From assembly GCA_016186115.1 (NCBI GenBank), contig JACPMK010000003.1, forward strand, positions 26,470-90,469: a stretch of 64,000 nucleotides of DNA, written 5' to 3'. Positions 1 through 64,000 of the stretch are shown in pieces. The notes under the pieces are model-generated. The model was not told the origin of the DNA, did no database searches, and worked only from the letters and a program-made list of their open reading frames with translations. The position numbers and the translations under genes are program-made. Origin of the DNA: Candidatus Wildermuthbacteria bacterium (lineage in GTDB: Bacteria > Patescibacteriota > Minisyncoccia > Minisyncoccales > UBA10102). How positions within the stretch are numbered: position 1 is the first letter of the stretch; each line of letters opens with the position of its first letter.

Positions 1-849
1 CTTTCGCCATTGGAAGGCGCGGAAACGCCAGAACAAGTAAACACGATTACCAGAGTTGCCAATACGCTCGCCGGCATTAAGGATGATGCGGCACGAAGGG
101 AAGTAAAAACGATTATTGATAAGGTTCGGGATCTTGACTCCAAGCGCAACATTGCAGAGGTTCTAGGAAAAGATCCTGATTTGCGATCTGCATTTCAAAG
201 CATCAAGGAAGAACGCGATCAAATTGAAGTAGCAAGAGCGCTGGCCGGAATCAGGGGCGTTGACGAAAACGATACCAAAGCAACCCGCAAAGAAATCGCA
301 GGCATTTTGGCCAATCGCCCCGCGTTGAGCAATGTTGCCAATGTTCTTGCCTCGTTCAAGGGCGCCGAACGAACAACGGCAGCCAATACTTTAGCTACCG
401 TTCTAAATCCTCCGGCTCGAGAGCAGGTCGGAGAGCTACTTAGGAAAAATTCTCAATTCCTTGAACCGACTCTGCGGCTTTCGCAACTTGCTGCACAGCA
501 GTATGAGATACGCTTTAAGCAAAGCAACGTTGAAAAGATGCGATCGGGTATACGATCTACACAAAATGCTGGAGGAAAAATATCTGCTGCGCGAGAAGCA
601 CAATTCAAGGAAGAAGAGCGAAAGTTGGCTGAGATGGAAAAGGCGACCGCAGCGCTAGCCCAAGAGCTGGATAAATACAAGAGGGATCTCCATCAGGTTC
701 CTGATACAACCCCGCAATCTCAAGAAGCCCGACGCGTAAGAGTGGCCCAGTGGGAGACGCTTGAACGTCTTATGAAAAGCCAGAAAACAGAAGCTCCTGG
801 AGCCGGCAAGCGACAGAAAAAACAACGAAGACAAGTAGGACAACCATAG
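1..849 (+). CDS. C-terminal part of a larger ORF (5' partial, open to the window edge); alpha-helical repeat / coiled-coil protein of unknown function
   Basis: The frame of track ORF 10..849 has no stop back to nt 1. It has repeated VAxxLAG-type helices and a K/E/Q-rich tail. No family recognised. Looks G+C-richer than the backbone. Confidence 0.5.
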   Translation, partial: LSPLEGAETPEQVNTITRVANTLAGIKDDAARREVKTIIDKVRDLDSKRNIAEVLGKDPDLRSAFQSIKEERDQIEVARALAGIRGVDENDTKATRKEIAGILANRPALSNVANVLASFKGAERTTAANTLATVLNPPAREQVGELLRKNSQFLEPTLRLSQLAAQQYEIRFKQSNVEKMRSGIRSTQNAGGKISAAREAQFKEEERKLAEMEKATAALAQELDKYKRDLHQVPDTTPQSQEARRVRVAQWETLERLMKSQKTEAPGAGKRQKKQRRQVGQP

Positions 850-880
850 AATATTGAATATCAAAAGTACCTATCCAATT

Positions 881-938
881 GAAAACAAAACGGGGCGAGA
901 CGGATTGAGCAATCTTGCTCTTTCCATCTCGCCCCTAA
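881..938 (-). terminator. Intrinsic terminator hairpin between convergent genes
   Basis: Outer stem GGGGCGAGACGGA (892-904) / TCCATCTCGCCCC (923-935) has one mismatch that is G-U on the minus strand. Inner stem is GAGCAA/TTGCTC. On the minus strand it is followed by GTTTTGTTTTC. Confidence 0.6.
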
Positions 939-951
939 GGAGCGGCAGTGA

Positions 952-1800
952 CTAGGTTCTGGCTTGTGCTCCACCAGGTGGCGTAGGGGGGGCACCAGTC
1001 GTGGTGCCGCCGCCATTGCCACCATTCCCTGTCGCAGCCTTACCGCCTGCGGCTTCATAGCCGCGGTGGTAAAGCCACCGATCTCCCTTTTGTGCGAGGC
1101 CGGAAAGGTCCTTTTCTGCGCCGGCTAGGGCATCGCGGAGCCCCCTCTGATAGGGAGCACTCCGCTTTTGCTCCTCGGTCATTTCCTCTTCGGTCAGCGG
1201 CCGCCGTGCCTCTTTCTTGCGCGGCAGCTGACCTCCCCAAGGAGTCGATGGACGAACCTCCTCGACCGCACCCCCTCCGTAGAACTGCTGCCGTAGTCCT
1301 CGGGCCTGAACCCGCAGGTCTCGCAGCTCTGCCTCTTCTCGTAACCCATCGATCTCGTCCTGCAGCAAGAATGTTTCCTGCTGACGCTCCAAGGATCTCC
1401 TCCGCAGTTCCTCCCCTCGCTCAGCAACCCGCCACAATCTTTCTGTCCTTATTAGTTGTACAGCAACATCTGTAGGCGAGGAGGGTTGCACTGGGCCAGC
1501 GGGAGCTGCCGTCGGCTGCTGTGGAGGAGTTGTTGGAACAGGACCTCCGCCTTGCGGCTGAGGAGTCGGTTGAGGCGGCTGCTTTGCAACGACAGCAATA
1601 GAATCGGCAGCATGTTTTGCTGCCTCCTCGATCCGCCTTGTCGCGTCGTCAGTCGCCTGATTGATCTCATCGATCGGCGACCGATCGCGATCATGCTCCA
1701 TAATCCTCATAACGACGAAATACACGACCGGCGCCGCCACGACCACCACCGCGACGGCAACCAAAAAACCCAAGAAAGCGTTCGCCAATAGAAGTTCCAT
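952..1800 (-). CDS. Membrane-anchored Pro/Gly/Arg-rich coiled-coil protein, function unknown
   Basis: Track ORF 952..1845. The internal ATG at 1800 is preceded by a GGGAGGAG SD. It has the TM helix LLLANAFLGFLVAVAVVVVAAPVVYFVV, a PQ-rich linker, an R/E coiled coil and a G-rich tail. Confidence 0.55.
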   Translation of the reverse strand: MELLLANAFLGFLVAVAVVVVAAPVVYFVVMRIMEHDRDRSPIDEINQATDDATRRIEEAAKHAADSIAVVAKQPPQPTPQPQGGGPVPTTPPQQPTAAPAGPVQPSSPTDVAVQLIRTERLWRVAERGEELRRRSLERQQETFLLQDEIDGLREEAELRDLRVQARGLRQQFYGGGAVEEVRPSTPWGGQLPRKKEARRPLTEEEMTEEQKRSAPYQRGLRDALAGAEKDLSGLAQKGDRWLYHRGYEAAGGKAATGNGGNGGGTTTGAPPTPPGGAQART

Positions 1801-1889
1801 GTCTCTCCTCCCTCGCCTGCGTCTTTTTTCAGACAGAACAGGCATTCTAAACTGCCACTATTATATATCATAACTATAAAAATGTCAAG

Positions 1890-2357
1890 ATGATTATGAC
1901 GAAACAATATACTCAAGATGAACTATGGAAATTATTTGATACGCTTCCTGAAGAGCTTAAGCAGGCGGTTTTTTCACCTGAAAATGCAGATCATATCTTT
2001 AATATCTGCGACCGCTATAATATAGAGCAGATGCCAAAGATTGCCTACTACGCAGGGCTCGTGCTGATGGGCATTATCCCTGCCGCTGATTTTGAGAGTA
2101 TATTAAAGAAAGAAATTGGTCTTGAAGAAGAGAAGGCGCAAACAGTTGCAAGAGAAGTTAATCGGTTTATTTTTTACCCCGCCAAGCCAGCGATCGAACA
2201 ATTGCAAAAAACCGCGGAAGCCAGCGCCAAACAAACAAAGCAAGGGACGATTTCTGCCGCACCGAGCCAACCGATTGCCAAAGAGAAAACAACGCAGGAA
2301 GAAGATATCGCGCAGAAGCCGAAAGCTCCCGATTCATACCGTGAACCCTTAGAATAG
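1890..2357 (+). CDS. Hypothetical protein, first gene of the T4SS-like cluster
   Basis: Track ORF, 11-nt gap to the next gene. No family recognised. Confidence 0.45.
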   Translation: MIMTKQYTQDELWKLFDTLPEELKQAVFSPENADHIFNICDRYNIEQMPKIAYYAGLVLMGIIPAADFESILKKEIGLEEEKAQTVAREVNRFIFYPAKPAIEQLQKTAEASAKQTKQGTISAAPSQPIAKEKTTQEEDIAQKPKAPDSYREPLE

Positions 2358-2368
2358 TATTTGGTATT

Positions 2369-2791
2369 ATGGAGTTTCAGGTGCCACAATTCATTGAACG
2401 GGAAACAAAAATTGTAGGACCGCTCACCTTCAAACAATTCGGATTTATTGGGGGAGCTGGCGCTGTTATTTTCATTCTGTATTTTTTTGTAAAAATACCG
2501 CTCCTTTTTATTCCTCTTGCTCTTGCGGTTGCCGGGATCGGGCTTACGCTGGCATTCGTAAAGATCGGGGCAAAAACATTTCCTGAATTTCTCTTAAGCA
2601 TGCTACAATTTACCGCAGGCCCCAAAACATATATCTGGAGAAAGGGGCAGCTGGCGCAGAGCCAGCAGCAAAAGCAGCAAGCAAAGATTATCCCGCCCAA
2701 AAAAGATGAGGCGCCGGAAAAACCAAAATTCAATCTTACTACCAAAAGCAAGCTTCAAGACCTCTCCACCAAAGTAACGACGCAGGAATAA
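2369..2791 (+). CDS. PrgI / VirB3-like T4SS membrane protein
   Basis: N-terminal FIERETKIVGPLTFKQF motif followed by two TM helices, as in PrgI-family proteins. Located two genes upstream of a VirB4-like ATPase. Confidence 0.6.
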   Translation: MEFQVPQFIERETKIVGPLTFKQFGFIGGAGAVIFILYFFVKIPLLFIPLALAVAGIGLTLAFVKIGAKTFPEFLLSMLQFTAGPKTYIWRKGQLAQSQQQKQQAKIIPPKKDEAPEKPKFNLTTKSKLQDLSTKVTTQE

Positions 2792-2793
2792 AC

Positions 2794-3441
2794 ATGGCAC
2801 AGGCAACAACCCAACAATTTTTGCCAATTGAAGAAATACGCCAAGGAATTTTGGTGCTCAAAGACCGGGGAGTGCGCGCGGTTCTCTTGGTATCCTCTCA
2901 AAACTTTGCTCTCAAATCAGGGGAAGAACAAGAGGCAATTATGTATCAGTTTCAGAATTTTTTGAATTCGCTTGATTTTTCTCTGCAGATTATTGTCCAG
3001 TCAAGAAGGGTAAATATTACGGGGTACCTGGACTATCTCAAAACCCTCGAGGAACAGCAAAAAAATGAGCTGTTGCAAAAGCAAACCGCAGATTACCGCG
3101 CATTCATTCATCAGTTAATTGGCGGGGGGTCGATTATGGCAAAAAACTTTTTCGTGGTGGTGCCTTTTACGCTTTTGGAAACTATTGCCTTGCCCCAAGA
3201 AAAAAAATCGCTTTTCCAGAAAACAAAAATGTTCGGCAGATTGTCAGAAGAAGAATTTGAACGCTTGAGATCACAGCTCTGGCAACGACTCGAATATGTT
3301 GCCATGGGCCTCAAAAGAGCAGGGCTTAACGCTGTGCCGTTGAATACCGAGGAATTAATTGAGGTGTTGTGGAGCTGGCATCATCCCAAAGAAGCAGAGG
3401 TCGGATACTACCCCGAAATTCCGCCCGAACTACTGACATAA
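2794..3441 (+). CDS. Hypothetical protein within the T4SS-like cluster
   Basis: Track ORF with a 2-nt gap to the PrgI-like gene and a 13-nt gap to the VirB4-like gene. No recognisable motif. Confidence 0.5.
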   Translation: MAQATTQQFLPIEEIRQGILVLKDRGVRAVLLVSSQNFALKSGEEQEAIMYQFQNFLNSLDFSLQIIVQSRRVNITGYLDYLKTLEEQQKNELLQKQTADYRAFIHQLIGGGSIMAKNFFVVVPFTLLETIALPQEKKSLFQKTKMFGRLSEEEFERLRSQLWQRLEYVAMGLKRAGLNAVPLNTEELIEVLWSWHHPKEAEVGYYPEIPPELLT

Positions 3442-3454
3442 TCCGAATCTACGA

Positions 3455-5233
3455 ATGAAATTACCCTTTCTAAAATCGAAACAGCCGGAACGAATTTTTG
3501 AGAGCGAACAAATTACGGTTCAAGATATTATCGCTCCCTCATCCATACGCGTGGATTCGGAATACCTTGAAATAAGCGGACGGCTCGCCAAATCGTTCTT
3601 TGTATTTTCTTACCCGCGGTATCTAAGCTCGGTGTGGCTTTCTTCTGCGATTAACCTCGACACGCCCATGGATATTTCGCTTTTCATTCATCCCGTTGAC
3701 ACCGGCAATATCTTGCGCCAACTTCGAAGACGCATCACCGAAGTGCAGGCAGAAATTATGGAGCGGGAAGACAAGGGTCTTATCCGCGACCCAGAACTCG
3801 AAATCGCGTTCCAGGATCTGGAGCAATTGCGCGACCAGCTGCAGACCGCGCAGGAACGAATGTTCCGATTGGGCATTTATCTTTCTGTCTACGGAGAGCG
3901 CTTTGAAGAATTGCGCGAAATTGAAACAACGCTGCGCTCCATTTTTGAATCCAAACTCATTTACATTAAGCCCGCAACCTATCAGCAAAAAGAAGGGTTT
4001 GCTTCTTGTTTGCCCTATGGCAAAGATATTCTTCAGGTGCACACCTCGCTCAACACATCGCCCCTTTCCTCGGCCTTCCCCTTCATTTCCTTTGACCTTA
4101 GCTCAAATCAAGGCATTCTCTATGGCGTCAATCTCCACAATAATTCCCTCATTCTCTTTGACCGATTTTCTCTGCCCAATGCCAATGAAGTAGTGTTTGC
4201 ATTCTCTGGCGCTGGGAAAAGCTACTATGCAAAACTCGAAATTATTCGTTCCTTAATGACCGGGACCGAAGTTATCGTACTAGACCCGGAAAACGAGTAC
4301 AAAACTCTGGCCGATGGGGTTGGAGGAAGTTTCTTTGATATTTCTTTGGGATCTGAAAACCATATCAACCCTTTTGATTTGGCCCAGCCAAGGGAAGACG
4401 AAAATGCCGCCGATGTATTGCGAAGCAATATTATCAACCTGGTGGGTTTGATGCGCATTATGCTTGGCGGCCTTACCCCCGAAGAAGACGCAATTATGGA
4501 CAGGGCAATTACCGAAACCTATGCCGCAAGAGATATCACCCCGAAATCGGATCCTGCAACTTGGGCCGAGAAAATTCCTCTCATGCAAGATCTCGAATTG
4601 GTGCTGCAAACCATGGAGCGTGCCGAATCGTTGCTGGAGCGTCTCCGCAAATTTACCACGGGCACCTACTCCAATTTTTTCAACCAGCCAACGAACATTT
4701 CACTCAACAACAATCTTTTGGTATTTGGCATCCGCGACATGGAGGAGGGGCTGCGACCCATGGCAATGTACATTATCATGAGATATATCTGGAATAAAAT
4801 TCGCTCGGAGTTAAAAAAGCGCATCCTTGTGGTTGACGAGGCGTGGTGGATTATGCAGACCGAAGACGGGGCTTCATTTCTCTACGGGGTCGCGAAGCGC
4901 GCAAGAAAATATTGGCTCGGCATCACCACCATCACGCAAGACGTTGGCGATTTTATGAAATCAGAATATGGAAAACCTATCATTACCAACTCTTCCATTC
5001 AGCTTCTTATGAAGCAATCCCCCGCAACCATTGAACTGGTGAAAAAATCATTCAACCTTACCGAACAAGAAAAAGAAATGCTTTTGTCGACAGAAACAGG
5101 GGAGGGAATTTTCTTTGCCGGGCAAAAACATGTGGCCGTCAAAGTGGTCGCATCTCCTCTCGAGCATCGCATTATTACCACCAATCCCGAAGAAATTGTC
5201 GAAATGAAACAATCAGATAAGGAAAACTCCTAA
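3455..5233 (+). CDS. virB4: VirB4/TrbE-type type IV secretion ATPase
   Basis: Walker A FSGAGKSYYAK, Walker B ILVVDEAWW, a TTITQD motif. Size and layout match VirB4-family ATPases. Confidence 0.8.
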   Translation: MKLPFLKSKQPERIFESEQITVQDIIAPSSIRVDSEYLEISGRLAKSFFVFSYPRYLSSVWLSSAINLDTPMDISLFIHPVDTGNILRQLRRRITEVQAEIMEREDKGLIRDPELEIAFQDLEQLRDQLQTAQERMFRLGIYLSVYGERFEELREIETTLRSIFESKLIYIKPATYQQKEGFASCLPYGKDILQVHTSLNTSPLSSAFPFISFDLSSNQGILYGVNLHNNSLILFDRFSLPNANEVVFAFSGAGKSYYAKLEIIRSLMTGTEVIVLDPENEYKTLADGVGGSFFDISLGSENHINPFDLAQPREDENAADVLRSNIINLVGLMRIMLGGLTPEEDAIMDRAITETYAARDITPKSDPATWAEKIPLMQDLELVLQTMERAESLLERLRKFTTGTYSNFFNQPTNISLNNNLLVFGIRDMEEGLRPMAMYIIMRYIWNKIRSELKKRILVVDEAWWIMQTEDGASFLYGVAKRARKYWLGITTITQDVGDFMKSEYGKPIITNSSIQLLMKQSPATIELVKKSFNLTEQEKEMLLSTETGEGIFFAGQKHVAVKVVASPLEHRIITTNPEEIVEMKQSDKENS

Positions 5234-5237
5234 CGGC

Positions 5238-5678
5238 ATGGCGGAAGACGAACTTACGATTGAGAATCCCAATATGTCTCAACAAAAAACAGAAGGGGGC
5301 CAAGAGAAAGCCCGAGTGTCTCCCTTTGAGGTGGATTTTCTTTTGGTGTTTCTATTTGCGACCATTGTAGATGTAGTCGATATTATACTTGAAATTCTTT
5401 CTTTTCTTATCGTGCCGAAGCTCTTTGGAATTTTCCTTGATGCGGTTACTTTTGTCGGAATCACGTACTGGGTCTATCAAAAGACGAACAGGATTGAGAC
5501 GGCAAAAGAACGGGGTTTTCGAGGGTTATCCCCGCAAACAAAACGGCGATATCAGCGAAAAGCGCTTACAAAAGCGTTACGAAAGGTCGGGCTAACCTGC
5601 GCGGGAGAACTTATCCCATTTGTAGGACTAGTGCCCTTCTGGACCCTGCGCGTGCTTTCGACATTACGAGAAAAATGA
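5238..5678 (+). CDS. Small integral membrane protein (T4SS-like cluster)
   Basis: Track ORF with about three hydrophobic helices and a basic loop. No family recognised. Confidence 0.5.
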   Translation: MAEDELTIENPNMSQQKTEGGQEKARVSPFEVDFLLVFLFATIVDVVDIILEILSFLIVPKLFGIFLDAVTFVGITYWVYQKTNRIETAKERGFRGLSPQTKRRYQRKALTKALRKVGLTCAGELIPFVGLVPFWTLRVLSTLREK

Positions 5679-5691
5679 TACACTAAAAAAG

Positions 5692-6705
5692 ATGAGTATG
5701 AAGAAATTCTCCCTTCTCTTTTTTGCCCTTGGTTTATTTTTGCCCCTCACGAGCACAGCGTCTTTAAAACTTAATCTCTCTTATCCAAAATTTGGCGGAA
5801 TAGATCTTGAGAATAATCCGGGCCTGCAAGGCATTGTCTTGTGGATATACATTTTTATGATCGGCATTGCGGGGCTGGCCGCATTTCTTATGATTGTGTG
5901 GGGCGGAATTCAGTGGCTTTCTTCAGCGGGAAACCCGGCGCAAATTGGCGACGCAAAGGATAAAATTCAAAAGGCGCTGCTCGGTCTTTTATTAATTCTT
6001 TCCTCTGTGCTTATCTTAAACCTCATCAACCCCGAGCTAACCAATCTCCAAAGCCCATGGCTCCCCGCCCCCAAGCCGGTAGCATCCCAAGCACAAAATA
6101 ATGCTGCCCCCTTACCCGACATCCTCTTTAGAGTTGGCAGCGCTCAAAACGCTAGCGTCAAGCCGGGGGAGGATGTTACGTTGATTTGGGTCTCGAGTTA
6201 CTCTTCTTGCTCTGGCGAGAGCGACCCTCCCTTGTCGGAATGGCAAGGACCCGTTTCGCTCCCAAGTGGATCGAAGTTACTCACCATGACCGAAGAAGGA
6301 TTTTACAGGCTTATTCTTACCTGTTTTAAGGTTGGCTCGCCAATAATAGAGGAGATGGTTACCATTCGAGTTTCTTCTGCGCCTCCTCTACCTCCTGTTA
6401 ATCCTGCCGTTGAATTTCGTGCGTATAACCCAGCGACTGGAAACCCATACGCAAGCCCTATCGATGGAAAGGATGTTGTCAAAGATACAAATGGCTTTAT
6501 CAAATTTGCTTGGAGCTCTACGGGCGCGCATGAATGCGACGGAGAAAAAGAATTCTTCCTTGTGAATGGCCCGCCTATGGGAGAAAAATTAGTTGATATA
6601 TCTTCTCTTGCTTGGGGAGACCATCGCTATCGCATCCGTTGTACAAATAGAGATACTGGTGAAACAGTGCGCTCCGATGACATCATCGTTGAAATTTCGA
6701 AATAA
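5692..6705 (+). CDS. TrbC/VirB2-like T4SS pilin domain protein with a C-terminal repeat extension
   Basis: Signal-like start, then a hydrophobic hairpin with the GGIQWLSSAGNPAQIGDAKDKIQKALLGL motif typical of T4SS pilins. The C-terminal half has two Cys-containing modules (WVSSYSSCSGESD / AWSSTGAHECDGEKE). Confidence 0.55.
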   Translation: MSMKKFSLLFFALGLFLPLTSTASLKLNLSYPKFGGIDLENNPGLQGIVLWIYIFMIGIAGLAAFLMIVWGGIQWLSSAGNPAQIGDAKDKIQKALLGLLLILSSVLILNLINPELTNLQSPWLPAPKPVASQAQNNAAPLPDILFRVGSAQNASVKPGEDVTLIWVSSYSSCSGESDPPLSEWQGPVSLPSGSKLLTMTEEGFYRLILTCFKVGSPIIEEMVTIRVSSAPPLPPVNPAVEFRAYNPATGNPYASPIDGKDVVKDTNGFIKFAWSSTGAHECDGEKEFFLVNGPPMGEKLVDISSLAWGDHRYRIRCTNRDTGETVRSDDIIVEISK

Positions 6706-6710
6706 AAATG

Positions 6711-7178
6711 CTAGATACCGCTTCCCTTTGGCTTGATCACAATGCGGCGGTTGGGCTCTTCGCCCACGCTCTCTGAAGTGATGTCGGTGCGGTTGCTAAG
6801 TTCGGTGTGAATAATTCTGCGGTCAGCAGCAGACATGGGCGGAAGCTCTCTCTCGTATTTTAAGAGCGCAACTTCGTCTGCGGTGGTGCGCGCCAATTCC
6901 CGTAAATACAGTTCTTTATTTTTCCGATATTCATTGATATCGATTGCGATCCGGATATTTTCTCCGGTCTGCTTTTTTATTATCAACCGCAGAATATATT
7001 GAATATCGAGCAGCACCTTGCCCTGCTCTCCAATAAAAAGGTTGGGGTCTTCTGCCTTTATTTCTATTAGACAAACTCCTTCTTCGGGAGAGCTAACTTT
7101 TATTTGCCCTTCGAGCCCGAGTTTTTCAAAAAGCTCTTTTGCAATTCGCTCAATTGTCTGAAAAATATCATCGGTCAT
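6711..7178 (-). CDS. jag: Jag/SpoIIIJ-associated RNA-binding protein (KH + R3H)
   Basis: KH-like FIGEQGKVLLDIQYIL and R3H ADRRIIHTELS motifs. The ATG at 7178 overlaps the yidC stop as ATGA. The longer track start at 7232 was rejected. Confidence 0.8.
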   Translation of the reverse strand: MTDDIFQTIERIAKELFEKLGLEGQIKVSSPEEGVCLIEIKAEDPNLFIGEQGKVLLDIQYILRLIIKKQTGENIRIAIDINEYRKNKELYLRELARTTADEVALLKYERELPPMSAADRRIIHTELSNRTDITSESVGEEPNRRIVIKPKGSGI

Positions 7179-7912
7179 ACTTTTTTCGGTGTTTTGTGCT
7201 GCTGGTTTCTTGTGATAAACCAATACTGCCAAATGGAAAATGCGCTACTCACAGCCCAATAAAGAGAGATAACCGCGGGAAGGCGCGCTCCGATAAGCAC
7301 GATAACAACCGGGAAAACAAAAAGTGTTTGCGTCCGGAGCATAGAGGCAAAATCCGTTGCGCCCTTCTTTTTTGAATCGTCCTTTTTGGCTGGCATGGTC
7401 TGCTTTGCCTGAAAAAACTGAAGTATGCCTGCTGCGACAGCAAAAAATAAAGATTTCTGGGCCAGATCCATAAACCCCAAAAAGGAGGTATTGATGATGC
7501 CGGGCGTTGGCACGAAGGAGTATAAAAAAACAAGCTGTTCCGGGCCGAATCCTTTCCAGAAAAGTTGGTACAGGGCAATTAAAATAGGGAACTGGATAAG
7601 AAGGGGGAGTAAAGGGGAAAAGGGGTTAATCTTTTCTTTTCGATAAAACTCGAAAACAGCTTTTGCCTGCTGTTCTTTGTTGTCTTTGAATTTTTCCTGA
7701 ATTTCCTTAATCCTCGGCTGGAGCTCGGCAAACTTTTTCTGTGCGATCGCCGCTTTTGCGCTTAGCGGATACAAAACCAAACGCAGAAGTATGGTGAGAG
7801 CAATAACGGCCACCCCAAAATCCCTTCCGGGGAGATATTCGTAAAGCAAGATGAGAGCGTTGAGGAATGGCTGATACAAAAGGGTTCGAAAAAGTTCAAC
7901 AAAAAAATCCAT
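7175..7912 (-). CDS. yidC: Membrane protein insertase YidC
   Basis: YidC/Oxa1 core TM pattern in the conserved rnpA-yidC-jag order. Confidence 0.9.
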   Translation of the reverse strand: MDFFVELFRTLLYQPFLNALILLYEYLPGRDFGVAVIALTILLRLVLYPLSAKAAIAQKKFAELQPRIKEIQEKFKDNKEQQAKAVFEFYRKEKINPFSPLLPLLIQFPILIALYQLFWKGFGPEQLVFLYSFVPTPGIINTSFLGFMDLAQKSLFFAVAAGILQFFQAKQTMPAKKDDSKKKGATDFASMLRTQTLFVFPVVIVLIGARLPAVISLYWAVSSAFSIWQYWFITRNQQHKTPKKV

Positions 7913-7930
7913 AAGTTATTTCTTGATGCT

Positions 7931-8278
7931 CTATCTTCCCCTCAAAAGAAGATTCTGACGCATGAGCTTCAAAAGCCGTTCTTCTACCTGAACTTGCGTG
8001 AAGCTACGAAAATCGGGCGAAACAATCAAGACGATATCGAAACCATTGCGTATGAAGCCCAGATTTTTGCGCACAGCTTCGCGAATCAAGCGACGGAACC
8101 GATTACGCTTAGTTGCCTGCTTTGATACCTTTTTGCTCACCATAATGCCAAATCTCGAAACGTCCAGCCCATTTTCCCTTGCCCGTATTGTAAGGCCATT
8201 GGCTCGAGATACTCTGCTCTTCTGAAATACGAAGTCGAAATCTCTTTTTCGTCGAAGCCGAAAAGCGGGGGGAAGCAT
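7931..8278 (-). CDS. rnpA: Ribonuclease P protein component
   Basis: Basic 115-aa protein with LRRKRDFDFVF and KKVSKQATKRNRFRRLIRE motifs. Lies downstream of rpmH. Confidence 0.85.
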   Translation of the reverse strand: MLPPAFRLRRKRDFDFVFQKSRVSRANGLTIRARENGLDVSRFGIMVSKKVSKQATKRNRFRRLIREAVRKNLGFIRNGFDIVLIVSPDFRSFTQVQVEERLLKLMRQNLLLRGR

Positions 8279-8289
8279 GTGTCGCTTTT

Positions 8290-8424
8290 TTATACGGCTA
8301 ATCTTGCACGCTGTTTTCTGCGTCTGCGCTGGAGCACCCTTCTGCCCTGTTTGGTTTTGCTCCGCCTTAAAAAACCATGCGCACGACTTCTCTTCCTTCT
8401 CTTGGGTTTATAAGTAAAACTCAT
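8290..8424 (-). CDS. rpmH: 50S ribosomal protein L34 (not in the ORF track, 44 aa)
   Basis: Hand translation of the minus strand gives [44 protein letters not shown]. This is classic L34 sequence in the classic position upstream of rnpA. Confidence 0.9.
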
Positions 8425-8580
8425 ACAATGTCAGTATACTCTCCAAATTGCGCCCGGTCAACTAAGTATTCACAACTTCTTCCCATATTTTCCACAGACA
8501 GAGCGATTCTCTTCTTTATTTGGCTCTTCAGCTTGGCATGCTATAATATCTCATTGCTTCAAATAAGCCGGTAGATTTTT
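8425..8580. promoter_or_regulatory. rpmH-dnaA intergenic region: DnaA-box-like sites and dnaA promoter (candidate oriC part)
   Basis: TTTTCCACA at 8488-8496 (1 mismatch to TTATCCACA), GTATTCACA at 8466-8474, and an extended -10 TGCTATAAT at 8539-8547. Confidence 0.5.
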
Positions 8581-9939
8581 ATGACAAAAGAAGAACTTTG
8601 GCAGGCGACTCTTGCCCGCATCCAGTTCCAGGTTTCTCCTGCAAATTTTGCAACGTGGCTCCAAAATACCTATATCCTTTCAAAAAAAGATGGGCAATTA
8701 CTTGTTTCTGTCCCTAACAATTTTTCAAAAGAGTGGCTCGAAAATAAATACAATAAAGCCATTTTCAAAACCCTTCGAGAGCTGGACCCGGAAATCAGAC
8801 AAGTAGCGTACACCGTTGAAAAGATTCTCGCAAAGCAAAAAGAGCCAGAAAAAAATTCTTCGGGCGCTTGCGGCGCCGAAGCGCAGCTTGAATTTGCAGA
8901 GTTCAAAATCAATAAATCCACCAATCTTAATCCTCGGTACGCTTTCGATAACTTCATCGTCGGCCCATTCAATGAGCTTGCGCATGCGGCTTCTTTGGCA
9001 ATCGCAAAAAATCCCGGCTCCGTGTATAATCCTCTTTTTGTTTATGGAGGGGTGGGGCTAGGGAAAACCCATCTTCTCCAAGCGGTTGGGAACGAAGTTA
9101 CCAAAGAGGCGCCGGAGAAAAAAGTTCGCTATGTTTCTTCGGAACGATTCACTTCTGGAGTTGTTGCCGCAATTCGCAACCGGACGGTCGACGCCTTTCG
9201 CGTTGCCTACCGAGATATCGACGTACTGATTATCGACGATGTGCAGTTCCTCGCGGGAAAAGACAAAACCCAAGAAGAGCTTTTCCATACTTTCAATACT
9301 CTGTACGAACGAAGCAAGCAAGTTATCTTTTCTTCGGATCGTCCACCCAAATCTATTCCCGCACTAGAGGAACGCCTTCGCTCGCGTTTCGAAGGAGGCA
9401 TGATCGCAGATATCAGCATGCCCGATTATGAAACGCGTGTCGCGATCCTAAAAGCAAAGATGCAGGAAAGAAGTTTCGTACTCGAGGAGCAGATTTGCGA
9501 ATACCTCGCTTCCCACATCCAAAGGAATATCAGAGAGCTTGAGGGGGCGCTCAACCGGCTTCATGCTCATTTCCGACTCGTTAATAAAATGCCCTCCATC
9601 GCCGAAGCGCGCTCTTTGCTAAAAAGCGTCATCCAGAGTCCAAATAAATCGGTGAACTATAAAAAAATTATTGAAACGGTTGCCGAGTTTTACGACCTTA
9701 AAGAAAGGGAGATTCTCGCCGCTTCAAGAAAAAAAGAAGTGGTAAGGCCGCGCCAAATCGCCATGTACCTTCTCCGGGAAGAACTCAAAAGCTCCTTTCC
9801 TTTTATTGGAGAGAGATTCGGTGGCAAAGACCATACAACCGCAATCTATGCCTGTGAAAAAATTGGAAAAGAGATCCAGGAATCCGAAGCTCTTTTTGAT
9901 GAAATCAACTTGATACGCCAGAGAATTTACAGTGCATAA
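8581..9939 (+). CDS. dnaA: Chromosomal replication initiator DnaA
   Basis: AAA+ Walker [11 protein letters not shown], Walker B LIIDDVQF, and a C-terminal DNA-binding helix region (HTTAIYA). Confidence 0.95.
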
Positions 9940-10093
9940 CTCGACGCGAGTAAAAAAGATAAAGATGTCCGAATAAAATTCTATTTTTTTCCACAGAGCT
10001 CTCCACAACATATTCAAGCTCAACCACGAGTAACCTTCCTAAAAAACGAGGAGACAATAACAATAAACACTCTTTTATAAACTTATTACTACA
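9940..10093. promoter_or_regulatory. dnaA-dnaN intergenic region with DnaA-box-like sites and A+T-rich stretches (candidate oriC part)
   Basis: TTTTCCACA at 9987-9995, CTCTCCACA at 9999-10007, flanked by AAAAAAGATAAAG and AATAAAATTCTATTTTTTT. Confidence 0.5.
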
Positions 10094-11212
10094 ATGAAAG
10101 TAAGTGTACGAAAAGAAAATTTAAAAGAAGGATTGTTTGTTGTGGAACGAGCGATCTCAAAATCGCTAACCCTGCCAATTTTGGGGAACGTCTTGCTGTT
10201 TGTAGAAAAAAATTTCCTTGAATTGGCGGCCACCGATCTCGAAATAGGGGTGCGGTACCGCATTCTTGCGAAGACCGATGAAGAAGGGCAGGTGGTCGCG
10301 CCCGCAAAGGCGCTTTCTCAATTTGTCGCGCTTCTCCCCGCGGCATCGGTTGCGCTTGATGCCAACGAAAAAAGCATGGAAGTTTCCTCTGGCGAGTACG
10401 CCACCAAAATCAAAGTCCTGTCTCCAGACGAGTTTCCTCTTATACCCCTACCGAAAGACGAAAAATACATCGAACTAGAGGCAAAAACATTTTGCCTTGG
10501 GGTTAACCAGGTGGTTGGGATGGCCGGGACGAGTCAGAGCAGGCCGGAAATCTCTGGAGTGTTTTTTTCTTTTGGAGAAAACCAGGTTCGGATTGCGGCA
10601 ACCGACAGCTTTCGGCTTGGAGAGAAGGTCCTTCGCTTGGAAGCGCCACAAGAAGAACGAAGTTTTATTCTGCCCCAACGAGCAGCCCGGGAACTGGTCT
10701 CGATATTTGGCGAAAGGGAGGGGCAGATAAAAACCTACTTTTCCCCAACGCAAGTAATTTTTGATTATATTGCAAACGATCCTTCCCAATCTCGCATCCA
10801 GCTTGTTTCCCGGCTTATCGAAGGAGAGTACCCTCGTTATCGGGATATTGTTCCCTCTCGATACAAAACCAGGGCAGTTGTTGATAAAAATGAGTTCATC
10901 AACCGCATAAAAATTGCGGGTATTTTTTCTGGCAAAACCAGCGAAGTTCGACTCGAGTTCCAGCCCGAAAAAAAAGGAATTGCCATTTTTTCCCAAAATA
11001 CCGACATAGGAGAACAGCATTCTTTTCTTTCGGCAGAGGTTACGGGAGAGCCAATGGAGGCCGCTTTTAATTGGAAATTTCTTTTGGAGGGGGCGCTGGG
11101 AGTGGAGGCAAATTCTTTGGAGATGGCAATGAGCGCGGAAGATGGTCCGGCAGCGTTTCTCCCCCCAGCAGAGGAAGGGTATATGTATATCATTATGCCC
11201 ATCCGAATGTAG
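10094..11212 (+). CDS. dnaN: DNA polymerase III beta sliding clamp
   Basis: 372-aa three-domain clamp pattern (ATDSFRL, LIEGEYPRY motifs), directly after dnaA. Confidence 0.95.
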   Translation: MKVSVRKENLKEGLFVVERAISKSLTLPILGNVLLFVEKNFLELAATDLEIGVRYRILAKTDEEGQVVAPAKALSQFVALLPAASVALDANEKSMEVSSGEYATKIKVLSPDEFPLIPLPKDEKYIELEAKTFCLGVNQVVGMAGTSQSRPEISGVFFSFGENQVRIAATDSFRLGEKVLRLEAPQEERSFILPQRAARELVSIFGEREGQIKTYFSPTQVIFDYIANDPSQSRIQLVSRLIEGEYPRYRDIVPSRYKTRAVVDKNEFINRIKIAGIFSGKTSEVRLEFQPEKKGIAIFSQNTDIGEQHSFLSAEVTGEPMEAAFNWKFLLEGALGVEANSLEMAMSAEDGPAAFLPPAEEGYMYIIMPIRM

Positions 11213-11227
11213 CGTACCTTACTTCTT

Positions 11228-13141
11228 CTACTGGGCGGGAGAGGAAAGATAGGGAAGCGCATTCCTCATAAAATAGTTCCAGATTGGAGCAGCAAGCTCA
11301 ACGCCGGGCCCACGTTCCATGTAATCATTGTTGTTGTTTCCAACCCATGCTCCGGCAACAATTTTATCGGTATAGCCAATAGCCCAAGCATCTTTATAGT
11401 CCTGCGTAGTTCCTGTTTTTGCCGCAACGCGATACCCTTCAATATAAAGCGGAGAGCGGGCTCCGAAGATGGGGGCCCGTGCGTCGTTATCAGAAAGAAT
11501 GTCAGTAATGAGTCGGGCTACATCAGGAGAGAGAACTGTCGCGGGGATTTTTTTGTTTTCTTCAATGGTATCTCCTTCAGAATCCTTGATGCGGATAATG
11601 GAAACAGGCGGCACCCTTCTCCCTTCGGTGGCAAAGACGCCGTAGGCCGAGGTTATATCTAGTAGCCGAACCTCTCCTCCTCCCAAAACCAAAGCGGGGC
11701 CGTAAAAAGAGAGATCGCGATTCAACGTGGTAACCCCCATTTTTTTTGCGGTCTCGATGCTTTCTTGGATGCCTGCGTACTCCAGCAGGGTTTTTACCGC
11801 GGGGATGTTCAATGATTGAGCGAGGGCAACGCGGATGGTTACGGGGCCACGGAATTTCCCGTCGTAGTTTTGGGGAATGTATTCTTTCCCGCCCCATACT
11901 CCAAAGTTCGTGAGCTCATCTATAATAATGGTTTGATCGTTTGCCGCCCCTCTTTCAAATGCAGTTGCGTATACAAAGGGCTTGAACGCGGAACCCGGTT
12001 GGCGTCCGGGGTACGCGTTCACAATATTAACCTTGGGGTCAAAAAGACAATTTTTGCCCGGGACGCATCCTTTTGGATAAGAATCTCCGTCCCAGCTTTT
12101 AGATCCTACCATAGCGAGAATTTCTCCTGTTTGGGGGGTGATTGCAACCAGCGCCGCATTATGCGCATTGTATGCCTTATTGCGCTCGACATAAGTCTGG
12201 ACCGCCGTTTCCGCGGCTTTTTGTAGATTCCAATCCAAGCTCGTATACACATTAAGCCCGTTTGTCCGGACAAAATCCTCTCCGTATCGGTCGAATAGCT
12301 GGTCGAGAATATACATGATAAAGTGAGGGGCTTTAATGCTCTCGGAGGGTTCCTGCGAGAGGAATTGTATCTCTGCTTTTTTCGCGTCTTCGGCCTCGTT
12401 GGTAGCGATGTATTCTTCCTGTGCCATGCGGTCTAGCACGTAATTTTTTCTTGCCAGCAATTTATCTTTCCGGTCGCCATATGGAGAATAATAAGAAGGT
12501 GCTTGGATCAGCGCAGCAAGGGTTGCGGATTCTGCAAGCGTAAGTTCGCCCGGCTTTTTACGAAAATAGAGTTGCGAGGCCGCACCCACGCCATAGGTGT
12601 TTGCGCCCAAGGGTACTTGATTGAGATAAAATCCCAAAATTTCATCCTTGGAATAGCGGCGCTCCAATTCAAGGGTGATAACAACTTCTTTGATTTTTCG
12701 TTCGAATGTTTTTTCTCTGGTGAGAAATGAGGTGCGCACTAACTGTTGAGTAATAGTTGAGCCGCCTTGAGCAGGACCACGCAGCCGGATATTTGCAAGA
12801 GCTGCTCTGGCAATGCTTGTGGGGTCAATGCCGAAATGATGGTAGAATCTCCTGTCTTCAGTTGCGATTACTGCCTGCTGAAGATATTTTGGAGTTTCCG
12901 AAAGCAGGACAGGATCGCGCTTTTCTTTTTCGTAAATTTCGTAGAGAAGCACTTTGCCGGTTCTGTCGTAAATTTTTGTGGGCTGGGAGAACGATGCTTC
13001 GGTGAATCGTTCGGGTCGCGGGAGGTCTTTTGTGTAATAAAAAAACAAGCCCATAATCACTGCAATCCCGAGCACCATAACCGCAAAGAAGGCCCCGATG
13101 CCCCACACAATGCCGCGCATGAGTGTTTTATGAGTTCGCAT
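11228..13141 (-). CDS. Class A penicillin-binding protein (transglycosylase/transpeptidase, PBP1A family)
   Basis: N-terminal TM; GT51 motifs EDRRFYHHFGID and GGSTITQQL; transpeptidase motifs SAFKPF and KTGTT. Confidence 0.9.
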   Translation of the reverse strand: MRTHKTLMRGIVWGIGAFFAVMVLGIAVIMGLFFYYTKDLPRPERFTEASFSQPTKIYDRTGKVLLYEIYEKEKRDPVLLSETPKYLQQAVIATEDRRFYHHFGIDPTSIARAALANIRLRGPAQGGSTITQQLVRTSFLTREKTFERKIKEVVITLELERRYSKDEILGFYLNQVPLGANTYGVGAASQLYFRKKPGELTLAESATLAALIQAPSYYSPYGDRKDKLLARKNYVLDRMAQEEYIATNEAEDAKKAEIQFLSQEPSESIKAPHFIMYILDQLFDRYGEDFVRTNGLNVYTSLDWNLQKAAETAVQTYVERNKAYNAHNAALVAITPQTGEILAMVGSKSWDGDSYPKGCVPGKNCLFDPKVNIVNAYPGRQPGSAFKPFVYATAFERGAANDQTIIIDELTNFGVWGGKEYIPQNYDGKFRGPVTIRVALAQSLNIPAVKTLLEYAGIQESIETAKKMGVTTLNRDLSFYGPALVLGGGEVRLLDITSAYGVFATEGRRVPPVSIIRIKDSEGDTIEENKKIPATVLSPDVARLITDILSDNDARAPIFGARSPLYIEGYRVAAKTGTTQDYKDAWAIGYTDKIVAGAWVGNNNNDYMERGPGVELAAPIWNYFMRNALPYLSSPAQ

Positions 13142-13244
13142 GATGTTCCTTCTACATGGCTCAAATTATCATCTTTTCTCTTCATGCGCAACCAGAGGCG
13201 TTTGAGATTGCGACGCAATTCAGCTAGAATAAAGAAAAGTATTT

Positions 13245-14429
13245 ATGCCCAAGAGAGATATCGCCTCCATTCTCACCCGACGGGTAGAAACCATTCTGCC
13301 TACAAGAGAAGGCCTTGAACAGTTGATGCGGCAACGCAAAATCAAGGTCTATCTTGGAGTTGATCCCACCAGTCCCAATTTGCATTTGGGCCATGCAGTA
13401 CTTTTCCATAAACTCCGAGAATTTCAAGAACTCGGACACAAAATAATTCTTTTGTTCGGCACATTCACCGCTCGCATTGGCGACCCTTCCGGACGGGAGA
13501 ATGCGCGGGAACAGCTTACACCCCAGCAGGTCAGGCAAAACATGATTGCTTACAAAAAGCAGGCGGCAAAGATTTTGGATGTTTCGAAAACAATAATCAA
13601 ATATAATGATACCTGGCTTAAGCGCCTTACATTTGAGGACGTACTTAAAATAGCATCCCAGTTTACGAGTAGTCAGCTTTTGGAACGGGACATGTTTCAG
13701 CAGCGTTTCAAAGAAGGAAAAGAGGTCTGGATGCATGAGCTTTTGTATCCCTTAATGCAGGGGTATGATTCCGTGGCATTGGACGTGGATTTGGAAATTG
13801 GAGCAATCGACCAAACGTTTAATATGCTGGTTGGCAGAAAACTAGAGAAGATATATCGCAATAAAGAAAAATTTGTTTTAACGACCCCTTTGCTTCTTGG
13901 CTTGGACGGCAGAAAAATGAGCAAAACATACGGGAACGCCGTTCATTTGCTCGATGGTCCAGATGAAATGTACGGGAAATTAATGAGCCTGAAAGACGAA
14001 TTGGTCTTGCATTATTTTGAACTTTGTACGGATGTGCCAGAAGAGGAGATTCGCACGATAGCAAAAGCTCTTCAGGAGCGGAGCATCTCGCCGCGCGATC
14101 TCAAGGCGCGTTTAGCCCGGGAAATTGTTACTTTCTATCACGGGGTAAAGAATGCGCAAAAAGCAGAGCAAGAATTTATCAGAGTGTTTCGGGAAAAGCA
14201 GATGCCCTCACGGATTCAGGAGGTACACATTGAGAAATTCCAGCTCGCCCTTCTCGATCTTCTCGTCGAGACGCAACTTGTTCCGAGCCGTTCTGAAGCA
14301 AGAAGAGTCATTACCCAAGGGGGCGTAAAAATTGATGGGAAAATGCAAAAAGAAGCCGATCGCATTGTCTCTCTCCAAAAAGGAATGGTGGTGCAGGTGG
14401 GGAAGAGGAATTTTGTGCGCCTAGCTTAG
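13245..14429 (+). CDS. tyrS: Tyrosyl-tRNA synthetase
   Basis: HLGH (HIGH-type) and KMSKT motifs, with a C-terminal S4-like domain (SRSEARRVITQGGVKIDG). Confidence 0.95.
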   Translation: MPKRDIASILTRRVETILPTREGLEQLMRQRKIKVYLGVDPTSPNLHLGHAVLFHKLREFQELGHKIILLFGTFTARIGDPSGRENAREQLTPQQVRQNMIAYKKQAAKILDVSKTIIKYNDTWLKRLTFEDVLKIASQFTSSQLLERDMFQQRFKEGKEVWMHELLYPLMQGYDSVALDVDLEIGAIDQTFNMLVGRKLEKIYRNKEKFVLTTPLLLGLDGRKMSKTYGNAVHLLDGPDEMYGKLMSLKDELVLHYFELCTDVPEEEIRTIAKALQERSISPRDLKARLAREIVTFYHGVKNAQKAEQEFIRVFREKQMPSRIQEVHIEKFQLALLDLLVETQLVPSRSEARRVITQGGVKIDGKMQKEADRIVSLQKGMVVQVGKRNFVRLA

Positions 14430-14930
14430 GGGGATATTCTTTTGGAGAAGCAGGGAGCAGCTTAGCGCAATACCAAGAGCGTCAGCCGCATCGTCGGGCT
14501 TTGGGATTTCCGGGAGCCGGAGCAACTCCTTGAGCATCCATTGGACTTGGCGCTTTTCTGCTCTTCCATAGCCGGTAACGGCAAGCTTCATTTGGAGCGG
14601 AGTAAATTCATGTACGGGAATTTTGTTTTTGGCAATGAGGGCCAGAAGAACTCCTCTGGCCTCACTCACGCCGATTATGGTTTTTTGATTCTTGAAAAAA
14701 AAGAGACGTTCAATACCGATGGCGTCTGGTTTATATTTTTTTAATACTTTTGCAAAGGATTTTTCCAATAAGAGCAGGCGTTCTCCTGCATTTTTGTCGC
14801 GCGGAGTTTTCATTACCCCATATCCGACGCATTCAAAGCCAGCGTGAGGATTTTTTGCCGCTCCCGACTTGTTGCAAAGCACGCCATACCCACACGATTC
14901 TGTGCCAGGGTCGAGACCGAGAATCGTCAT
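14421..14930 (-). CDS. ruvC: Holliday junction resolvase RuvC
   Basis: N-terminal ILGLDPG motif and C-terminal DAADALGIAL motif. Confidence 0.9.
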   Translation of the reverse strand: MTILGLDPGTESCGYGVLCNKSGAAKNPHAGFECVGYGVMKTPRDKNAGERLLLLEKSFAKVLKKYKPDAIGIERLFFFKNQKTIIGVSEARGVLLALIAKNKIPVHEFTPLQMKLAVTGYGRAEKRQVQWMLKELLRLPEIPKPDDAADALGIALSCSLLLQKNIPLS

Positions 14931-14934
14931 GAGT

Positions 14935-15666
14935 TTATTTCAAGTTTGAATATATTTCTTGCACGTCCTCGCTTTCATCAAGAGCGTCAAATAATTCTTG
15001 GGCAATTTTCTTATTCTGTTCGTCAAGAGCGATGCGTTCCTTGGGAACCCAATCGAGCGTCGCATCTTCAATCGCGAACCTCCTTTCCTGCAATTTCTTT
15101 TTTGTTTCTTCGAGTTGCGTTGGGATGGTGTAGATATCAAGCATAGTATCCTCGTGCCAATACAAGTCCTGTGCGCCTGCTTCAATCGCGGCAAGCTCAA
15201 GCTCTTCTTTGGGCGCCGCAGGGCCCTCTTCGGGATTGGGGCTGATGATTATTACTCCTTTTTGTTCAAACATCCAGCGCACCGAACCGCCTTCCGCAAG
15301 TTTCCCCTGGTGCCTGGCGAGAATTTGTTTTACTTCTCCCAACATTCGGTTGCGATTATCAGTGATGCCCTTAATGAGCAATGCGGCTCCGCCTGGTCCG
15401 TATGCCTCAAGCAGCACTTCTTCAAGGCGTGCGCCCGTTTCTTCGCCGGTTCCTCTTTTGATCGCCCTCGTAATGTTTTCAGAGGGCATATTGATGTCCT
15501 TTGCTTTTTCAATAATCGCGCGCAACACAGTATTGATGGAGGGGTCTCCACCCTGTCTTGCGGCAATGGTGAGCTCGCGAGCAAACTTTGAAAACAGTTT
15601 GCTGCGCTTGGCATCAGCCAGCCCTTTTTTATGTTTTATGCCTGCCCAATGGCTGTGTCCCGACAT
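14935..15666 (-). CDS. yebC: YebC/PmpR family DNA-binding regulator
   Basis: MSGHSHWAGIKHKKG start and full-length YebC pattern. Confidence 0.9.
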   Translation of the reverse strand: MSGHSHWAGIKHKKGLADAKRSKLFSKFARELTIAARQGGDPSINTVLRAIIEKAKDINMPSENITRAIKRGTGEETGARLEEVLLEAYGPGGAALLIKGITDNRNRMLGEVKQILARHQGKLAEGGSVRWMFEQKGVIIISPNPEEGPAAPKEELELAAIEAGAQDLYWHEDTMLDIYTIPTQLEETKKKLQERRFAIEDATLDWVPKERIALDEQNKKIAQELFDALDESEDVQEIYSNLK

Positions 15667-15750
15667 GCTTTATAATTTTAGCAGGGGGACTCCAAGTTTT
15701 CAATCCCTTCTCTTTAAGCTCGAGTAAGCGATTTTTCTTTATACAAAATA

Positions 15751-16734
15751 CTACATGCCAAATACTTTTCGCGGCAATTTCAGGCGGAGGTGCTCATAGG
15801 CGAGCTTGGTGGCGATTCTGCCGCGCGGGGTACGGTCGATAAAACCGAGACGGAGAAGATAAGGTTCGTAGACGTCAAGAATTGCGTCCTGTTCTTCCGA
15901 GGTCGCGGCGGCCAACGCCTGAATCCCCACCGGTCCCCCTGAAAATTTAAGGATAATGGCTTCGAGAATTTTTCGATCGCCGGGCTCCAATCCATAGTCG
16001 TCAATCTCAAAAGAGCAAAGCGCGTGCTCCGTGGTCTCTGTGGTGATTCCATCTTTTCCTTCGGTGACTGCAAAATCGCGGACGCGTTTTAAGATGCGGT
16101 TGGCGATGCGCGGAGTATAGCGGGAGCGATCTGCAATCAGCGCGACGGCTTTTCTATCGATCGCAATTTTTAAGAGAACAGCCGATCGCTCGATAATCTG
16201 CGCGAGTTCTTCTTTTTCGTACATGGAGAATCGGAAAATTGCTCCAAACCTGTTGCGCAGAGGCATGGGGAGAAGGGCAATTTTAGTGGTGGCGCCAATG
16301 AGCGTGAAGCGTGGGAGCGGAATATCTACGGTTCTTGCAAGAAGCCCCTTGCCAAGGATGATATGGAGCACAAATTCTTCCATTGCCGAGTACAGCGCTT
16401 CCATTGCGGTTTTGCGCACTCGGTGGCATTCGTCAATAAAAAGAATATCGTTGTCTTGGAGATTGGTGAGGAGCGATGCGAGGTCTCCGCTTTTTTCAAG
16501 AGCTGGCCCAGAGCAGATTTTCATTTGAGCGTTCATTTCGCGAGCCACGATATGCGCGAGCGTAGTCTTCCCAAGGCCAGAATTGCCGTAAAAGAGGAGA
16601 TGCTCCAAGGTTTCGCCTCTTTTTTTTGCGGATTCAATAATAATGCGGAGATTATGCTTAATTTTTTCTTGCCCAATATATTCAGCCCATGTGAAAGGCC
16701 GCAGATTGGTATCAAATTCTCGTTCTTCAACCAT
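15751..16734 (-). CDS. ruvB: Holliday junction branch-migration helicase RuvB
   Basis: Walker A GNSGLGKTTLA, Walker B ILFIDECHR, and a RuvB C-terminal winged helix. ATG at 16734 preferred over the TTG at 16743. Confidence 0.95.
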   Translation of the reverse strand: MVEEREFDTNLRPFTWAEYIGQEKIKHNLRIIIESAKKRGETLEHLLFYGNSGLGKTTLAHIVAREMNAQMKICSGPALEKSGDLASLLTNLQDNDILFIDECHRVRKTAMEALYSAMEEFVLHIILGKGLLARTVDIPLPRFTLIGATTKIALLPMPLRNRFGAIFRFSMYEKEELAQIIERSAVLLKIAIDRKAVALIADRSRYTPRIANRILKRVRDFAVTEGKDGITTETTEHALCSFEIDDYGLEPGDRKILEAIILKFSGGPVGIQALAAATSEEQDAILDVYEPYLLRLGFIDRTPRGRIATKLAYEHLRLKLPRKVFGM

Positions 16735-16776
16735 CCTTGACAATAAATTTCTTATATAGTATAATACTTGTGTTCT

Positions 16777-16929
16777 ATAATCTCTTTAAAGAACTGGGGA
16801 CAGCAGGAATGTTTCTTAGTTGGATGATCTGGTCCGCCCATTTTTGGGCGGACGAGATCTCTCCTCGGAAAGATTCTAAACTTTGGTCCAGGTACTATAG
16901 TTTTGTCCCCAGCTCTTTAAAGAGATTAT
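16777..16929. repeat. 153-bp element bounded by 26-bp terminal inverted repeats with an internal strong hairpin (MITE-like or structured RNA)
   Basis: ATAATCTCTTTAAAGAACTGGGGACA (16777-16802) against TGTCCCCAGCTCTTTAAAGAGATTAT (16904-16929), 25/26 complementary. The internal hairpin GATCTGGTCCGCCCA-TTTT-TGGGCGGACGAGATC carries one internal C/G mismatch. The element fills the pilB-ruvB gap. Confidence 0.55.
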
Positions 16930-16932
16930 TTG

Positions 16933-18219
16933 TTATTCGGGCGCCTCACGCTCAACCTCCTCCATGGTTGTAATACCCTCGAGCACTTTCATGATGCCGT
17001 TTTGGCGCATGGGTATCATGCCATGCCGAACCGTAAACCTCTGAATTTCTCCGATGGAGGGAGAACCCGCAAGAAAGGGTTCCATTTTTTCATCGATACG
17101 GAATGCTTCGAAAATACCAATTCGACCTCGGTATCCTGTCCCATTGCATTGTTCGCACCCCTTCGCTTGGGGGATACTCCATTGAGAAGAAATCTTTGGT
17201 CGTATATTTGGATTCAACTTTTTGAGCGCATCCTCAATCTGTTTGCGGGTTGCTTGGTCGGGGCTTATGAGCATTTTGCATTGTTGGCAAACCCTTCGTA
17301 CTAAGCGTTGGGCAATTGCCATGGTAAGCGCAGGAGCAATGAGAGATGGTTGTGCGCCCAAACTTAGGAGTCGCGGGATGGTTCCGGCAGCATTGTTGGT
17401 GTGAAGCGTGGTAAAGACAAGGTGGCCGGTGAGAGCTGCTTGCAGAGCAATTTCTGCGGTTTGGTTATCCCGCACCTCGCCCACAAAAATAATATCCGGA
17501 TCTTGCCGCACAATTGCCTGAAGGCCATTGGCAAAATCATATCCCTTCGCTGGGTTTACTTGAGTTTGCGAAATAGCGTTCAGATGATATTCGATAGGGT
17601 CTTCAATCGTAATAATTTTTAATTCCGGCTTTTGAAGCGCTTTAAGAAAGGCATACAGCGTTGTTGTTTTGCCGCAGCCCGTGGGGCCCGTGACAACGAT
17701 CATCCCGTTGGGCTTCCCTATTTCACTTTTGAACATTTGGAGGAGATCTTTTCTTAACCCGAGATTTTCGAGATCAACAAGATGAGCTGGGTTTAAAATT
17801 CGTATGACAATTGCCTCTCCGTATTCTGCGGGCAATGCAGAGACACGCGCTTCGATTGCATGTTCTTTGTCAAGCGCAAAAGAAAACCTGCCATCTTGAG
17901 GGCGATCGGTTACATTGAGCTTGATTCCATGGGAAAGGAGTTTGATGCGCGAAAGAACTTCTTGATAGAGCGCAGGCGGAATGGTTCCGGCGTCGTGGAG
18001 CATGCCGTCGATGCGAAGACGAATTTTTGTCACCTCATTTTCTGGCTCCATATGGAGATCAGAGACATCGAGAATAACCGCAGTAGCAAGGAGAAAGTCC
18101 ACGAGTTCGGATATCGTCTTTGATTGGGCAAGGGAAAGATATTGTTGAAATTCGGAGAGATTACGAACGCGTTCCTTCGCCTCGTTTTGAATGGAGGGCG
18201 AGAGAGCAATTTCATTCAT
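16933..18219 (-). CDS. pilB: GspE/PilB-type secretion / type IV pilus assembly ATPase
   Basis: Walker A GPTGCGKTTT, Asp box, Walker B IIFVGEVRD, His box LVFTTLHT, C-terminal CxxC...CxxC. The ATG at 18219 overlaps the upstream stop as ATGA. Confidence 0.85.
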   Translation of the reverse strand: MNEIALSPSIQNEAKERVRNLSEFQQYLSLAQSKTISELVDFLLATAVILDVSDLHMEPENEVTKIRLRIDGMLHDAGTIPPALYQEVLSRIKLLSHGIKLNVTDRPQDGRFSFALDKEHAIEARVSALPAEYGEAIVIRILNPAHLVDLENLGLRKDLLQMFKSEIGKPNGMIVVTGPTGCGKTTTLYAFLKALQKPELKIITIEDPIEYHLNAISQTQVNPAKGYDFANGLQAIVRQDPDIIFVGEVRDNQTAEIALQAALTGHLVFTTLHTNNAAGTIPRLLSLGAQPSLIAPALTMAIAQRLVRRVCQQCKMLISPDQATRKQIEDALKKLNPNIRPKISSQWSIPQAKGCEQCNGTGYRGRIGIFEAFRIDEKMEPFLAGSPSIGEIQRFTVRHGMIPMRQNGIMKVLEGITTMEEVEREAPE

Positions 18220-19055
18220 AAAGAAGAAAGAATTTGAATAAGATGGGTTTTGGCTTGGCCAAGATCTGATTGGGCGATGGGAAACAAGAGCCATTGTTCT
18301 TTTTGCTGCGCAGGAAAGGATTGGTTGATTTTTGCTCTGATTTCTGGCGAGGGAGACCAGAGCAATCCCCGATTTTTCTGTGGCTTCTCTTCGTATAGGA
18401 GAAGGTAAGAATAGTGAGAACCTATGCAGCGAATAAGGTATTGAATTGTAGCGGGCATTGTTTGAGGAGTTGTGTCTTGCGCCTCGAAATCCCCTCTGCT
18501 AAAGGTTCCGATATACAATGGTATGCCCGAGAGTTTTTCTGATTGCGCAAAGAGAGCCCCTGTGTATTCAAAAAGGCGTTTTTCTTGAGGTGAAAATCGC
18601 TGCAGCACCATCTCTTTTGCTTCAAGCGCATCCATGAGTACGGGGCCCGATTCCGACGATGTCGTTCCGTTGTCTCGCAGGGGGGAATGACCTACAATGA
18701 GAGTGAGATCGGAAGAGAAAATGGGCACGAGATGAACATTCTTTTCATCGAGTACCCCGTCGGAAAGCGAGAAATACAGCTTGAGATCTTTCTGATCCTT
18801 TTCATAGCGTACTCTTGAAATTCGGGGGGCTATGTCTTTCACGATAAGAGCAAATGTTTTTTCTTCTTCTTCCCGAATAGCTTCTGCGGGGAAGAGCAAC
18901 GTATCACTTTTTGTTCCTTCGATGCGTACCTGTTTTCCAAGTTGCCGCAGGCCGCAAAAGAGAGTGCACGCAATCTGAAGATCTCGTGGCGAAGCACCGG
19001 GAGGAAGCGATAAGGAAATCGTGCGAGCGGAAGTAAGAATGACCTCTTTGTTCAT
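18216..19055 (-). CDS. Hypothetical protein
   Basis: Track ORF, translationally coupled to pilB. No confident family. Confidence 0.5.
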   Translation of the reverse strand: MNKEVILTSARTISLSLPPGASPRDLQIACTLFCGLRQLGKQVRIEGTKSDTLLFPAEAIREEEEKTFALIVKDIAPRISRVRYEKDQKDLKLYFSLSDGVLDEKNVHLVPIFSSDLTLIVGHSPLRDNGTTSSESGPVLMDALEAKEMVLQRFSPQEKRLFEYTGALFAQSEKLSGIPLYIGTFSRGDFEAQDTTPQTMPATIQYLIRCIGSHYSYLLLYEEKPQKNRGLLWSPSPEIRAKINQSFPAQQKEQWLLFPIAQSDLGQAKTHLIQILSSL

Positions 19056-19554
19056 AGGAGAACATTTCCATAAAAAAGATTACTTCACCTTAACGCAAAG
19101 CCCTACGGAAGTCAATTTTATTTCCAATTCCCATACTTCAACGCAGAAAATGGGCGAGAACATTGCCCGCTTTTTGCTGCCATGTATTGGAAGAAGGAAA
19201 AGAGCAGTGGTCGTTGGATTGATCGGAGAACTTGGAAGCGGGAAAACAACGTTTGCGCAGGGATTTGCTAAGGGATTGGGAGTGAAAGAAAAGATATTGA
19301 GCCCCACGTTTCTTATTATGAGGAGTTATCAGCTTGCCGGTGAGCCAGTGCAGAGTTTCTATCATGTGGATGGGTATCGTCTTTCAAATCAAAAAGAATT
19401 GCTTTTGTTGGGGTGGAAAAAAATTACCGCTCTTCCATCGGCTTGTATTCTGGTGGAGTGGGCAGACAAGGTAAAGAGGGTTTTGCCAAGGGACACTATC
19501 TGGATTTCTTTCCGGGCGCTTGACAAAACAACAAGGAATATTAGCATTTCATGA
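19039..19554 (+). CDS. tsaE: tRNA t6A37 biosynthesis ATPase TsaE
   Basis: P-loop GELGSGKTTFAQG, SPTF motif, HVDGYRL. Start uncertain (ATG 19039 or TTG 19048). Confidence 0.8.
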   Translation: MTSLFIGEHFHKKDYFTLTQSPTEVNFISNSHTSTQKMGENIARFLLPCIGRRKRAVVVGLIGELGSGKTTFAQGFAKGLGVKEKILSPTFLIMRSYQLAGEPVQSFYHVDGYRLSNQKELLLLGWKKITALPSACILVEWADKVKRVLPRDTIWISFRALDKTTRNISIS

Positions 19555-21776
19555 AAAACGTTTTACTTATTATCGATTCAAATTCCTTAATTCATCGGGC
19601 ATATCACGCGCTCCCTCCGCTTTCGACTCAAAAGGGAGAACTTATTAATGCTGTCTACGGATTTTTGCAGATTTTTCTTCGATTGCTCAAAGAATTTCAT
19701 CCCCAATCAATTGCAGCCACGTTCGATCTCGATGGCCCGACTATTCGTTACCAAAAATTCCAAGCATACAAAGCAACGCGCCATAAAGCGCCCGATGAAT
19801 TGTATCGTCAAATCCCATATGTGCGCGACGTACTAAAGGTATTGCAAATCCCAATCTATGAAAAGCAAGGATTTGAGGCGGATGATGCGATTGGAACCAT
19901 CGTGCGGCAGGCAACCGAACAGTATCCTTCTCTTGAAATTATTATTGCGAGCGGCGATTTAGATACGCTGCAGCTCGTGAGCGATCGGGTGAGGGTATAC
20001 ACTTTGCGCAAAGGCATGGGGGATACTGTTTTGTACGACAAAGAAGGAGTTGCGAAACGATTTGGCGGGCTTAGCCCCTCCCAACTCCCTGATTACAAAG
20101 GACTATGCGGAGATGCTTCTGATAATATTCCGGGAGTCAATGGCATAGGGGAGAAAACAGCGATTCAGCTTTTGCAACGGTTCGGTTCCATTGAAGAATT
20201 GTACGCCTCCTTGGAGCGTGAAGACGAAAAAGCGCAAGCGATTTCTCCGGGCATTCGTACAAAGCTCTTGAAGGGAAGGGAGCAGGGATTATTTAGCAAG
20301 GAACTTGGAACGATCGAGAAAGCGGTTCCTATCTCTTTCGTGCTTCAGCAATTTTCTTTTGAGAATCTCTTCAAGCCCCAAGTTGCGCAAATGTTTCGTG
20401 AGCTTGAATTCCAGAAGCTTTTCCAGAGAATTCAGGAATTGAAAGAAGAGAAACGCGATGCACGGCAAAAAGAAACGTATGCCTCGCTCTATGAAGCCGA
20501 GGAGCAAATCTCTCAGATGTATCGCGAAGGCATTCTTTCTTCTCGTACGTTTTGTCTGGAGAAAAAACTTTTGCCGGTTCTGAAAGGGGCAGAGGAAATA
20601 GGAATGAAGATTGATGTTCCGTATTTTCAGCGGCTATCCAGCGAGGCGGCAAAAGAAATTGAAGAATTCCAGAAAACAATTTATCAAATCGCAGGCAAGG
20701 AATTTAACATGAATTCGCCACAGCAGCTTTCGAAAGTTTTATTTGAAGATTTGCAGCTTTCTCCTAAGGGGCTACGAAAGACCCCCGGAAGGGTTATTTC
20801 TACTGCCGCTCCCGAATTGGAAAAATTAAGACACGTTCACCCCATTATTGAGCGGCTGTTGGAATATCGGGAATTGCAAAAAATATTTACCACCTATATC
20901 AAAACCCTACCTTTGCTCGCAGACAGCAATTCAAGAGTTCATACCCATTTCCATCAGTTAGGCACTGCCACGGGCCGTATTTCTTCTTCGGAGCCCAATC
21001 TCCAGAATATCCCTATTCAGGGCGTGTGGGGCACGAAAATCCGCAAAGGATTTATTGCAGAACAGGGGTGGAAATTTGTTTCGTTTGATTACTCCCAGAT
21101 GGAGCTGCGTCTTGTAGCTCATATTTCCAAAGATCAGAACATGCAGGAGATTTTTGCCCAAGGAGCAGATATCCATCGTACCACGGCAGCGGAAGTGTTC
21201 GGTATTCCTCTTGAGCAGGTCACCAATGAAATGCGCTACAAGGCCAAGGCGTTGAACTTCGGCGTACTTTATGGCATGGGCGCGAATGGATTTGCCAGAG
21301 CAGCAGGAATTTCGCTAGAGGAGGCAGAAGAATTTATTGAAAATTATTTTTTGCAATTTCCCGGTATCAGAGAATATGTGGAGCATACCAAAGAATTTGC
21401 AAGAACGCATGGCTACGTGGAGACCCTGTGGGGAAGGAAGCGTTTTCTCCCCGATATTAACTCTCGCGTACCCCACTTGCGTTTTGCCGCAGAGCGCATG
21501 GCAATTAATCACCCCATTCAGGGGACTGCAGCCGATGTCATGAAAGAGGCAATGGCGCGCGCGTGGGAAAGCATATGCGGTTCTCAAGCCGGTTCGTGTC
21601 GTATGTTGCTTCAGATCCACGATGAATTGCTGTTCGAGCTCAAGGATGATATAATAACCCAAATTACTCCCGATATTCGGCGCATCATGGAGCGTGTTGA
21701 AACTTTTGCTGTCCCTCTACTTGTAGAAATGAAAATAGGAATTAATTGGGGCGAGATGCAAAAGTACCTTTCATGA
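19551..21776 (+). CDS. polA: DNA polymerase I (5' nuclease + polymerase domains, no 3'-5' exonuclease domain)
   Basis: 5'-nuclease motifs (FEADDAIGT, GDASDNIPGV) and polymerase motifs A (DYSQMELRL), B (RYKAKALNFGVLYG) and C (QIHDEL). Only about 45 aa lie between the nuclease and polymerase domains. Confidence 0.9.
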   Translation: MKNVLLIIDSNSLIHRAYHALPPLSTQKGELINAVYGFLQIFLRLLKEFHPQSIAATFDLDGPTIRYQKFQAYKATRHKAPDELYRQIPYVRDVLKVLQIPIYEKQGFEADDAIGTIVRQATEQYPSLEIIIASGDLDTLQLVSDRVRVYTLRKGMGDTVLYDKEGVAKRFGGLSPSQLPDYKGLCGDASDNIPGVNGIGEKTAIQLLQRFGSIEELYASLEREDEKAQAISPGIRTKLLKGREQGLFSKELGTIEKAVPISFVLQQFSFENLFKPQVAQMFRELEFQKLFQRIQELKEEKRDARQKETYASLYEAEEQISQMYREGILSSRTFCLEKKLLPVLKGAEEIGMKIDVPYFQRLSSEAAKEIEEFQKTIYQIAGKEFNMNSPQQLSKVLFEDLQLSPKGLRKTPGRVISTAAPELEKLRHVHPIIERLLEYRELQKIFTTYIKTLPLLADSNSRVHTHFHQLGTATGRISSSEPNLQNIPIQGVWGTKIRKGFIAEQGWKFVSFDYSQMELRLVAHISKDQNMQEIFAQGADIHRTTAAEVFGIPLEQVTNEMRYKAKALNFGVLYGMGANGFARAAGISLEEAEEFIENYFLQFPGIREYVEHTKEFARTHGYVETLWGRKRFLPDINSRVPHLRFAAERMAINHPIQGTAADVMKEAMARAWESICGSQAGSCRMLLQIHDELLFELKDDIITQITPDIRRIMERVETFAVPLLVEMKIGINWGEMQKYLS

Positions 21777-22363
21777 GGATTTCTCTTTTTTCTCTTCTTA
21801 GCATCATCGTCATTGTGACAATCAGCATCAACGCTTTTTTTCTTGCGTTTATTCCCGAGCATTACTCCATTTTTTTTGCGACCCTGCTTATTTTTTTTAA
21901 TATGAGCGCCGGGGCTTTGGTTGGATTTCTCTTGCAGCGTGGAATTTTTACCCCCTTAAAACGTATTCAGAAAAGTTTGGATGAGATCAAAAAAGATAAT
22001 TTCGATCTTCAGATGCCTGCGCCCTTTGCGCAAGAGCTGCGCGATTTTGTGGGATCAATTCAGGTACTGCTTCAAAAAATACAGCAGAGTAAAAAGGAGA
22101 CAGAAGAAGCCCGTGCGGTGCTTGAGATTCGGGTAGGGGCAAGAACAAGAGAGCTTCGGGAGCTGGCCGATTCTCTGGAAGGAAAAATACAGGAACGCAC
22201 GAAAGAGCTTCAGGGGCGCGTAAAGGAATTGGAACGATTCCAAAAACTTGTCGTGGGAAGAGAGCTTTGGATGAGAGATCTTAAGAGGAGGAACCGCGAA
22301 TTGCAGGCACGATTACGCAAGGAAACAGAGGAAAAATTTGAAGAAGCAAAGGTCGGCAGTTGA
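21773..22363 (+). CDS. Two-TM HAMP/coiled-coil protein
   Basis: The ATG at 21773 overlaps the polA stop (ATGA). Two TM helices, a HAMP-like segment, then a long R/E/K coiled coil. Confidence 0.6.
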   Translation: MRISLFSLLSIIVIVTISINAFFLAFIPEHYSIFFATLLIFFNMSAGALVGFLLQRGIFTPLKRIQKSLDEIKKDNFDLQMPAPFAQELRDFVGSIQVLLQKIQQSKKETEEARAVLEIRVGARTRELRELADSLEGKIQERTKELQGRVKELERFQKLVVGRELWMRDLKRRNRELQARLRKETEEKFEEAKVGS

Positions 22364-22387
22364 TTAACTTTTCCATCGTATTTCTTT

Positions 22388-22801
22388 ATGGAATTTACCC
22401 TTGATATTGCAAAAAAAATCGCAGAAGCATGCGAGAAAAAAGCTCGTCAAATGGGCATCCCCATGGTAGTCGCGATAGTTGATGCCGGAGGAAATGCGGT
22501 ATTGGTAGAGCGCATGGACGGAGCAATGCTTGCGGGCGTTCAGATCGCGCAGGATAAAGCGTATACTGCTGCTGCCACAGGATTCGATACTCATCAGATC
22601 GCGCAAATTTCCCAGCCCGGGCAGATTGCATATGGGCTTGCAAATACGGACAGAGGAAGGATCGTTATTTTTGGAGGAGGCATCGTCTTAAAGCAGGGCC
22701 AAAAAACAGTAGGTGGAGTTGGAGCAAGTGGAGGACTCGCGAATCAGGATCAAGAAGTTGCACAAGCCGGAGCGGATGCATTTGCCAAGTCAGAAAAATA
22801 A
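22388..22801 (+). CDS. GlcG/HbpS-like (DUF336) heme-binding protein
   Basis: 137 aa. Motifs VAIVDAGGN, IAQDKAYTAAA, GGGI and GVGASGG are typical of the family. Confidence 0.75.
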   Translation: MEFTLDIAKKIAEACEKKARQMGIPMVVAIVDAGGNAVLVERMDGAMLAGVQIAQDKAYTAAATGFDTHQIAQISQPGQIAYGLANTDRGRIVIFGGGIVLKQGQKTVGGVGASGGLANQDQEVAQAGADAFAKSEK

Positions 22802-22866
22802 TTTCCCCGTTTCGCAAGAGTAGTTATCTGTTTGGTTGTGCGCTTGCTTAACCATTCTTTTTTGCC

Positions 22867-25086
22867 ATGCCAGTAGCCAAGAAGTCAAAATCAGTATTGG
22901 CGGCGCTTGAACGCATCGCGTTTCATCTCCGTTTTCGGGGCAAGCTTGAGGACCTTCTGAATGATCTCACGCCATTTATTGGCGAGGCCTTTGGTGCGAA
23001 ATCAGTTGCAATATGGTTAGCTTCTGAAGATGGGAAATATCTTCGCATAGCAAGCTATTTTAATCTCACGCCCCAATTCGTTCAATTTTTTGCACAGCCC
23101 GAGCATTGGCCAAGACCCGGTCAGGGAGTCGTGGGGCGTTCTTTTGGAGAGAGGCGCATGTATGTAAAGCACGATCTTTTGAATCGCCCGGAAGTTCCAG
23201 AGACATGGAAAAACCTTCTTCGGAAGAAATATATCGAAGCGACGACATTGGTTTCCCATCCTCTTTTTGTGCAGAAAGACAAGCCCGTGGGGATCGTGAA
23301 CCTCTATTTTGCAGAAAAGAAAACATTTACTTCTCAGGAGCGCACTACTCTTAGTATTATTGCTTATCAATTGGGGGTCAGCATTGAAGGGCAGTCAATG
23401 TACAGTTCTTTGAGAGAAAATAGGGATGAATTGGTGCATGAGCGCGACCAGCTAGCCCATCTTCATCAGGCAGTGCAATCATTGAGGATCAGTGTTGAGA
23501 AGAATCTTTCTGAAATTCTCGATGAGCTGTCTGCCACCCTTGGGAAAGCGGTAGGGGCATCAGGGACTGCTATCTGGAAGGTAGCAGAGAAGGATCCCGA
23601 TTCCTTCCATATTTTTATGGCAAGCGGGATGAGCAAGGTATACGTTGATTACTTTAAGGGTCATCCCGTTCAGATATCATCTTTGGGCAGGTCCTCCCCG
23701 GTTGTTTTGGCGGCGCTAACTAAAAAGCCCGCTTTTGTTAATAATTTTTGGGATCCTGAAACAATAAAAAGATTCCCGCAAGGAATTCTCGATGCCATTA
23801 GCAAAGAACGCATTGCAACGGTCGCCTCCTTTCCTTTGTTTGATAAGGACGAGCTGTTCGGAGTTTTAAATTTTTATTTCGCAAAGGTTCATACGTATTC
23901 GCCAACTGAACGCTATATCCTGCAGGTAGCAGCAAATACCGTATCGATTGCAATCGAGAACACTGAATATCGCGAAGAACTTCAAGGAACTCAAAAGGCA
24001 TTGCTTAATATCCTTGAAGACGTTGATGAGTCAAGACAACGAGCCGAAGAAGAGCGTAATAAGACCCAGCTGATTATTGCCCATTTTGCCGATGGGCTTA
24101 TGGTTTTCAACGAACAAGGGCAGGTGGAGTTAGTCAATCCGCGGGCAGAGCAAATGCTGCGGCTTTCCAAGGAGCGCTTACTCCATAAGTCAACGGAGGA
24201 GTTGCGATCATTTCCTCAACTGAATTCCCTGCTTGCACTCCTCAAGGAGAAACCAGAAAGCGGATATCGCAAGGAATTCGAACTCTGGAAAAATACTTTT
24301 ATCGAGGTAAGCATTATTCTTCTCAAAGAGCGTGGGGGTGGCGAGGGAACGCTTCTCGTGGTGCACGATATTACCAGAGAGAAACAGATCGAGCGCTTAA
24401 AAACAGAATTTGTTTCTCTTGCTGCCCATCAGTTGCGTACTCCTCTTTCTGCAATCAAATGGACGTTGCGGATGCTTCTTGACGGAGATTTGGGGTCGCT
24501 CAACCCGGAACAGCGGGAGTTTATGGATAAAACCTATCAATCGAATGAACGCATGATCGCCCTGATTAATGATCTGCTCGACGTTACTCGCATTGAGGAG
24601 GGTCGGTATCTATATGCTCCCGGGCTGGCATCGATTGAGAAAGTGATTGAATCTGTGCTAGAATTATACAAAGAAGAGGCAAGGCGAAGAAATGTGGAAC
24701 TTGTCTTCCAGCGTCCCAAAGAGCAACTTCCTCAAGCGCTCGTTGATACGGGGAAAATCCAGTTAGCCATCGACAACCTTATTGACAATGCGCTACGTTA
24801 CAGCAGTGCTCAAGGCAAGGTGGTGGTGTCGATCGCGCAAGTCGGAGAAGAAATCAGGGTCAGTATTCAGGATGCCGGAGTGGGAATCCCGGGAGAAGAG
24901 CAAAAACGCGTATTTCAAAAATTTTTCAGAGCAAGCAACGCCCGAACCATCGATACAGAGGGGTCAGGGCTTGGGCTGTACCTCGTAAAGAATATCATCG
25001 AAGCCCACAAGGGGAGGGTGGAGTTTGCCTCCGAAGAGGGGAAGGGCACCACATTTTTCTTGACTATTCCCTTGGCAAAATCATGA
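22867..25086 (+). CDS. Sensor histidine kinase with two GAF-like domains and a PAS-like domain
   Basis: H-box FVSLAAHQLRTPL, N-box DNLIDNALRY, G-boxes DAGVGI and GSGLGLY. The N-terminal half has two GAF-like repeats. Confidence 0.9.
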   Translation: MPVAKKSKSVLAALERIAFHLRFRGKLEDLLNDLTPFIGEAFGAKSVAIWLASEDGKYLRIASYFNLTPQFVQFFAQPEHWPRPGQGVVGRSFGERRMYVKHDLLNRPEVPETWKNLLRKKYIEATTLVSHPLFVQKDKPVGIVNLYFAEKKTFTSQERTTLSIIAYQLGVSIEGQSMYSSLRENRDELVHERDQLAHLHQAVQSLRISVEKNLSEILDELSATLGKAVGASGTAIWKVAEKDPDSFHIFMASGMSKVYVDYFKGHPVQISSLGRSSPVVLAALTKKPAFVNNFWDPETIKRFPQGILDAISKERIATVASFPLFDKDELFGVLNFYFAKVHTYSPTERYILQVAANTVSIAIENTEYREELQGTQKALLNILEDVDESRQRAEEERNKTQLIIAHFADGLMVFNEQGQVELVNPRAEQMLRLSKERLLHKSTEELRSFPQLNSLLALLKEKPESGYRKEFELWKNTFIEVSIILLKERGGGEGTLLVVHDITREKQIERLKTEFVSLAAHQLRTPLSAIKWTLRMLLDGDLGSLNPEQREFMDKTYQSNERMIALINDLLDVTRIEEGRYLYAPGLASIEKVIESVLELYKEEARRRNVELVFQRPKEQLPQALVDTGKIQLAIDNLIDNALRYSSAQGKVVVSIAQVGEEIRVSIQDAGVGIPGEEQKRVFQKFFRASNARTIDTEGSGLGLYLVKNIIEAHKGRVEFASEEGKGTTFFLTIPLAKS

Positions 25087-25126
25087 GGCCCTTTGCCTAA
25101 CGCAAGCTATACAGTACAATAGAAGT

Positions 25127-25504
25127 ATGGATGCAAAAAAAATTTTACTTATTGAAGACGAGGAACTTCTTGCGGGAGTTTTGCAAAGGAAACTCCAGGA
25201 GAGCGGCTATGTGGTTACTGTTGCGCAGGATGGAGAAATTGGAATCGAAAAGGTAAGAAAAGAAAAACCCGATCTCATTCTGCTTGACATGCTGTTGCCC
25301 AAAAAAGATGGGATGGAAGTTCTTGAGGATATTCGTGGCGATGCTGAACTTTCTTATATTCCTGTCATTATTATTTCAAATTCAGGTCAGCCAGTGGAAA
25401 TCGAACGAGCCAAAGAATTGGGCGTTCAGGATTGGCTCGTGAAAACAGATTTTGATCCAAAAGAGGTCGTAGAAAAAGTAAATCGTTATCTTTTTTCCCA
25501 GTAA
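25127..25504 (+). CDS. Single-domain response regulator (receiver only)
   Basis: CheY-like DDE...D(LILLD)...S...K pattern, 125 aa. Confidence 0.9.
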   Translation: MDAKKILLIEDEELLAGVLQRKLQESGYVVTVAQDGEIGIEKVRKEKPDLILLDMLLPKKDGMEVLEDIRGDAELSYIPVIIISNSGQPVEIERAKELGVQDWLVKTDFDPKEVVEKVNRYLFSQ

Positions 25505-25508
25505 TGCT

Positions 25509-25889
25509 ATGGCAAGTATTTTGGTTGTAGAGGATGATAAGTTTTTGCGAGAACTCATCGTACAGAAACTTCTTAAAGAAGGATACGAGGTTTCTGAAGC
25601 GGTTGATGGCGAGGCAGGCGTAAAAAAGGTAAAAGAAGAGAACCCCAATTTAGTTCTTTTGGATTTGATTCTGCCGGGTATCGATGGCTTTGAAGTTTTG
25701 CGGCAGGTAAAAAGCGATGTCTCGACCGCAAAGACCCCGGTCATTATTCTTTCTAATTTGGGGCAGCAGGAAGATGTGGAAAAGGGAATAAAGCTTGGGG
25801 CAGTGGATTATCTTATCAAGGCGCACTTTACGCCCGGAGAGATCATTGAAAAAATCCGAACGATTATTGAAAACGCAGCAGCAAAATAG
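25509..25889 (+). CDS. Single-domain response regulator (receiver only)
   Basis: CheY-like pattern (VLLDLILPG, DYLIKAHFTP), 126 aa. Confidence 0.9.
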   Translation: MASILVVEDDKFLRELIVQKLLKEGYEVSEAVDGEAGVKKVKEENPNLVLLDLILPGIDGFEVLRQVKSDVSTAKTPVIILSNLGQQEDVEKGIKLGAVDYLIKAHFTPGEIIEKIRTIIENAAAK

Positions 25890-25926
25890 AGATACCTCCT
25901 CTTTCTTATTTGATTTTTGATTATTG

Positions 25927-25957
25927 CCGACTTCTTTTGCTCAAGTCGGATTTTTTT
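25927..25957 (+). terminator. Rho-independent terminator after the two-component genes
   Basis: CCGACTT-(9 nt)-AAGTCGG followed by A + T7. Confidence 0.7.
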
Positions 25958-25967
25958 ACCAATTTTT

Positions 25968-26927
25968 ATGATTATTCTTATTGCGGGTCCCGATACCTAT
26001 CGTTCGCGGCAGAAAATAAGGGCAATTATCAAGCGCTATCATCAGCTCTATCCGAGCGGATTTTATATGCACCAGTGGAATGGCCCGGAGATTGATGGTG
26101 AGGAGTTAAGGCGAGAACTTTTTACCCCCTCAATGTTTCAAGAAAAAAAGCTCTTTCTTTTTTTCAATTGCTTTGCGAGTCCTGTTCTCCAGGAATTCGT
26201 TATGAATTTGAAAGAAGATATGCTGAAGGGGAAAGGGATTGTTCTTATTTTTTTTGACGAGAATGCTCCCGTCTCCGCCCCCTTTCGTAAATTTCTTGAG
26301 CGACTTGCTGCGTTCGCTCAAGAATTTCCTTTTCTGAAAGGTGCCCAGCTGAATCAATGGATTAGAAAACGATTTCAAGCATATGGTATTGCCGGGATTT
26401 CTGCTTCTCTTATCGCGCAGCTTCAACAAGAAATTGGAGGAGATCTCTGGCGCATGGAACAGGAGATTCGCAAGCTCGCAGCATTTCTTCGGGCCCCTCG
26501 TCAAAAGGAAAGCAATTCTGATCTTAAGCTCCTATTGCCTTTCTCGATAGAGACAGATGCATTTCGCATCATTGATTGCATTGTGAAAAGCAAGAGTAAA
26601 GAAGGTCTGGCATTGCTGCGGGCGTATGAAGCGCAGGGCGTCTCCCCCTTTCCTCTTTTTTCTCTCCTTGGTTCTCAAATACGAAAAATGCTTGAGATAA
26701 AAGAAATGCAGCAGAATAAAAAACCATACGAAGAAATTCAAAAGAAAATGGCGCTCCACCCCTACGCCTTCAAAACCCTGTATGGGATGGCGCAGAATAT
26801 AGAATTTGGCAAAATAAAAGATCTTTATAAGAAGATCTTTGCGATAGACACCAACGTAAAGACAGGAACTCGAGAGCTTGAAGAATCTCTTGAGCTACTT
26901 GCTGTTGGTTTTGAGAGAATTAAATAG
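25968..26927 (+). CDS. holA: DNA polymerase III delta subunit
   Basis: The ATG at 25968 lies after the terminator. Size and N-terminal ILIAGPDTY pattern fit HolA. The longer track start at 25917 was rejected. Confidence 0.7.
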   Translation: MIILIAGPDTYRSRQKIRAIIKRYHQLYPSGFYMHQWNGPEIDGEELRRELFTPSMFQEKKLFLFFNCFASPVLQEFVMNLKEDMLKGKGIVLIFFDENAPVSAPFRKFLERLAAFAQEFPFLKGAQLNQWIRKRFQAYGIAGISASLIAQLQQEIGGDLWRMEQEIRKLAAFLRAPRQKESNSDLKLLLPFSIETDAFRIIDCIVKSKSKEGLALLRAYEAQGVSPFPLFSLLGSQIRKMLEIKEMQQNKKPYEEIQKKMALHPYAFKTLYGMAQNIEFGKIKDLYKKIFAIDTNVKTGTRELEESLELLAVGFERIK

Positions 26928-27170
26928 CCGGGTGAGACGCGATTTTTTTCTCGCAGCGGTATTTTTTTCTATAACTCTTCGTTTCGCGGCTTTATCGAGG
27001 ACTTGATAAAGCCGGGGAAGAAATTGCTTCGCCTCCTCGATATTTTTTTGGCCCGCAAGTTCTCTCATCTTTTTTACCGCTGTTCTAATCTCTTGCCTCG
27101 CCCCCCGATTTTTGAGCATTCTTCGTTTGCTTTGGCGAAGTGCTTTTTTTGCTGATTTTGTAATTGGCAT
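26895..27170 (-). CDS. rpsT: 30S ribosomal protein S20
   Basis: MPITKSAKKALRQSKRRMLKNR... is classic S20. Confidence 0.9.
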   Translation of the reverse strand: MPITKSAKKALRQSKRRMLKNRGARQEIRTAVKKMRELAGQKNIEEAKQFLPRLYQVLDKAAKRRVIEKNTAARKKSRLTRLFNSLKTNSK

Positions 27171-27233
27171 ACGCAACTATCCTATCACTGCCCCTCTCTT
27201 TTTGCAAGAGCCACGTCATACGTGGCAAGAGCA

Positions 27234-29180
27234 TCACTTCTTTTGAAGTGTCTTAATCAAATCGCGAATTTGGGCAGCACGCTCAAAGTCGAGATTATCT
27301 GCGGCATCCTTCATTTCTCTTCCGAGAATTGCAGTGTCTTTGATAAGCGCGAGCTCTGCTTCGACTGCCTCGTGTTTTTGGTCCGCAGCAAACTCCCATT
27401 TCCGAATTTCTTTGATAATTGGTTGTGGAGTAATGCCATGCGCTTGATTGTATGTTTCCTGAATTTTTCTTCTTCGGGAAACCTCGTTCATTGCTGCTTT
27501 CATGGAGCCGGTAATTTTATCGGCAAAAAGAATAACCCTACCTTCGGGATGGCGCGCAGCTCGCCCCATGGTTTGAATGAGGGTGGTATCGTTGCGCAAG
27601 AATCCTTCTTTATCTGCATCGAGAATTGCCACGAGCGCCACTTCGGGGATATCGAGTCCCTCCCGAAGAAGATTAATGCCTACAATCACGTCGAAATCGC
27701 CCCTTCGAAATTGTTCAAGAATGGCAGGGCGTTCCAGCGTTTTTACCTCTGAATGGAGCCAGCGGGTTCGTATCCCATGGTCTTCAAAATAGAGAGCCAC
27801 TTCTTCGGCAAGGCGTTTTGTAAGGGTGATTACGAGGGCGCGCTGCTGCTTTGCCTGAAGCTTCTTGAGTTCTGTAATGAGATTCTGAATCTGATTTTTG
27901 GTTGGTTTTATTGCAATTGCTGGTTCCAAAAGTCCGGTCGGCCGTATGAGTTGCTCGACAATATGTTCTCTTCCTGCTTGATTTTCTTCCCATTCTCCCG
28001 GAGTCGCAGAAACATACATGAGTTGCGATGCTTTTGCAAGGAATTCCTTAAAAGCAAGGGGCCTGTTGTCAATTGCAGAAGGCAATCGGAATCCATGTTC
28101 AATAAGGGTTTGTTTGCGTATTCGATCTTGCACAGACATGGCCCGCAATTGGGGAATGGTGAGATGGCTCTCATCGATGCATACCAGAAAATCATCAGGA
28201 AAATAGTCAAGCAGCGTGAAGGGGGCAGAGCCGGGGGCCCGAAATTCCATGTGTCGCGAATAATTTTCAATTCCATGGCAATAGCCGGATTCCTCAATCA
28301 TTTCGAGATCGTAATTGGTGCGTTGTTCCAAACGCTGGGCTTCAAGTAATTTTCCTTGGGCTTTTAATTTCTGTAGCTGATCAGCAAGTTCCAGCCGGAT
28401 ATTCTGCAACGCAATTTTGAGTTTTGCTTGCGGCGTCAGCCAAAACTTTGCAGGGTACAATTTATACGTACCCTCAAGGGGCTCGTACGTTGGATGGAGG
28501 GCATTCTCTGTAATGGAAATTTGTTCGATGATGTCACCGGTGAATTCAACCCTTACAATTTCTTTTCCCGTGATAAGAAATAGTTCAACAGTGTTTCCTC
28601 GCACGCGGAATGTGCCGGGCTTAAAATCCGTGTCATTTCTTGTATACTGGAGCGTGGTAATGTGCGCAAGAAGTTCTCTTCTTCTTATTTCTTGCCCCGG
28701 CCGGATTTCCAAGGCAATTTTTTGATATTCTTCGGGCGAGCCAATGTTATAAATGCATGAAACCGAAGCAACAACAATCACGTCATTGCGCGAGAGCACA
28801 TCCTGCACTGCTTCGTGGCGAAGGCGGTCGATCGTTTCATTGATTTGCGCGTCCTTTTCAATATAGGTATCGGTTTGGGGGATATAGGCCTCGGGCTGAT
28901 AGTAGTCGTAGTAAGAAACAAAATAATGTACGCCGTTTTTTGGGAAAAATTCTTTGAATTCCTGATAGAGTTGAGCCGCCAATGTTTTGTTGGGAGAAAT
29001 GACCAGCACGGGTTTTTGAACCTTGGAAACAACATTGGACATGGTAAAGGTTTTGCCGCTTCCGGTCACGCCCAAAAGCACTTGTTGGGGAGTCCCAGCT
29101 CGGATATTTTTTACCAACTGTTCAATCGCCTTCGGCTGATCTCCAGTTGGTTTGAATTTTGATACGAGTTCGAATTCCAT
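27234..29180 (-). CDS. uvrB: Excinuclease ABC subunit B
   Basis: Starts MEFELVSKFKPTGDQPKAIEQL, with GVTGSGKT and DESH motifs and a C-terminal UVR domain. The 141-codon N-terminal extension in the track was rejected. Confidence 0.95.
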   Translation of the reverse strand: MEFELVSKFKPTGDQPKAIEQLVKNIRAGTPQQVLLGVTGSGKTFTMSNVVSKVQKPVLVISPNKTLAAQLYQEFKEFFPKNGVHYFVSYYDYYQPEAYIPQTDTYIEKDAQINETIDRLRHEAVQDVLSRNDVIVVASVSCIYNIGSPEEYQKIALEIRPGQEIRRRELLAHITTLQYTRNDTDFKPGTFRVRGNTVELFLITGKEIVRVEFTGDIIEQISITENALHPTYEPLEGTYKLYPAKFWLTPQAKLKIALQNIRLELADQLQKLKAQGKLLEAQRLEQRTNYDLEMIEESGYCHGIENYSRHMEFRAPGSAPFTLLDYFPDDFLVCIDESHLTIPQLRAMSVQDRIRKQTLIEHGFRLPSAIDNRPLAFKEFLAKASQLMYVSATPGEWEENQAGREHIVEQLIRPTGLLEPAIAIKPTKNQIQNLITELKKLQAKQQRALVITLTKRLAEEVALYFEDHGIRTRWLHSEVKTLERPAILEQFRRGDFDVIVGINLLREGLDIPEVALVAILDADKEGFLRNDTTLIQTMGRAARHPEGRVILFADKITGSMKAAMNEVSRRRKIQETYNQAHGITPQPIIKEIRKWEFAADQKHEAVEAELALIKDTAILGREMKDAADNLDFERAAQIRDLIKTLQKK

Positions 29181-29195
29181 GTATAGTGGAGTAAC

Positions 29196-29762
29196 ATGCT
29201 TTCTTATCTCAAGGGCAAAGTGCTGCATAAAGGAGCCGGTTTTCTTATTCTCAATGTCAACAACGTTGGCTATAAGATTTTTGCTACAAAGAATATACAA
29301 GAACGAGCAAAAGAAGGAGAAGAATGCGAGGTATTTTGTTTCTTCCACCTTCGCGAGGACGCTGCTGAACTTTATGGCTTGCCGAGCATTGAAGCCCTCC
29401 AGCTGTTTGAGGCCTTGAACGATATTCAGGGCATTGGCCCCAGGGCCGCACTTGCCCTCTCTTCTCTTGGTAGCATAGAGGAACTGAAAAAAGCAATCGA
29501 AACAGGAAATCAAAAATTTTTCGAGGGAGTAAGGGGCATCGGGACAAAAAAACTTCAGAAGATCATGCTGGAACTTACGGGCAAGATAGAGAATATCGCG
29601 CAAAAGCGATCAATGGGCAAAAAAGACGAGGCAGTTGAGGCATTAGTAACGCTCGGATTTTCCCGTGCAGACGCAGCAGATGCGTTGTCGCAAATCTCGA
29701 CCGACATCCTCGACACCGGCCAGCGCGTAAAAGAAGCGCTGAAGTTTTTGGGGAGGGCTTGA
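29196..29762 (+). CDS. ruvA: Holliday junction DNA helicase RuvA
   Basis: MLSYLKGKV...VGYKIF OB fold, HhH motifs (GIGPRAAL, GIGTKKLQKI), C-terminal domain III. Confidence 0.9.
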   Translation: MLSYLKGKVLHKGAGFLILNVNNVGYKIFATKNIQERAKEGEECEVFCFFHLREDAAELYGLPSIEALQLFEALNDIQGIGPRAALALSSLGSIEELKKAIETGNQKFFEGVRGIGTKKLQKIMLELTGKIENIAQKRSMGKKDEAVEALVTLGFSRADAADALSQISTDILDTGQRVKEALKFLGRA

Positions 29763-29838
29763 CGCGCTTTTATGTTTGGGCGTAAATAAAAGTAAGGTCT
29801 TGAGGTGTGTAGCAAAGCCGAGAAAAGGGAGGCGTGCT

Positions 29839-30102
29839 ATGACAACCGATCGCACCGAAAGATTGGAGCAGGAGGAGGTGGAGGGGACAAGGAAAAAGTA
29901 TGCGGCAACAAAAGCAGTAGTTCGGGAATTTGCAATACGAGTTATCCTCAAGGGAGAGGAGCTTTCGAAAGAGGAAAAACAAATGAATCGGAATGCACTA
30001 CAGTACCTCTTTTCCGACCAAACGCGCGAACTTGCGCACGGGTTAACAAAAGCAGAGATCGTGCTCGATGTTTTTAGAGGATTCTTTGCTCGGAAGACTT
30101 AG
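29839..30102 (+). CDS. Small orphan protein (87 aa), SD-led
   Basis: ATG at 29839 lies 6 nt after AAGGGAGG (29825-32). Followed by a long terminator hairpin. No family recognised. Confidence 0.5.
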   Translation: MTTDRTERLEQEEVEGTRKKYAATKAVVREFAIRVILKGEELSKEEKQMNRNALQYLFSDQTRELAHGLTKAEIVLDVFRGFFARKT

Positions 30103-30126
30103 AAAGGAGAATGAGTGATGTTCTTT

Positions 30127-30190
30127 AAGGACGTTGTTTGCTTATGCCAATAGAAGGGGCATAGGCAAGCAACGTCCTTTGTTGTTGTGA
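30127..30190 (+). terminator. Long hairpin / probable terminator
   Basis: 22-bp stem AAGGACGTTGTTTGCTTATGCC / GGCATAGGCAAGCAACGTCCTT. Its two non-Watson-Crick positions are G-U only on the plus-strand RNA. Followed by TGTTGTTGT. Confidence 0.55.
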
Positions 30191-30216
30191 GTATAAAATT
30201 TCCTATGGTACACTGA

Positions 30217-31533
30217 ATGCGTGATATGAAAAGAATTTTAAAGAAGATCTTTCCTCCATTTATTTTGAGTTGGTACCATTTTGTATTGGCCTTTGTCGCG
30301 GCGGCGTGGTATCGGTTTCCCTCGAGAGATTTAACGGTGATTGGAGTTACGGGAACGAATGGGAAATCAACCACAGTCGATATGATCTCCCGAATTTTCG
30401 CAGAAGCAGGCATTGCGACTGCTTCTCTCTCTTCGATACGATTCCAAATCAACGAAAAGGAATGGCGCAATACGCTCAAGATGACAATGCCCGGCCCGTT
30501 TTTTGCGCAGAGATTTCTTCGCAAGGCAGTGAATGCCGGCTGCACGCATGCGGTGACGGAGGTAACTTCAGAAGGGATTCTTCAGTATCGCCACCGCTTT
30601 ATCAAATTTCATACGGCTGTGTTCACAAATTTGTCGCCCGAGCATATCGAACGGCATGGATCTTTCGAACATTATCGCCAAGCAAAAGGGGGACTATTTC
30701 AAGCCGCACAACAAGTGCATATTACGAATGGTGATGATAAAAATTCTGAATATTTTCTTCAATTTGCAGCCAGAGAAAAGTGGATATATGGTCTGAAAAA
30801 TTCGAAATCCGAAATTCGAAATCCGAAACAAATACCAAATACTAAATACCAAATATTAAATATTGAGAACATTCAAATAGAGCGAAACGGAGTAGAGTTT
30901 TTTGTAAAGGGTACTGAATTTCATCTCAAGCTCCTTGGGGAGTTTAACGCATATAACGCTTTGGCTGCAATTTGCGTTGGGCTTTCTCAAAATATTCCCT
31001 TAGAGACATGCAAAAACGCGCTCGAAAACATTGAAAAAGTGCCGGGCCGTATGGAACTGATTATCCAGAAGCCCTTTTGGGTATTTGTTGACTATGCTTT
31101 TACGCCCAATGCCCTAGAAAAAGTGTATCGGACCCTCAAAGAGTTGCAGCATATACCAAATACTAAATTGGTTTGCGTGCTCGGGGCTGCAGGCGGAGGG
31201 CGGGATAAATGGAAGCGGCCGGTATTGGGAAGGATTGCGGCATCGTATTGCGATAAAATTATTGTGACCAATGAAGATCCGTACGACGAAAATCCCACGG
31301 AAATCATTGAACAGGTGGCAGAAGGCGCCGGGGAAGAAGCAGAAAAAATCTTAGACCGCAGAGAAGCAATTGGAAAAGCATTGCACTTGGCGGGCTCGGG
31401 AGACGTCGTCGTGATAACGGGGAAGGGCAGCGAGGATTCTATTGATGTGGCCGGTGGCAAAAAAATTCCTTGGGATGATCGGGAAGTTGTTAGGGAGGAA
31501 TTTAGAAAAATCCATTCTCAAGAGACCGTATAG
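30217..31533 (+). CDS. Mur ligase family protein (MurE-like UDP-MurNAc-tripeptide synthetase) with N-terminal TM segment
   Basis: GVTGTNGKSTT P-loop, central and C-terminal Mur ligase motifs (GAAGGGRDKWKRP), hydrophobic N-terminus. Confidence 0.8.
   Translation: MRDMKRILKKIFPPFILSWYHFVLAFVAAAWYRFPSRDLTVIGVTGTNGKSTTVDMISRIFAEAGIATASLSSIRFQINEKEWRNTLKMTMPGPFFAQRFLRKAVNAGCTHAVTEVTSEGILQYRHRFIKFHTAVFTNLSPEHIERHGSFEHYRQAKGGLFQAAQQVHITNGDDKNSEYFLQFAAREKWIYGLKNSKSEIRNPKQIPNTKYQILNIENIQIERNGVEFFVKGTEFHLKLLGEFNAYNALAAICVGLSQNIPLETCKNALENIEKVPGRMELIIQKPFWVFVDYAFTPNALEKVYRTLKELQHIPNTKLVCVLGAAGGGRDKWKRPVLGRIAASYCDKIIVTNEDPYDENPTEIIEQVAEGAGEEAEKILDRREAIGKALHLAGSGDVVVITGKGSEDSIDVAGGKKIPWDDREVVREEFRKIHSQETV
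30798..30867 (+). repeat. Heptanucleotide-periodic tract (about 10 units) inside the MurE-like gene, in frame
   Basis: AAATTCG AAATCCG AAATTCG AAATCCG AAACAAA TACCAAA TACTAAA TACCAAA TATTAAA TATTGAG. Translated as NSKSEIRNPKQIPNTKYQILNIE. Confidence 0.85.
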
Positions 31534-31602
31534 ACGGAACAAGATTTTTGTGCTACCTTGAGTGATTGCGTGCTATGAGGACGCTTTCTATTTTATACAA
31601 GC

Positions 31603-31821
31603 ATGACAGGAAAGAATTTGCCCAAAAGCATACGGAAGTTTATTCGTCAAGAAAAAGCCAGAATTCGAAGGCAGATTTTTGATCCCAAAGAACAAGCCAA
31701 AGCAATCGAAGAGCTTTACCAGCGCATATATAATCAATACGGAAAATCAACAGTAAAGCAATCCAAAGAGATTCCCAATAAACCTAGGCTTGCCTTGAGC
31801 GAAGTTGAAGAGTCCCCATAG
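31603..31821 (+). CDS. Small basic protein (72 aa), uncertain
   Basis: Track ORF rich in K/R/Q. Its last 10 nt overlap the tRNA-Arg 5' end. No SD. Confidence 0.35.
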   Translation: MTGKNLPKSIRKFIRQEKARIRRQIFDPKEQAKAIEELYQRIYNQYGKSTVKQSKEIPNKPRLALSEVEESP

Positions 31822-31884
31822 TTTAACGGATAAAGCGTTGGCCTCCGAAGCCAAAGATTGGAGGTCCGATTCCTCCTGGGGACA
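31812..31884 (+). tRNA. tRNA-Arg (anticodon CCG)
   Basis: Hand-folded cloverleaf: acceptor GTCCCCA/TGGGGAC, D arm GTTT-AACGGATA-AAGC, anticodon arm TTGGC-CTCCGAA-GCCAA, T arm GGAGG-TCCGATT-CCTCC, discriminator A. 73 nt, no encoded CCA. Confidence 0.9.
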
Positions 31885-32053
31885 CGATTTGGAAGTGGAT
31901 AGCTCAAGTATTGACGAGATGACTGGAATCTGCAAAGATGTACTCTAATTCTTCCAGCACCTTGGCACATATCTTTTGAGCGCCTTTTTGTTCAGGAGAT
32001 TGTGTTCGTGGCTAAAAGGGCGCTCAAAACAGCAGCGGGAGAAAGGGAGCAAG

Positions 32054-32251
32054 ATGGACGCAAACGCAGATATAAATTATCCGATGATGGTATGCTGTAC
32101 ATGTGGCCATCGGGAATCTTCGCGGTTTCTTACTGGGACAAAGTGCCGCGTAGATGGAGGGGCAATGGCTGAAGAAAAACCGGGGCCGGTTATCATTCCC
32201 GCAAGGATCCGTCAAGCGGACGCGGTCCGGCAGTTAGCTAAGGCAGTGTAA
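32054..32251 (+). CDS. Small Cys-rich orphan protein (65 aa)
   Basis: ATG at 32054 after GGGAGAAAGGGAG. Contains VCCTCGH...TKCRVDGG. Followed by two hairpins including a terminator. Confidence 0.4.
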   Translation: MDANADINYPMMVCCTCGHRESSRFLTGTKCRVDGGAMAEEKPGPVIIPARIRQADAVRQLAKAV

Positions 32252-32337
32252 TTTCAATATTTAAGAAGGGAACCTCGGGATGAGATGAAGAGCGCCGCTC
32301 TTCCCGAGGTTTCCTCAGGGTAGCATTCAACATTGTG

Positions 32338-32369
32338 GCAGGAGCATAAAAACTCCTGCTTTTTCTTTT
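32338..32369 (+). terminator. Rho-independent terminator
   Basis: GCAGGAG-CATAAAAA-CTCCTGC followed by TTTTTCTTTT. Preceded by a 13-bp hairpin at 32268-32314. Confidence 0.75.
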
Positions 32370-32443
32370 CGCGAAAGAACGAATTGCATGATATACTGAA
32401 CATAAGCTTAAAGGTCGCACCTATTACATTTTTTATAAGAATC

Positions 32444-32752
32444 ATGCAGAAAAAACGTGTTTTAAAAAAGAAGATCGCAAAGAAACCCGTTGTAAAGAAA
32501 GTAAAAGAGCAGCCCATTGGCAAGGTGGCGCATTACTATGACAAGATCGGAGTAATCGCGCTGAAGCTTACAAATCCTGTGGCAGTGGGCAATACAATTA
32601 GGATTGAGGGAGGAGAAAAATCATTCACGCAAAAGATCGCATCCATGCAGATCGATCATGAGAAAATCAAAAAAGCGAAAAAAGGAGATGAGGTCGGGAT
32701 CAAGATTACTCAAAAGGCAAGAGAAGGGTATCGCGTGTTTCGACAAAAATGA
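32444..32752 (+). CDS. Small beta-barrel protein resembling translation-factor domain II (EF-Tu_D2-like)
   Basis: K-rich N-terminus, then IGKVAHYYDKIGVIALKL...VGNTIRIEGG...QKIASMQIDHEKIKKAKKGDEVGIK, recalled as a translation elongation factor-like family. ATG at 32444. Confidence 0.5.
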   Translation: MQKKRVLKKKIAKKPVVKKVKEQPIGKVAHYYDKIGVIALKLTNPVAVGNTIRIEGGEKSFTQKIASMQIDHEKIKKAKKGDEVGIKITQKAREGYRVFRQK

Positions 32753-33882
32753 ATAGTTTTATTTTGGCTTTGTCAACGCTCGTTGGGGCGATTGTGGGAG
32801 CGGGGATTTTTGGCATTCCCTATGCTATCGCAAAAAGCGGGGTTGTGCCGGGAATTTTTTACCTCGGTGTCCTTGCGGGGGCAGTGCTTATCCTCCACTT
32901 GCTTTTTGGAGAAGTATGCCTGCGCACCAAAGAAAAATACCGGCTTATTGGCTACGCAAGAAGATATCTTGGGAAATGGGGTGAGGCGGCAATGATTTTT
33001 GCGACTTTCGTTGGAACAGTCGGCACCCTGCTTGCCTACATTATTATTGGAGGGGACTTTCTCAAAATTGTTCTTTCTCCTCTTCTTTCTCTTTCTCCCA
33101 TTGCGGCAACCTTTCTTTTTTGGCTTGTCCTTTCCTTATTTGTTTTTCAGGGCATTCGTTTTATTGCAAAAACCGAATTTCTCATGAATATCGCGCTTTT
33201 TATCGTGATCGCGCTCGTATTTCTTTTTGCTATCCCCCATATTCGAATCGAAAACTTTTCTCTTGTGCATGGCGATTCTCTGTTTTTGCCCTACGGGATT
33301 ATCCTTTTTGCTTTGATAGGGTGGTCTGCGATCCCCGAAATTGCAGAACTTTTTAAAAAAGACGACGAGAAGAAAAAACTTCGCAATGTTCTTCGATTTG
33401 CATCTCTTATCACCTTTGCGCTCTATGCTCTTTTTGTGTTTTTCGTGATCGGAGTATCTGGAGCCAACACCTCGCCCGATGCTCTTGGCGGTCTCGTCCC
33501 TTTTCTGGGAGAAAATATCGTGATTATTGGAGCGATCATTGGATTGTTTATTATTGCTGACTCCTACATCATTTTCGGCGATTATCTCAAAAATTCACTG
33601 TACTATGATTACAAGATACCCCTGTTTTTTTCTGCTGCGATAACAATATCTCTCCCGCTTGCGCTTTTTATGCTGGGATTGCGCCAATTCTCTGAAGTGG
33701 TGGCAGTTGTTGGTTCATTTATAGGAGCCGTTGAGGGAGTAACGATTCTCTTGCTTTTTCAGAAGGCCAGGCACCACGGCGACCGCGAGCCCGAATACAT
33801 CGTCTCCATCCCACGAATTTTCCTCATTTTTCTTGGATTGATTCTTATCTCCGGCGCTCTCCTCGGATTTGTTTTCCCGTGA
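32749..33882 (+). CDS. Amino acid permease-like polytopic membrane protein
   Basis: About 11 TM helices. The N-terminal GAIVGAGIFGIPYAIAKSG motif resembles aromatic/amino-acid transporter families. Confidence 0.65.
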   Translation: MNSFILALSTLVGAIVGAGIFGIPYAIAKSGVVPGIFYLGVLAGAVLILHLLFGEVCLRTKEKYRLIGYARRYLGKWGEAAMIFATFVGTVGTLLAYIIIGGDFLKIVLSPLLSLSPIAATFLFWLVLSLFVFQGIRFIAKTEFLMNIALFIVIALVFLFAIPHIRIENFSLVHGDSLFLPYGIILFALIGWSAIPEIAELFKKDDEKKKLRNVLRFASLITFALYALFVFFVIGVSGANTSPDALGGLVPFLGENIVIIGAIIGLFIIADSYIIFGDYLKNSLYYDYKIPLFFSAAITISLPLALFMLGLRQFSEVVAVVGSFIGAVEGVTILLLFQKARHHGDREPEYIVSIPRIFLIFLGLILISGALLGFVFP

Positions 33883-33907
33883 TAGAATGAGGTGTGCGAG
33901 AAAAAAT

Positions 33908-34672
33908 ATGACAATCGATCTCTTCACCCAAAAGTGTGGGTACGAAATTAATGGAATGTGGATGCCGCGTGTTACTGCGATCACATCGATTATTCCCAAA
34001 CCCAATCTTGAAAGATTTCTCAATTCCTATGCGAATCCATTTGCTGCGCAGCGTGCGCTTGAACAATCTGCGGATTGGGGCAATCTTGTGCATGGGGCGG
34101 TAGAAGGCCTGTTGGTCGAAAAGCCCTTCGTTATTGATGCGCGCATTTCCCCTTCCGTCGACGCATTTCGACAGTGGCTCAAAGACAACTCCATGCGGCT
34201 TGTCAATAAAGCCCAGTCAATTGAAAGAAGGGTATTTGATATGGAAAATTGCTATGCGGGGACGATTGATGTGGTGGCAAAATTGGGTGGAAAGATAGGG
34301 GTGCTCGATATCAAAACAGGCAGCGGCATATGGAGAGAACATGCGTTGCAGACAGCAGCATACCTAAATGCCTACAATAAAAATGCGCCAAAGACACAAA
34401 AAGGAACCACGCGCTGGATTCTTCGGATCGATCAATACGAAGAATGTATGGGATGTTTTGCGAAAAGACGTCTCAAAGAAGGAGCGCCAAGGGTGCGCGG
34501 GGGAAATCGATTTTGCAACCATCAGTGGGGTGTAGCCAAGGCAGAGATCGAATTTAAAGAACTCCCTGATTTTCGGGAAGATATTGAGGCCTTTCTTGCC
34601 GCCAAAGAATTGTGGGAATGGCATCATCGTGATGCCTTAAAGCAGATCGGGAATTATCCCAAAAAGAAATAA
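33908..34672 (+). CDS. PD-(D/E)XK nuclease superfamily protein (RecB/Cas4-like fold) with Cys cluster
   Basis: GTIDVVAKL...GVLDIKTG...QTAAY motif set; CMGCFAKRR...FCNHQW cysteines. Start uncertain (33869 TTG, 33887 or 33908 ATG). Confidence 0.6.
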   Translation: MTIDLFTQKCGYEINGMWMPRVTAITSIIPKPNLERFLNSYANPFAAQRALEQSADWGNLVHGAVEGLLVEKPFVIDARISPSVDAFRQWLKDNSMRLVNKAQSIERRVFDMENCYAGTIDVVAKLGGKIGVLDIKTGSGIWREHALQTAAYLNAYNKNAPKTQKGTTRWILRIDQYEECMGCFAKRRLKEGAPRVRGGNRFCNHQWGVAKAEIEFKELPDFREDIEAFLAAKELWEWHHRDALKQIGNYPKKK

Positions 34673-34678
34673 GATGTT

Positions 34679-35926
34679 ATGAAACTTATTGGCGATTTCC
34701 ATATTCATTCCAGATTTTCAAGAGCAACCTCCAAAGAGTTAACCGTGGAAAATCTGGATCACTGGGCTTCTCTGAAGGGGATTACTATTATGGGAACGGG
34801 TGATTTTACTCACCCGTTATGGTTTCAGGAATTAAAAGAAAAACTCGAGCCCGCAGAAGCAGGATTGTATAAATTGAAAGGTGAGAAAAGTAGCGTACGC
34901 TTTCTTCTCACCAGCGAAATCAGCTGTATTTATTCAAAAAAGAGTGCGGTGCGTAGAATTCATCTGATTCTTTTTTCCCCTTCTTTTGAAGCAGTCGAGA
35001 AAATCAACACCCAGCTTGGTTGGATAGGGAATTTGAAAGCAGATGGTCGGCCAATTCTCGGTATTGACGCAAAAGAAGTGGTGAAAATTGCGCTGGATGC
35101 CTCGCCTGATTGCATGGTTATTCCTGCGCATGCGTGGACACCGTGGTTTTCTGTGTTCGGGTCAAAATCGGGCTTTAATTCGCTGGAGGAATGTTTTGAT
35201 GAGTACACAAAATATATTTATGCCATAGAAACAGGGTTATCTTCGGATCCCGCAATGAACTGGCGGCTTTCTGCTTTGGATGGCATTACCCTTATGAGCA
35301 ATTCTGATAGCCACAGTTTGGAAAAAATCGGGAGAGAGGCAAATGTATTCGATATCGAGTTGAGTTATTCTGCGCTCAAAGAAGTAATCCAAACAAAAAA
35401 CGCAAAAAAGTTTTTGTACACAGTAGAATTTTTCCCCGAAGAAGGAAAATATCATTATGACGGGCACCGTCTTTGCAATGTAAGCATGCATCCTGCGGAG
35501 GCAAAAAAGCAGAATAATCGCTGCCCCAAATGCGGCAGACCCCTTACCATTGGAGTGCTTCATCGCGTGGAAGAGCTGGCTGATCGGCCAGAGGGAACTG
35601 TTCCTGCCGGAGCAATTCCTTTTAAAAGCATGGTCCCTTTGCAAGAGATTATTGCTGATGTCCTTGGCGTGAGCGTTGGTACCAAGCAGGGGAAGCTAGA
35701 ATACGATAAATTAATCAAAGAGTTTGGCAGCGAATTTGCTGTGCTTCTTGATACGGATCAGTCAACCCTTCGCAATGTAACCTCGCCCGAAATTACCGAA
35801 GGCATTATCAGGGTGCGCGATGGGAAAATAAAAATTGACCCCGGATTTGATGGGGAATATGGCAAGATAGAAATTTTTGGCAAGAGCGAGTCGAAACAGT
35901 TTACAAGTCAGCACACTTTGTTTTAG
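34679..35926 (+). CDS. Endonuclease Q-like PHP-fold nuclease
   Basis: DFHIHSRFSRATS, GTGDFTHP, GRP, PAHAWTPW, SNSDSHS, GREANVF, GKYHYDGH, CPKCG zinc finger and C-terminal FDGEYGKIEIF, colinear with my recollection of archaeal EndoQ. Confidence 0.7.
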   Translation: MKLIGDFHIHSRFSRATSKELTVENLDHWASLKGITIMGTGDFTHPLWFQELKEKLEPAEAGLYKLKGEKSSVRFLLTSEISCIYSKKSAVRRIHLILFSPSFEAVEKINTQLGWIGNLKADGRPILGIDAKEVVKIALDASPDCMVIPAHAWTPWFSVFGSKSGFNSLEECFDEYTKYIYAIETGLSSDPAMNWRLSALDGITLMSNSDSHSLEKIGREANVFDIELSYSALKEVIQTKNAKKFLYTVEFFPEEGKYHYDGHRLCNVSMHPAEAKKQNNRCPKCGRPLTIGVLHRVEELADRPEGTVPAGAIPFKSMVPLQEIIADVLGVSVGTKQGKLEYDKLIKEFGSEFAVLLDTDQSTLRNVTSPEITEGIIRVRDGKIKIDPGFDGEYGKIEIFGKSESKQFTSQHTLF

Positions 35927-35940
35927 AATATATCCTTACT

Positions 35941-36810
35941 ATGGATATCCCTAAAAATCTTCTGGACTTTCAGCCAATTCAAGCATTTGTGAAGGGTATT
36001 GGCAAAGACGTGGAGAATTACTTTGGAAAAGATGATGGAGCTATCATCTATCTTCAGCCAGACGGCATTTGGTATGCGGAAGGATTGTATCAATGGTTGA
36101 GACAGCGTAAGCAGAATCTTGTCATTGCTACCATGGAAGATGACGGCGCTGGCTTAGAGGAAGATAAGGTGAAGGGGAGAAAAGTTCTTGTGGTGGACAA
36201 CGACGTGGTTACCGGCAAGGCGTACAAAAGGGCCATGGAAGCCTTGCGGGTGCGCAAGCGACGCCTGAATATAAGAGATATAAAATTCGCTACTTTCTTT
36301 GATCGGATCGGTGTGGCCGATTTCTTTGTTGAAAAATATTCGGCGGAAGCGATCTGGCATTTTGATGAATTTGATGCGGTGGACCTGAAAATTATTAAAC
36401 AGCTGGCGCAGGATGGGAAAAAACCGCTCGCAGAGATTGGGAAAGCAGTTGGCTTGAGCGCGGTTTCGGTGAAAAATCGTATCGACAAGCTTGTGGCATC
36501 CAAGACCCTTGAAATCAGGGGTATGCTGCGCATCGATCAGTTTTTTGTCATTGCCGGGCATATCTTTATTGAAGCCGACGGAGCAACAATTTCTAAACTT
36601 CTTGAGCAATTCGAACATATGCAAGAAGTGCTCCATGTTGCGAGAACCATCGGGAAGTGGAATTTACTTGTGTGCGTTCTTGGGCACAACGTGGAGAGCA
36701 TCGAACAATTTATTAATAGTACCATTCATACTCATGCAGGAGTGAAGCGCCTCGAGGTGTATCTTGGGGAACTTCCTGCCAAACCAAAGCTACTTCTCCC
36801 GCAAGCGTAG
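35941..36810 (+). CDS. Fusion protein: phosphoribosyltransferase-like domain + Lrp/AsnC-type HTH and RAM domain
   Basis: N-terminal KVLVVDNDVVTGKAY (PRPP-loop-like). C-terminal DLKIIKQLAQDGKKPLAEIGKAVGLSAVSVKNRIDKL HTH, followed by an about 80-aa ACT/RAM-like module. Confidence 0.65.
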   Translation: MDIPKNLLDFQPIQAFVKGIGKDVENYFGKDDGAIIYLQPDGIWYAEGLYQWLRQRKQNLVIATMEDDGAGLEEDKVKGRKVLVVDNDVVTGKAYKRAMEALRVRKRRLNIRDIKFATFFDRIGVADFFVEKYSAEAIWHFDEFDAVDLKIIKQLAQDGKKPLAEIGKAVGLSAVSVKNRIDKLVASKTLEIRGMLRIDQFFVIAGHIFIEADGATISKLLEQFEHMQEVLHVARTIGKWNLLVCVLGHNVESIEQFINSTIHTHAGVKRLEVYLGELPAKPKLLLPQA

Positions 36811-36869
36811 ACGTCCTTTTGTTCTTGTTGAGGTTGCAGGTTGTTTTGTCTGTGGTAGAATACATCTCA

Positions 36870-37976
36870 ATGCTCTCTAAAAGGAGAGCTAAAGAGGAGG
36901 AGGGAAAGGTGGTAACAGCTCGAACTGCAGTGAAAGTTGAAGAGGAAAGAACGGCGGCGGCATTGCATGAGCTCGTGGAGGAATTCTTCCGTACAGGCCG
37001 CTTGGTGGTTTTGGAGGCGTACGAGAGAGGATTGGGACGGCAGACACTTAGCGAGGTTCTCCATCGAAAGCGGGCGGAGGATGTGAAGATAGAGGCTGAT
37101 GACATAGGGGATGGCCTTTGGAAAGCGTTGCTAAGTGGGAGCAAGGAGGATCTCCAAGTATTACGCAAAATGCTTGCGATCTTTGGGAGCGTCTCTCTTG
37201 TATCAGCCGTAGAACGTTCCATCGGGAAAGCCCAAGAGCTGAAGAGAAGGCATCCGATCCTCGGCAAAATAAGGGTTCACTCCGAACATGGGGAGTACGG
37301 GAGCAGTGACCCACTGATCATTTGCTACATCGATCCCTTAGATGGGAGCGATGAATTTCGAAATAGGATCTCGGGGTGCTGGTACATTGCTGTGAGCTTT
37401 TTCAGTAAGGCCTTAAAACCTATTGCAGCAGCAATGCTCGATATTGGGCTTGGCGAGATGTTCTTTGTGCCCTCTCCTAGGGGAGATGGGAAGGTGCACG
37501 TTAAGTTCTTTGACTCCGGCAGAGAACGTTTTGAGAGCCCGATCTCGGCAAAAGTGCTCCCCAAAAAGGGCACAATCCTTGTATACATGGGTCGAGAAAA
37601 TTATCTCCGGTCATTCCTTGAGGTGGCATCCTTCGTTCACGATGAAGCGTACGAAGGACTCACTCTGCATGGAAAGGGCGGATCATTCATCTATGCATGG
37701 CTTGCAGCTGGCAGGGGCCTGGCTTACATCATGGCGAATGAGCCAGTGAACGAGATCCTCCCCGGGATAGGATTTGCAAAGCTCATGGGCTGCCCCGTGT
37801 GGGTTGTGTGGAAAGATGGCAGAAGGGAGCAATTCGATATTGAAAGACACGGCAAATTAGCTCGCGTTGACTATCTGGTAGTTGCTTGCAACGAGCGGTT
37901 TGGAGAGAATCTTCTTCCAAAGCTCAAGCTGCCGCAGCCAGGGTGGCTGTTGGAGCGAGAATTAGTTATGGTGTGA
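36870..37976 (+). CDS. Divergent inositol monophosphatase / FBPase-fold family protein
   Basis: YIDPLDGSDEF (DPxDGT-like) and GKGGSFIYAWLAAGRG motifs. Looks G+C-richer than its neighbours. Start uncertain. Confidence 0.55.
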   Translation: MLSKRRAKEEEGKVVTARTAVKVEEERTAAALHELVEEFFRTGRLVVLEAYERGLGRQTLSEVLHRKRAEDVKIEADDIGDGLWKALLSGSKEDLQVLRKMLAIFGSVSLVSAVERSIGKAQELKRRHPILGKIRVHSEHGEYGSSDPLIICYIDPLDGSDEFRNRISGCWYIAVSFFSKALKPIAAAMLDIGLGEMFFVPSPRGDGKVHVKFFDSGRERFESPISAKVLPKKGTILVYMGRENYLRSFLEVASFVHDEAYEGLTLHGKGGSFIYAWLAAGRGLAYIMANEPVNEILPGIGFAKLMGCPVWVVWKDGRREQFDIERHGKLARVDYLVVACNERFGENLLPKLKLPQPGWLLERELVMV

Positions 37977-37991
37977 CCATAACTATCAATC

Positions 37992-38040
37992 AAAGGGGCC
38001 TCTGGAGGTTTTCCCCAGAGGCCCCTTTTACTTTCTTTTT
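37992..38040 (+). terminator. Strong rho-independent terminator
   Basis: 14-bp perfect stem AAAGGGGCCTCTGG / CCAGAGGCCCCTTT followed by TACTTTCTTTTT. Confidence 0.85.
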
Positions 38041-38049
38041 GGAAACCCC

Positions 38050-38077
38050 TTGACAAATATTTTGCAATTCATACAAT
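38050..38077 (+). promoter_or_regulatory. Sigma70-type promoter of the greA leader
   Basis: TTGACA (38050-55), 16-nt spacer, TACAAT (38072-77). Confidence 0.6.
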
Positions 38078-38083
38078 GATATA

Positions 38084-38330
38084 TGATGTGGATTCGCCGT
38101 TAGGAAAATTAGGGCATTCACGGAGTGTTTGTTAGGATTTTGAAGCAGGTCAACATCATGGTACAACATTTGCAGCAAAATTGTTTTCGACAGTTCTCTC
38201 TCAAAAAGCTCAATAACCAGAAAGCCATTATTGAGATTTCGATTATTGCGCACAGCCGGATTTGTTGACAATACATATCATTAGTACTGCATCGTCAATA
38301 AATCTGGCTCTCGCAAGCCAGATTTTTTTC
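38084..38330 (+). promoter_or_regulatory. About 245-nt greA leader: candidate leader-peptide attenuator (Ile-rich micro-ORF 38158..38268, antiterminator/terminator alternative)
   Basis: Micro-ORF MVQHLQQNCFRQFSLKKLNNQKAIIEISIIAHSRIC. A 16-bp helix 38254-69 / 38294-309 competes with terminator AATCTGGCT-CTCGCA-AGCCAGATT + T7 (38301-38330). No room for a promoter before greA. Confidence 0.5.
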
Positions 38331-38352
38331 TTCAATAATATTCTCACTACGT

Positions 38353-38838
38353 ATGACAACTCAAACAACAACTCAACCCCCAAAATTTTATCTCACCAAA
38401 GAAGGACTCAAAAAAGTCCAAAAAGAATACGACAAGCTCCTTGAATTCCGCTCGCTGAAAATGAAGGGCGAAGTGCCCAGTATTTTGCATTCCGAAGATG
38501 TAAATCCTGATTACCTTACATTCCAAGAAGATATGAACTTGCTCGAATCCCGCATCGCCGAGTGCGAAAATATTCTCAAAAATGTTGAGTTGATTCAAAC
38601 TCCGAAAGAAGAAAAAAATATGGTCTGGTTAGGAGCAACAGTTACTCTTGAGGAAGTTCCAGACGGAACAATTAATGAGTACACTCTTCTGGGAACTCTT
38701 GAGGCGAATCCCGCAGAGGGTAAAATTTCTTCGGAATCCCCTGTGGGGCGGTCTCTTCTTGGGAAAAGAATAGGAGAAGAGGTGGTGATCAGTTCTCCTA
38801 TCCGAGTTGTCTACAAAGTTAAGAAAATTATTTATTAG
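38353..38838 (+). CDS. greA: Transcription elongation factor GreA
   Basis: N-terminal coiled coil (LTKEGLKKVQKEYDKL) and C-terminal FKBP-like domain (ISSESPVGRSLLGKRIGEEV). Confidence 0.85.
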   Translation: MTTQTTTQPPKFYLTKEGLKKVQKEYDKLLEFRSLKMKGEVPSILHSEDVNPDYLTFQEDMNLLESRIAECENILKNVELIQTPKEEKNMVWLGATVTLEEVPDGTINEYTLLGTLEANPAEGKISSESPVGRSLLGKRIGEEVVISSPIRVVYKVKKIIY

Positions 38839-38912
38839 ATTCATTTTAGCTTTTTTGGAGAATTATTATTCGTTGCGATAAGAACTAGATCGCAGGCGGT
38901 CTAGTTTTATTT

Positions 38913-40253
38913 ATGCTGTTTCGTGCATCTGTTATGCAACAACTTCTCAAATTTTTTTTGGAAGCGTCTCTATTAAAAACCACCCAAAGGACCGGGTGGG
39001 TTTGGAGAGGAATTTCGAATCCAGAAACCGTCGCAGAACATTCCTTTCGGTTAGCTTTTTTTGCATGGGTTTTAGGGAGGAAGGCCAACTTAAATACGAA
39101 TCGCTTGATTAAACTGGCACTCTTGCATGATATTTGTGAAGTGTATGCCGGTGACTTAACGCCCCATTATGGCACAGCCCGCTACAAAGAAATTATACGA
39201 TCAAAAGAGAAGAGGGGGGCCCTGCTGAAGCGCTGGATTCGCCTTCCGCGGAAGGAAAAAATAAAAGCCGCACGGCTCCGATTTCTTGCAGAGAAGCACG
39301 CTCTATTGCAAATCTTAAGGTTCTTGCCCCGAGAAAAACGTCAGGAGCTGCTCTCTTTGTGGATTGATTTTGAGAAGGGCAGAACAGCCGAAGGCAGATT
39401 TGTAAAACAACTCGATAAGATAGAGGTTCTTTTACAAGCCATTGAATACTTTGGAGTTGGGCAAAACACTTTTGTAACTGCATGGTGGGAGGAAGCAGAA
39501 GAACTGGTAGAGCACCCCGCTCTTCGGAGTTTTTTGAAGGCGCTTGAACAAAAACTTTACTACAAAGAAAAAACAGAGATGGATCCCCTCATTGACTTTT
39601 TGATGCAGATAGGAAAGTTGAAGAGAGCGCCATTGTATATATGGGTACTACGAAAAGTGAAGAATCCCGACTCAGTAGCAAATCACATATTTATGCTTGC
39701 GTTGATGGTCTGGCTGCTTTCTAGGGAAGAGAAACGTGTGTTTGATGCTGGAAGAGTCATAAAGATTGCTCTCTGTTCTGGCCTCTACGCAATACATCAG
39801 CCAGTCGTTACAAGCAGTTATGCCAAGGCTTTAGTGGGCGTAAAAACAGAAAAAGCAAGAGAAGAATTGTTAAAGAAATGGATTCGATATTCTGTAGAAG
39901 AAAAAAAAGCAATCGCAAGAGAACGCTATTCCCAAGAACGGCTAGCCGTTCAGAGGCTCGTTTCTTCATTAGGTGAAGATCTTCAAAAAGAGATTATTGG
40001 GTCATGGAGCGAATATCGAGATAGCCAGACCTCCGAAGCTCGCTTTGCCAATCAAGTATACGTTCTTGAACTTTTAACCCGAGCTCTTCAATATTGGACG
40101 AAAGATAAAGATTTTCCTATCAAGGCGTGGTGGGAATGGGCATTTGAAAGATCGGATACGCAGCAGAATTTACAATTCATGGCAGCATTAAAAAAGAAAT
40201 TTTACGTCTCGTCTCGCGTAGCTCGTAACAAAAAGGAAAGAGGGACTAGATAA
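38913..40253 (+). CDS. Tandem HD-domain protein (YfbR-like 5'-nucleotidase fold x2, second copy degenerate)
   Basis: First half has RTGW...VAEHSFR...LLHDICEVYAGD. The second half keeps VANH, but HD is replaced by SG (ALCSGLYA). Confidence 0.7.
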   Translation: MLFRASVMQQLLKFFLEASLLKTTQRTGWVWRGISNPETVAEHSFRLAFFAWVLGRKANLNTNRLIKLALLHDICEVYAGDLTPHYGTARYKEIIRSKEKRGALLKRWIRLPRKEKIKAARLRFLAEKHALLQILRFLPREKRQELLSLWIDFEKGRTAEGRFVKQLDKIEVLLQAIEYFGVGQNTFVTAWWEEAEELVEHPALRSFLKALEQKLYYKEKTEMDPLIDFLMQIGKLKRAPLYIWVLRKVKNPDSVANHIFMLALMVWLLSREEKRVFDAGRVIKIALCSGLYAIHQPVVTSSYAKALVGVKTEKAREELLKKWIRYSVEEKKAIARERYSQERLAVQRLVSSLGEDLQKEIIGSWSEYRDSQTSEARFANQVYVLELLTRALQYWTKDKDFPIKAWWEWAFERSDTQQNLQFMAALKKKFYVSSRVARNKKERGTR

Positions 40254-40273
40254 TCTTTATAGCTAGTCCCTCT

Positions 40274-40870
40274 TTACTCCTGCTCTTCTTTCCACCAGAT
40301 AAGTTCTTCTGGATTCTGCAAGAGTACTGCCCAGAGTGCTTTTGCGCTTTGCGTAACGATACGGAGCTCTATCTCCTTAATGAACTCGGCGGTATCGTAC
40401 CCTTCTTTTCTGTAGAATAGTGCTTGAATGCCCTGCTCAATAATCATGGCATCATGGACCACTTTCGACTCTATGGTTGTGTTCTCATGATATTCTTTGA
40501 GCAGCTCTTCGAGGAGGTTCTTGGCAGAAGAGGGGAGGCCTGCTCTTTGTTTTTCTTCTGCCGCTTGGTCGATTTCTATCTTTTTAACCCCTAGATTTTC
40601 CAGAAGTCGCGCGAGTGGCCGAGCGATGTCTCCCGTTCTGGATTCTCCAATATCGTGGAGAGTTGCCATTGTGCAACACCGGAAGGGGTTCGCGTTCTCT
40701 TCCTCAGCTAGTAAAACCGCAATGATCGCAGTAACGAAGGTATGGTCCGCAACGGATTCAACCTTCGAAGGGGAAACTCCAACGCGGAACCAACCGGTCC
40801 GAGGGAGTACCTTTAGGGTGAACGCTTCTATAATAAACCTTGCTATTCCTCTTAATTCTTCTGTTTCCAT
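40274..40870 (-). CDS. HD-domain phosphohydrolase (YfbR-like)
   Basis: PRTGW...VADHTF...TLHDIGESRTGD motif set. Confidence 0.75.
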   Translation of the reverse strand: METEELRGIARFIIEAFTLKVLPRTGWFRVGVSPSKVESVADHTFVTAIIAVLLAEEENANPFRCCTMATLHDIGESRTGDIARPLARLLENLGVKKIEIDQAAEEKQRAGLPSSAKNLLEELLKEYHENTTIESKVVHDAMIIEQGIQALFYRKEGYDTAEFIKEIELRIVTQSAKALWAVLLQNPEELIWWKEEQE

Positions 40871-40983
40871 CTTGTCCTCCCATGCCCTATATTTTGTGGG
40901 TGCGTGCTATATTGATAACATAAGCATTATCTTAAAGCAAATATTCCGACTCGCAATTGGCGATCTCGTTTTGTTAGCTTATA

Positions 40984-41988
40984 ATGAGAAGAATGAAAAA
41001 GATTGGTTTTTTTGTTTTGTTTTTTGCTGGCGGGGTTGCGCTGTTTTGGTGGACCATTGATCACATTGGATGGCAGGAAATTTTTCAGGCAGCCCAGAAT
41101 TTTTCATTTGTTCAGGCCGTCGTCATTCTTCTGCTTACTCTTGCAATGGTAATAGTTGGGATTTGGCGCTGGAGAATGATTCTTGGATATACGGGGTACT
41201 CCCTTCCTCTGCGTAAGCTTAGTGGGCTTTTCCTCGGGGGCTTTGGCATCACCTATTTCGTTCCCATGGTAATTCTGGGAGGGGAATTATTTCGCGCCTA
41301 TGCCTTAAAAGAACAACATCAAATTCCTTTCCAGAAGGGTTTGGCTTCGGTAAGCATCGAACGAATTTTAGAGATTACAACAAATTTTTTCTTTGGTATC
41401 ATTGGGCTTCTTGTTTTGGCTTTTCAGACCGAGACCATTCCTCCCAAAGGGGTCTTGGCCCTCATGGCGGTCGCATTGATTTTTGGCATTGTTATTCTTT
41501 TTTTCTATTTCCAAAGTTTCCGCAGAGAAAGTATTCTTCATATTTTTTTTCGGAAACGAGATTCTGATCTGGATGGTTTGGAGCAAGATGTACTCGGATT
41601 TTTTTATTGGAAAAACCGCTGGCTAAGAATTGGATTTGCGCTTTCTCTGTTGAGAAGCGGAATTGCTTTTGCAAGAACAATAGTTCTGATATTTTTTCTT
41701 ACCAATACGATAGAGCTTCTCCCTGCGCTTTCTATTCTTGGGTTTTACTATATCGCTTTGCTCCTGCCTATTTCTGCGTTGCTCGGTTCCCATGACGCAC
41801 TGCAGGCCTTCGCCTTTCAGGCATTCGGGCTTCAGCCCTCTGGGGGTGCTGCATTCGCGTTGATTATCCGCGGAGTCGAATTTCTGGTCGCTATTGTGGG
41901 GTTAATTATTGTGAGCGTAACGGGGACAAGATTATTTATTCGTCGGACCCTGGGAAGGGTTGAAGGAATTGTTCGTCATTTACCCTAG
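40984..41988 (+). CDS. Flippase-like / lysylphosphatidylglycerol-synthase TM-region family membrane protein
   Basis: About 8 TM helices. The N-terminal pattern (FFVLFFAGGVALFWWTIDHIGWQEI) is typical of the UPF0104/LPG_synthase_TM family. Confidence 0.65.
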   Translation: MRRMKKIGFFVLFFAGGVALFWWTIDHIGWQEIFQAAQNFSFVQAVVILLLTLAMVIVGIWRWRMILGYTGYSLPLRKLSGLFLGGFGITYFVPMVILGGELFRAYALKEQHQIPFQKGLASVSIERILEITTNFFFGIIGLLVLAFQTETIPPKGVLALMAVALIFGIVILFFYFQSFRRESILHIFFRKRDSDLDGLEQDVLGFFYWKNRWLRIGFALSLLRSGIAFARTIVLIFFLTNTIELLPALSILGFYYIALLLPISALLGSHDALQAFAFQAFGLQPSGGAAFALIIRGVEFLVAIVGLIIVSVTGTRLFIRRTLGRVEGIVRHLP

Positions 41989-41991
41989 AAT

Positions 41992-43737
41992 ATGCAAAAT
42001 CAAAAACTCGCCTCTATTCTCGCAACAATCTCTGCGTATCTGGCAATGGATGATGTTCCATTCAAGCCCCAAGCATATGAGCAGGCCGCAACTGCAGTGC
42101 AGGCGCTTTCAGAAGACGTGGAGGATATCTACAGAAAAGAGGGCTTGAAGGGCCTTGAACGGATTCCCGGCGTAGGAAAAAGTATTGCAGAGAAAATTGA
42201 AGAATATATAAAGACCGGTAGGATGCAATATTATGAAGAGTATCGCAAAAAAATCCCGGTGGATGTGGAAGAACTCATGGCAATTGAGGGAATAGGGCCA
42301 AAGACCGTGAAGACGCTGTACCAGCATTTAAAGATCAAAAATCTTGGGGATTTGGAACGGGCAGCAAAAGCAGGAAAAATCCGAAAGCTTCCTCATTTTG
42401 GTGAGAAAACTGAAAAGAATATTTTGCAAGGGATCGAATTCGTCAAAAACTCCAGCGGTAGAAAATTAATAGGATATATTTATCCTTATGTGGAAGAGAT
42501 TGTCGCGCTTTTAAAAAATTCCGGCCTTGTGGAGGAGGTAATTGCCGCAGGATCTTTTCGCCGCATGAAAGAAACCGTGGGAGATGTTGATATTTTGGTT
42601 ACAACCGGGCGCGATAACGAAAAAGAGATTGTGGAATATTTTCTTTCCCATGTCCCCTATGTAAAAATTTGGGGAAGGGGCTCGACCAAAGTTTCTATAC
42701 GCACCACGCAGGACTTTGATATAGACATACGCATTCTCCCCCAGAAGGCTTATGGGGCCGCTCTCCAATATTTTACTGGTTCAAAAGAGCATAATGTGAA
42801 AGTAAGAACGTATGCGTTGCAAAAGGGATTGAAGGTAAGCGAGTACGGGGTATTCCGGGGGAGAAAGCTTGTTGCGGGCAAGACCGAAGAAGAAGTATAC
42901 AAAGCCCTTGGATTGCCGTATATTGAGCCCGAATTACGCGAAGATCAGGGAGAATTTGAAGCAGCCCTCCGACTGGAACCCCCAAAGGTTATCCCATACA
43001 ATGCTCTGCGAGGAGATCTTCAGGTGCAAACAAATTGGACCGATGGCGCCCATTCTATCGAACAGATGGCAGAGGCAGCAACGAAACAGGGCTTGGAGTA
43101 TATCGCAATTACTGATCATACCAAGGATCTTGCCATGACCGGCGGCTGCGACGAAAAAAAGCTTTTGCGGCAGATGACAGAGATCGATGCAATAAATGTA
43201 AAATTAAAAATTAAAAATTTAACATTCAGAATTTTAAAGGGGGCGGAGGTGAATATAAGAAGAGATGGTACGCTTGATATTGCAGATGAGGTGTTGGCTA
43301 AACTTGATGTGGTAGGGGCTTCGGTGCATTCGTTGTTTAAAATGAATAAAAAAGACATGACCGAAAGGATTATCCGGGCCATGCGCAATCCTCATGTTGA
43401 TATTTTATTCCATCCCACCGGACGGATTATTCAAAAGCGTGATCCTTACGAATTAGATATGGACGAGATTATCAGGGTTGCAAAAGAGACGGGGACGATT
43501 CTGGAAGTAAATGCATATCCCGAACGTCTTGACCTTAAAGATACTGATGTTCGAAAGGCAGTGAATGCAGGGGTAAAGCTTGTGATTGACTCTGATGCCC
43601 ACCATGCCGATCATTTTCGATTTCTGCGCTTTGGGATTGCGCAGGCAAGGAGGGGCTGGGCAGAAGCAAAAGATGTAGTCAATACCCTTCCCTTAAAGCA
43701 GTTTCTTGTTTCATTAAAAGATCGAAAAAAGATCTGA
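41992..43737 (+). CDS. polX: Family X DNA polymerase with C-terminal PHP domain (PolX)
   Basis: HhH motifs (GVGKSIAEKI, GIGPKTVK), catalytic GSFRRMKETVGDVDILV, PHP motifs (ITDHT, HPTGR, DSDAHH). Confidence 0.9.
   Translation: MQNQKLASILATISAYLAMDDVPFKPQAYEQAATAVQALSEDVEDIYRKEGLKGLERIPGVGKSIAEKIEEYIKTGRMQYYEEYRKKIPVDVEELMAIEGIGPKTVKTLYQHLKIKNLGDLERAAKAGKIRKLPHFGEKTEKNILQGIEFVKNSSGRKLIGYIYPYVEEIVALLKNSGLVEEVIAAGSFRRMKETVGDVDILVTTGRDNEKEIVEYFLSHVPYVKIWGRGSTKVSIRTTQDFDIDIRILPQKAYGAALQYFTGSKEHNVKVRTYALQKGLKVSEYGVFRGRKLVAGKTEEEVYKALGLPYIEPELREDQGEFEAALRLEPPKVIPYNALRGDLQVQTNWTDGAHSIEQMAEAATKQGLEYIAITDHTKDLAMTGGCDEKKLLRQMTEIDAINVKLKIKNLTFRILKGAEVNIRRDGTLDIADEVLAKLDVVGASVHSLFKMNKKDMTERIIRAMRNPHVDILFHPTGRIIQKRDPYELDMDEIIRVAKETGTILEVNAYPERLDLKDTDVRKAVNAGVKLVIDSDAHHADHFRFLRFGIAQARRGWAEAKDVVNTLPLKQFLVSLKDRKKI
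43201..43235 (+). repeat. Heptanucleotide-periodic tract inside polX
   Basis: AAATTAA AAATTAA AAATTTA ACATTCA GAATTTT, translated KLKIKNLTFRIL. Confidence 0.6.
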
Positions 43738-43740
43738 AGT

Positions 43741-44178
43741 ATGAAATACGAACGATCTGCAGGCGCAATTGTATTCCGAATGGTACGAGGTAAGCCATCG
43801 TATCTTTTGCTTCATTACCCTTCTTCGGCAAGAACAGAGCGTGATTACTGGGATTTTCCAAAGGGCCACATAGAAAAACAGGAGGAAGATCAGGCGGCGG
43901 CGAAAAGAGAAATTACAGAGGAGACAGGCCTTGTTGATATCCAATTCCTTGAGGGGTTTGTCGAGACCATTCATTACTTTTTCTTTTTGCAGGGCCGGCG
44001 AATCTCCAAAACCGTTATTTTTTTTCTTGCAGAAACGAAAAAAAAGAAGGTTTGCATTTCTCCCGAGCACGTCGGTTTTCAATGGCTGCCGTTTCAAGGG
44101 GCATTGTCTCTTCTCAAATACAAAAACGCCAAGCATCTCCTTCTTAAGGCAAACGAATTTCTCGAACAGAATGCCTAG
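43741..44178 (+). CDS. NUDIX hydrolase
   Basis: Nudix box GHIEKQEEDQAAAKREITEETGL. Confidence 0.85.
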   Translation: MKYERSAGAIVFRMVRGKPSYLLLHYPSSARTERDYWDFPKGHIEKQEEDQAAAKREITEETGLVDIQFLEGFVETIHYFFFLQGRRISKTVIFFLAETKKKKVCISPEHVGFQWLPFQGALSLLKYKNAKHLLLKANEFLEQNA

Positions 44179-44522
44179 CGTTTTACTGTTTCGATGATTT
44201 TTTGGAATATTTTGGGCTCTTGTTGAGCGAGTTGCGCCAAGATTTTTCGGTCAAGTCCGATATTGCGTTTTTTAAGCGAAGAGATCAGTTTGCTAAATGA
44301 AATTCCTGCTTCTCTTGCTGCTGCATTGATTTGGACCTGCCAAAGCTGGCGAAAGCTTCTTTTCTTTGCTTTTCGGTCCCGAAAAGAATGTTGCCATGCA
44401 TGAATAAGGGCTTCTTTTGCCAGGCGATATTTTGATTTTCTTCCCCAGCGGAATCCTTTCGTGTCGGAAAGAAGATGCTTGCGACGCTTGTGCGCCATTG
44501 TTCCGCGTTTAACCCGGGCCAT
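44175..44522 (-). CDS. rplT: 50S ribosomal protein L20
   Basis: MARVKRGTMAHKRRKHLL... is classic L20. Confidence 0.95.
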   Translation of the reverse strand: MARVKRGTMAHKRRKHLLSDTKGFRWGRKSKYRLAKEALIHAWQHSFRDRKAKKRSFRQLWQVQINAAAREAGISFSKLISSLKKRNIGLDRKILAQLAQQEPKIFQKIIETVKR

Positions 44523-44525
44523 AGA

Positions 44526-44741
44526 TTATGAGCTTATTGCTTTTTTAATTTGTTGAATCTCTGAAGAAGACAAAGCGATCCATTTGCGTAGATTTCTTCG
44601 TGCTTTGCCTGATTTCTTTGCTAAAAAGTGATCTTGTCCTGTGGGTCTTCGGAGTATTTTTCCTGATCGTGTAAATCGAAAACGCTTCAAAATCGCCTTC
44701 CGTGTTTTTGCTTTTATTTTTTTGGTTCCTTTTTTTGCCAT
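44526..44741 (-). CDS. rpmI: 50S ribosomal protein L35
   Basis: KTRKAILKRFRFTRSGKILRR pattern, in infC-rpmI-rplT order. Confidence 0.9.
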   Translation of the reverse strand: MAKKGTKKIKAKTRKAILKRFRFTRSGKILRRPTGQDHFLAKKSGKARRNLRKWIALSSSEIQQIKKAISS

Positions 44742-44742
44742 A

Positions 44743-45261
44743 TCATCCTTTCAAAATAATCATTGCTAATCCACGCGGTTCCTTTTTGAGTTCATGCTCT
44801 ATCTTTATTGGCGTAACGCCCCTGACCATTTCAATAAGCTTGTCGAATTTTTCCCGTGCCACATTTTGGAGCGCATTCTCTCTTCCGCGGAGCCGGAGGG
44901 CAATGCGCACTCTGTTTCCTTCTAGCAGGAATTTTGCCGCCTGTCGAGCCCGTATCTCGAGATCATGGGTAGAGATATTGAAGGTGAGACGAATTTCTTT
45001 GAGTCCGCCTCCTCCTCCGCGCTTGTGCATTTCCCTGTCTTTTTTCTCTTTCTGATACAGATATTTTCCTAGCTCCCCGATTTTGCAAACAGGGGGTTCC
45101 ACGTGTTCGGTTACCTGAATCAAATCCAAGTCACGCTCTATTGCCATTTGAAGCGCATGCTGAATCGGCACAATCCCCACTTGTTTTCCGGTCTCATCGA
45201 TGAGCCGCACTTCTTTTGCCCGTATGAAATTATTGACTAAAACTCGTTTTTGCAAATTAAT
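44743..45261 (-). CDS. infC: Translation initiation factor IF-3, probably with a non-ATG start
   Basis: IRAKEVRLIDETGKQVGIV onward is IF3. The track start at 45363 runs through the tmRNA. The first in-frame candidates after the tmRNA 3' end are ATT (45261) and TTG (45255). Confidence 0.8.
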   Translation of the reverse strand: MNLQKRVLVNNFIRAKEVRLIDETGKQVGIVPIQHALQMAIERDLDLIQVTEHVEPPVCKIGELGKYLYQKEKKDREMHKRGGGGGLKEIRLTFNISTHDLEIRARQAAKFLLEGNRVRIALRLRGRENALQNVAREKFDKLIEMVRGVTPIKIEHELKKEPRGLAMIILKG

Positions 45262-45265
45262 AAAG

Positions 45266-45614
45266 TGGAGGTGGCGGGTACCGACCCCGCGTCTGGACAG
45301 GTCAAGGAATACAATCTTCAGGCATAGTCCGGTTGAGGTTGAGAAAGGGTTAAAACCGGACAAAATCCCTTTCCCTTAAGATCGAAAGGTTCAATAGTTC
45401 TCCTGATCTTAAAGAGAGCTATCTATCTCGATGGTTGGCACCTATTCCGTATACCGAGAATCAGCGGATAGGCGGCCTAAGCATTTTATGCGTAGGCAAG
45501 TGCCCTTTGAGGGGCAAATGGATTGGCAGTTGTTACTGCTCCAAGTTTTGAAGAGTTCTTGGAACTCTGTCTGCAGCATTCCTGTTGCTGTCCATCGAAA
45601 CCCTGTTCACCCCC
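45266..45614 (-). ncRNA. ssrA: tmRNA (SsrA), 349 nt
   Basis: 5' end is GGGGGTGAACAGGGTTTCGATGG and 3' end is GACGCGGGGTCGGTACCCGCCACCTCCA. Acceptor GGGGGUG/CACCUCC has the G3-U pair. Tag ORF (45527..45486) encodes ANPFAPQRALAYA plus stop. Adjacent to smpB. Confidence 0.85.
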
Positions 45615-45620
45615 TTATAC

Positions 45621-46067
45621 TTATGATGCTCTTAACGCTCGTTTCATTTCGCGCTCCGCTTCTCTGCGTCGGATGGTCTCGCGCTTATCATACTGTTTTT
45701 TGCCTTTTGCAAGAGCAAACTCAATCTTAATTTGAGCGTTTTTATTATACAATCGAAGCGACACCAAAGTCAATCCTCTCTCTTTTGCCTTGCCCATGAG
45801 ATAGCTTAGTTCTTTTTTGTGCAAGAGCAGCTTGCGGGAGCGTTGCGGATCATAGCTTGAAAGGGCATTTCTCGGCTGATAGGGGGGAATAGTCACGCCA
45901 ACAAGGAAAAGTTCATTTCCTCGGGGAACGATGTAGGATCCGGCCAACTGTGCCCGTCCTAATTTGATTGATTTTACCTCTTGTCCATTCAATACAATAC
46001 CCGCCTCGAACTTCTCGAGGATTTCATAATTAAAATACGCTTTTCGATTTTCTGCAAAATCTGTCAT
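45621..46067 (-). CDS. smpB: SsrA-binding protein SmpB
   Basis: NRKAYFNYEILEKFEAGIVL...KSIK...LLLHKKE is classic SmpB. Confidence 0.95.
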   Translation of the reverse strand: MTDFAENRKAYFNYEILEKFEAGIVLNGQEVKSIKLGRAQLAGSYIVPRGNELFLVGVTIPPYQPRNALSSYDPQRSRKLLLHKKELSYLMGKAKERGLTLVSLRLYNKNAQIKIEFALAKGKKQYDKRETIRRREAEREMKRALRAS

Positions 46068-46109
46068 TGCTTACATTCTAAAAGAAAATACGCTAAACTG
46101 AAATAGATT

Positions 46110-47861
46110 ATGGTCCGAGTGGAAATTGAGAGATTAATCAAACAAGCACTTGAAGGCCTTCAAAAAGCGCACCAATTGGAGAATTTTGAGCTGGGCGAAA
46201 TTCCCTTGGAGCATCCGCAAAATCCAGAGCATGGGGATTATGCCACGAGCGTGGCCTTTGCATTGGCAAAGCAACTTGGCAAAAATCCAAGCGAAGCAGC
46301 TGAATTAATTGCTTCGCGTTTCACGCCTCGTGCTTCAGAAATTCTGGACGAGGTCAAGGCAGTTGGCGGCTTCGTGAATTTTTCCATCTCCAAAAAGTAT
46401 CTTTTCCAAGAGCTTAACGCCGTGATCCAGCAAAAAGAACAGTATGGAAAGATCGATTCGCTGAAGGGGAAAAAAATCATGGTGGAGTATGCTCATCCTA
46501 ATACTCATAAAGAAATGCATATTGGGCATATGCGCACTTTAATTACGGGTGAGGCCTTGGCCCGTATTCTTGGTTTGTGCGGGGCAAAGGTTTTCCGGGC
46601 AAATTATCAGGGAGACATCGGGCCGCATGTTGCCAAAGCAATTTGGGGTACGCAAAAGATTCTCAAAGAGCGCAACCTTACATGGGCAAAGGCAGAGAAA
46701 TTGAGTTTGAGCGATAGGGCGCATTTGCTTGGCGAGGGATACGTGAAGGGTAACAGGGAATACGAGGCAAATAAAGAAGAAATTGACGAACTCAATGCAA
46801 AGCTTTATCGGCGAGATACGAAAATAATGTCGATCTATCGGCAGACGCGCGAATGGAGCTTGGATTATTTTTCTGCAATCTATAAACAATTTGGCACGAA
46901 GTTCGACAAGCTCTATTTTGAGAGCCAAGTTGCAAGTATCGGGAAAAATATTGTTCTCAAAAATATCGGGAGAGTATTTGAAAAAAGCGAAGGCGCATTT
47001 ATTTTTGACGGCGAAAAATATGGCCTTCATAAGCGCGTGTTCATTACGCAAGACGGAAATCCTACGTACGAAGGAAAAGAAATGGGATTGGCTTTTGTGC
47101 AGCACAAAGACTTTCCTTTTGATCTCAATGTGCATGTGGTGGCGAACGAACAGACGGGATATTTCAAAGTGGTAATGAAGGCCCTCGAACTAATAGACAA
47201 GAAATTCGCAGGAAAGGAATATCACTTGCCCATGGGAATGGTGCAATTGGTCGGTCTTAAAATGTCTTCCCGTACAGGCGTTGTGATTACGGTGGATGGG
47301 TTGCTCGTCCAAGTACAAGATGCGTTGCAAAAATTGATTACGAATAGGAAGCTTTCTCAAAAAGAAAAAAAACGGATTGCAGAAATAGGAGCGATGGCTG
47401 CCGTAAAGTATTCGATACTCAAAACAGATACAAAATCCAATGTAGTATTCGATATGAAAAAATCTGTGAGTTTGGATGGGGACTCTGGCCCGTATCTTCT
47501 TTATACGTATGCGAGGTGTAGAAGTATATTAAGAAAAGCACGAAATTCGAAATTCGAAATTCGAAATAAATCCCAAATTTTAAATTCAAAATTCTCAAAA
47601 GAAGAACTCGATGTTTTGCGAACGATTTATAAATTTCCCGAAGTGGTCAGAGAGGCGGCAGAGAAATTTTCACCAAGCATTATTTGCAGCTATATTTTTG
47701 ATGTGGCGCAAAAATACAATCTTTTTTACCATACGTCCCCCGTGTTGCAGGCAGAGACAAAAGAGCAAAAAGCATTTCGTCTTCTGCTCACCGGAGCAGT
47801 TGCCCAATTGATCAAAAATAGTTTATCCCTCTTGGGCATCCAAACTCTGGAGCGAATGTAA
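46110..47861 (+). CDS. argS: Arginyl-tRNA synthetase
   Basis: HPNTHKEMHIGH (HIGH), MSSRTG (KMSK-type), and a C-terminal DALR anticodon-binding domain ending in M. Confidence 0.95.
   Translation: MVRVEIERLIKQALEGLQKAHQLENFELGEIPLEHPQNPEHGDYATSVAFALAKQLGKNPSEAAELIASRFTPRASEILDEVKAVGGFVNFSISKKYLFQELNAVIQQKEQYGKIDSLKGKKIMVEYAHPNTHKEMHIGHMRTLITGEALARILGLCGAKVFRANYQGDIGPHVAKAIWGTQKILKERNLTWAKAEKLSLSDRAHLLGEGYVKGNREYEANKEEIDELNAKLYRRDTKIMSIYRQTREWSLDYFSAIYKQFGTKFDKLYFESQVASIGKNIVLKNIGRVFEKSEGAFIFDGEKYGLHKRVFITQDGNPTYEGKEMGLAFVQHKDFPFDLNVHVVANEQTGYFKVVMKALELIDKKFAGKEYHLPMGMVQLVGLKMSSRTGVVITVDGLLVQVQDALQKLITNRKLSQKEKKRIAEIGAMAAVKYSILKTDTKSNVVFDMKKSVSLDGDSGPYLLYTYARCRSILRKARNSKFEIRNKSQILNSKFSKEELDVLRTIYKFPEVVREAAEKFSPSIICSYIFDVAQKYNLFYHTSPVLQAETKEQKAFRLLLTGAVAQLIKNSLSLLGIQTLERM
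47543..47598 (+). repeat. Heptanucleotide-periodic tract (about 8 units) inside argS, in frame
   Basis: AAATTCG x3, then AAATAAA TCCCAAA TTTTAAA TTCAAAA TTCTCAA. Translated NSKFEIRNKSQILNSKFSK in a variable linker of ArgRS. Confidence 0.85.
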
Positions 47862-47942
47862 AAAGCGTTTCTCTGAATTTCGATAGTATCGAACACTGAA
47901 AAGAACTTGGAAAGAATCAAGAATGAAAACCAAGAATGAAAA

Positions 47943-48401
47943 ATGAAAATAAAAAGTACATCAATATTATGCGATAGGATAAAATTGATGTACAACGCTT
48001 TTTATCGGTTGCGCAAAGAGGGCTGCATTTATATCGAACGGCGCAACAATCAAATTTTTATTTCTCTCACCGAAAAAGGAAGAAGGAAAGCCGGACGGTT
48101 TTAGATTGATAGCTTGAAAATTAAAAAGCCAAAGCAATGGGATAGAAAATGGCGCTTGATTATGTTTGATATTGCACAGCTCCATCTTTTCAAGAGAAAC
48201 GCGCTCCGAGGAATTCTAAAACGACTGCAATTTTATCAACTTCAGAAAAGTATTTGGATTCATCCTTTTGATTGCCAGGATGAGTTCGATCTTCTGAAGG
48301 ATTTTTTCGGTTTGACCGTTAGGGAGATGAGATTTGTGGTTGCCAATGATATTGGGGACGATCAATCTTTGCGTACAATGTTTAAGTTGCAAACTGTTTG
48401 A
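47943..48401 (+). pseudogene. PaaX-like small regulator (wHTH + PaaX_C/Cas2-like fold) interrupted by an in-frame TAG
   Basis: ATG at 47943 or 47988 gives ...MYNAFYRLRKEGCIYIERRNNQIFISLTEKGRRKAGRF, then TAG (48102-04), then IDSLKIKKPKQWDRKWRLIMFDIAQ... in the same frame. The track only calls 48114..48401. Confidence 0.5.
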
Positions 48402-48433
48402 AAAGTCGGCTCAAAAATGTTAAATTGAGTGGC

Positions 48434-51400
48434 ATGGAAGTTAATTTTCCGAAGCTGGAGGAAAGAATATTAAAGCATTGGAAGGCGATTAGGGCATTTG
48501 AAAAATCGGTACAAATGCGAAGGGGATCGCCTCGTTTTGTTTTTTACGAAGGTCCTCCCACAGCCAATGGCGCCCCGGGCATCCATCACGTGCTTTCCCG
48601 TGCCTTTAAAGATATTATTCTGCGCTACAAAACCATGGCTGGATTTTACGTTGAGCGAAAAGCTGGCTGGGATACGCATGGTCTCCCCGTGGAATTGCAA
48701 ATTGAAAAAAAACTTGGATTGAAGTCAAAAAAGGATATCGAGAAATACGGCATCGCGAAATTCAATGCAGAGTGCAAAAAATCTGTCTGGGAATACAAGA
48801 AAGAATGGGAAAGTTTAACAGAGCGCATCGGATTTTGGCTCGACATGGAGCATCCCTACATCACTTATGAAACTCCATATATCGAAACTCTGTGGTCAAT
48901 TATTAAACAGTACTGGCAAAAGGGATTGCTCTATAAAGATTACAAGGTTGTGCCTTATTGTCCGCGCTGCGGCACTTCGCTTTCTTCTCATGAGCTAGCC
49001 CAAGGGTATAAAACCGTAAAAGAACCCTCGGTATATGTAAAATTCAAAATTCGAGCGGAAGATTTTCTTAAACTACCGACTACTAACCATAAACTACAAA
49101 CTGTTTATCTTTTGGCGTGGACTACAACTCCATGGACCCTGCCTTCGAATGTGGCATTGGCCGTCCATCCGGATATCTCTTATGTGGTTGCCAAACTCAA
49201 TAATGAGCATTACATCGTTGCACAAGAACGGGCAAAGCATGTGCTCGGCGAGACCTATGAAATTGCAGAAACGCTAAGGGGGAGCGATTTGGTGGGGGTT
49301 TCTTATGTCCCCCTATATCAATTTGAGCAGAGTGAAAAAGGGAAAAAAGTGTGGGAAGTAGTTCCTGCGGATTTTGTATCAACCAAAGAAGGCACCGGCA
49401 TCGTGCATACCGCAGTGGCCTATGGAGTTGATGATTTTGAGCTGGGCAAAAAACAGAATCTTGCAATGTTTCATTTCGTAACAGAAGAAGGAAAATTTCA
49501 TGACAAGGTAAAACCATTTGCCGGACTTTTTGTAAAAGATGCCGATCCCTTGATTATGGAAGATTTGAAAAAGCGCAGTACTCTTTTCAAAGAAGAGCTC
49601 TATGAGCATGAGTATCCTTTTTGCTGGAGATGCGACACGCCCCTGTTGTATTACGCGAAAGAGAGTTGGTTTTTGAATATGCAAAGGGTAAAAGATCAGT
49701 TGCTGGCGAACAATGAAAAAATTCATTGGATTCCTGCGTATATTAAGGAAGGGAGATTTGGCGAATGGCTTAAAGAGGTACGCGACTGGGCGTTTTCGAG
49801 AGAAAGATATTGGGGTACGCCCTTGCCTATCTGGCAATGCAAAGGATGCGTCCATCAAGAAACAATCGGCTCTCTCGATGATTTGAGGAAACAAAAATTC
49901 TCAACAAATACCTATTATATATTGCGTCATGGTGACTCCGAACGCCAGAAAACAAACGTCATGTCTTCTTGGCCAGAGAAAAAGCCATTACCCCTTACCT
50001 CAAGAGGAGTACGTGAAATTCAGGCGAGAGCAAAACAATTAAAAAAGAAAAAAATTGATTTCATTTTTTCTTCAGATATACTTCGAACGCAGCAAACCGC
50101 AGAAATCATAGGCAAAGAATTGGGCATTGCGCCAATTTTTGATAAGCGTTTGCGAGAGTGGGATATGGGCATATTGAATGGCAAGCATATCAAAGAATAC
50201 GGAAAAATGTTCGGCAGAAAAGGCGAGACCGCTTTGGAGCATTACCTGCGTAGATTTGAGGAGCCCGTACCAAAAGGAGAAAGCTGGAAAGATGTGCAGA
50301 AGCGATTGTATGGTTTGCTGCAAGAGCTTGAGAAAAAGTATGACGGGAAAACAGTTCTTGTTATCGGCCACGAGTTGCCGCTTACGCTTTTGGAGGGTCT
50401 TGCGAAGGGATTGTCGAGAGAAGAAGTTATCAAATTCCGGGAGAAAAAAGCATTGCATACCGCAGAATTGCGCAAGTTGTCAGTAACCCTGCTTCCTTAT
50501 AACGATGATATGGAAGTGGATCTTCATCGCCCCCACATCGATGCCGTTACTTTTTTTTGTTCTCAATGCGGCAAGCAAATGGAACGAGTAAAAGATGTGG
50601 TGGATGTATGGTTTGATTCTGGGGCAATGCCCTTTGCGCAAAATCCGAAATTCGAAATCCGAAATCCGAAATTAGCGCCTCCGGCGCTGTATCCGGCGGA
50701 TTATATTGTGGAGGGAATTGATCAAACACGGGGATGGTTTTATACCTTGCTTGCAATCGCCACGTTATTGGGTTTTGGCACGCCTTTTCGAAACGCAATT
50801 TCCTTGGGTCATATTCTGGATGAAAAGGGGGAAAAGATGTCCAAGACCAAAGGCAACGTGGTAAGCCCTTGGGATATGATTTCAAAGTATGGAGCAGATG
50901 CAGTGCGATGGTATTTCTATACCATGAATCATCCCGGAGACCCAAAATTATTTTCTGAAAGGGATATTCAGCAGACGCTTCGAAAATTCCTTTTTACGCT
51001 TTGGAATTCTTTTGTTTTTTATCAAATGTATAAACCTTCTTCCAATGCGAAGATTCCTGTCAAAATTCAAACCAGCCATATTCTTGATCGCTGGATTCTT
51101 TCGCGACTGCAATTGCTTATTGAGGAGATGACGAAACGCATCGATTCCTATGACGTCACAGGGGCGGCAAGAGCGCTGGAAGGTTTTGCGATCGATGATT
51201 TTTCACTTTGGTATATCCGAAGATCGCGTGTAAGATTTCAGAATCCAAGTTCTCCAAGAGAAAAACAAGAGGCGCTTACAACATTGCAGTATACTCTGGC
51301 GGAAGTAGCGAAGCTGGCAGCTCCTTTCGTGCCCATGATTAGCGAACATATCTATCAGGAACTTCAGCAGAAACGCAGCTCTTCTATGCAAAGTGTTCAC

Positions 51401-51949
51401 TGGAAAGATTGGCCGAAGTCCCAGCGGCAGTTTCGTAATCTGCCCCTTGAAGAAGAAATGAACAAGGCGCGAGAGGTCGTTGCCAAGGCGCTTGCCGAAC
51501 GCGCAAAAGCAGGGATCAAGGTGCGCCAGCCCCTCGCTTTGCTGAAAATCCGAAATCCGAAATCCGAAGTTCCAAACGAATTACTCAACGTAATTAAGGA
51601 TGAGGTGAATGTGAAAGAAGTTGTGTTTGATAAAAATCTCAAGGCAGAGGTTGAGTTGGATACGCGCCTCACTCCAGCGCTGAAAGAAGAAGGGATGCTG
51701 CGGGATATTCTGCGTTCCATACAGGATATGCGAAAAACAGCGGGGTACAAGCCACGGCATTCCATTGTGCTTAGTTTTGCCGGAGATGTTTTTCTTGGGC
51801 AGCTCTTGTTAAAGAACAGGATGGTGTTGAAGCGGGGCGTGGGAATAAAAAAGTTTATCCAGGGAGAAAAACCAAAGCATGTATTTGATATCGAACGCGA
51901 ATTTGAAATGGAAGGCAAGAGAATTTGGCTCGGCATAAAAAAAGCATAG
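48434..51949 (+). CDS. ileS: Isoleucyl-tRNA synthetase (type 2-like) with an inserted histidine-phosphatase domain
   Basis: PPTANGAPGIHHV (HIGH region), GWDTHGLP, WTTTPWTLPSN, CP1 editing region, KMSKTKGN, DQTRGWFY. ATG at 48434 (MEVNFPKLEE). Confidence 0.95.
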   Translation: MEVNFPKLEERILKHWKAIRAFEKSVQMRRGSPRFVFYEGPPTANGAPGIHHVLSRAFKDIILRYKTMAGFYVERKAGWDTHGLPVELQIEKKLGLKSKKDIEKYGIAKFNAECKKSVWEYKKEWESLTERIGFWLDMEHPYITYETPYIETLWSIIKQYWQKGLLYKDYKVVPYCPRCGTSLSSHELAQGYKTVKEPSVYVKFKIRAEDFLKLPTTNHKLQTVYLLAWTTTPWTLPSNVALAVHPDISYVVAKLNNEHYIVAQERAKHVLGETYEIAETLRGSDLVGVSYVPLYQFEQSEKGKKVWEVVPADFVSTKEGTGIVHTAVAYGVDDFELGKKQNLAMFHFVTEEGKFHDKVKPFAGLFVKDADPLIMEDLKKRSTLFKEELYEHEYPFCWRCDTPLLYYAKESWFLNMQRVKDQLLANNEKIHWIPAYIKEGRFGEWLKEVRDWAFSRERYWGTPLPIWQCKGCVHQETIGSLDDLRKQKFSTNTYYILRHGDSERQKTNVMSSWPEKKPLPLTSRGVREIQARAKQLKKKKIDFIFSSDILRTQQTAEIIGKELGIAPIFDKRLREWDMGILNGKHIKEYGKMFGRKGETALEHYLRRFEEPVPKGESWKDVQKRLYGLLQELEKKYDGKTVLVIGHELPLTLLEGLAKGLSREEVIKFREKKALHTAELRKLSVTLLPYNDDMEVDLHRPHIDAVTFFCSQCGKQMERVKDVVDVWFDSGAMPFAQNPKFEIRNPKLAPPALYPADYIVEGIDQTRGWFYTLLAIATLLGFGTPFRNAISLGHILDEKGEKMSKTKGNVVSPWDMISKYGADAVRWYFYTMNHPGDPKLFSERDIQQTLRKFLFTLWNSFVFYQMYKPSSNAKIPVKIQTSHILDRWILSRLQLLIEEMTKRIDSYDVTGAARALEGFAIDDFSLWYIRRSRVRFQNPSSPREKQEALTTLQYTLAEVAKLAAPFVPMISEHIYQELQQKRSSSMQSVHWKDWPKSQRQFRNLPLEEEMNKAREVVAKALAERAKAGIKVRQPLALLKIRNPKSEVPNELLNVIKDEVNVKEVVFDKNLKAEVELDTRLTPALKEEGMLRDILRSIQDMRKTAGYKPRHSIVLSFAGDVFLGQLLLKNRMVLKRGVGIKKFIQGEKPKHVFDIEREFEMEGKRIWLGIKKA
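49069..49103 (+). repeat. Heptanucleotide-periodic tract in ileS (TAAACTA type)
   Basis: TAAACTA CCGACTA CTAACCA TAAACTA CAAACTG, translated LKLPTTNHKLQT just before WTTTPWTLP. Shares the 14-mer ATAAACTACAAACT with 61785-61798. Confidence 0.75.
49900..50510 (+). other. Histidine phosphatase (phosphoglycerate-mutase-like, branch 1) domain embedded in IleRS
   Basis: YYILRHGDSERQ (RHG motif), SSDILRTQQTAEII, DKRLREWDMGILNG, PKGESWKDVQKRL, VLVIGHELPL. Inserted between ...ETIGSLDDLRKQKF and DLHRPHID.... Confidence 0.8.
50641..50675 (+). repeat. Heptanucleotide tandem repeat in ileS (AAATYCG x5)
   Basis: AAATCCG AAATTCG AAATCCG AAATCCG AAATTAG, translated NPKFEIRNPKLA. Confidence 0.85.
51546..51573 (+). 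repeat. Heptanucleotide tandem repeat in ileS (AAATCCG x3 + 1 degenerate)
   Basis: AAATCCG AAATCCG AAATCCG AAGTTCC, translated KIRNPKSEVP. Confidence 0.85.
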
Positions 51950-51951
51950 CC

Positions 51952-52719
51952 ATGGGATTTTCTCATTATCGAACCCAAGCAGTTGTTCTGGCGAGTCAGG
52001 ATCGGGGAGAGGCGGATCGGATATTCCATTTGTATACCAAGGACTTTGGAAAATTGAGAGCGTGGGCGATTTCGGAGCGAAAAATAACTTCCAAGCTCCG
52101 GGGGGGATTGGAGCCGTGGGGTCATTCTGAAGTCGAATTCATCGAGGGAAGAAACAGAAAAATTATTGTGGATACTGCTTCCCTTCATCGCTATCAAGCA
52201 ATACGGAACAATATAGAGAAAATACGATGCGCAGGGAGAGTTGTTTCTGCGCTTGACTCTCTTTGCAAAGAAGAAATTCCAGAGCAGCATATTTGGTTTT
52301 TCCTCTTGCATGTTTTGCAAATATTAGATACAGAAGAAAGAGAACAATGGGATTTTGAGCTGGTGTATTTTTATTTTCTCTGGAATATTTTTTCCTTGCT
52401 TGGGTACCAGCCCTTTCTGGAGGCGTGCAAAAATTGCAAGAGGGCTGTCGATCTTGAGAAGACGTATTTTTTCTTTTCGGAAGGCGGGATTCTGTGCCGG
52501 GATTGCACAAAGAAGAAGAATATTGCGCGAGCGCTTTCGCAAAAAATTGCCATTGAGCTTTCCCCCTTTCTCTTGCAAACAATGCGAGCGCTGACGAACC
52601 AAAAGATGGGCGAGAACAATTTGAATGCAATTTCCATGGCCTCGCAGGAGCGTTCTTTGTTAGAAGAATTATCTTCGCGCTACACTGCTCAATTGAGTGT
52701 CTATTCCTATGAATCCTAA
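51952..52719 (+). CDS. recO: DNA repair protein RecO
   Basis: N-terminal OB fold (AVVLASQDRGEADRIFHLYTKDFGKL) and a zinc-finger CKNC...CRDC. The ATG at 51952 lies just after the ileS stop. Confidence 0.85.
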   Translation: MGFSHYRTQAVVLASQDRGEADRIFHLYTKDFGKLRAWAISERKITSKLRGGLEPWGHSEVEFIEGRNRKIIVDTASLHRYQAIRNNIEKIRCAGRVVSALDSLCKEEIPEQHIWFFLLHVLQILDTEEREQWDFELVYFYFLWNIFSLLGYQPFLEACKNCKRAVDLEKTYFFFSEGGILCRDCTKKKNIARALSQKIAIELSPFLLQTMRALTNQKMGENNLNAISMASQERSLLEELSSRYTAQLSVYSYES

Positions 52720-54370
52720 GAAAGCAATTTTTATCCTTTTTATTCTTTTGGTTGCAGGAGGAGCTGCGGGGTTTTGGCTATGGCAGAAAAATACTTATTC
52801 CAAGGAGGCCTTAAAATTGGAAATCCTTGCTCCCAAAGAAGTTGAGGTTGGGGAAGAGCTAACGTATGTGGTGAAATATAAAAATAATGGAGATGTACGG
52901 TTGGAACATTCAAAACTTATCTTTGAGTATCCCGATGGGGCAATTCCTTCTGATGGCGGAGAGCAAAGAATTACTCAAGACCTTGAGGATATCTATCCCG
53001 GGCAGGAAGAGACCCGCAGGTTTTCGGCCCGTCTCTTTGGAAAAGAAGGCGATGTGAAACAAGCGCGGGCACAATTGACGTGGCAACCCAAGAATTTGAA
53101 TGCAGTGTATCGTTCCGAAACCGAAGCCAGCACCATGATTTCTTCTGTCCCATTGAGTTTTGAACTCGATCTTCCTTCCAAGGCAGAGAACGGCCAGAAA
53201 ATTGATTTTAGTTTGAACTATTTCTCCCAGGCCTCTTATCCCTTTTCCGACTTGCGCATTGGTATGGAATTCCCCGAAGGATTTGAGATGGTAAGCGCAA
53301 ATCCGGCCCCTATCGGCAATCGCGAGTGGCAGGTGGGTGTGCTCAATAAAGCAGCAGGAGGGAGAATACGGGTGCAGGGCATTATGCGCGGAGAATTGGA
53401 TCAAACAAAATTATTTCGGGCTACGATTGGCATCTGGAAAGACGGAGAATTCACGCTCCTCAAGGAAGTTGTCCGGGGTCTTGCCATTACCAAACCCGGG
53501 CTTCTCATTACGCAGACCATTAACGGTTCTCCGGCATACGTTGCGGCTTCCGGAGACGTACTTCATTACGAGATTTCTTTTCGTAATGTGAGCGAGAGAA
53601 ACTTGGAAAATCTTTTCCTGATTGTCAATCTCGATGGGGCTCCGCTTGATTTGGCATCGATCAAGCTCAATGCGGGAAAGTTCCAGCAGGGAGACAACTC
53701 TTTAACTTGGGGGTCGAAAGATATTCCAGCATTGCGTTTCCTTGGGCAAGGAGAAGAGGGGAAGGCAGAGTTTTGGGTGAATGTGAAGGATGAGTGGGAT
53801 GTGGTGAGCCAGCAAGACAAAAATTTTACAATTCAAGACAGGGTGTTGCTCTCCGATGCCAAAGAAGAATTTAGCACCAAGGTGAAGGCGAAACTTACAG
53901 TGGAGCAGAATGGATATTTTGAAAACGAGGCCTTTCCAAACAGCGGACCCCTGCCTCCCCAAGTTGGCAGGGCAACGAGCTACACTATTATTTGGAAAGC
54001 GCAAAATCTTTACAATGATGTTACAAATGCAAAAGTGCGGGCAGTTCTTCCTCAAGGCGTAGAACTTACCGGAGATGTTTTGCCAAGCGATGCTTCTTTG
54101 ACCTTTGATTCTCAATCAAGAGAAATTGTTTGGGATCTGAAGGATCTTGCCGCGGGAACGGGCAAATTCACTGCAGCTCCTTCGGTTGCATTTCAGGTGC
54201 GATTGATTCCTAATGATTCGCAGCGCGGCGCTGTCGCTCCTCTCATTGGTGAGGCGCGTATTACCGGCGAAGATGCCTTTGCTGGGATTACCCTGCAGCA
54301 TTCTGATCCTTCTATTGATACCTCACTTCCTGATGATCAAGCCAACTCCAAAGGTGGCATAGTCCAATAG
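52709..54370 (+). CDS. N-terminally anchored surface protein with repeated beta-sandwich (DUF11/CARDB-like) modules
   Basis: TM helix AIFILFILLVAGGAAGFWLW, then repeated modules such as GEELTYVVKYKNNGDV and GDVLHYEISFRNVSE. GTG at 52697 is an alternative start. Confidence 0.5.
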   Translation: MNPKKAIFILFILLVAGGAAGFWLWQKNTYSKEALKLEILAPKEVEVGEELTYVVKYKNNGDVRLEHSKLIFEYPDGAIPSDGGEQRITQDLEDIYPGQEETRRFSARLFGKEGDVKQARAQLTWQPKNLNAVYRSETEASTMISSVPLSFELDLPSKAENGQKIDFSLNYFSQASYPFSDLRIGMEFPEGFEMVSANPAPIGNREWQVGVLNKAAGGRIRVQGIMRGELDQTKLFRATIGIWKDGEFTLLKEVVRGLAITKPGLLITQTINGSPAYVAASGDVLHYEISFRNVSERNLENLFLIVNLDGAPLDLASIKLNAGKFQQGDNSLTWGSKDIPALRFLGQGEEGKAEFWVNVKDEWDVVSQQDKNFTIQDRVLLSDAKEEFSTKVKAKLTVEQNGYFENEAFPNSGPLPPQVGRATSYTIIWKAQNLYNDVTNAKVRAVLPQGVELTGDVLPSDASLTFDSQSREIVWDLKDLAAGTGKFTAAPSVAFQVRLIPNDSQRGAVAPLIGEARITGEDAFAGITLQHSDPSIDTSLPDDQANSKGGIVQ

Positions 54371-54436
54371 AGGAATAAACGCGGGGCGCAGCAAGTCCCA
54401 CTTTTATTTTTGGGAAAATCCAGTAGAATAGAGCCA

Positions 54437-55801
54437 ATGGAAGATCTGATGCAAAAAATTACAAACTTGGCAAAGCGCCGCGGATTCATTTTCCCCTCGT
54501 CGGAAATTTACGGAGGAGTGGAGGCATTATGGGATTACGGGCCTCTCGGCAGCATTTTGAAAAATAATCTCAAGCGTGCGTGGATCAAGCGCTTTATTCA
54601 GCAGAGAGACGATGTTGCGCTTATTGATGCCGCAATTTTAATGCATCCTCAAGTATGGAAGGCATCGGGGCATGTCGAACATTTTACCGATCCTTTGATC
54701 GAATGCAAAACCTGCCACAGCAGATTTCGCGCAGATCACATGATCGATGGCCGTTTTGTCGGGCAGGGCGAAGCCAAAGAGCCCAATCAATGTCCCACAT
54801 GCGGCGACAAGGACTTTACTCCGGCAAGACAATTCAATCTAATGTTTAAGACCTTTTTGGGGCCGGTTGAAAATGAAACCAATGTCACATACTTGCGGCC
54901 AGAAACCGCGCAGGCAATGTTCACCAACTTCCAGTTGGTGCAGGAATCGCAGCGTTTGCAGGTTCCATTTGGTATTGCTCAAGTAGGAAGATCTTTCCGT
55001 AATGAAATCACAACCGGCAATTTTATTTTCCGTTCCCGTGAGTTCGAAATTGCAGAAATCGAATATTTTGTTCAGCCGTGGCAAGATGATGCGGTATTTG
55101 AAACATGGCTCAACGAATGGAAACAATTCTGTGTGGCAGCGGGTTTATCCGAGAAAAATCTCCGCCTCTTCGAGCATCCCAAAGGAAGTTTGGCGCATTA
55201 TTCAAAACGAACTGTCGATATAGAGTATCGTTTTCCCTTTGGATGGGGCGAGATTGCGGGTGTGGCAAATCGTACTGATTTTGATTTGAAGCAACACGCG
55301 GAAGCGTCAGGCAAAAAGCTCGATATACTAGACGAGAAAACAGGAAAGAAATATATTCCCTTTGTGATCGAGCCGACTCTCGGCATTGACCGGTTGCTCT
55401 TGGCGATTTTTTGCGAAGCATACGAAGAGGTTGGAGGCGGACGCACCACAACCACAAAAGCAGCAAAAGAAAAAGAAATAGTGTTGCATCTTCCGCCCCT
55501 CCTTGCGCCTGTTCAGGTTGCGGTATTGCCGCTCGTCCGCAACAAGCAAGAGCTGACCGTACGAGCGCGCGAGGTTTTCAAACTCCTCAAGCAGCATTTT
55601 ATGTGCCAATACGACGAAACCGGATCCATTGGCAGACGCTACCGGAGACAAGATGAAATCGGCACGCCCTTTTGCGTAACGGTTGATTTCGAGAGCGTGC
55701 AAAAAAATGACGTGACGTTGCGGGACCGCGATACCATGAAGCAAGACCGCGTTTCCCTGCTCGACCTTGTATCAGCAATAAAAGAACGAATCCATGTTTA
55801 G
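54437..55801 (+). CDS. glyQS: Glycyl-tRNA synthetase (class II, dimeric GlyQS type)
   Basis: RRGFIFPSSEIYGG, FRNEITTGNFIFRSREF (motif 2), GIDRLLLAI (motif 3), C-terminal anticodon-binding domain. Confidence 0.95.
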   Translation: MEDLMQKITNLAKRRGFIFPSSEIYGGVEALWDYGPLGSILKNNLKRAWIKRFIQQRDDVALIDAAILMHPQVWKASGHVEHFTDPLIECKTCHSRFRADHMIDGRFVGQGEAKEPNQCPTCGDKDFTPARQFNLMFKTFLGPVENETNVTYLRPETAQAMFTNFQLVQESQRLQVPFGIAQVGRSFRNEITTGNFIFRSREFEIAEIEYFVQPWQDDAVFETWLNEWKQFCVAAGLSEKNLRLFEHPKGSLAHYSKRTVDIEYRFPFGWGEIAGVANRTDFDLKQHAEASGKKLDILDEKTGKKYIPFVIEPTLGIDRLLLAIFCEAYEEVGGGRTTTTKAAKEKEIVLHLPPLLAPVQVAVLPLVRNKQELTVRAREVFKLLKQHFMCQYDETGSIGRRYRRQDEIGTPFCVTVDFESVQKNDVTLRDRDTMKQDRVSLLDLVSAIKERIHV

Positions 55802-57059
55802 AAAAATTATTCTTCCTAACGGTCTGCGCTTAATTACCGTTCCCCAGAAAGAGACAAAGGCGGTCACTCTTTTGATTTTGGTTGGAACAGGATCAAAATA
55901 TGAGACCAAAGATATTATGGGCATCTCCCATTTCCTTGAGCACATGTTTTTTAAGGGCACCAAAAAACGCCCTACGCCCATCAAGGTAACAGAGGTGATT
56001 GATCGGGTTGGGGGCATATGTAACGCCTTTACCAGTCAGGATTACACCGGATATTGGGCAAAGGTGGATGCTTCGCATTTTGATTTGGCGTTGGATTGGG
56101 TTTCTGATATTTTTCTGAATTCTTTGCTTTCTCCAAAAGAAATCGAGAAAGAGAAAGGAGTAGTTATTGAAGAGATTAATATGTATCGCGATACTCCGAT
56201 GAGGCATATCGAAGAGATGTGGCCAGCTCTTTTGTATGGGGATCAGCCGGCCGGCTGGGATATTGCAGGGACAAAGGAAAGCGTGCATTCGTTAACAAGA
56301 GCAGATTTTCTTGGCTATATGCAGAGACAGTATGTTGTTTCTAATACCATTGTATGTGTCGCAGGGAATATTGACGGAGATAAGGTGGCGCGAAAGGTGG
56401 AGCAGTCATTCCGCGGTATTTCCGATTCTCCATTTCAAAAAAGATCGAAAGTCGTGGAACATCAAACAGCTCCGGCTGTTGCGCTTGAGTTTCGAAAAAC
56501 CGATCAAACTCACATTGCGATTGGTTCTCGCGCATGGAATCTTTTCCATCCCCAGCGCTTTACCCAGGAAGTATTGGCAAATATTTTAGGAGGGATGATG
56601 AGTTCCCGGCTTTTTGTTGAGGTGCGCGAAAAACTAGGGCTTGCCTATCGTATCTCTACTCAAAGTGAAACAAATCCTGATACCGGCTGGGTTGTCACGA
56701 TAGCTGGCCTCAAAAATGAATTTGTAGAAAAGGCAATCAAGGTTATTCTTAAGGAGTACAAGCGCATTGCCGAGGTAAAAGTAGGGCCTCGCGAATTGAA
56801 CAAGGCAAAGGATCATTTAATAGGAGAAATGACCCTGCGCTTGGAATCGTCCGACGAAAAGGCCTCGTTTTACGGCTTTCAAGAAATTCTTGAGAAGCGC
56901 ATCTTAACCCCGGAAAAGGTCTATGCTAAGATAAAAGAAGTAACGGCAGAGGATGTTTCTCTTCTTGCAAAAGAAATTTTCCGTCCCGAGCGTCTTAATT
57001 TAGCAGTGCTGGGTCCTTTCCAAGAGAAAACGCGTTTTGAACAATTACTATCTCTATGA
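55794..57059 (+). CDS. M16 family (pitrilysin/insulinase-like) zinc peptidase
   Basis: HFLEHMFFKGT (HxxEH) motif and two-domain length. Confidence 0.85.
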   Translation: MFRKIILPNGLRLITVPQKETKAVTLLILVGTGSKYETKDIMGISHFLEHMFFKGTKKRPTPIKVTEVIDRVGGICNAFTSQDYTGYWAKVDASHFDLALDWVSDIFLNSLLSPKEIEKEKGVVIEEINMYRDTPMRHIEEMWPALLYGDQPAGWDIAGTKESVHSLTRADFLGYMQRQYVVSNTIVCVAGNIDGDKVARKVEQSFRGISDSPFQKRSKVVEHQTAPAVALEFRKTDQTHIAIGSRAWNLFHPQRFTQEVLANILGGMMSSRLFVEVREKLGLAYRISTQSETNPDTGWVVTIAGLKNEFVEKAIKVILKEYKRIAEVKVGPRELNKAKDHLIGEMTLRLESSDEKASFYGFQEILEKRILTPEKVYAKIKEVTAEDVSLLAKEIFRPERLNLAVLGPFQEKTRFEQLLSL

Positions 57060-58117
57060 ACGAACAACGGGTGCTCGACATTTCATGGGGCACTATCGTC
57101 AAGCTTTCCATTGCGGCCCTTATTATTTATGTGGTGTTTTTGATCCGGGATCTTTTAATATGGATTCTCTTCGGTATTATTATCTCCATTATTTTTGATC
57201 CTGCCCTTGATTTTCTAAAAAAACGAAGAGTGCCCCGTACATTTGCTGCGGTCGGGCTTTATTTGATTGTATTCGGGCTTATCGCATTTGCTATTTATGC
57301 CACTGCCCCATTATTTATCGGGGAGGTGCAGCGTTTTTCTCAATTTTTGCCGCGTTATCTGGAAAATCTGCTGCCTGCGCTGGAAGATTTGGGGATAGCT
57401 GCTTTTTCTGATCTCGACGCACTCGTAAGCGCTCTTACAGAAAATGTACAGGAAAATTCGGCAAATATCTTGAGAGCCCTTGGCGCAATATTCGGAGGTA
57501 TTTTTTCTACTATTTTTGTTATCAGCATTGCCCTGTTTCTTTCTATCGAGGAAAAGGCAATGGAGCGCATGCTGCTTTTGCTTTTCCCCAAGAGATACGA
57601 AATATTTGTTCTTGATGTGTGGAGGCGTTCGCAAAGAAAGGTAGCAGGATGGTTTTTCTCTCGCGTATTAAGCTCCATTTTCGTTGGGGCTGCAACCTAT
57701 GCTGCTCTTGCTCTCTTTGACGTGCGTTATCCTCTTATTTTGAGTTTGATCTCCGGATTTTTGAATTTCATTCCTATTATTGGGCCTTTTATTGCAGGGT
57801 TTATCGTTGTGATTGTTGTGGCGTTTGATCCCGTAACCTTTGCTACGGGCGGGATTAACCTTTTGCGAGTAGTTTTTGTGGTCTTGGCCATGATTTTGAT
57901 TCAGCAGATTGAGAGTTACATTTTAACGCCACTTTTAACAAAGCGATTCATCGGTATGTCTCCGGTGCTGGTGTTGGTTGCATTGGCTATCGGCGGAGAA
58001 TTATGGGGAATTATGGGAGCTATTTTGGCGATTCCTCTTTTTGGAATCGTCTTTGAATTCTTCCGCGACTTTTTGCAGCGGAGGCGGGAAGAAGAAACGG
58101 CTACCCCTCTTGTGTAA
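57056..58117 (+). CDS. AI-2E family transporter (PerM/UPF0118)
   Basis: About 8 TM helices with the characteristic C-terminal GxxGxxLAIPL region. Confidence 0.8.
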   Translation: MNEQRVLDISWGTIVKLSIAALIIYVVFLIRDLLIWILFGIIISIIFDPALDFLKKRRVPRTFAAVGLYLIVFGLIAFAIYATAPLFIGEVQRFSQFLPRYLENLLPALEDLGIAAFSDLDALVSALTENVQENSANILRALGAIFGGIFSTIFVISIALFLSIEEKAMERMLLLLFPKRYEIFVLDVWRRSQRKVAGWFFSRVLSSIFVGAATYAALALFDVRYPLILSLISGFLNFIPIIGPFIAGFIVVIVVAFDPVTFATGGINLLRVVFVVLAMILIQQIESYILTPLLTKRFIGMSPVLVLVALAIGGELWGIMGAILAIPLFGIVFEFFRDFLQRRREEETATPLV

Positions 58118-58788
58118 TGGGCACTCTTTTTATTGTCGCCACACCAATCGGCAATCTCGAAGATATTACTCATCGGGCGCTTCGCGTATTGCGCCAAGCA
58201 GATTTTATCTTATGCGAAGATACAAGGGTTACCAAGAAATTGCTCGATCATTACGGAATTGCAACTCCAACGTTGAGCTATCATCAACACAGCACTCCAG
58301 AGAAGATGAGCTATGTTTTTGGTCTTTTATCTACTGGAAAGAATATCGCATTGGTTTCTGATTCCGGAACTCCCGGAATTGCAGACCCCGGCAATGAACT
58401 CATCGAATTTTTGCTCCAGAAAAATCCCGGAATAAACATAGCTCCTATTCCTGGCCCTTCTGCGGTCGCCGCAATCGCAAGCATTTCTGGGTTTCCAACG
58501 AATTCCTTTTTATTCTTGGGATATCCGCCGAGTAAAAAAGGCAGAAAGAAATTTTTTGAGAAAGTTGCAGAGTCGCAATGCCCAGTGATTTTCTACGAGT
58601 CGCCCTACCGGATTATAAAAACTCTGCAGCAGTTGCAGGAGTTAAGCCCAGAGGTATATGCGGTAGTGGGCAGGGAACTTACCAAACAATTCGAAACAAT
58701 CTCCCGCGGCCCTATTGACCAAGTGCTCCAAATAATGCAGAAAGATAAGGTAAAAGGAGAATTTGTGGTAATTGTATACAACCAATGA
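58117..58788 (+). CDS. rsmI: 16S rRNA (cytidine1402-2'-O)-methyltransferase
   Basis: LFIVATPIGNLEDIT, CEDTR, DSGTPGIADPG, and a tetrapyrrole-methylase fold pattern. Confidence 0.9.
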   Translation: MGTLFIVATPIGNLEDITHRALRVLRQADFILCEDTRVTKKLLDHYGIATPTLSYHQHSTPEKMSYVFGLLSTGKNIALVSDSGTPGIADPGNELIEFLLQKNPGINIAPIPGPSAVAAIASISGFPTNSFLFLGYPPSKKGRKKFFEKVAESQCPVIFYESPYRIIKTLQQLQELSPEVYAVVGRELTKQFETISRGPIDQVLQIMQKDKVKGEFVVIVYNQ

Positions 58789-60278
58789 ACAAAAAATTCT
58801 ATATCACAACTGCAATTCCCTATGTGAATGCCCGCCCGCACATCGGGCATGCTTTGGAATTTATTCAGGCCGATGTCATTGCGCGCTACCATCGTCTGAA
58901 GGGTGAGGAGGTTTTGCTTTTGTCTGGAAGCGATGAGAATGCGCTTAAAAATGTTCAAGCCGCCCAGAGCGCCGGAGTCCCTGTGCAGCAATTTATTGAT
59001 GAAAACGCCGTGCTTTTTGTCGAGTTGGCCAATGCGCTTGGCGTGCAATTCGACGTATTTCAAAAGGGAAGCAGCAAAGAACACCATCTCTCCAGTCAGA
59101 AACTGTGGCAACTTTGCGCCGAAAATGGGGATATCTACAAAAAATCCTACGAAGGTTTGTACTGCACGGGATGCGAAGCATTTTATACTCCAGATGAGCT
59201 TGATGCGAATCAGGAATGCCTTGAGCATCCCGGCCGAAAACTCGAGAGCGTCTCCGAAGAAAATTATTTTTTCAAACTTTCACGATATCAGGACAAAATC
59301 ATTAGTGTATTGGAAAGCGATGAATTGGAAATTGTTCCCGCGACCCGAAAAAATGAAATGCTCGCTTTTTTGAAACAGACACTGCAAGATATTAGCATTT
59401 CGCGCACCAATGAACGCGCCAAAAATTGGGGCGTGCCAGTTCCGGCCGATGATTCTCAAAGAATGTATGTTTGGTTCGATGCCCTCAATATGTATCAGTC
59501 GGGAGTTGGATTTGGATTAGATGAACAAAAGCATAACAAGTGGTGGCCGGCAGATATTCATGTGATTGGCAAGGGGATTATTCGTTTTCACGCGGTGTAC
59601 TGGCCGGCATTTCTTTTGTCGGCTGGGTTGCCTTTGCCCAAGAAAATCTTTGTTCATGGCTATATCACTTCAAGCGGACAAAAAATGTCAAAGACACTGG
59701 GAAATGTGGTTGATCCTTTTCCGCTTGTCGAAAAATATGGAAGTGGTGCAGTACGTTACTTTTTCTTGCGCGAAATTCCGCCGACAGAAGACGGCGATTT
59801 TTCCTATGAAAAATTCGAAGAGAGGTATAATTCTGACCTTGCGAGTGGTTTGGGAAATCTTGTCGCGAGAGTACTCGCGCTTGTAGGAAAAATAAATCCG
59901 AAATCCTTTGACAAGCTCAGAATCCCGAGCGAAGTCGAGGGACAAATTCAAAGTCCAAAACTGCGGGAAATTATAAATGCAGCGAGAGAAAAGGTGGATA
60001 CGGCGTTGGAAAAGTTTCAGTTTCAGGATGCGTTGATTGCCATTTGGGATGTGATTCATTTTTGCGACAGATATATTGAGGAGAAAAAACCGTGGTCTTT
60101 CGACTTCGCTCAAGATAAACCCGATCAAAAAGAAGTAATCGACGATTTATTGCTAGCAATTTTAGCAATCGGCACGCTTCTCAAGCCATTTCTCCCCGCG
60201 ACTTCAGAGAAAATAGCGAATCAATTGCAACATGGAAAAGGCGATCCTCTCTTCCCGCGTCTTGACAGAAATGTATGA
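58785..60278 (+). CDS. metG: Methionyl-tRNA synthetase (short form)
   Basis: PYVNARPHIGH (HIGH), KMSKTLGN, zinc knuckle CTGCEAF, C-terminal anticodon-binding helices. Confidence 0.95.
   Translation: MNKKFYITTAIPYVNARPHIGHALEFIQADVIARYHRLKGEEVLLLSGSDENALKNVQAAQSAGVPVQQFIDENAVLFVELANALGVQFDVFQKGSSKEHHLSSQKLWQLCAENGDIYKKSYEGLYCTGCEAFYTPDELDANQECLEHPGRKLESVSEENYFFKLSRYQDKIISVLESDELEIVPATRKNEMLAFLKQTLQDISISRTNERAKNWGVPVPADDSQRMYVWFDALNMYQSGVGFGLDEQKHNKWWPADIHVIGKGIIRFHAVYWPAFLLSAGLPLPKKIFVHGYITSSGQKMSKTLGNVVDPFPLVEKYGSGAVRYFFLREIPPTEDGDFSYEKFEERYNSDLASGLGNLVARVLALVGKINPKSFDKLRIPSEVEGQIQSPKLREIINAAREKVDTALEKFQFQDALIAIWDVIHFCDRYIEEKKPWSFDFAQDKPDQKEVIDDLLLAILAIGTLLKPFLPATSEKIANQLQHGKGDPLFPRLDRNV
59894..59941 (+). 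repeat. In-frame composite insertion in metG: two AAATCCN heptamers plus an imperfect palindrome
   Basis: AAATCCG AAATCCT, then CCTTTGAC (59905-12) / GTCGAGGG (59934-41) pairing with two G-U, and an inner GCTC/GAGC. Translated NPKSFDKLRIPSEVEG. Confidence 0.55.
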
Positions 60279-60289
60279 AAAAGTATACT
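60262..60289 (+). promoter_or_regulatory. Sigma70-type promoter overlapping the metG 3' end (cassette A)
   Basis: TTGACA (60262-67), 16-nt spacer, TATACT (60284-89). Confidence 0.6.
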
Positions 60290-60298
60290 ACACTAATC

Positions 60299-60379
60299 AT
60301 GAGCAGCCAGATCAGAAAAGGATTTTATTTCTTCTTTTTTACCAGCCCCGGCGAAGAGCGAGGTCGTTATTCTTGTTAA
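60299..60379 (+). CDS. Candidate near-leaderless leader peptide with a Phe/Tyr run (26 aa)
   Basis: MSSQIRKGFYFFFFTSPGEERGRYSC. The ATG is about 3-4 nt from the predicted TSS. The F/Y codons 60323-60340 are followed directly by ACCAGCCCC, which can pair with the terminator 3' arm. Confidence 0.35.
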   Translation: MSSQIRKGFYFFFFTSPGEERGRYSC

Positions 60380-60405
60380 TCGAAAACATCTAACCAAGAA
60401 ATCAC

Positions 60406-60441
60406 CCAGCCCTTCGTCAAACGAGGGGCTGGTTTTCTTTT
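60406..60441 (+). terminator. Rho-independent terminator / attenuator in the leader of the 117-aa ORF
   Basis: CCAGCCCTTCG-TCAAA-CGAGGGGCTGG (11 bp, one G-U) followed by TTTTCTTTT. Confidence 0.7.
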
Positions 60442-60542
60442 CGCCCTGCGGCGAAAAGACGATGTTTTCTGATGAGAGCTCCAACACATTCGGGTTTCTC
60501 ACCAGAGAAGATCTTAACTATCTCTGGTTAAGGAGGGAAACA

Positions 60543-60896
60543 ATGGCCGAACATCGTATGGGTATAATACAGGGTAGCACTGGAACGCTCAAAGAGGTTC
60601 TTGGAATGCTTGGGGTGTCGATAACAAAATTCGCATTCCAAGGGCATAATTCGTCGGACTCGTGTGGACAGCAAGGGGTGCATCCTCCTCACGTACTGGA
60701 GGAGTATAGACATTATTGCATTGGGAAAGCTGGCTGTGTGGGAGAGGATGTGCTTATCGTAATTGCCGAAGAACGGCAACTGTACCCAGCACGTGCAAAA
60801 GGGATTTACTTCCTCCTTCCAAGAAATGCATTCCCCTCTTTCCGGGATCCGCTTATGCAAGTTGGCGTAGGGCAAGGTCCTGGATATACCGGCTAA
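60543..60896 (+). CDS. Orphan protein, 117 aa, SD-led (P3)
   Basis: AAGGAGG (60530-36), 6-nt spacer, ATG at 60543. Cys/His-rich middle (SCGQQGVHPPH...YRHYCIGKAGCVGED). No family recognised. Confidence 0.55.
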   Translation: MAEHRMGIIQGSTGTLKEVLGMLGVSITKFAFQGHNSSDSCGQQGVHPPHVLEEYRHYCIGKAGCVGEDVLIVIAEERQLYPARAKGIYFLLPRNAFPSFRDPLMQVGVGQGPGYTG

Positions 60897-60917
60897 ATCT
60901 GGAAAGTACGGCCTATA

Positions 60918-60953
60918 GGGCGGAGCTTTACCGAGCTCCGCCCGTTTTCTTTT
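60918..60953 (+). terminator. Rho-independent terminator
   Basis: GGGCGGAGCT-TTACCG-AGCTCCGCCC (10 bp) followed by GTTTTCTTTT. Confidence 0.8.
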
Positions 60954-60998
60954 GACAAGCAGTTGACAACCCTGTTTTCAATTTGCTATGGTTATAAT
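60952..60998 (+). promoter_or_regulatory. Promoter of cassette B
   Basis: Consensus TATAAT at 60993-98. Two TTGACA copies (60952-57, 60963-68) are spaced too far away for a canonical -35, so the -35 is ambiguous. Confidence 0.45.
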
Positions 60999-61008
60999 AC
61001 TTGAGCTT

Positions 61009-61095
61009 ATGAAGAAAATCTCCCAAACAATGTTGCTTTTGTTGGTCTTGGTAACTAATCCTACTCGGTTGGGAGATTTTGATCGCAGAAGTTAA
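61009..61095 (+). CDS. Candidate near-leaderless leader peptide with a Leu/Val run (28 aa)
   Basis: MKKISQTMLLLLVLVTNPTRLGDFDRRS. The TTG CTT TTG TTG GTC TTG GTA codons are in phase. The ORF spans attenuator segments 1 and 2. Confidence 0.5.
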   Translation: MKKISQTMLLLLVLVTNPTRLGDFDRRS

Positions 61096-61121
61096 AAATA
61101 CAAAATTCCTTGCGACAACGT

Positions 61122-61153
61122 AACCTCCCAACCGCGGGAGGTTTCTTCTTTTG
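61122..61153 (+). terminator. Rho-independent terminator (segments 3:4 of the cassette B attenuator)
   Basis: AACCTCCC-AACCGC-GGGAGGTT followed by TCTTCTTTTGTCTT. Confidence 0.75.
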
Positions 61154-61327
61154 TCTTGAGGAGTAAGGAAAAGTTTATTCCTTATTCCCCAGGCCAGAAG
61201 AGTATGTCTGGTTTGGAGCAGCAAGTTCACCTACCATAAGCGTGAGCGTGCTGTAGGAAGATAATCCTGCGATCGGGTAACATCTGTGAGCAGGATAATC
61301 CTCTGAATTGCTAAGGAGGAGAACGAG

Positions 61328-61387
61328 GTGGTTGAGAAGACCCCCCACTTTCTTGGCTGCTTCGTTCTCTTCCCGCGCAATGTTTAG
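61328..61387 (+). CDS. Possible 19-aa micro-ORF, SD-led
   Basis: AAGGAGG (61313-19), 8-nt spacer, GTG at 61328. Encodes MVEKTPHFLGCFVLFPRNV. Confidence 0.25.
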   Translation: MVEKTPHFLGCFVLFPRNV

Positions 61388-61410
61388 CACATTGTATGAA
61401 GGAGGGTGAG

Positions 61411-61584
61411 ATGTACTTTGGTTCGCACATTTGCTGTCTGGATGCCTTTTTCATAGGGGAGGACGGCAGTGGGGCGGTGAAAAAACTTAAAGAGGCGCCA
61501 CCGCCGCCACCAGAAAACGAAAAGGAGAAACTTCTTCCTGCTGACGAAGACCTGCAAGGTCAGCAGGACGAGAAATCATCCTAG
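61411..61584 (+). CDS. Orphan protein, 57 aa, SD-led (P4)
   Basis: AAGGAGGG (61399-406), then ATG at 61411. Encodes MYFGSHICCLDAFFIGEDGSG...APPPPPENEKEK... with an acidic tail. Confidence 0.45.
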   Translation: MYFGSHICCLDAFFIGEDGSGAVKKLKEAPPPPPENEKEKLLPADEDLQGQQDEKSS

Positions 61585-61594
61585 CTCTCCCATG

Positions 61595-61647
61595 CGGCTC
61601 CTTTTGTTTGCGCATCAACGCGCAGCAGGAGGAGCCGTCCATTTTTT
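61595..61647 (+). terminator. Compound hairpin terminator
   Basis: CGGCTCCT (61595-602) / AGGAGCCG (61630-37) with inner TGCGC/GCGCA, followed by TCCATTTTTT. Confidence 0.6.
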
Positions 61648-61649
61648 AC

Positions 61650-61678
61650 TTGACATTATCCCTTGAGCTTACTAGTAT
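61650..61678 (+). promoter_or_regulatory. Sigma70-type promoter of cassette E
   Basis: TTGACA (61650-55), 17-nt spacer, TAGTAT (61673-78). Confidence 0.55.
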
Positions 61679-61695
61679 AAAATATACTCTTCAGC

Positions 61696-61788
61696 ATGGA
61701 CATTATTTTACAGATCAGACAAGCGATTATTGGCATTATTACCATTATTAGCCCCACCAAACGAGGGAGTTTCTTGCAGCAGCTATAA
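61696..61788 (+). CDS. Candidate leader peptide with an Ile run (30 aa)
   Basis: MDIILQIRQAIIGIITIISPTKRGSFLQQL. Four ATTATT pairs plus one ATC are all in frame with the ATG. Confidence 0.45.
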   Translation: MDIILQIRQAIIGIITIISPTKRGSFLQQL

Positions 61789-61813
61789 ACTACAAACTAC
61801 TAACTAAAATCTG
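61786..61813 (+). repeat. Heptanucleotide-periodic tract (TAAACTA type) between micro-ORF and terminator
   Basis: TAAACTA CAAACTA CTAACTA AAATCTG. Confidence 0.7.
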
Positions 61814-61814
61814 C

Positions 61815-61845
61815 ATCAGCTCCCTCGCGGGGGCTGATTTTTTTG
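61815..61845 (+). terminator. Rho-independent terminator (cassette E)
   Basis: ATCAGCTCCC-TCGC-GGGGGCTGAT (10 bp, one G-U); the run of seven T (61838-61844) begins at the last stem T. Confidence 0.8.
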
Positions 61846-61928
61846 AGCATAGTGCATGGGCTTGATTCTCCAATCTCATTCACTGCGCTCAATACCAGAG
61901 AGTGCAGTAATAGCACGAGGAGGGTGTA

Positions 61929-62111
61929 ATGAAAAGGGAAGAGAAGTCCGATATTATTGAAGAAATCGTGACGGTTCTCGCGGGAGGAGATTTTGCCGGA
62001 GGCGAGAAACAGCGCCGCAAAAATCGAAAAGATAAGCTGGAGAAGAAGAGGTGGGGGAAAGCTGCTGCTGACGCAGGAGCTCTGCCTGCCAAAGACAGTC
62101 TTGATTTGTAA
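61929..62111 (+). CDS. Orphan protein, 60 aa, SD-led (P5), highly charged
   Basis: GAGGAGGG (61916-23), then ATG at 61929. Encodes MKREEKSDIIEEIVTVLAGGDFAGGEKQRRKNRKDKLEKKRWGK.... Confidence 0.5.
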   Translation: MKREEKSDIIEEIVTVLAGGDFAGGEKQRRKNRKDKLEKKRWGKAAADAGALPAKDSLDL

Positions 62112-62136
62112 TTTATGTTTCTCTTCCTTAGGTTTC

Positions 62137-62177
62137 GGGGGCTCGCTGAATGGTTCGCGAAGTGAGCCCCCTTTTTT
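62137..62177 (+). terminator. Rho-independent terminator
   Basis: GGGGGCTCGC / GTGAGCCCCC (10 bp, one G-U), 15-nt loop, followed by TTTTTT. Confidence 0.8.
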
Positions 62178-62192
62178 GTGGAAATATTCCTC

Positions 62193-62221
62193 TTGACGAT
62201 ATTTTGCAAAGAGATTATTCT
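62193..62221 (+). promoter_or_regulatory. Sigma70-type promoter of cassette G
   Basis: TTGACG (62193-98), 17-nt spacer, TATTCT (62216-21). Confidence 0.5.
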
Positions 62222-62281
62222 AGGTATTGTTTTAAGAATCACTGCACCTTAAACAGAGCATTAGTTGAAGGGAGAAGGAGA

Positions 62282-62590
62282 ATGGCAAAGACAGCTGTCC
62301 TCCTTAGGAAGGGGGATTGGCAGAATGGCAGGACGGGAGATTACAGTAAAATCGTAGAGCTGTTGAAGATTCTTCACAGGGAGTTCAAGGTTCAGCGGCT
62401 CTTACTTGATCAGGAAGTTCTTGATGCGTTGCCTTCAAAACTTCGTGATGTTAAGCTTGTGTTTCTTGTTCCCTCCGGAGGCCAGAAGCCACAAACTCCG
62501 GAAGGGATCAAGATAACAATAGCTGAACTTCCAGAGAATTTCTCGAAGATGGAATTCATCGCAGCCGTCTTTCCCGATTTCCCACAATAG
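62282..62590 (+). CDS. Orphan protein, 102 aa, SD-led (P6)
   Basis: GGAGAAGGAG, then ATG at 62282. Encodes MAKTAVLLRKGDWQNGRTGDYSKIVELLKIL.... No family recognised. The longer track start at 62150 was rejected. Confidence 0.55.
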   Translation: MAKTAVLLRKGDWQNGRTGDYSKIVELLKILHREFKVQRLLLDQEVLDALPSKLRDVKLVFLVPSGGQKPQTPEGIKITIAELPENFSKMEFIAAVFPDFPQ

Positions 62591-62618
62591 CCCGTCCACT
62601 AGGCCGGGCTATTTTTTT
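62588..62618 (+). terminator. Rho-independent terminator
   Basis: TAGCCCGTCC-ACTA-GGCCGGGCTA (one mismatch) followed by T7. The stop codon lies in the stem. Confidence 0.75.
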
Positions 62619-62659
62619 GTCTTCTTTATTATTCTTGCTTTTTGAGTACAATAAAACAT

Positions 62660-63544
62660 ATGCCTTTTCTCATCGATACCCATGGACATGTTAATTTCAA
62701 TGCGTTTCGCAACGATGCGGACGATGTTCTTGGCCGCGCATTGAAAAATGATACGTGGGTGATCATGCCCGGCTCTCAATATTCCACATCGCAGCGGGCG
62801 GTTGAAATCGCAGAGCGTTTTAAAAATGGAGTTTTCGCCGCAGTCGGCATTCACCCCATCCATTTGGAGCATCGGGAAGTAGATGTGATGGAGGTACAGT
62901 CAGCGAAGGGAGAGAAAGAGAGCTGGATGACCTTTGAAACTAGAGCCGAAGAATTTGATCATGAGGCCTATAAAGATTTAGCAAAAAGCAAAAAAGTGGT
63001 GGCCATCGGCGAGGTTGGTCTTGACTATTATTACGAACCCAAAGGCAAGGCGAAAAGAGAGGAATTCCGGGCGCGACAAAAGGAAACTCTCGAGAAACAA
63101 ATTTCACTGGCCCTTGAATTGAATCTTCCCGTCATTTTGCATTGCCGCGCCGCCCATCCCGATCTTTTTAATCTACTCACTACCCGCTATCCACTGCCAA
63201 CCAGCGATTTTCGTGGCGTGCTGCATTGTTACACAGGAAATCTTGAGCAGGCGAAAAAATTTTTGGATCTGGGTTTATACTTCGGATTCAATGGTTTGAT
63301 TTTCAAAAAAGTTCCTGCGCTCCCTGATCCGCGCGAAATTATTTCTTTTCTTCCATTGGATCGCATTCTTCTCGAGACCGATTCGCCGTATTTGGTTCCA
63401 TCGCAGGCGGCTGTAGAACGAAATGAACCTTTGTTTGTAAAGTACGTTGCCCAGGAAATTTCCCGCATCAAAAATATCCCCCTTGAAAAGGTAGCAGAAA
63501 TTACCACCCAAAACGCCTTGACTCTTTTCCATTTATCTTTTTAG
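62660..63544 (+). CDS. tatD: TatD family metal-dependent hydrolase/DNase
   Basis: MPFLIDTHGHV start, GIHP, EVGLDYYY, HCR and ETDSPYL motifs. It has an unusually long insert between the GIHP and EVGLDYYY motifs. Confidence 0.9.
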   Translation: MPFLIDTHGHVNFNAFRNDADDVLGRALKNDTWVIMPGSQYSTSQRAVEIAERFKNGVFAAVGIHPIHLEHREVDVMEVQSAKGEKESWMTFETRAEEFDHEAYKDLAKSKKVVAIGEVGLDYYYEPKGKAKREEFRARQKETLEKQISLALELNLPVILHCRAAHPDLFNLLTTRYPLPTSDFRGVLHCYTGNLEQAKKFLDLGLYFGFNGLIFKKVPALPDPREIISFLPLDRILLETDSPYLVPSQAAVERNEPLFVKYVAQEISRIKNIPLEKVAEITTQNALTLFHLSF

Positions 63545-63550
63545 CCATCC

Positions 63551-63579
63551 TTGACAAAGAACTATGGAAATTTTAAGGT
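63551..63579 (+). promoter_or_regulatory. Possible promoter
   Basis: TTGACA (63551-56), 17-nt spacer, TAAGGT (weak -10). Confidence 0.4.
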
Positions 63580-63606
63580 GGAGCTAAGCTAGGAGGGAGG
63601 AAAACA

Positions 63607-63786
63607 ATGAGCACATCCGAGATAGGAAAGCATATCTGTAGAGAGTGGGCGGAGAGAATCCCAGGGGCTCCGGGTTTCTGTATCTGTCGGAAATGTGGGG
63701 GGCGGGTGTTGACAGAAGAACCAAATAGACCCCCCGAAGGTACAAACAGGAAAGGAACCACCGCACAATTTCTGGAGGTGGCGTAG
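63607..63786 (+). CDS. Small Cys-rich orphan protein (59 aa, below track threshold), SD-led (P7)
   Basis: AGGAGGGAGG, then ATG at 63607. Encodes MSTSEIGKHICREWAERIPGAPGFCICRKCGGRVLTEEPNRPPEGTNRKGTTAQFLEVA, a possible zinc ribbon. Confidence 0.45.
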   Translation: MSTSEIGKHICREWAERIPGAPGFCICRKCGGRVLTEEPNRPPEGTNRKGTTAQFLEVA

Positions 63787-63804
63787 TTGAAGACCCATAT
63801 TCGA

Positions 63805-63856
63805 GGGGGCGAGACAACGGAGAAGATTAATTCTTCTTTCTCTGTTTCGCCCCTAA
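63805..63856 (+). terminator. Long compound hairpin between convergent genes
   Basis: GGGGCGAGACA (63806-16) / TGTTTCGCCCC (63843-53) with one G-U, inner GAAGA-TTAAT-TCTTC, followed by TAATTTGTT. Confidence 0.55.
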
Positions 63857-63877
63857 TTTGTTCTCCGCCATGAGCGT

Positions 63878-64000
63878 TCAAAGGGAATAGTGGGTTGCGG
63901 ATTGTTTAATGAGGTTGTCTTTGAGGAGAGAGGCAATAACTTTAGAAGGTGCGAACGACGCGTTTTTCTTTTTGATTTCGTTTGCGAGAAACGTATAAAC
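63878..64000 (-). CDS. 3' end of an ORF entering from the right window edge (partial)
   Basis: Hand translation of the minus strand gives ...VYTFLANEIKKKNASFAPSKVIASLLKDNLIKQSATHYSL, with the stop (TGA) at 63880-63878. Function unknown. Confidence 0.3.
   Translation of the reverse strand, partial: VYTFLANEIKKKNASFAPSKVIASLLKDNLIKQSATHYSL

Follow-up and report, generated by a model that had tools for sequence, protein, structure and literature searches.

Leader-peptide attenuation is a textbook mode of transcriptional control, known mainly in Proteobacteria, Actinobacteria and some Firmicutes and found almost always in front of biosynthetic operons. The enterobacterial leaders of leu (leuL), ilvGMEDA (ilvL) and ilvBN (ivbL) combine a run of Leu/Val(/Ile) codons with RNA segments that pair as 1:2, 2:3 and 3:4. 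In these branched-chain leaders, a Rho-independent terminator is the default and ribosome stalling leads to read-through, and the ilv leaders are multivalent. Attenuators of this class usually precede genes that metabolize the amino acid they sense, but such genes do not define the class mechanistically. Charging of tRNA is also what the T-box riboswitches of Gram-positive bacteria sense when they decide between termination and antitermination; these leaders need no ORF and have a specifier loop along with a T-box sequence.

A preprint on polycysteine leaderless ORFs of mycobacteria presents these as leaderless short-ORF attenuators (bioRxiv 10.1101/834739), and amino-acid leaders are described for actinobacteria as well (PMC1262725). 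In Staphylococcus aureus, a leucine-rich attenuator peptide is reported to control the full branched-chain amino acid biosynthetic operon ilv-leu, together with CodY (PMC5794164). Our full-text literature searches returned no paper linking leader-peptide attenuation to the CPR/Patescibacteria.

Here, we analyze a window of 64,000 nucleotides from a Candidatus Wildermuthbacteria genome (contig JACPMK010000003.1), and all positions below are counted from its first letter. The window contains three tandem cassettes whose leaders carry runs of Phe, Leu/Val and Ile codons, with an orphan small ORF after each. The Leu/Val cassette, cassette B, is in our judgment likely to be a ribosome-mediated (leader-peptide) transcription attenuator that senses charged tRNA-Leu and probably charged tRNA-Val as well.

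Anatomy and energetics of the cassette B leader

The features of cassette B are collected in Table 1. The spacer from the TTGACA hexamer to TATGGT is 18 nt. The original prediction had taken TATAAT as the -10 element, with transcription starting about 4 nt before the ATG; that hexamer is present, but the second, overlapping -10 candidate is also possible, and the predicted start with either of them falls at approximately 60999-61005, which would leave a 5' UTR of about 3-10 nt before the ATG. Inspection of the sequence upstream of this ATG found no Shine-Dalgarno sequence, so initiation must be leaderless or Shine-Dalgarno-independent, and for the same reason we only infer that the leader is translated. 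The 28-codon ORF and its seven consecutive Leu/Val codons, as originally described, can be read directly from the DNA. Such a run in a 28-codon ORF has a chance of approximately 7e-5 at the amino-acid usage of this genome, in which UUG and CUU are common codons, not rare ones.

Table 1. Positions of cassette B features within the window
Feature	Position	Strand	Evidence or detail
-35 hexamer TTGACA	60963..60968	+	cassette B promoter; 10 of 12 matches together with TATGGT; TG precedes the -10
Two overlapping -10 candidates	60987..60998	+	TATGGT 60987-92; TATAAT 60993-98
Leader ORF, 28 codons + stop, MKKISQTMLLLLVLVTNPTRLGDFDRRS	61009..61095	+	ATG 61009, TAA 61093-95; homologous leader ORFs at 10 other loci
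Segment 1, anti-antiterminator 5' arm, AAAATCTCCCAA	61015..61026	+	codons 3-6; perfect pairing with 61069-80
Regulatory codon run UUG CUU UUG UUG GUC UUG GUA	61033..61053	+	codons 9-15; 5 Leu, 2 Val
Segment 2	61066..61080	+	61069-80 (TTGGGAGATTTT) pairs with segment 1, or 61066-75 (CGGTTGGGAG) with segment 3; codes R-L-G-D-F
Segment 3	61122..61134	+	61125-34 (CTCCCAACCG) pairs with segment 2 (antiterminator); 61122-29 (AACCTCCC) with segment 4 (terminator)
Segment 4 and U-rich tail, predicted intrinsic terminator	61136..61157	+	terminator scan; GGGAGGTT 61136-43, tail TCTTCTTTTGTCTT 61144-57
Highly structured read-through 5' UTR	61158..61410	+	MFE -118.7 kcal/mol, z = -7.8
Hairpins in the 5' UTR	61160-88, 61189-61216, 61218-54, 61256-61304, 61315-73 (25-bp stem), 61377-95	+	fold
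ORF B2, 57 aa, apparent cargo, orphan	61411..61584	+	gene call in L001; strong Shine-Dalgarno AGGAGGG
Operon-end terminator	61594..61647	+	fold -32.7 kcal/mol; long hairpin 61594-61638, U run 61642-47

All three pairings of the original prediction are present, namely helix 1:2 with 12 bp (hairpin -18.5 kcal/mol) and helix 2:3 with 10 bp (extended hairpin -24.3 kcal/mol), neither with a mismatch, and helix 3:4 with 8 bp (-13.6 kcal/mol) followed directly by the tail. The regulatory codons lie between segments 1 and 2 and the stop lies beyond segment 2, as had also been proposed. Judged from its sequence only, the 3:4 terminator has 5 G-C pairs in its 8-bp stem, a loop of 6 nt, and a U-rich tail whose run of U is discontinuous (UCUUCUUUUGUCUU); the efficiency with which it would stop RNA polymerase is likewise a prediction. 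The sequence holds three features of this class of attenuator: a short ORF with tandem codons, a 3:4 terminator, and a 2:3 pairing that is mutually exclusive with this terminator.

The only perfect Watson-Crick stems of at least 8 bp in 61000-61156 are 1:2, 2:3 and 3:4, which together form a 1:2/2:3/3:4 chain. No such three-stem chain was found in 3000 dinucleotide-preserving shuffles (0/3000), and any stem of at least 12 bp appeared in 5/3000. The leader fold has a z-score of -3.9, and 0/200 shuffles fold as well. Taken with the odds for the Leu/Val run, these results mean that chance is no credible explanation for the anatomy of cassette B.

In the mechanism that we propose, the sigma-70-type promoter would give an mRNA that begins only a few nucleotides before its AUG, so that a ribosome would load on the leader as soon as the leader emerges. 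When Leu-tRNA or Val-tRNA is scarce, this ribosome would stall in the UUG/CUU/GUC/GUA run and, sitting on segment 1 or wedged against it, would keep segment 1 off segment 2. Segment 2, thus freed, would build the antiterminator with segment 3, segment 4 would stay unpaired, and RNA polymerase would read on through the folded 250-nt 5' UTR and the 57 codons of B2, with their Shine-Dalgarno sequence, to the operon-end terminator. During smooth translation the ribosome would cross segment 2 and reach the stop, with 1:2 re-forming behind it or segment 2 still covered; segment 3 would then pair with segment 4, and transcription would end at the U-rich tail (around 61150), releasing a transcript of roughly 150 nt. 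Located 7-27 nt beyond segment 1, the hungry codons are part of the 1:2 loop and not of segment 1 itself, so that segment 1 would be masked directly only from the first three Leu codons; for the later codons we assume steric hindrance of 1:2 formation.

Folded at equilibrium, the whole leader does not adopt the terminator form: in its MFE structure a 1:4 helix encloses 2:3, owing to the likeness of segment 1 to segment 3 and of segment 2 to segment 4, and the terminator has a pairing probability of 0. Equilibrium folding with a masked "ribosome" was misleading, as 1:2 pairing bridged the ribosome and the 1:4 helix formed, and state-by-state energies were used in its place. In the growing transcript, 1:2 is the MFE until segment 3 is complete. 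Masking the 5' part puts the antiterminator, at -24.3 kcal/mol, ahead of the enforced terminator (-20.9 kcal/mol). The complete states 1:2+3:4 (-37.4 kcal/mol) and 2:3(+1:4) (-38.1 kcal/mol) are isoenergetic, so the outcome would be kinetic. As modeled, these energetics are typical of a switch. The original prediction had both full translation and no translation leading to the terminator. The part on full translation is kept in the mechanism above, but the isoenergetic states make the part on no translation insecure: as 2:3 exceeds 1:2 in stability, an untranslated leader might by default let RNA polymerase read through, or might terminate by way of the 1:4 helix.

The leader family in relatives

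Ten further members of the leader family were found in Wildermuthbacteria genomes and metagenomes (L086, L088, L090, L091, L094, L099, L113, L135, L150 and L167), for a total of 11 with the window. In all ten, the short ORF is near-leaderless and contains a Leu/Val/Ile run, and a terminator, the 2:3 pairing and a stop just past segment 2 are kept. Every family member is preceded by a TTGACA-N16-19-TAnnnT arrangement, and in all 11 leaders a consensus promoter is followed, 6-18 nt past its -10, by an AUG that has no Shine-Dalgarno sequence; a T-rich tail is likewise common to all 11. The RLGDF/RLGSF motif is kept at the nucleotide level in L090, L094, L099, L088 and L167, and the leader peptides vary freely outside the hydrophobic run and these RNA-constrained RLGDF codons.

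Homologous leaders and compensatory changes had been suggested as a check on the reading, and both were found, with the Leu/Val/Ile run and 2:3 in 11/11 members and 1:2 in 10/11. Across the 11 sequences, 2:3 is paired in 87% of cells, versus 26-52% for slid partners, and its co-variation rests mainly on a single column pair, 101:170, which is C:G in 7 members, U:A in 2 and U.G in 2. The terminator-loop bases AACCG/AGCCAAA remain complementary to segment 2 throughout the family. For the metagenome members, conservation of segment 3 and of the terminator stem is by construction, since both were in the search pattern. Helix 1:2 lies near the ORF 5' end in 10 of the 11 members, at -12.4 to -17.7 kcal/mol (shuffle p 0.000 to 0.053); L088 is the sole member in which no 1:2 helix was found. 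The 1:2 sequences differ between members yet match their own segment 2, for example AAAAUCUCCCAA:UUGGGAGAUUUU in the window, AAAUCUUUCAGC:GCUGGGAGAUUU in L094 and UUCAGCCAAAUU:AAUUUGGCUGGAA in L086. The segment-1 region of the window reaches -17.5 kcal/mol when paired with its own segment 2 and only -8.2 kcal/mol with an L086-type segment 2; this cross-pairing control discriminated RLGDF-type leaders but not L086-type leaders.

When the island was searched with blastn and tblastn against 83 metG loci of GTDB species, only the Phe leader of L004 matched. Synteny is lost below approximately 70% MetRS identity, and contigs L001-L003, whose MetRS is identical, show 100% identity throughout the island and so offer no usable variation. 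The terminator pattern gave 68 unique T-tailed matches, 61 of them from the metagenome scan, and only seven were new members of the Leu/Val family. About 30 of the 68 were set aside as proteobacterial terminators that follow a small secreted protein and are unrelated; L095, L097, L103 and L111 appear to be attenuators of other specificity.

Sister cassettes in the same metG-tatD island of relatives precede cognate genes. Leaders with a Phe run lie before DAHP synthase (L004, L088, L090) or prephenate dehydratase (L084, L091), leaders with a Leu run before a stand-alone LeuA allosteric domain (L004, L089, L091, L135), and a WW leader before a trpB-like gene in L083. The RNA backbone made up of segment 2 GGTTGGGAGATTT and the CCTCCCAGCC terminator bears a Phe run in L086 and in L091, where it precedes prephenate dehydratase. 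Within the Wildermuthbacteria lineage as a whole, the cassettes precede orphan small ORFs, the LeuA domain, peptidases, or an isolated aroG or pheA. Predicted leader-peptide attenuators are common in this CPR/Patescibacteria lineage, where they stand in arrays of different amino-acid specificity. The trp/leu/his-type mechanism originally proposed for cassette B is supported by the family features, by the upkeep of 2:3 and 1:2, and by these sister cassettes before cognate genes.

Downstream genes and alternative readings

The original prediction had described structured RNA and orphan small ORFs, rather than a biosynthetic operon, after the leader, and this description holds for both the strongly folded 5' UTR and B2. 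It had also described the genome as having no visible amino-acid biosynthesis. There is none in the 2.3-kb island of the window, the extent over which this was checked, but the island of relatives has aroG, pheA and LeuA-domain genes. No gene for metabolism of the amino acid that cassette B would sense was found downstream of its leader, where B2 is an orphan, and since B2 has no detectable homolog, a physiological rationale for Leu control is missing in this genome. The next promoter (TTGACA at 61650) lies directly past the operon-end terminator.

An obvious question is whether the leader still controls anything. Cassette B might be a relic, a genuine family member whose former gene (e.g., a LeuA-domain gene) was lost and which now gates a spurious 57-codon ORF and leftover hairpins. 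In a phmmer search of 1.84 billion representatives, B2 matched only itself, and a search for A2 homologs among 5.8 billion proteins found only its own organism; A2, B2, C2 and D have no Pfam or NCBIfam match. The corresponding metG-tatD places hold recognizable genes in relatives, and the island is clearly in rapid flux. Against a relic stand the perfect promoter, leader ORF and three helices, together with the strong Shine-Dalgarno sequence and dedicated terminator of B2, and a six-frame Pfam scan (+ strand) of 60280-62641 found no pseudogene remnants. ORFs of 57-71 aa with a similar "..E/K..LLP.." C-terminal tail follow the same type of leader at the same position in L167, L099 and L088, and the 49-aa ORF in L086-type operons evolves like coding sequence, with 21/40 differences at third codon positions. 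The first 5' UTR hairpin and the CAGGCCAGAA motif that follows it keep their position among relatives with compensating sequence changes. We regard the relic reading as unlikely on this evidence.

The product might instead be the leader itself, with the terminated RNA of ~150 nt or the 28-aa peptide acting in trans, beside or instead of cis control of B2. There is a precedent in Sinorhizobium, where the leader RNA rnTrpL and the peptide peTrpL are reported to act in trans (PMC7968998, PMC7298713), and each cassette forms a self-contained unit from promoter to terminator, of about that length, with a conserved leader and a poorly conserved cargo. This is nonetheless improbable given the free variation of the peptide outside the hydrophobic run and RLGDF codons, and the position of sister cassettes directly before cognate enzymes fits cis control. 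It would be more surprising still if cassette B were an ordinary hydrophobic micropeptide gene with its own terminator, encoding a membrane peptide, a type I toxin or a bacteriocin-like product, and the alternative pairings were incidental. The stand-alone promoter-ORF-terminator unit and a hydrophobic core (MLLLLVLV) with a charged tail would suit such a gene, but the hydrophobic stretch of only ~8-9 residues is too short for a membrane span, no promoter for an antisense RNA is evident, and the same RNA backbone carries Phe codons in L086 and L091. Incidental pairing is also at odds with helices 1:2 and 2:3 being upheld through sequence change and with the absence of the three-stem chain from the shuffles, and we consider this reading highly improbable.

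If cassette B is an attenuator, as we prefer, what would it be for? Tentatively, and as a possibility that we hold with well under even confidence, the metG-tatD island could be an "amino-acid hunger array" of independent near-leaderless attenuators, one per amino acid, built on interchangeable RNA backbones. These would jointly switch on fast-evolving small proteins, the stand-alone, leucine-binding LeuA domain and peptidases, and not biosynthetic pathways, for a scavenging or host-directed starvation response of a new kind, with B2 and its neighbors as effectors. An array of this kind would cover Phe, Leu/Val and Ile in the window and Trp and others in relatives, and its host would be an obligate symbiont unable to make amino acids. 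If the cargo is functional, the locus gives a direct handle on how ultra-small, near-biosynthesis-free symbionts perceive a shortage of single amino acids, and the leaders would flag starvation-induced genes, as a ready-made marker for annotation, in genomes whose small ORFs mostly defy interpretation. If instead the cargo is junk, the locus is a record of regulatory leaders outliving the genes they once served.

Comparison with described attenuators

At the gathering threshold, Rfam models identified only tmRNA and one tRNA in the whole window, with no leader family and no riboswitch. At E <= 10, the region 60200-62700 gave only sub-threshold matches to the Phe_leader model RF01859, against a gathering score of 55. 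Cassette B matches this model over its full length at 61017-61151 with 25 bits (E 0.3), and RF01859 is also the best match of cassette A, with 18 bits (E 9.7). Cassette B therefore resembles the pheL-pheA attenuator in its overall hairpin layout, but it is below the gathering score and not a member of this family, and its run is Leu/Val, not Phe. A T-box riboswitch, which would share with the proposed mechanism the sensing of tRNA charging and the choice between terminator and antiterminator, was rejected, as no T-box model matched at the gathering threshold in the window or at E <= 10 in 60200-62700.

The leaderless attenuators of actinobacteria are similar to cassette B in that the sensing ORF begins at the transcript's 5' end or close beside it, with no Shine-Dalgarno sequence, and in that a single-amino-acid codon run controls downstream genes. 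The two differ in phylum and sequence. With S. aureus ilv-leu, cassette B would share control of transcription read-through by a Leu-rich leader peptide outside the Proteobacteria; no biosynthetic genes follow it, unlike in S. aureus.

Set against leuL, ilvL and ivbL, cassette B has no sequence or Rfam-model similarity, its AUG stands almost at the 5' end with no Shine-Dalgarno sequence, and its regulatory codons occupy the 1:2 loop, not segment 1. Its host belongs to the CPR and its cargo is an orphan 57-codon ORF, where relatives have a LeuA allosteric-domain protein. What it has in common with these enterobacterial leaders is the short ORF with a Leu/Val run and the four segments, and the mixed run recalls the multivalent ilv leaders.

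Cassettes between metG and tatD

The 2.3 kb between metG and tatD in the window has no Pfam or NCBIfam match and consists of three look-alike cassettes, A, B and C, in an island that is also flanked by an AI-2E transporter gene and rsmI. By its proteins, the window belongs to a MAG of Candidatus Wildermuthbacteria (CPR/Patescibacteria). The leader AUGs of all three cassettes lie a few nucleotides past the -10 and lack a Shine-Dalgarno sequence; the ORFs downstream of the leaders have strong ones, with AGGAGGGTG..ATG occurring twice. Ribosome-binding sites of B2 and C2, the ORFs downstream of cassettes B and C, are near-identical (AGGAGGGTGAGATG, 61400-61413, and AGGAGGGTGTAATG, 61918-61931), a likeness consistent with cassette origin by duplication. 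L086 (11599) and L091 (13539) contain homologs of cassette C, and L090 (11731) has a leader like it; no segment 1 was found for the cassette C leader. Across the window, the only Rfam matches at gathering level are a tmRNA (RF00023, 45263-45614, minus strand, 90.5 bits) and one tRNA (31812-31884, plus strand).

Cassette B contains four segments that can form an anti-antiterminator (1:2), an antiterminator (2:3), and a terminator helix (3:4). Reading the sequence directly confirmed the TATAAT, 28-codon ORF, Leu/Val run, and three perfect pairings of the original prediction, each at its predicted position, and a terminator scan flagged 61122-43 as terminator-like. No other perfect Watson-Crick stem of at least 8 bp occurs in 61000-61156. 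Among 3000 dinucleotide shuffles of the leader, none gave three such stems overlapping in a chain, and 5 gave any 12-bp stem. The leader fold (z = -3.9) beats 200/200 shuffles, and the seven-codon Leu/Val run has p ~7e-5 by chance. The cassette B pattern is not due to chance.

Features of the window cassettes and of related loci (L numbers denote loci fetched from relatives and metagenomes)
Feature	Coordinates	Sequence or remark
MetRS (short)	58785-60278	flank of island
Cassette A promoter	60262	
Cassette A leader, Phe run	ATG 60299	MSSQIRKGFYFFFFTSPGEERGRYSC
Cassette A possible 2:3 pairing	60350-56 with 60412-18	GGCGAAG with CUUCGUC
Cassette A tandem terminators	60406-32 and 60436-59	
ORF A2	60543-60896	orphan, after cassette A
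Cassette B -35	60963-68	TTGACA (consensus); promoter scan; 18-nt spacer to TATGGT
Cassette B -10 candidate	60987-92	TATGGT; promoter scan
Cassette B -10 candidate	60993-98	TATAAT; read in sequence
Cassette B leader ORF, 28 codons	ATG 61009, TAA 61093-95	MKKISQTMLLLLVLVTNPTRLGDFDRRS; read in sequence
Cassette B codons 9-15	61033-53	UUG CUU UUG UUG GUC UUG GUA; read in sequence
Cassette B helix 1:2	61015-26 with 61069-80	12 bp, perfect; read in sequence
Cassette B helix 2:3	61066-75 with 61125-34	10 bp, perfect; read in sequence
Cassette B helix 3:4	61122-29 with 61136-43	8 bp, perfect, then TCTTCTTTTGTCTT; read in sequence
ORF B2	61411-61584	57 aa
Terminator ending cassette B transcript	61594-61647	
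Cassette C promoter	61650	
Cassette C leader ORF, Ile-rich	61696-61788	MDIILQIRQAIIGIITIISPTKRGSFLQQL
Cassette C 2:3 pairing	61762-71 with 61818-27	
Cassette C terminator	61815-38	
ORF C2	61929-62111	orphan, after cassette C
Fourth ORF, following cassette C	62282 (or 62150) to 62590	
TatD	62642-63544	flank of island
L167 leader peptide		MKNSQATNLLVLALVLRKRLGDFLA
L090 leader peptide		MSKTSPTRVITLLVLNLRKRLGDFAP
L094 leader peptide		MNFRNLSALLLNLLLTSRRLGDFVHFKEKTNR
L099 leader peptide		MISKASARIMNLLVLVLNLSKRLGSFA
L088 leader peptide		MANRNMNLLLTLVLNLSKRLGSFV
L150 leader peptide		MIVSNFPMLLNALLVITSCLKVGRFRL
L086, L135, L091, L113 leader peptides		..IVLVVLLGVTKPLNLAGRNL type
Stand-alone LeuA_dimer proteins, ~130 aa	L004 9478-9807; L089 12088-12474; L091 12979-13374; L135 837-1310	same ORF without catalytic LeuA domain
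Trp leader with terminator	L083 11052-11450 (Roizmanbacteria MAG)	MKIKNNNNWWTTLLW; ATG overlaps end of Trp-repressor-family gene; trpB-like PALP gene downstream
Trp leader with terminator	L081 8251-8343	MKIINNNNWWTTFLW; near-identical to L083 leader

Cassette B leaders in relatives

Relatives were found with MetRS as the anchor, in GTDB genomes first and afterwards on contigs that encode homologous proteins. The metG-tatD interval in Wildermuthbacteria is a hypervariable island full of cassettes like those in the window. Scanning metagenomes with the terminator pattern AACCTCCCARCCN{1,6}GGGAGGTT and adding synteny loci yielded 10 further cassette B-family leaders; in those from the metagenome scan the search pattern itself fixes segment 3 and the stem of the terminator, so that independent evidence there is limited to segments 2 and 1, the ORF, and the promoter. 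Apart from L099, whose contig starts inside the promoter and shows the -10 only, every leader is preceded by a TTGACA-N16-19-TAnnnT promoter. Common to all are an AUG 6-18 nt past the -10 that lacks a Shine-Dalgarno sequence, a run of Leu/Val/Ile codons, segment 2 with a stop codon 0-9 nt downstream of it, and a terminator followed by a T-rich tail.

Since the codons of the conserved "RLGDF", CGG UUG GGA GAU UUU, are segment 2 itself, it is the RNA that is conserved. A search for compensatory changes among homologous leaders was one of the checks named with the original prediction. In an 11-sequence alignment (A1), 87% of cells in the 2:3 helix are paired, versus 26-52% with the partners slid 1-3 columns, and at one column pair 7 sequences have C:G, 2 have U:A, and 2 have U.G. 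Terminator-loop bases AACCG or AGCCAAA remain complementary to segment 2 across the family, a constraint that a plain terminator would not impose. Of the 11 sequences, 10 have a 1:2 helix where the ORF begins (-12.4 to -17.7 kcal/mol, shuffle p 0.000-0.053), and the helix sequence co-varies with each leader's own segment 2. For the upstream region of the window, pairing with the window's segment 2 scores -17.5 kcal/mol and pairing with an L086-type segment 2 only -8.2; for L086-type sequences this cross-pairing control does not discriminate.

A 47-codon ORF (MALQLQQQVNMVLSLSTG..FLVGRISYSK) in L084 (11533-11726) and L088 (13080-13271) has a segment 2 and terminator of the B type at its end, and is either a long leader variant or one whose start differs. 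The L088 copy has a C.A mismatch in the 2:3 helix at the pair that co-varies elsewhere.

Energetics of the predicted switch

Calculated helix energies for cassette B are -18.5 (1:2), -24.3 (2:3, extended), and -13.6 kcal/mol (3:4). In the growing transcript 1:2 is the minimum free energy structure until segment 3 is complete, and the complete states are isoenergetic (1:2 plus 3:4, -37.4, versus 2:3, -38.1 kcal/mol). With the 5' part occupied, the antiterminator is favored over the terminator by 3.4 kcal/mol. As modeled, these energetics are what a kinetic switch should look like, hence a model in which stalling would control the choice between 2:3 and 3:4. A ribosome stalled at the Leu/Val run would hold segment 1 off segment 2, allowing 2:3 to form and polymerase to read through. 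Smooth translation to the stop would let 1:2 re-form or keep segment 2 covered, so that 3:4 would form and transcription would end. The leader ORF has no Shine-Dalgarno sequence, and initiation is therefore probably of the leaderless type. Its Leu codons are common ones in the host genome, the hungry codons sit in the 1:2 loop, where direct ribosome cover of segment 1 applies to the first three Leu codons only, and the U tract is interrupted.

The energies with the 5' part occupied fit the predicted step from stalling to 2:3, but the companion claim, that absence of translation gives the terminator, is not secure. The equilibrium fold of the full leader is 2:3 within a 1:4 helix, with the terminator not formed, and the default state of the untranslated leader is therefore uncertain. 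The 1:4 helix abuts the U tract and might itself terminate; its complementarity is not kept in L086-type leaders. Relatives keep the run, 2:3, and the terminator, with 1:2 in all but one, which supports the proposed trp/leu/his-type reading, and from sequence and comparison we consider it quite probable that cassette B is a leader-peptide attenuator.

Specificities, cargo, and known systems

Wherever the gene downstream of a leader is recognizable, the amino-acid run agrees with it. Leaders with a Phe run that are homologous to the one in cassette A (..FFFFFFTSPAKS.., with terminator CCAGCCCTTCGC..GAGGGGCTGG) stand before DAHP synthase (L004, L088, L090), before prephenate dehydratase (L084), or before an orphan ORF (L089 and the window). 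Leu-run leaders in L004, L089, L091, and L135 precede a protein consisting of a stand-alone LeuA allosteric domain (LeuA_dimer, PF08502), possibly a leucine-binding regulator. In L086, the closest analog of the window, there are five cassettes, four with runs of Trp (VWWWA), Phe, Ile/Val/Leu, and Ile and a fifth of unclear specificity, each followed by small ORFs with no Pfam match. The cassette B backbone (GGTTGGGAGATTT .. CCTCCCAGCC..GGGAGG) carries a Phe run, MQYSASKNFFFFAFFTPLLRLGDLQ, in L086 (9316-9455) and L091 (10180-10319), where segment 2 again encodes RLGD, the terminator is ..CCTCCCAGCCGGGAGGG, and the L091 copy precedes prephenate dehydratase. This suggests that specificity has been swapped on a common RNA scaffold. 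L004 and L089 use a second, unrelated Leu-leader design with the Leu codons within segment 1, and the logic is thus conserved across different sequences. A Roizmanbacteria MAG, outside the Wildermuthbacteria lineage, has a WW leader flanked by a Trp-repressor-family gene on one side and a trpB-like gene on the other; together with the cassettes across relatives, this indicates that leader-peptide attenuation is in general use in these CPR bacteria.

Leaders directly after metG in L087 (7496-7635), L090 (8494-8623), and L091 (8483-8615) are rich in His, Trp, Tyr, and Arg (e.g., MISVSTSHRMHYCWRADQRGWLLYLHR), each with a terminator, and precede a HAD hydrolase, M20 peptidase, or M24 peptidase. 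The cassette B terminator pattern also caught attenuators of other specificity (L103 2229-3621; L095 2766-2878; L097, minus strand; L111 454-2391), namely the Ile leader MTNLNNIIIAIINIIAIEQ upstream of threonine dehydratase, the Thr leader MAKNRNNNLTTTTTTQKYAVG, and pheL-like leaders followed by genes that by eye resemble chorismate mutase/prephenate dehydratase.

Cassette B itself precedes structured RNA and an orphan small ORF, as originally described. The 250-nt read-through 5' UTR of B2 (-118.7 kcal/mol, z = -7.8; fold of 61144-61425) forms six hairpins, one a 25-bp stem at 61315-73. The 5' arm of this hairpin (61315-61373) holds AAGGAGG and a GTG (61328) opening a 19-codon ORF. Homology searches detected no homolog of B2 or of A2, as would be expected if cassette B were a relic attenuator that had lost its cargo. 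We regard such decay as a real but improbable alternative, since the read-through unit looks maintained. In L167, L099, and L088 the cassette B leader type is followed by ORFs 57-71 aa long that end in a similar acidic "..LLP.." tail, a 49-aa ORF with a coding-like substitution pattern is conserved in L086-type operons, and an RNA module recurs just past the attenuator terminator (window 61160-61216; L167, L099, L088, L086, L135, L091, L113). This module, for which no Rfam match was found, is a 10-12-bp hairpin followed at once by (C)AGGCC(A)GAA, the start of a second hairpin; the hairpin stems differ wholly in sequence between relatives through compensating changes, and the motif lies 47-52 nt past the terminator in 5 loci. 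A maintained attenuator is the reading we retain; that the cassettes form a per-amino-acid starvation-sensing array driving effectors in a CPR symbiont is a tentative and rather doubtful extension of it.

Functionally, cassette B would be a leu/ilv-type leader-peptide attenuator. It belongs to no Rfam leader family (best RF01859, 25 bits versus a gathering score of 55), and a T-box identity was rejected, as the Rfam scan gave no T-box match. Full-text literature searches turned up no paper that brings leader-peptide attenuation together with Patescibacteria or CPR, and by title and abstract none of the six papers mentioning Wildermuthbacteria deals with gene regulation. Mycobacterial leaderless short-ORF attenuators (bioRxiv 10.1101/834739) are alike in the absence of a Shine-Dalgarno sequence. 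The kind of mechanism is already known; what is unusual is the lineage of the host, the grouping of cassettes of different specificity into arrays, the use of backbones that are interchangeable, and a cargo that is orphan or non-biosynthetic.

Follow-up and report, generated by a model that had tools for sequence, protein, structure and literature searches.

The locus upstream of P5, a 60-aa orphan gene in a Candidatus Wildermuthbacteria genome, raises the question of whether a very short reading frame crowded with isoleucine codons and the intrinsic terminator behind it form a ribosome-operated switch that ties expression of P5 to the supply of isoleucine. The original prediction read this unit, cassette E, as an Ile-codon leader-peptide attenuator, and both the anatomy of the locus and a comparison across its cassette family support that reading. 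Cassette E is real, and it is probably a functional ribosome-mediated (leader-peptide) Ile attenuator gating P5. All coordinates refer to the window, the whole stretch of 64,000 nucleotides that was analysed.

Promoter, micro-ORF and the P5 gene

The two ends of the unit, a promoter with its micro-ORF and the gene with its own leader and terminator, consist of the following parts:

61650..61678, + strand: cassette E promoter, -35 TTGACA (61650-55), a 17-nt spacer and -10 TAGTAT (61673-78)
61696..61788, + strand: leader micro-ORF of 30 codons, with the product MDIILQIRQAIIGIITIISPTKRGSFLQQL*
61702..61749, + strand: regulatory codon tract, nine Ile codons (eight ATT, one ATC)
61844..61928, + strand: 5' UTR of P5, with a hairpin at about 61844-61891 (z=-2.45), a hairpin remnant, a Shine-Dalgarno sequence and no promoter-like site
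61929..62111, + strand: P5, a 60-aa charged orphan protein, the proposed regulated gene
62137..62177, + strand: terminator ending the P5 unit, GGGGGCTCGCTG...GAGCCCCC followed by T6

The promoter matches 10 of the 12 consensus positions. Transcription is predicted to start near 61685, so that the 5' UTR would measure about 10 nt, and the start of the micro-ORF has no Shine-Dalgarno sequence; for these two reasons its translation is assumed. The in-frame codon-usage score of the micro-ORF is 0.23, and its product is not recorded as a gene in the contig collection. An alternative promoter, with -10 TATACT at 61683-88 and -35 TTGAGC at 61663-68, was discarded because its spacer measures 14 nt.

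The Ile codons occupy positions 3, 4, 7, 11, 12, 14, 15, 17 and 18 of the micro-ORF, forming four in-frame ATTATT pairs, and the tract includes a 9-nt unit, ATTATTNNC, repeated three times in tandem (61726-61752). Against a background of 7.4% Ile, taken from 20 long proteins of the window, the probability of at least nine Ile among 30 codons is 2.3e-4. A type I toxin or small membrane peptide was rejected as an identity for the product, the hydrophobic run being only about 9 residues long and those of the sister peptides 6-8.

P5 looks like a real gene. With a codon score of 0.244 it matches real genes (0.214 ± 0.083), ranking at the 64th percentile of their segments; none of 4000 off-frame segments scores as high. 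A strong Shine-Dalgarno sequence, GAGGAGGG, precedes the ATG. Exhaustive HMMER and word-indexed searches of 1.84e9 cluster representatives and 5.8e9 clusters returned only the protein itself, and Pfam, NCBIfam and PDB gave no match; with homolog, domain and solved relative all lacking in these searches, P5 has no known link to isoleucine. The promoter, the 30-codon frame and its nine Ile codons with four in-phase pairs all lie where the original prediction had put them. The same is true of the gene downstream, which had been described as Shine-Dalgarno-led and 84 nt past the terminator: the ATG at 61929 is 84 nt after 61845, and the Shine-Dalgarno sequence lies at 61917-24.

The micro-ORF and terminator might instead stand alone, with P5 served by an unrecognised promoter in 61845-61928, an arrangement that we regard as very improbable. 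The promoter rules of the phylum are uncharacterised and the consensus scan was a simple one, which leaves some room for such a site; in that scan no promoter-like sequence matching at least 9 of 12 positions occurs between 61679 and 61928, as had been predicted. Every unit of the surrounding island, however, has a perfect or near-perfect TTGACA -35 element, and the stretch from the terminator to P5 contains no such element: within 60200-62700 the hexamer is confined to four sites, 60262, 60952, 60963 and 61650, and a micro-ORF follows each of them. In related genomes, moreover, a leader-to-gene layout without an intervening promoter recurs before PDT (prephenate dehydratase), DAHPS and LeuA_dimer genes. 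If P5 indeed has no promoter of its own, RNA polymerase starting at TTGACA/TAGTAT would have to cross the terminator at 61815-44 before reaching the gene.

Competing folds and a modelled ribosome switch

Between the Ile tract and P5, the transcript can adopt either a terminator or an antiterminator, built from these elements:

61748..61755, + strand: X1, antiterminator outer strand, TTAGCCCC, pairing with the terminator 3' arm GGGGCTGA
61762..61771, + strand: X2, antiterminator inner strand, CGAGGGAG(TT), whose partner is the terminator 5' arm and loop, CTCCCTCG at 61820-27
61775..61815, + strand: apical part of the antiterminator, in which UGCAG (61775-79) pairs with CUGCA (61811-15), enclosing the stop codon and a G-poor loop
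61815..61844, + strand: intrinsic terminator, ATCAGCTCCC-TCGC-GGGGGCTGAT (61815-38), then a T run

The terminator consists of a 10-bp stem with six G-C pairs and a 4-nt loop, folding alone to -16.6 kcal/mol, and a run of seven T (61838-44) that includes the last stem base. The hairpin and T run had been placed at 61815-45; both are present, and the run ends one base earlier, at 61844, base 61845 being G. The proposed complementarity between 61762-69 and 61820-27 proves exact, each segment being the reverse complement of the other over all 8 bp. The most stable duplex that the ORF can form with the terminator 5' arm reaches -17.6 kcal/mol, compared with -8.5 ± 2.4 kcal/mol in 1000 dinucleotide shuffles (p=0.005). 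X1, in turn, can pair with the 3' arm of the terminator, which makes the antiterminator a nested two-helix structure that would unfold the whole hairpin. The X1 helix is 93% paired over nine cassettes, and in cassette E a U-A pair replaces a C-G pair.

Folding had been named as a check on the prediction, and the minimum free energy structure of 61685-61850 is the antiterminator (z=-2.8). From the ORF start to the terminator, the antiterminator folds at -37.3 kcal/mol and the forced terminator at -31.7 kcal/mol; the ribosome-free fold is likewise the antiterminator, and when the terminator 3' arm is left out, the 5' arm is paired by X2. A segment 1, or protector (1:2) hairpin, was sought in the folds of cassette E and not found, in agreement with the original prediction. 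In these folds X1 and X2 find no pairing partner in the AT-rich 5' portion of the ORF, and the protector is also missing from most sister cassettes. A heptamer tract between the stop codon and the terminator had been noted as well; together with the missing segment 1, it was taken to make the geometry less classical. The tract exists, as AACTAC[AT] heptamers at 61789-61809, and corresponds to the G-poor loop at the apex of the antiterminator. The geometry is no argument against cassette E, because its spacings match those of its family: 12 nt from the last regulatory codon to X2 (family 7-12), 14 nt from X2 to the stop codon (family 5-14), and 26 nt from the stop codon to the terminator (26 in the window's Phe cassette, family 19-32).

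The signal most likely sensed is charged tRNA-Ile. In the proposed mechanism, X1 and X2, located in the last third of the micro-ORF, would pair with both arms of the terminator, the antiterminator being the thermodynamic default. When Ile-tRNA is scarce, the ribosome would stall at the early or middle Ile codons, leaving X1 and X2 free to catch the emerging terminator 5' arm, and readthrough would yield P5. When Ile is plentiful, the ribosome would cross X1 and X2 to reach the stop codon 14 nt past X2, where it would occupy the apical antiterminator and mask or sterically block X2, allowing the terminator to form and transcription to end. What the analysis establishes is the anatomy, the complementarity statistics, the folding energies, the family context and the coding character of P5; the response to Ile and the kinetic order of folding are predicted. 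Should this mechanism hold, changing X2 from CGAGGGAG to CGACCGAG would give constitutive termination.

A mask model, which moves a ribosome position by position along the ORF and treats equilibrium only, places the switch point of cassette E within the Ile run. The modelled terminator probability does not exceed 4e-6 while the A site is on codons 3-14, a range that covers six of the nine Ile codons. It climbs to about 1e-3 at Ile 15, then to 0.2-0.5 for codons 16-18 and 0.5-0.75 for codons 19-30. With the ribosome at the stop codon, the value is 0.70 for a P-15 footprint and 0.0016 for P-12. Because a P-12 ribosome leaves the equilibrium unflipped, the OFF state would need a larger footprint or a kinetic or steric argument. 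A switch inside the codon run is also modelled for about 9 of 13 other sister cassettes.

The equilibrium advantage of the antiterminator, 5.6 kcal/mol, means that readthrough could be constitutive. It thereby lends support to an alternative in which cassette E is a duplicated Phe-type unit in decay, with an Ile run left by unselected slippage, a leaky or constitutively open hairpin, and P5 expression independent of Ile. This alternative appears unlikely; the micro-ORF is intact, its Ile run is in phase, and the modelled switch point falls inside that run. The same default bears on a second rival, improbable as a whole, in which the cassette is a general sensor of translation speed (stress, antibiotics) or chiefly the source of a trans-acting product, either the roughly 160-nt RNA left by termination or the hydrophobic 30-aa peptide. 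Since the untranslated state is readthrough, any failure of a ribosome to reach X2 would open the switch. Nine Ile codons in 30, however, amount to a specific enrichment (P=2e-4), and the amino acid of the run differs from one sister cassette to the next, in each case fitting the gene that follows in relatives, which argues for amino-acid specificity.

The metG-tatD island and the probable origin of cassette E

Cassette E is one of three promoter, micro-ORF and terminator units (Phe, Leu and Ile) in a lineage-specific island of 2.36 kb between metG and tatD. The window's Phe and Leu cassettes and at least eight related Wildermuthbacteria loci are built alike: a TTGACA promoter leads into a micro-ORF containing a run of one amino acid, the 3' third of this ORF includes an antiterminator strand, and an intrinsic terminator follows 19-32 nt past the stop. 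Further defining traits are the closeness of TTGACA to the ATG, the location of both X1 (AGCCC) and X2 within the ORF, and a CAGC.C..GGGGCTG-type terminator; in most members only 8-13 nt separate the -10 box from the ATG. By geometry, HMM and alignment, cassette E belongs to this family of metG-tatD leader cassettes. A second Ile-rich ORF, which with its terminator lies ahead of greA at 38158-38325, does not have the family features and was set aside as unrelated.

Several relatives carry a gene that suits the leader. Phe leaders (..FFFFFTSP..) stand upstream of DAHP synthase at loci L008 and L171, of PDT and DAHPS at L168, and of PDT at L173 and L176. Leu leaders precede LeuA_dimer genes, which encode a stand-alone LeuA allosteric domain, at L008 and L172; Trp leaders occur at L172 and L089, and one lies upstream of trpB at L085. 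Because the Phe and Leu units precede cognate genes in these relatives, the family appears to behave as genuine amino-acid attenuators. The island itself was also considered as a decayed biosynthetic gene and rejected as such: a tblastn search of the window with the L008 DAHP synthase found nothing, and the in-frame codon use of the orphan ORFs is typical of real genes. A comparison of the orphan small proteins of different islands revealed no homology among them.

Judging from several alignments, cassette E and uA, the Phe cassette of the window, are probably paralogs. The two align globally with z=12, and a local match to the Phe cassette, CAGATCAGAMAAG-GATT, has p of about 0.007. An HMM of the Phe family ranks cassette E as its second-best match in the 64 kb (E=0.003), weakening to E=0.17 without uA in the model. 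Relative to uA, X2 and its partner have both changed and are still complementary, from CGAAG:CTTCG to CGAGGGAG:CTCCCTCG, and the X1:t2 helix has exchanged a C-G for a U-A pair. We infer that cassette E arose when a Phe-type cassette was duplicated and its codons were then retargeted.

No clear ortholog of cassette E emerged from nhmmer, a covariance model or a terminator-plus-run scan of 170 loci on both strands, searches that recovered only Phe-type members and a weak L090 match. All seven Logan metagenome contigs with P5 are 100% identical over the island, hence uninformative on strain variation. Given these two results, the Ile-specific function is one that we infer. The only candidate homolog, L092 c3 (12877-12966), matches ATTATTACCATTATTAGCCCC at 18 of 21 bases and has three in-phase Ile codons and one Val codon (I-I-x-I-V); its antiterminator complementarity is weak (p=0.09), and it is modelled as always terminating.

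These comparisons return the argument to a decaying Phe-type copy. In its favour are the lack of an ortholog among about 177 related loci, the tandem ATTATTNNC repeat, which slippage could yield, and the orphan status of P5. The post-terminator hairpin, conserved in the Phe cassettes, is also present in the P5 5' UTR only as a degenerate remnant, TTCTCCAATCTCA at 61866 and ACCAGAGAG at 61894. Against decay, X2 and the terminator 5' arm each differ from their counterparts in the paralog, yet the perfect 8-bp match between them (p=0.005) has been preserved, and the spacings are still those of functional family members.

Known attenuators and a wider reading

Leader-peptide attenuation is a textbook mechanism, and the phylum is generally described as lacking most amino-acid biosynthesis. 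A tentative wider reading is that Wildermuthbacteria (CPR) possess a portable, near-leaderless attenuator toolkit, each unit dedicated to one amino acid (Phe, Leu, Trp or Ile), in a fast-turnover metG-tatD island. Here the cognate metabolic genes would be gone, the sensors would drive orphan micro-proteins, and cassette E would represent a recent switch from Phe to Ile by duplication and codon replacement. If so, sensors of tRNA charging would report amino-acid supply to new effector proteins. A CPR lineage carries a whole battery of such predicted switches, the Ile one guarding a gene that lacks detected homologs. A functional cassette E would be a natural case of sensor specificity rewired through codon changes, and would offer a way to find orphan proteins that respond to amino-acid supply in uncultivated bacteria. 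Its design is compact and two-state, with neither protector hairpin nor Shine-Dalgarno sequence, and is both testable and reusable.

Close parallels are the ilvL and ivbL leaders of the E. coli and Salmonella ilvGMEDA and ilvBN operons, in which a short ORF with clustered branched-chain codons precedes an intrinsic terminator whose 5' arm alternatively pairs with an upstream segment, the position of the ribosome selecting the structure. Cassette E likewise has the codon cluster, the terminator and the alternative upstream pairing. The ilv leaders are led by a Shine-Dalgarno sequence, multivalent (Ile, Val, Leu), equipped with a protector/pause 1:2 hairpin and directed at ilv biosynthesis, whereas cassette E has a cluster of Ile codons only, lacks both the Shine-Dalgarno sequence and the 1:2 hairpin, and has an orphan target. 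Their antiterminator strand lies at or past the stop codon, while both strands of cassette E lie inside the ORF. The two have no sequence or Rfam similarity. In Corynebacterium glutamicum (Actinobacteria), the ilvBNC leader peptide, with Ile, Val and Leu codons, controls acetohydroxyacid synthase and is reportedly translated without a ribosome-binding site (Morbach et al., 2000); cassette E differs in that its UTR of about 10 nt is not strictly leaderless.

In a 2010 survey, leader-peptide attenuation was known only from Proteobacteria and Actinobacteria, and Firmicutes were added (PMC2965389); the literature searched contains no report tying it to Patescibacteria, CPR or Parcubacteria. The Bacillus His leader peptides upstream of hisS and hisZ are attenuators outside the classical phyla whose targets are not biosynthetic enzymes, and they arose by duplication and 'hopping' (Naville & Gautheret 2010, PMC2965389). 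Their targets are nevertheless clearly tied to the sensed amino acid, whereas P5 has no known tie. Trans functions are on record for attenuator-derived small RNAs and for leader peptides, as in the case of Sinorhizobium trpL with its trans-acting rnTrpL and peTrpL (PMC6614838, PMC7298713), and cassette E would similarly yield a short terminated RNA and a peptide. Nothing in cassette E indicates a trans function, however, and the hydrophobic stretch of about 9 residues, as read from the sequence, is too short for a membrane helix.

An Rfam scan of 61650-61930 at E up to 10 found no leader family, only a chance CRISPR-DR21 match of 20 bits, and no known RNA family reached its gathering threshold. 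The gammaproteobacterial pheL groups (PMC3082878) are unrelated to the Wildermuthbacteria peptides (..FFFFFTSPxEExGxCSC) and their structures, although the Phe-type cassette in Wildermuthbacteria relatives, like pheL (RF01859), precedes and would control prephenate dehydratase. The only leader-type matches in Rfam are weak ones of Phe_leader RF01859 to the window's Phe-run and Leu-run cassettes, 18.1 and 25 bits against a gathering threshold of 55.

Organization of the isoleucine cassette

Cassette E (uE) is a promoter, Ile-run micro-ORF and terminator unit upstream of P5, a 60-aa orphan gene, and its elements stand as originally predicted. The promoter (TTGACA at 61650-55, a 17-nt spacer and TAGTAT at 61673-78) matches the consensus at 10 of 12 positions, and within 60200-62700 the TTGACA hexamer is found only upstream of micro-ORFs. 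The 30-codon micro-ORF (61696-61788, MDIILQIRQAIIGIITIISPTKRGSFLQQL) contains nine Ile codons, eight ATT and one ATC, with four ATTATT pairs, all in-frame; against the 7.4% Ile background of the window's long proteins, at least nine Ile in 30 codons has a probability of 2.3e-4. From the -10 box to the ATG, cassette E has 17 nt without an SD, and most family cassettes have 8-13 nt, which makes them look leaderless. The terminator at 61815-38 is a 10-bp stem with a 4-nt loop and an adjoining T run. P5 begins at 61929 with an SD (GAGGAGGG) upstream of its ATG, and a sequence scan of the interval between terminator and P5 revealed no promoter-like site.

Two micro-ORF segments face the terminator arms:
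61748-55, outer antiterminator segment X1, TTAGCCCC; partner, terminator 3' arm
61762-71, inner antiterminator segment X2; partner, terminator 5' arm

Within X2, CGAGGGAG (61762-69) is the exact complement of CTCCCTCG (61820-27); the strongest pairing of the ORF with the terminator 5' arm reaches -17.6 kcal/mol (p=0.005; 1,000 dinucleotide shuffles, -8.5 +/- 2.4 kcal/mol). Because X1 also pairs with the 3' arm, a nested antiterminator is the minimum free energy structure of the region running from the ORF start through the terminator (-37.3 kcal/mol, versus -31.7 with the terminator forced). When the 3' arm is omitted, mimicking ongoing transcription, the 5' arm is already paired by X2.

The in-frame codon score of P5 is 0.244 (real genes 0.214 +/- 0.083; off-frame segments about -0.27), a value reached by 0 of 4000 off-frame segments. 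Neither 1.84 billion cluster representatives nor 5.8 billion clusters contain a relative of P5, and it has no matches in Pfam, NCBIfam or solved structures.

Proposed switch and relation to known attenuators

In the model, a ribosome footprint is placed at each A-site codon and the equilibrium probability of the complete terminator hairpin, P(terminator), is computed.

Modelled P(terminator) by ribosome position in cassette E
A site at codons 3-14 (six of the nine Ile codons): <= 4e-6
A site at codon 15 (Ile): about 1e-3
A site at codons 16-18: 0.2-0.5
A site at codons 19-30: 0.5-0.75
Stop codon, footprint to P-15: 0.70
Stop codon, footprint to P-12: 0.0016

Given the values at codons 3-15, the ON state, with the ribosome stalled on Ile codons, is robust in this model. 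The two stop-codon values imply that the OFF state would need a footprint slightly above the minimum, or a kinetic and steric argument: a ribosome in the apical part of the antiterminator would block antiterminator nucleation until the local hairpin has formed. The segment 1 that the original prediction did not find is indeed absent, and because the cassette thus has no protector 1:2 hairpin, an untranslated leader would be expected to read through. About 9 of 13 other sister cassettes modelled have a switch point within the codon run, the four without being L172_F, L092_c3, L171_F and L092_F. Cassette E is moderately likely to be a working Ile attenuator, in which the micro-ORF would be translated and would respond to Ile.

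The proposed way of working is like that of the classical ilv, leu, phe and trp attenuators. Unlike them, cassette E lacks the protector hairpin, holds both antiterminator strands within the ORF, starts without an SD, and targets neither a biosynthetic nor an aminoacyl-tRNA synthetase gene. It is a member of no Rfam leader family and is rated as a variation on a known mechanism. A 2010 survey added Firmicutes to the Proteobacteria and Actinobacteria, until then the only phyla from which leader peptides were known (PMC2965389). Full-text searches found no literature linking leader-peptide attenuation to Patescibacteria, CPR or Parcubacteria.

The metG-tatD island and the origin of cassette E

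The NCBI names carried by P5, TatD and MetRS assign the window to a Candidatus Wildermuthbacteria genome of the Patescibacteria/CPR group. Between metG (58785-60278) and tatD (62660-63544) lies the 2.36-kb stretch that contains cassette E. As this gap spans a few tens to a few hundred bases in most Patescibacteria relatives retrieved, the stretch is a lineage-specific island. It is carried by seven metagenome contigs at 100% identity and holds three like-built units:
60262-60440, uA, Phe-run; micro-ORF 60299-60379 MSSQIRKGFYFFFFTSPGEERGRYSC (FYFFFF), terminator 60406-32, then a 117-aa orphan
60952-61152, uB, Leu-run; micro-ORF 61009-61095 MKKISQTMLLLLVLVTNPTRLGDFDRRS (LLLLVLV), terminator 61122-43, then a 57/62-aa orphan
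uE, cassette E, then P5

Antiterminator strands are likewise internal to the ORF in uA (p=0.008) and uB (p<0.001), both of which give weak Rfam Phe_leader matches. The fourth island orphan gene (102 aa) has its own promoter. Its 5' UTR contains GCACCTTA (62244-62251), a motif that also follows UCUCUGG in the L168 and L176 Phe cassettes, with a similar one in L008, and that may be an anti-SD element. The ~250-nt spacer between the uB terminator and the next gene (61150-61395) lacks a promoter and holds a direct repeat, GATAATCCT (61260, 61294), and an SD-like AAGGAGGAG.

The original prediction called the geometry less classical; the spacings instead fall within the family's own ranges.

Spacings in cassette E and the family
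Last regulatory codon to X2: 12 nt; family 7-12 nt
X2 to stop codon: 14 nt; family 5-14 nt
Stop codon to terminator: 26 nt; family 19-32 nt (26 in uA and L008)

Aligned over its full length with uA, cassette E scores z=12 against shuffles; within the alignment, CAGATCAGAMAAG-GATT matches in frame (p about 0.007). A profile HMM from eight Phe cassettes places cassette E as the second-best match in the 64-kb window (E=0.003), dropping to E=0.17 when built without uA. From uA to cassette E, the inner antiterminator helix changes from CGAAG:CTTCG to CGAGGGAG:CTCCCTCG, with both strands altered and complementarity kept, and in the outer helix U-A replaces C-G. Cassette E is inferred to derive from a duplicated Phe-type cassette whose sensing codons were later replaced; three copies of the 9-nt repeat ATTATTNNC suggest how. 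Searches of about 177 loci with nhmmer, a motif scan and a covariance model turned up no ortholog. The best candidate, L092 12877-12966 (MKRSGSHKKVSSLQIISIVSSFKGWVRFA), matches the Ile tract in frame at 18 of 21 bases. It carries just three Ile codons, its complementarity is weak (p=0.09), and the model gives it the terminator state at every ribosome position.

The cassette family in relatives and other features of the window

Window 60279-62659 was compared with L008, L092, L168, L171, L172, L173, L176 and L177, loci from related genomes. The same cassette type recurs with differing genes in metG-tatD islands of related Wildermuthbacteria. The window island carries orphan genes only; relatives' islands encode DAHP synthase, prephenate dehydratase, peptidase M20, Asp/Glu racemase, stand-alone LeuA_dimer, a Trp-repressor-like protein and many unrelated small ORFs. 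No likeness was found between window island proteins and small proteins of other islands. In Wildermuthbacteria, this interval is a fast-turnover island.

Leaders and downstream genes
Phe, DAHP synthase: L008 (Pfam E=1e-73), L171
Phe, prephenate dehydratase + DAHP synthase: L168
Phe, prephenate dehydratase: L173, L176
Phe, orphan genes: L092, L172, window
Leu, stand-alone LeuA allosteric domain: L008 (Pfam E=2e-28), L172
Trp leaders (..WWW..): L172, L089

Genuine attenuators would be expected to show such agreement between the run amino acid and the gene downstream. Phe leader peptides follow the pattern ..FF[YF]FFFTSPxEExGxCSC, and nearly every Phe or Leu cassette carries, in the last third of its ORF, a stretch complementary to the terminator 5' arm (per-cassette p below 0.001 to 0.13). 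Textbook attenuator status does not extend to every copy, since the L092 Leu-type ORF (13387-13581, 64 codons) has no stop codon before the terminator and its frame traverses it; this copy is either a misfit to the attenuator model or a sequencing error. Among more distant Patescibacteria, L085 has a Trp-codon micro-ORF (8251-8343, MKIINNNNWWTTFLW) and terminator between a Trp-repressor-like gene and trpB, and L087 has a micro-ORF (MKIKNNNNWWTTLLW) and terminator at 11294-11387; the arrangement resembles a Trp leader-peptide attenuator, here in a different CPR lineage.

A conserved hairpin (UUCUCUGA, variable stem, CCAGRGAA) follows Phe-cassette terminators irrespective of the downstream gene (orphan, PDT or DAHPS), with 10 of 17 pairs changed on both sides:
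window 60465-60527 (no Rfam match)
L008 7735-7830
L168 3178-3250
L171 4150-4235
L172 3843-3915
L173 1258-1345
L176 about 11390-11470

A second UCUCUGG copy after it is a potential alternative partner for CCAGAGAA immediately upstream of the SD, and the hairpin may be a second regulatory layer.

Elsewhere, a unit immediately before greA (38353-38838) occupies window 38051-38352: a promoter (TTGACA-16-TACAAT), a 36-codon ORF (38158-38268) whose product includes AIIEISII, and a terminator at 38300-25. This unit lacks island-cassette features; its Ile cluster is probably chance, and the terminator may be a greA leader terminator. After tatD lies a Cys-rich 59-aa ORF (63607-63786) with no family match, a strong SD and an atypical codon-usage score (-0.08). 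Two ordinary RNA genes were also located:
45263-45614, minus strand, tmRNA (Rfam, 90.5 bits)
31812-31885, plus strand, tRNA-Arg(CCG)
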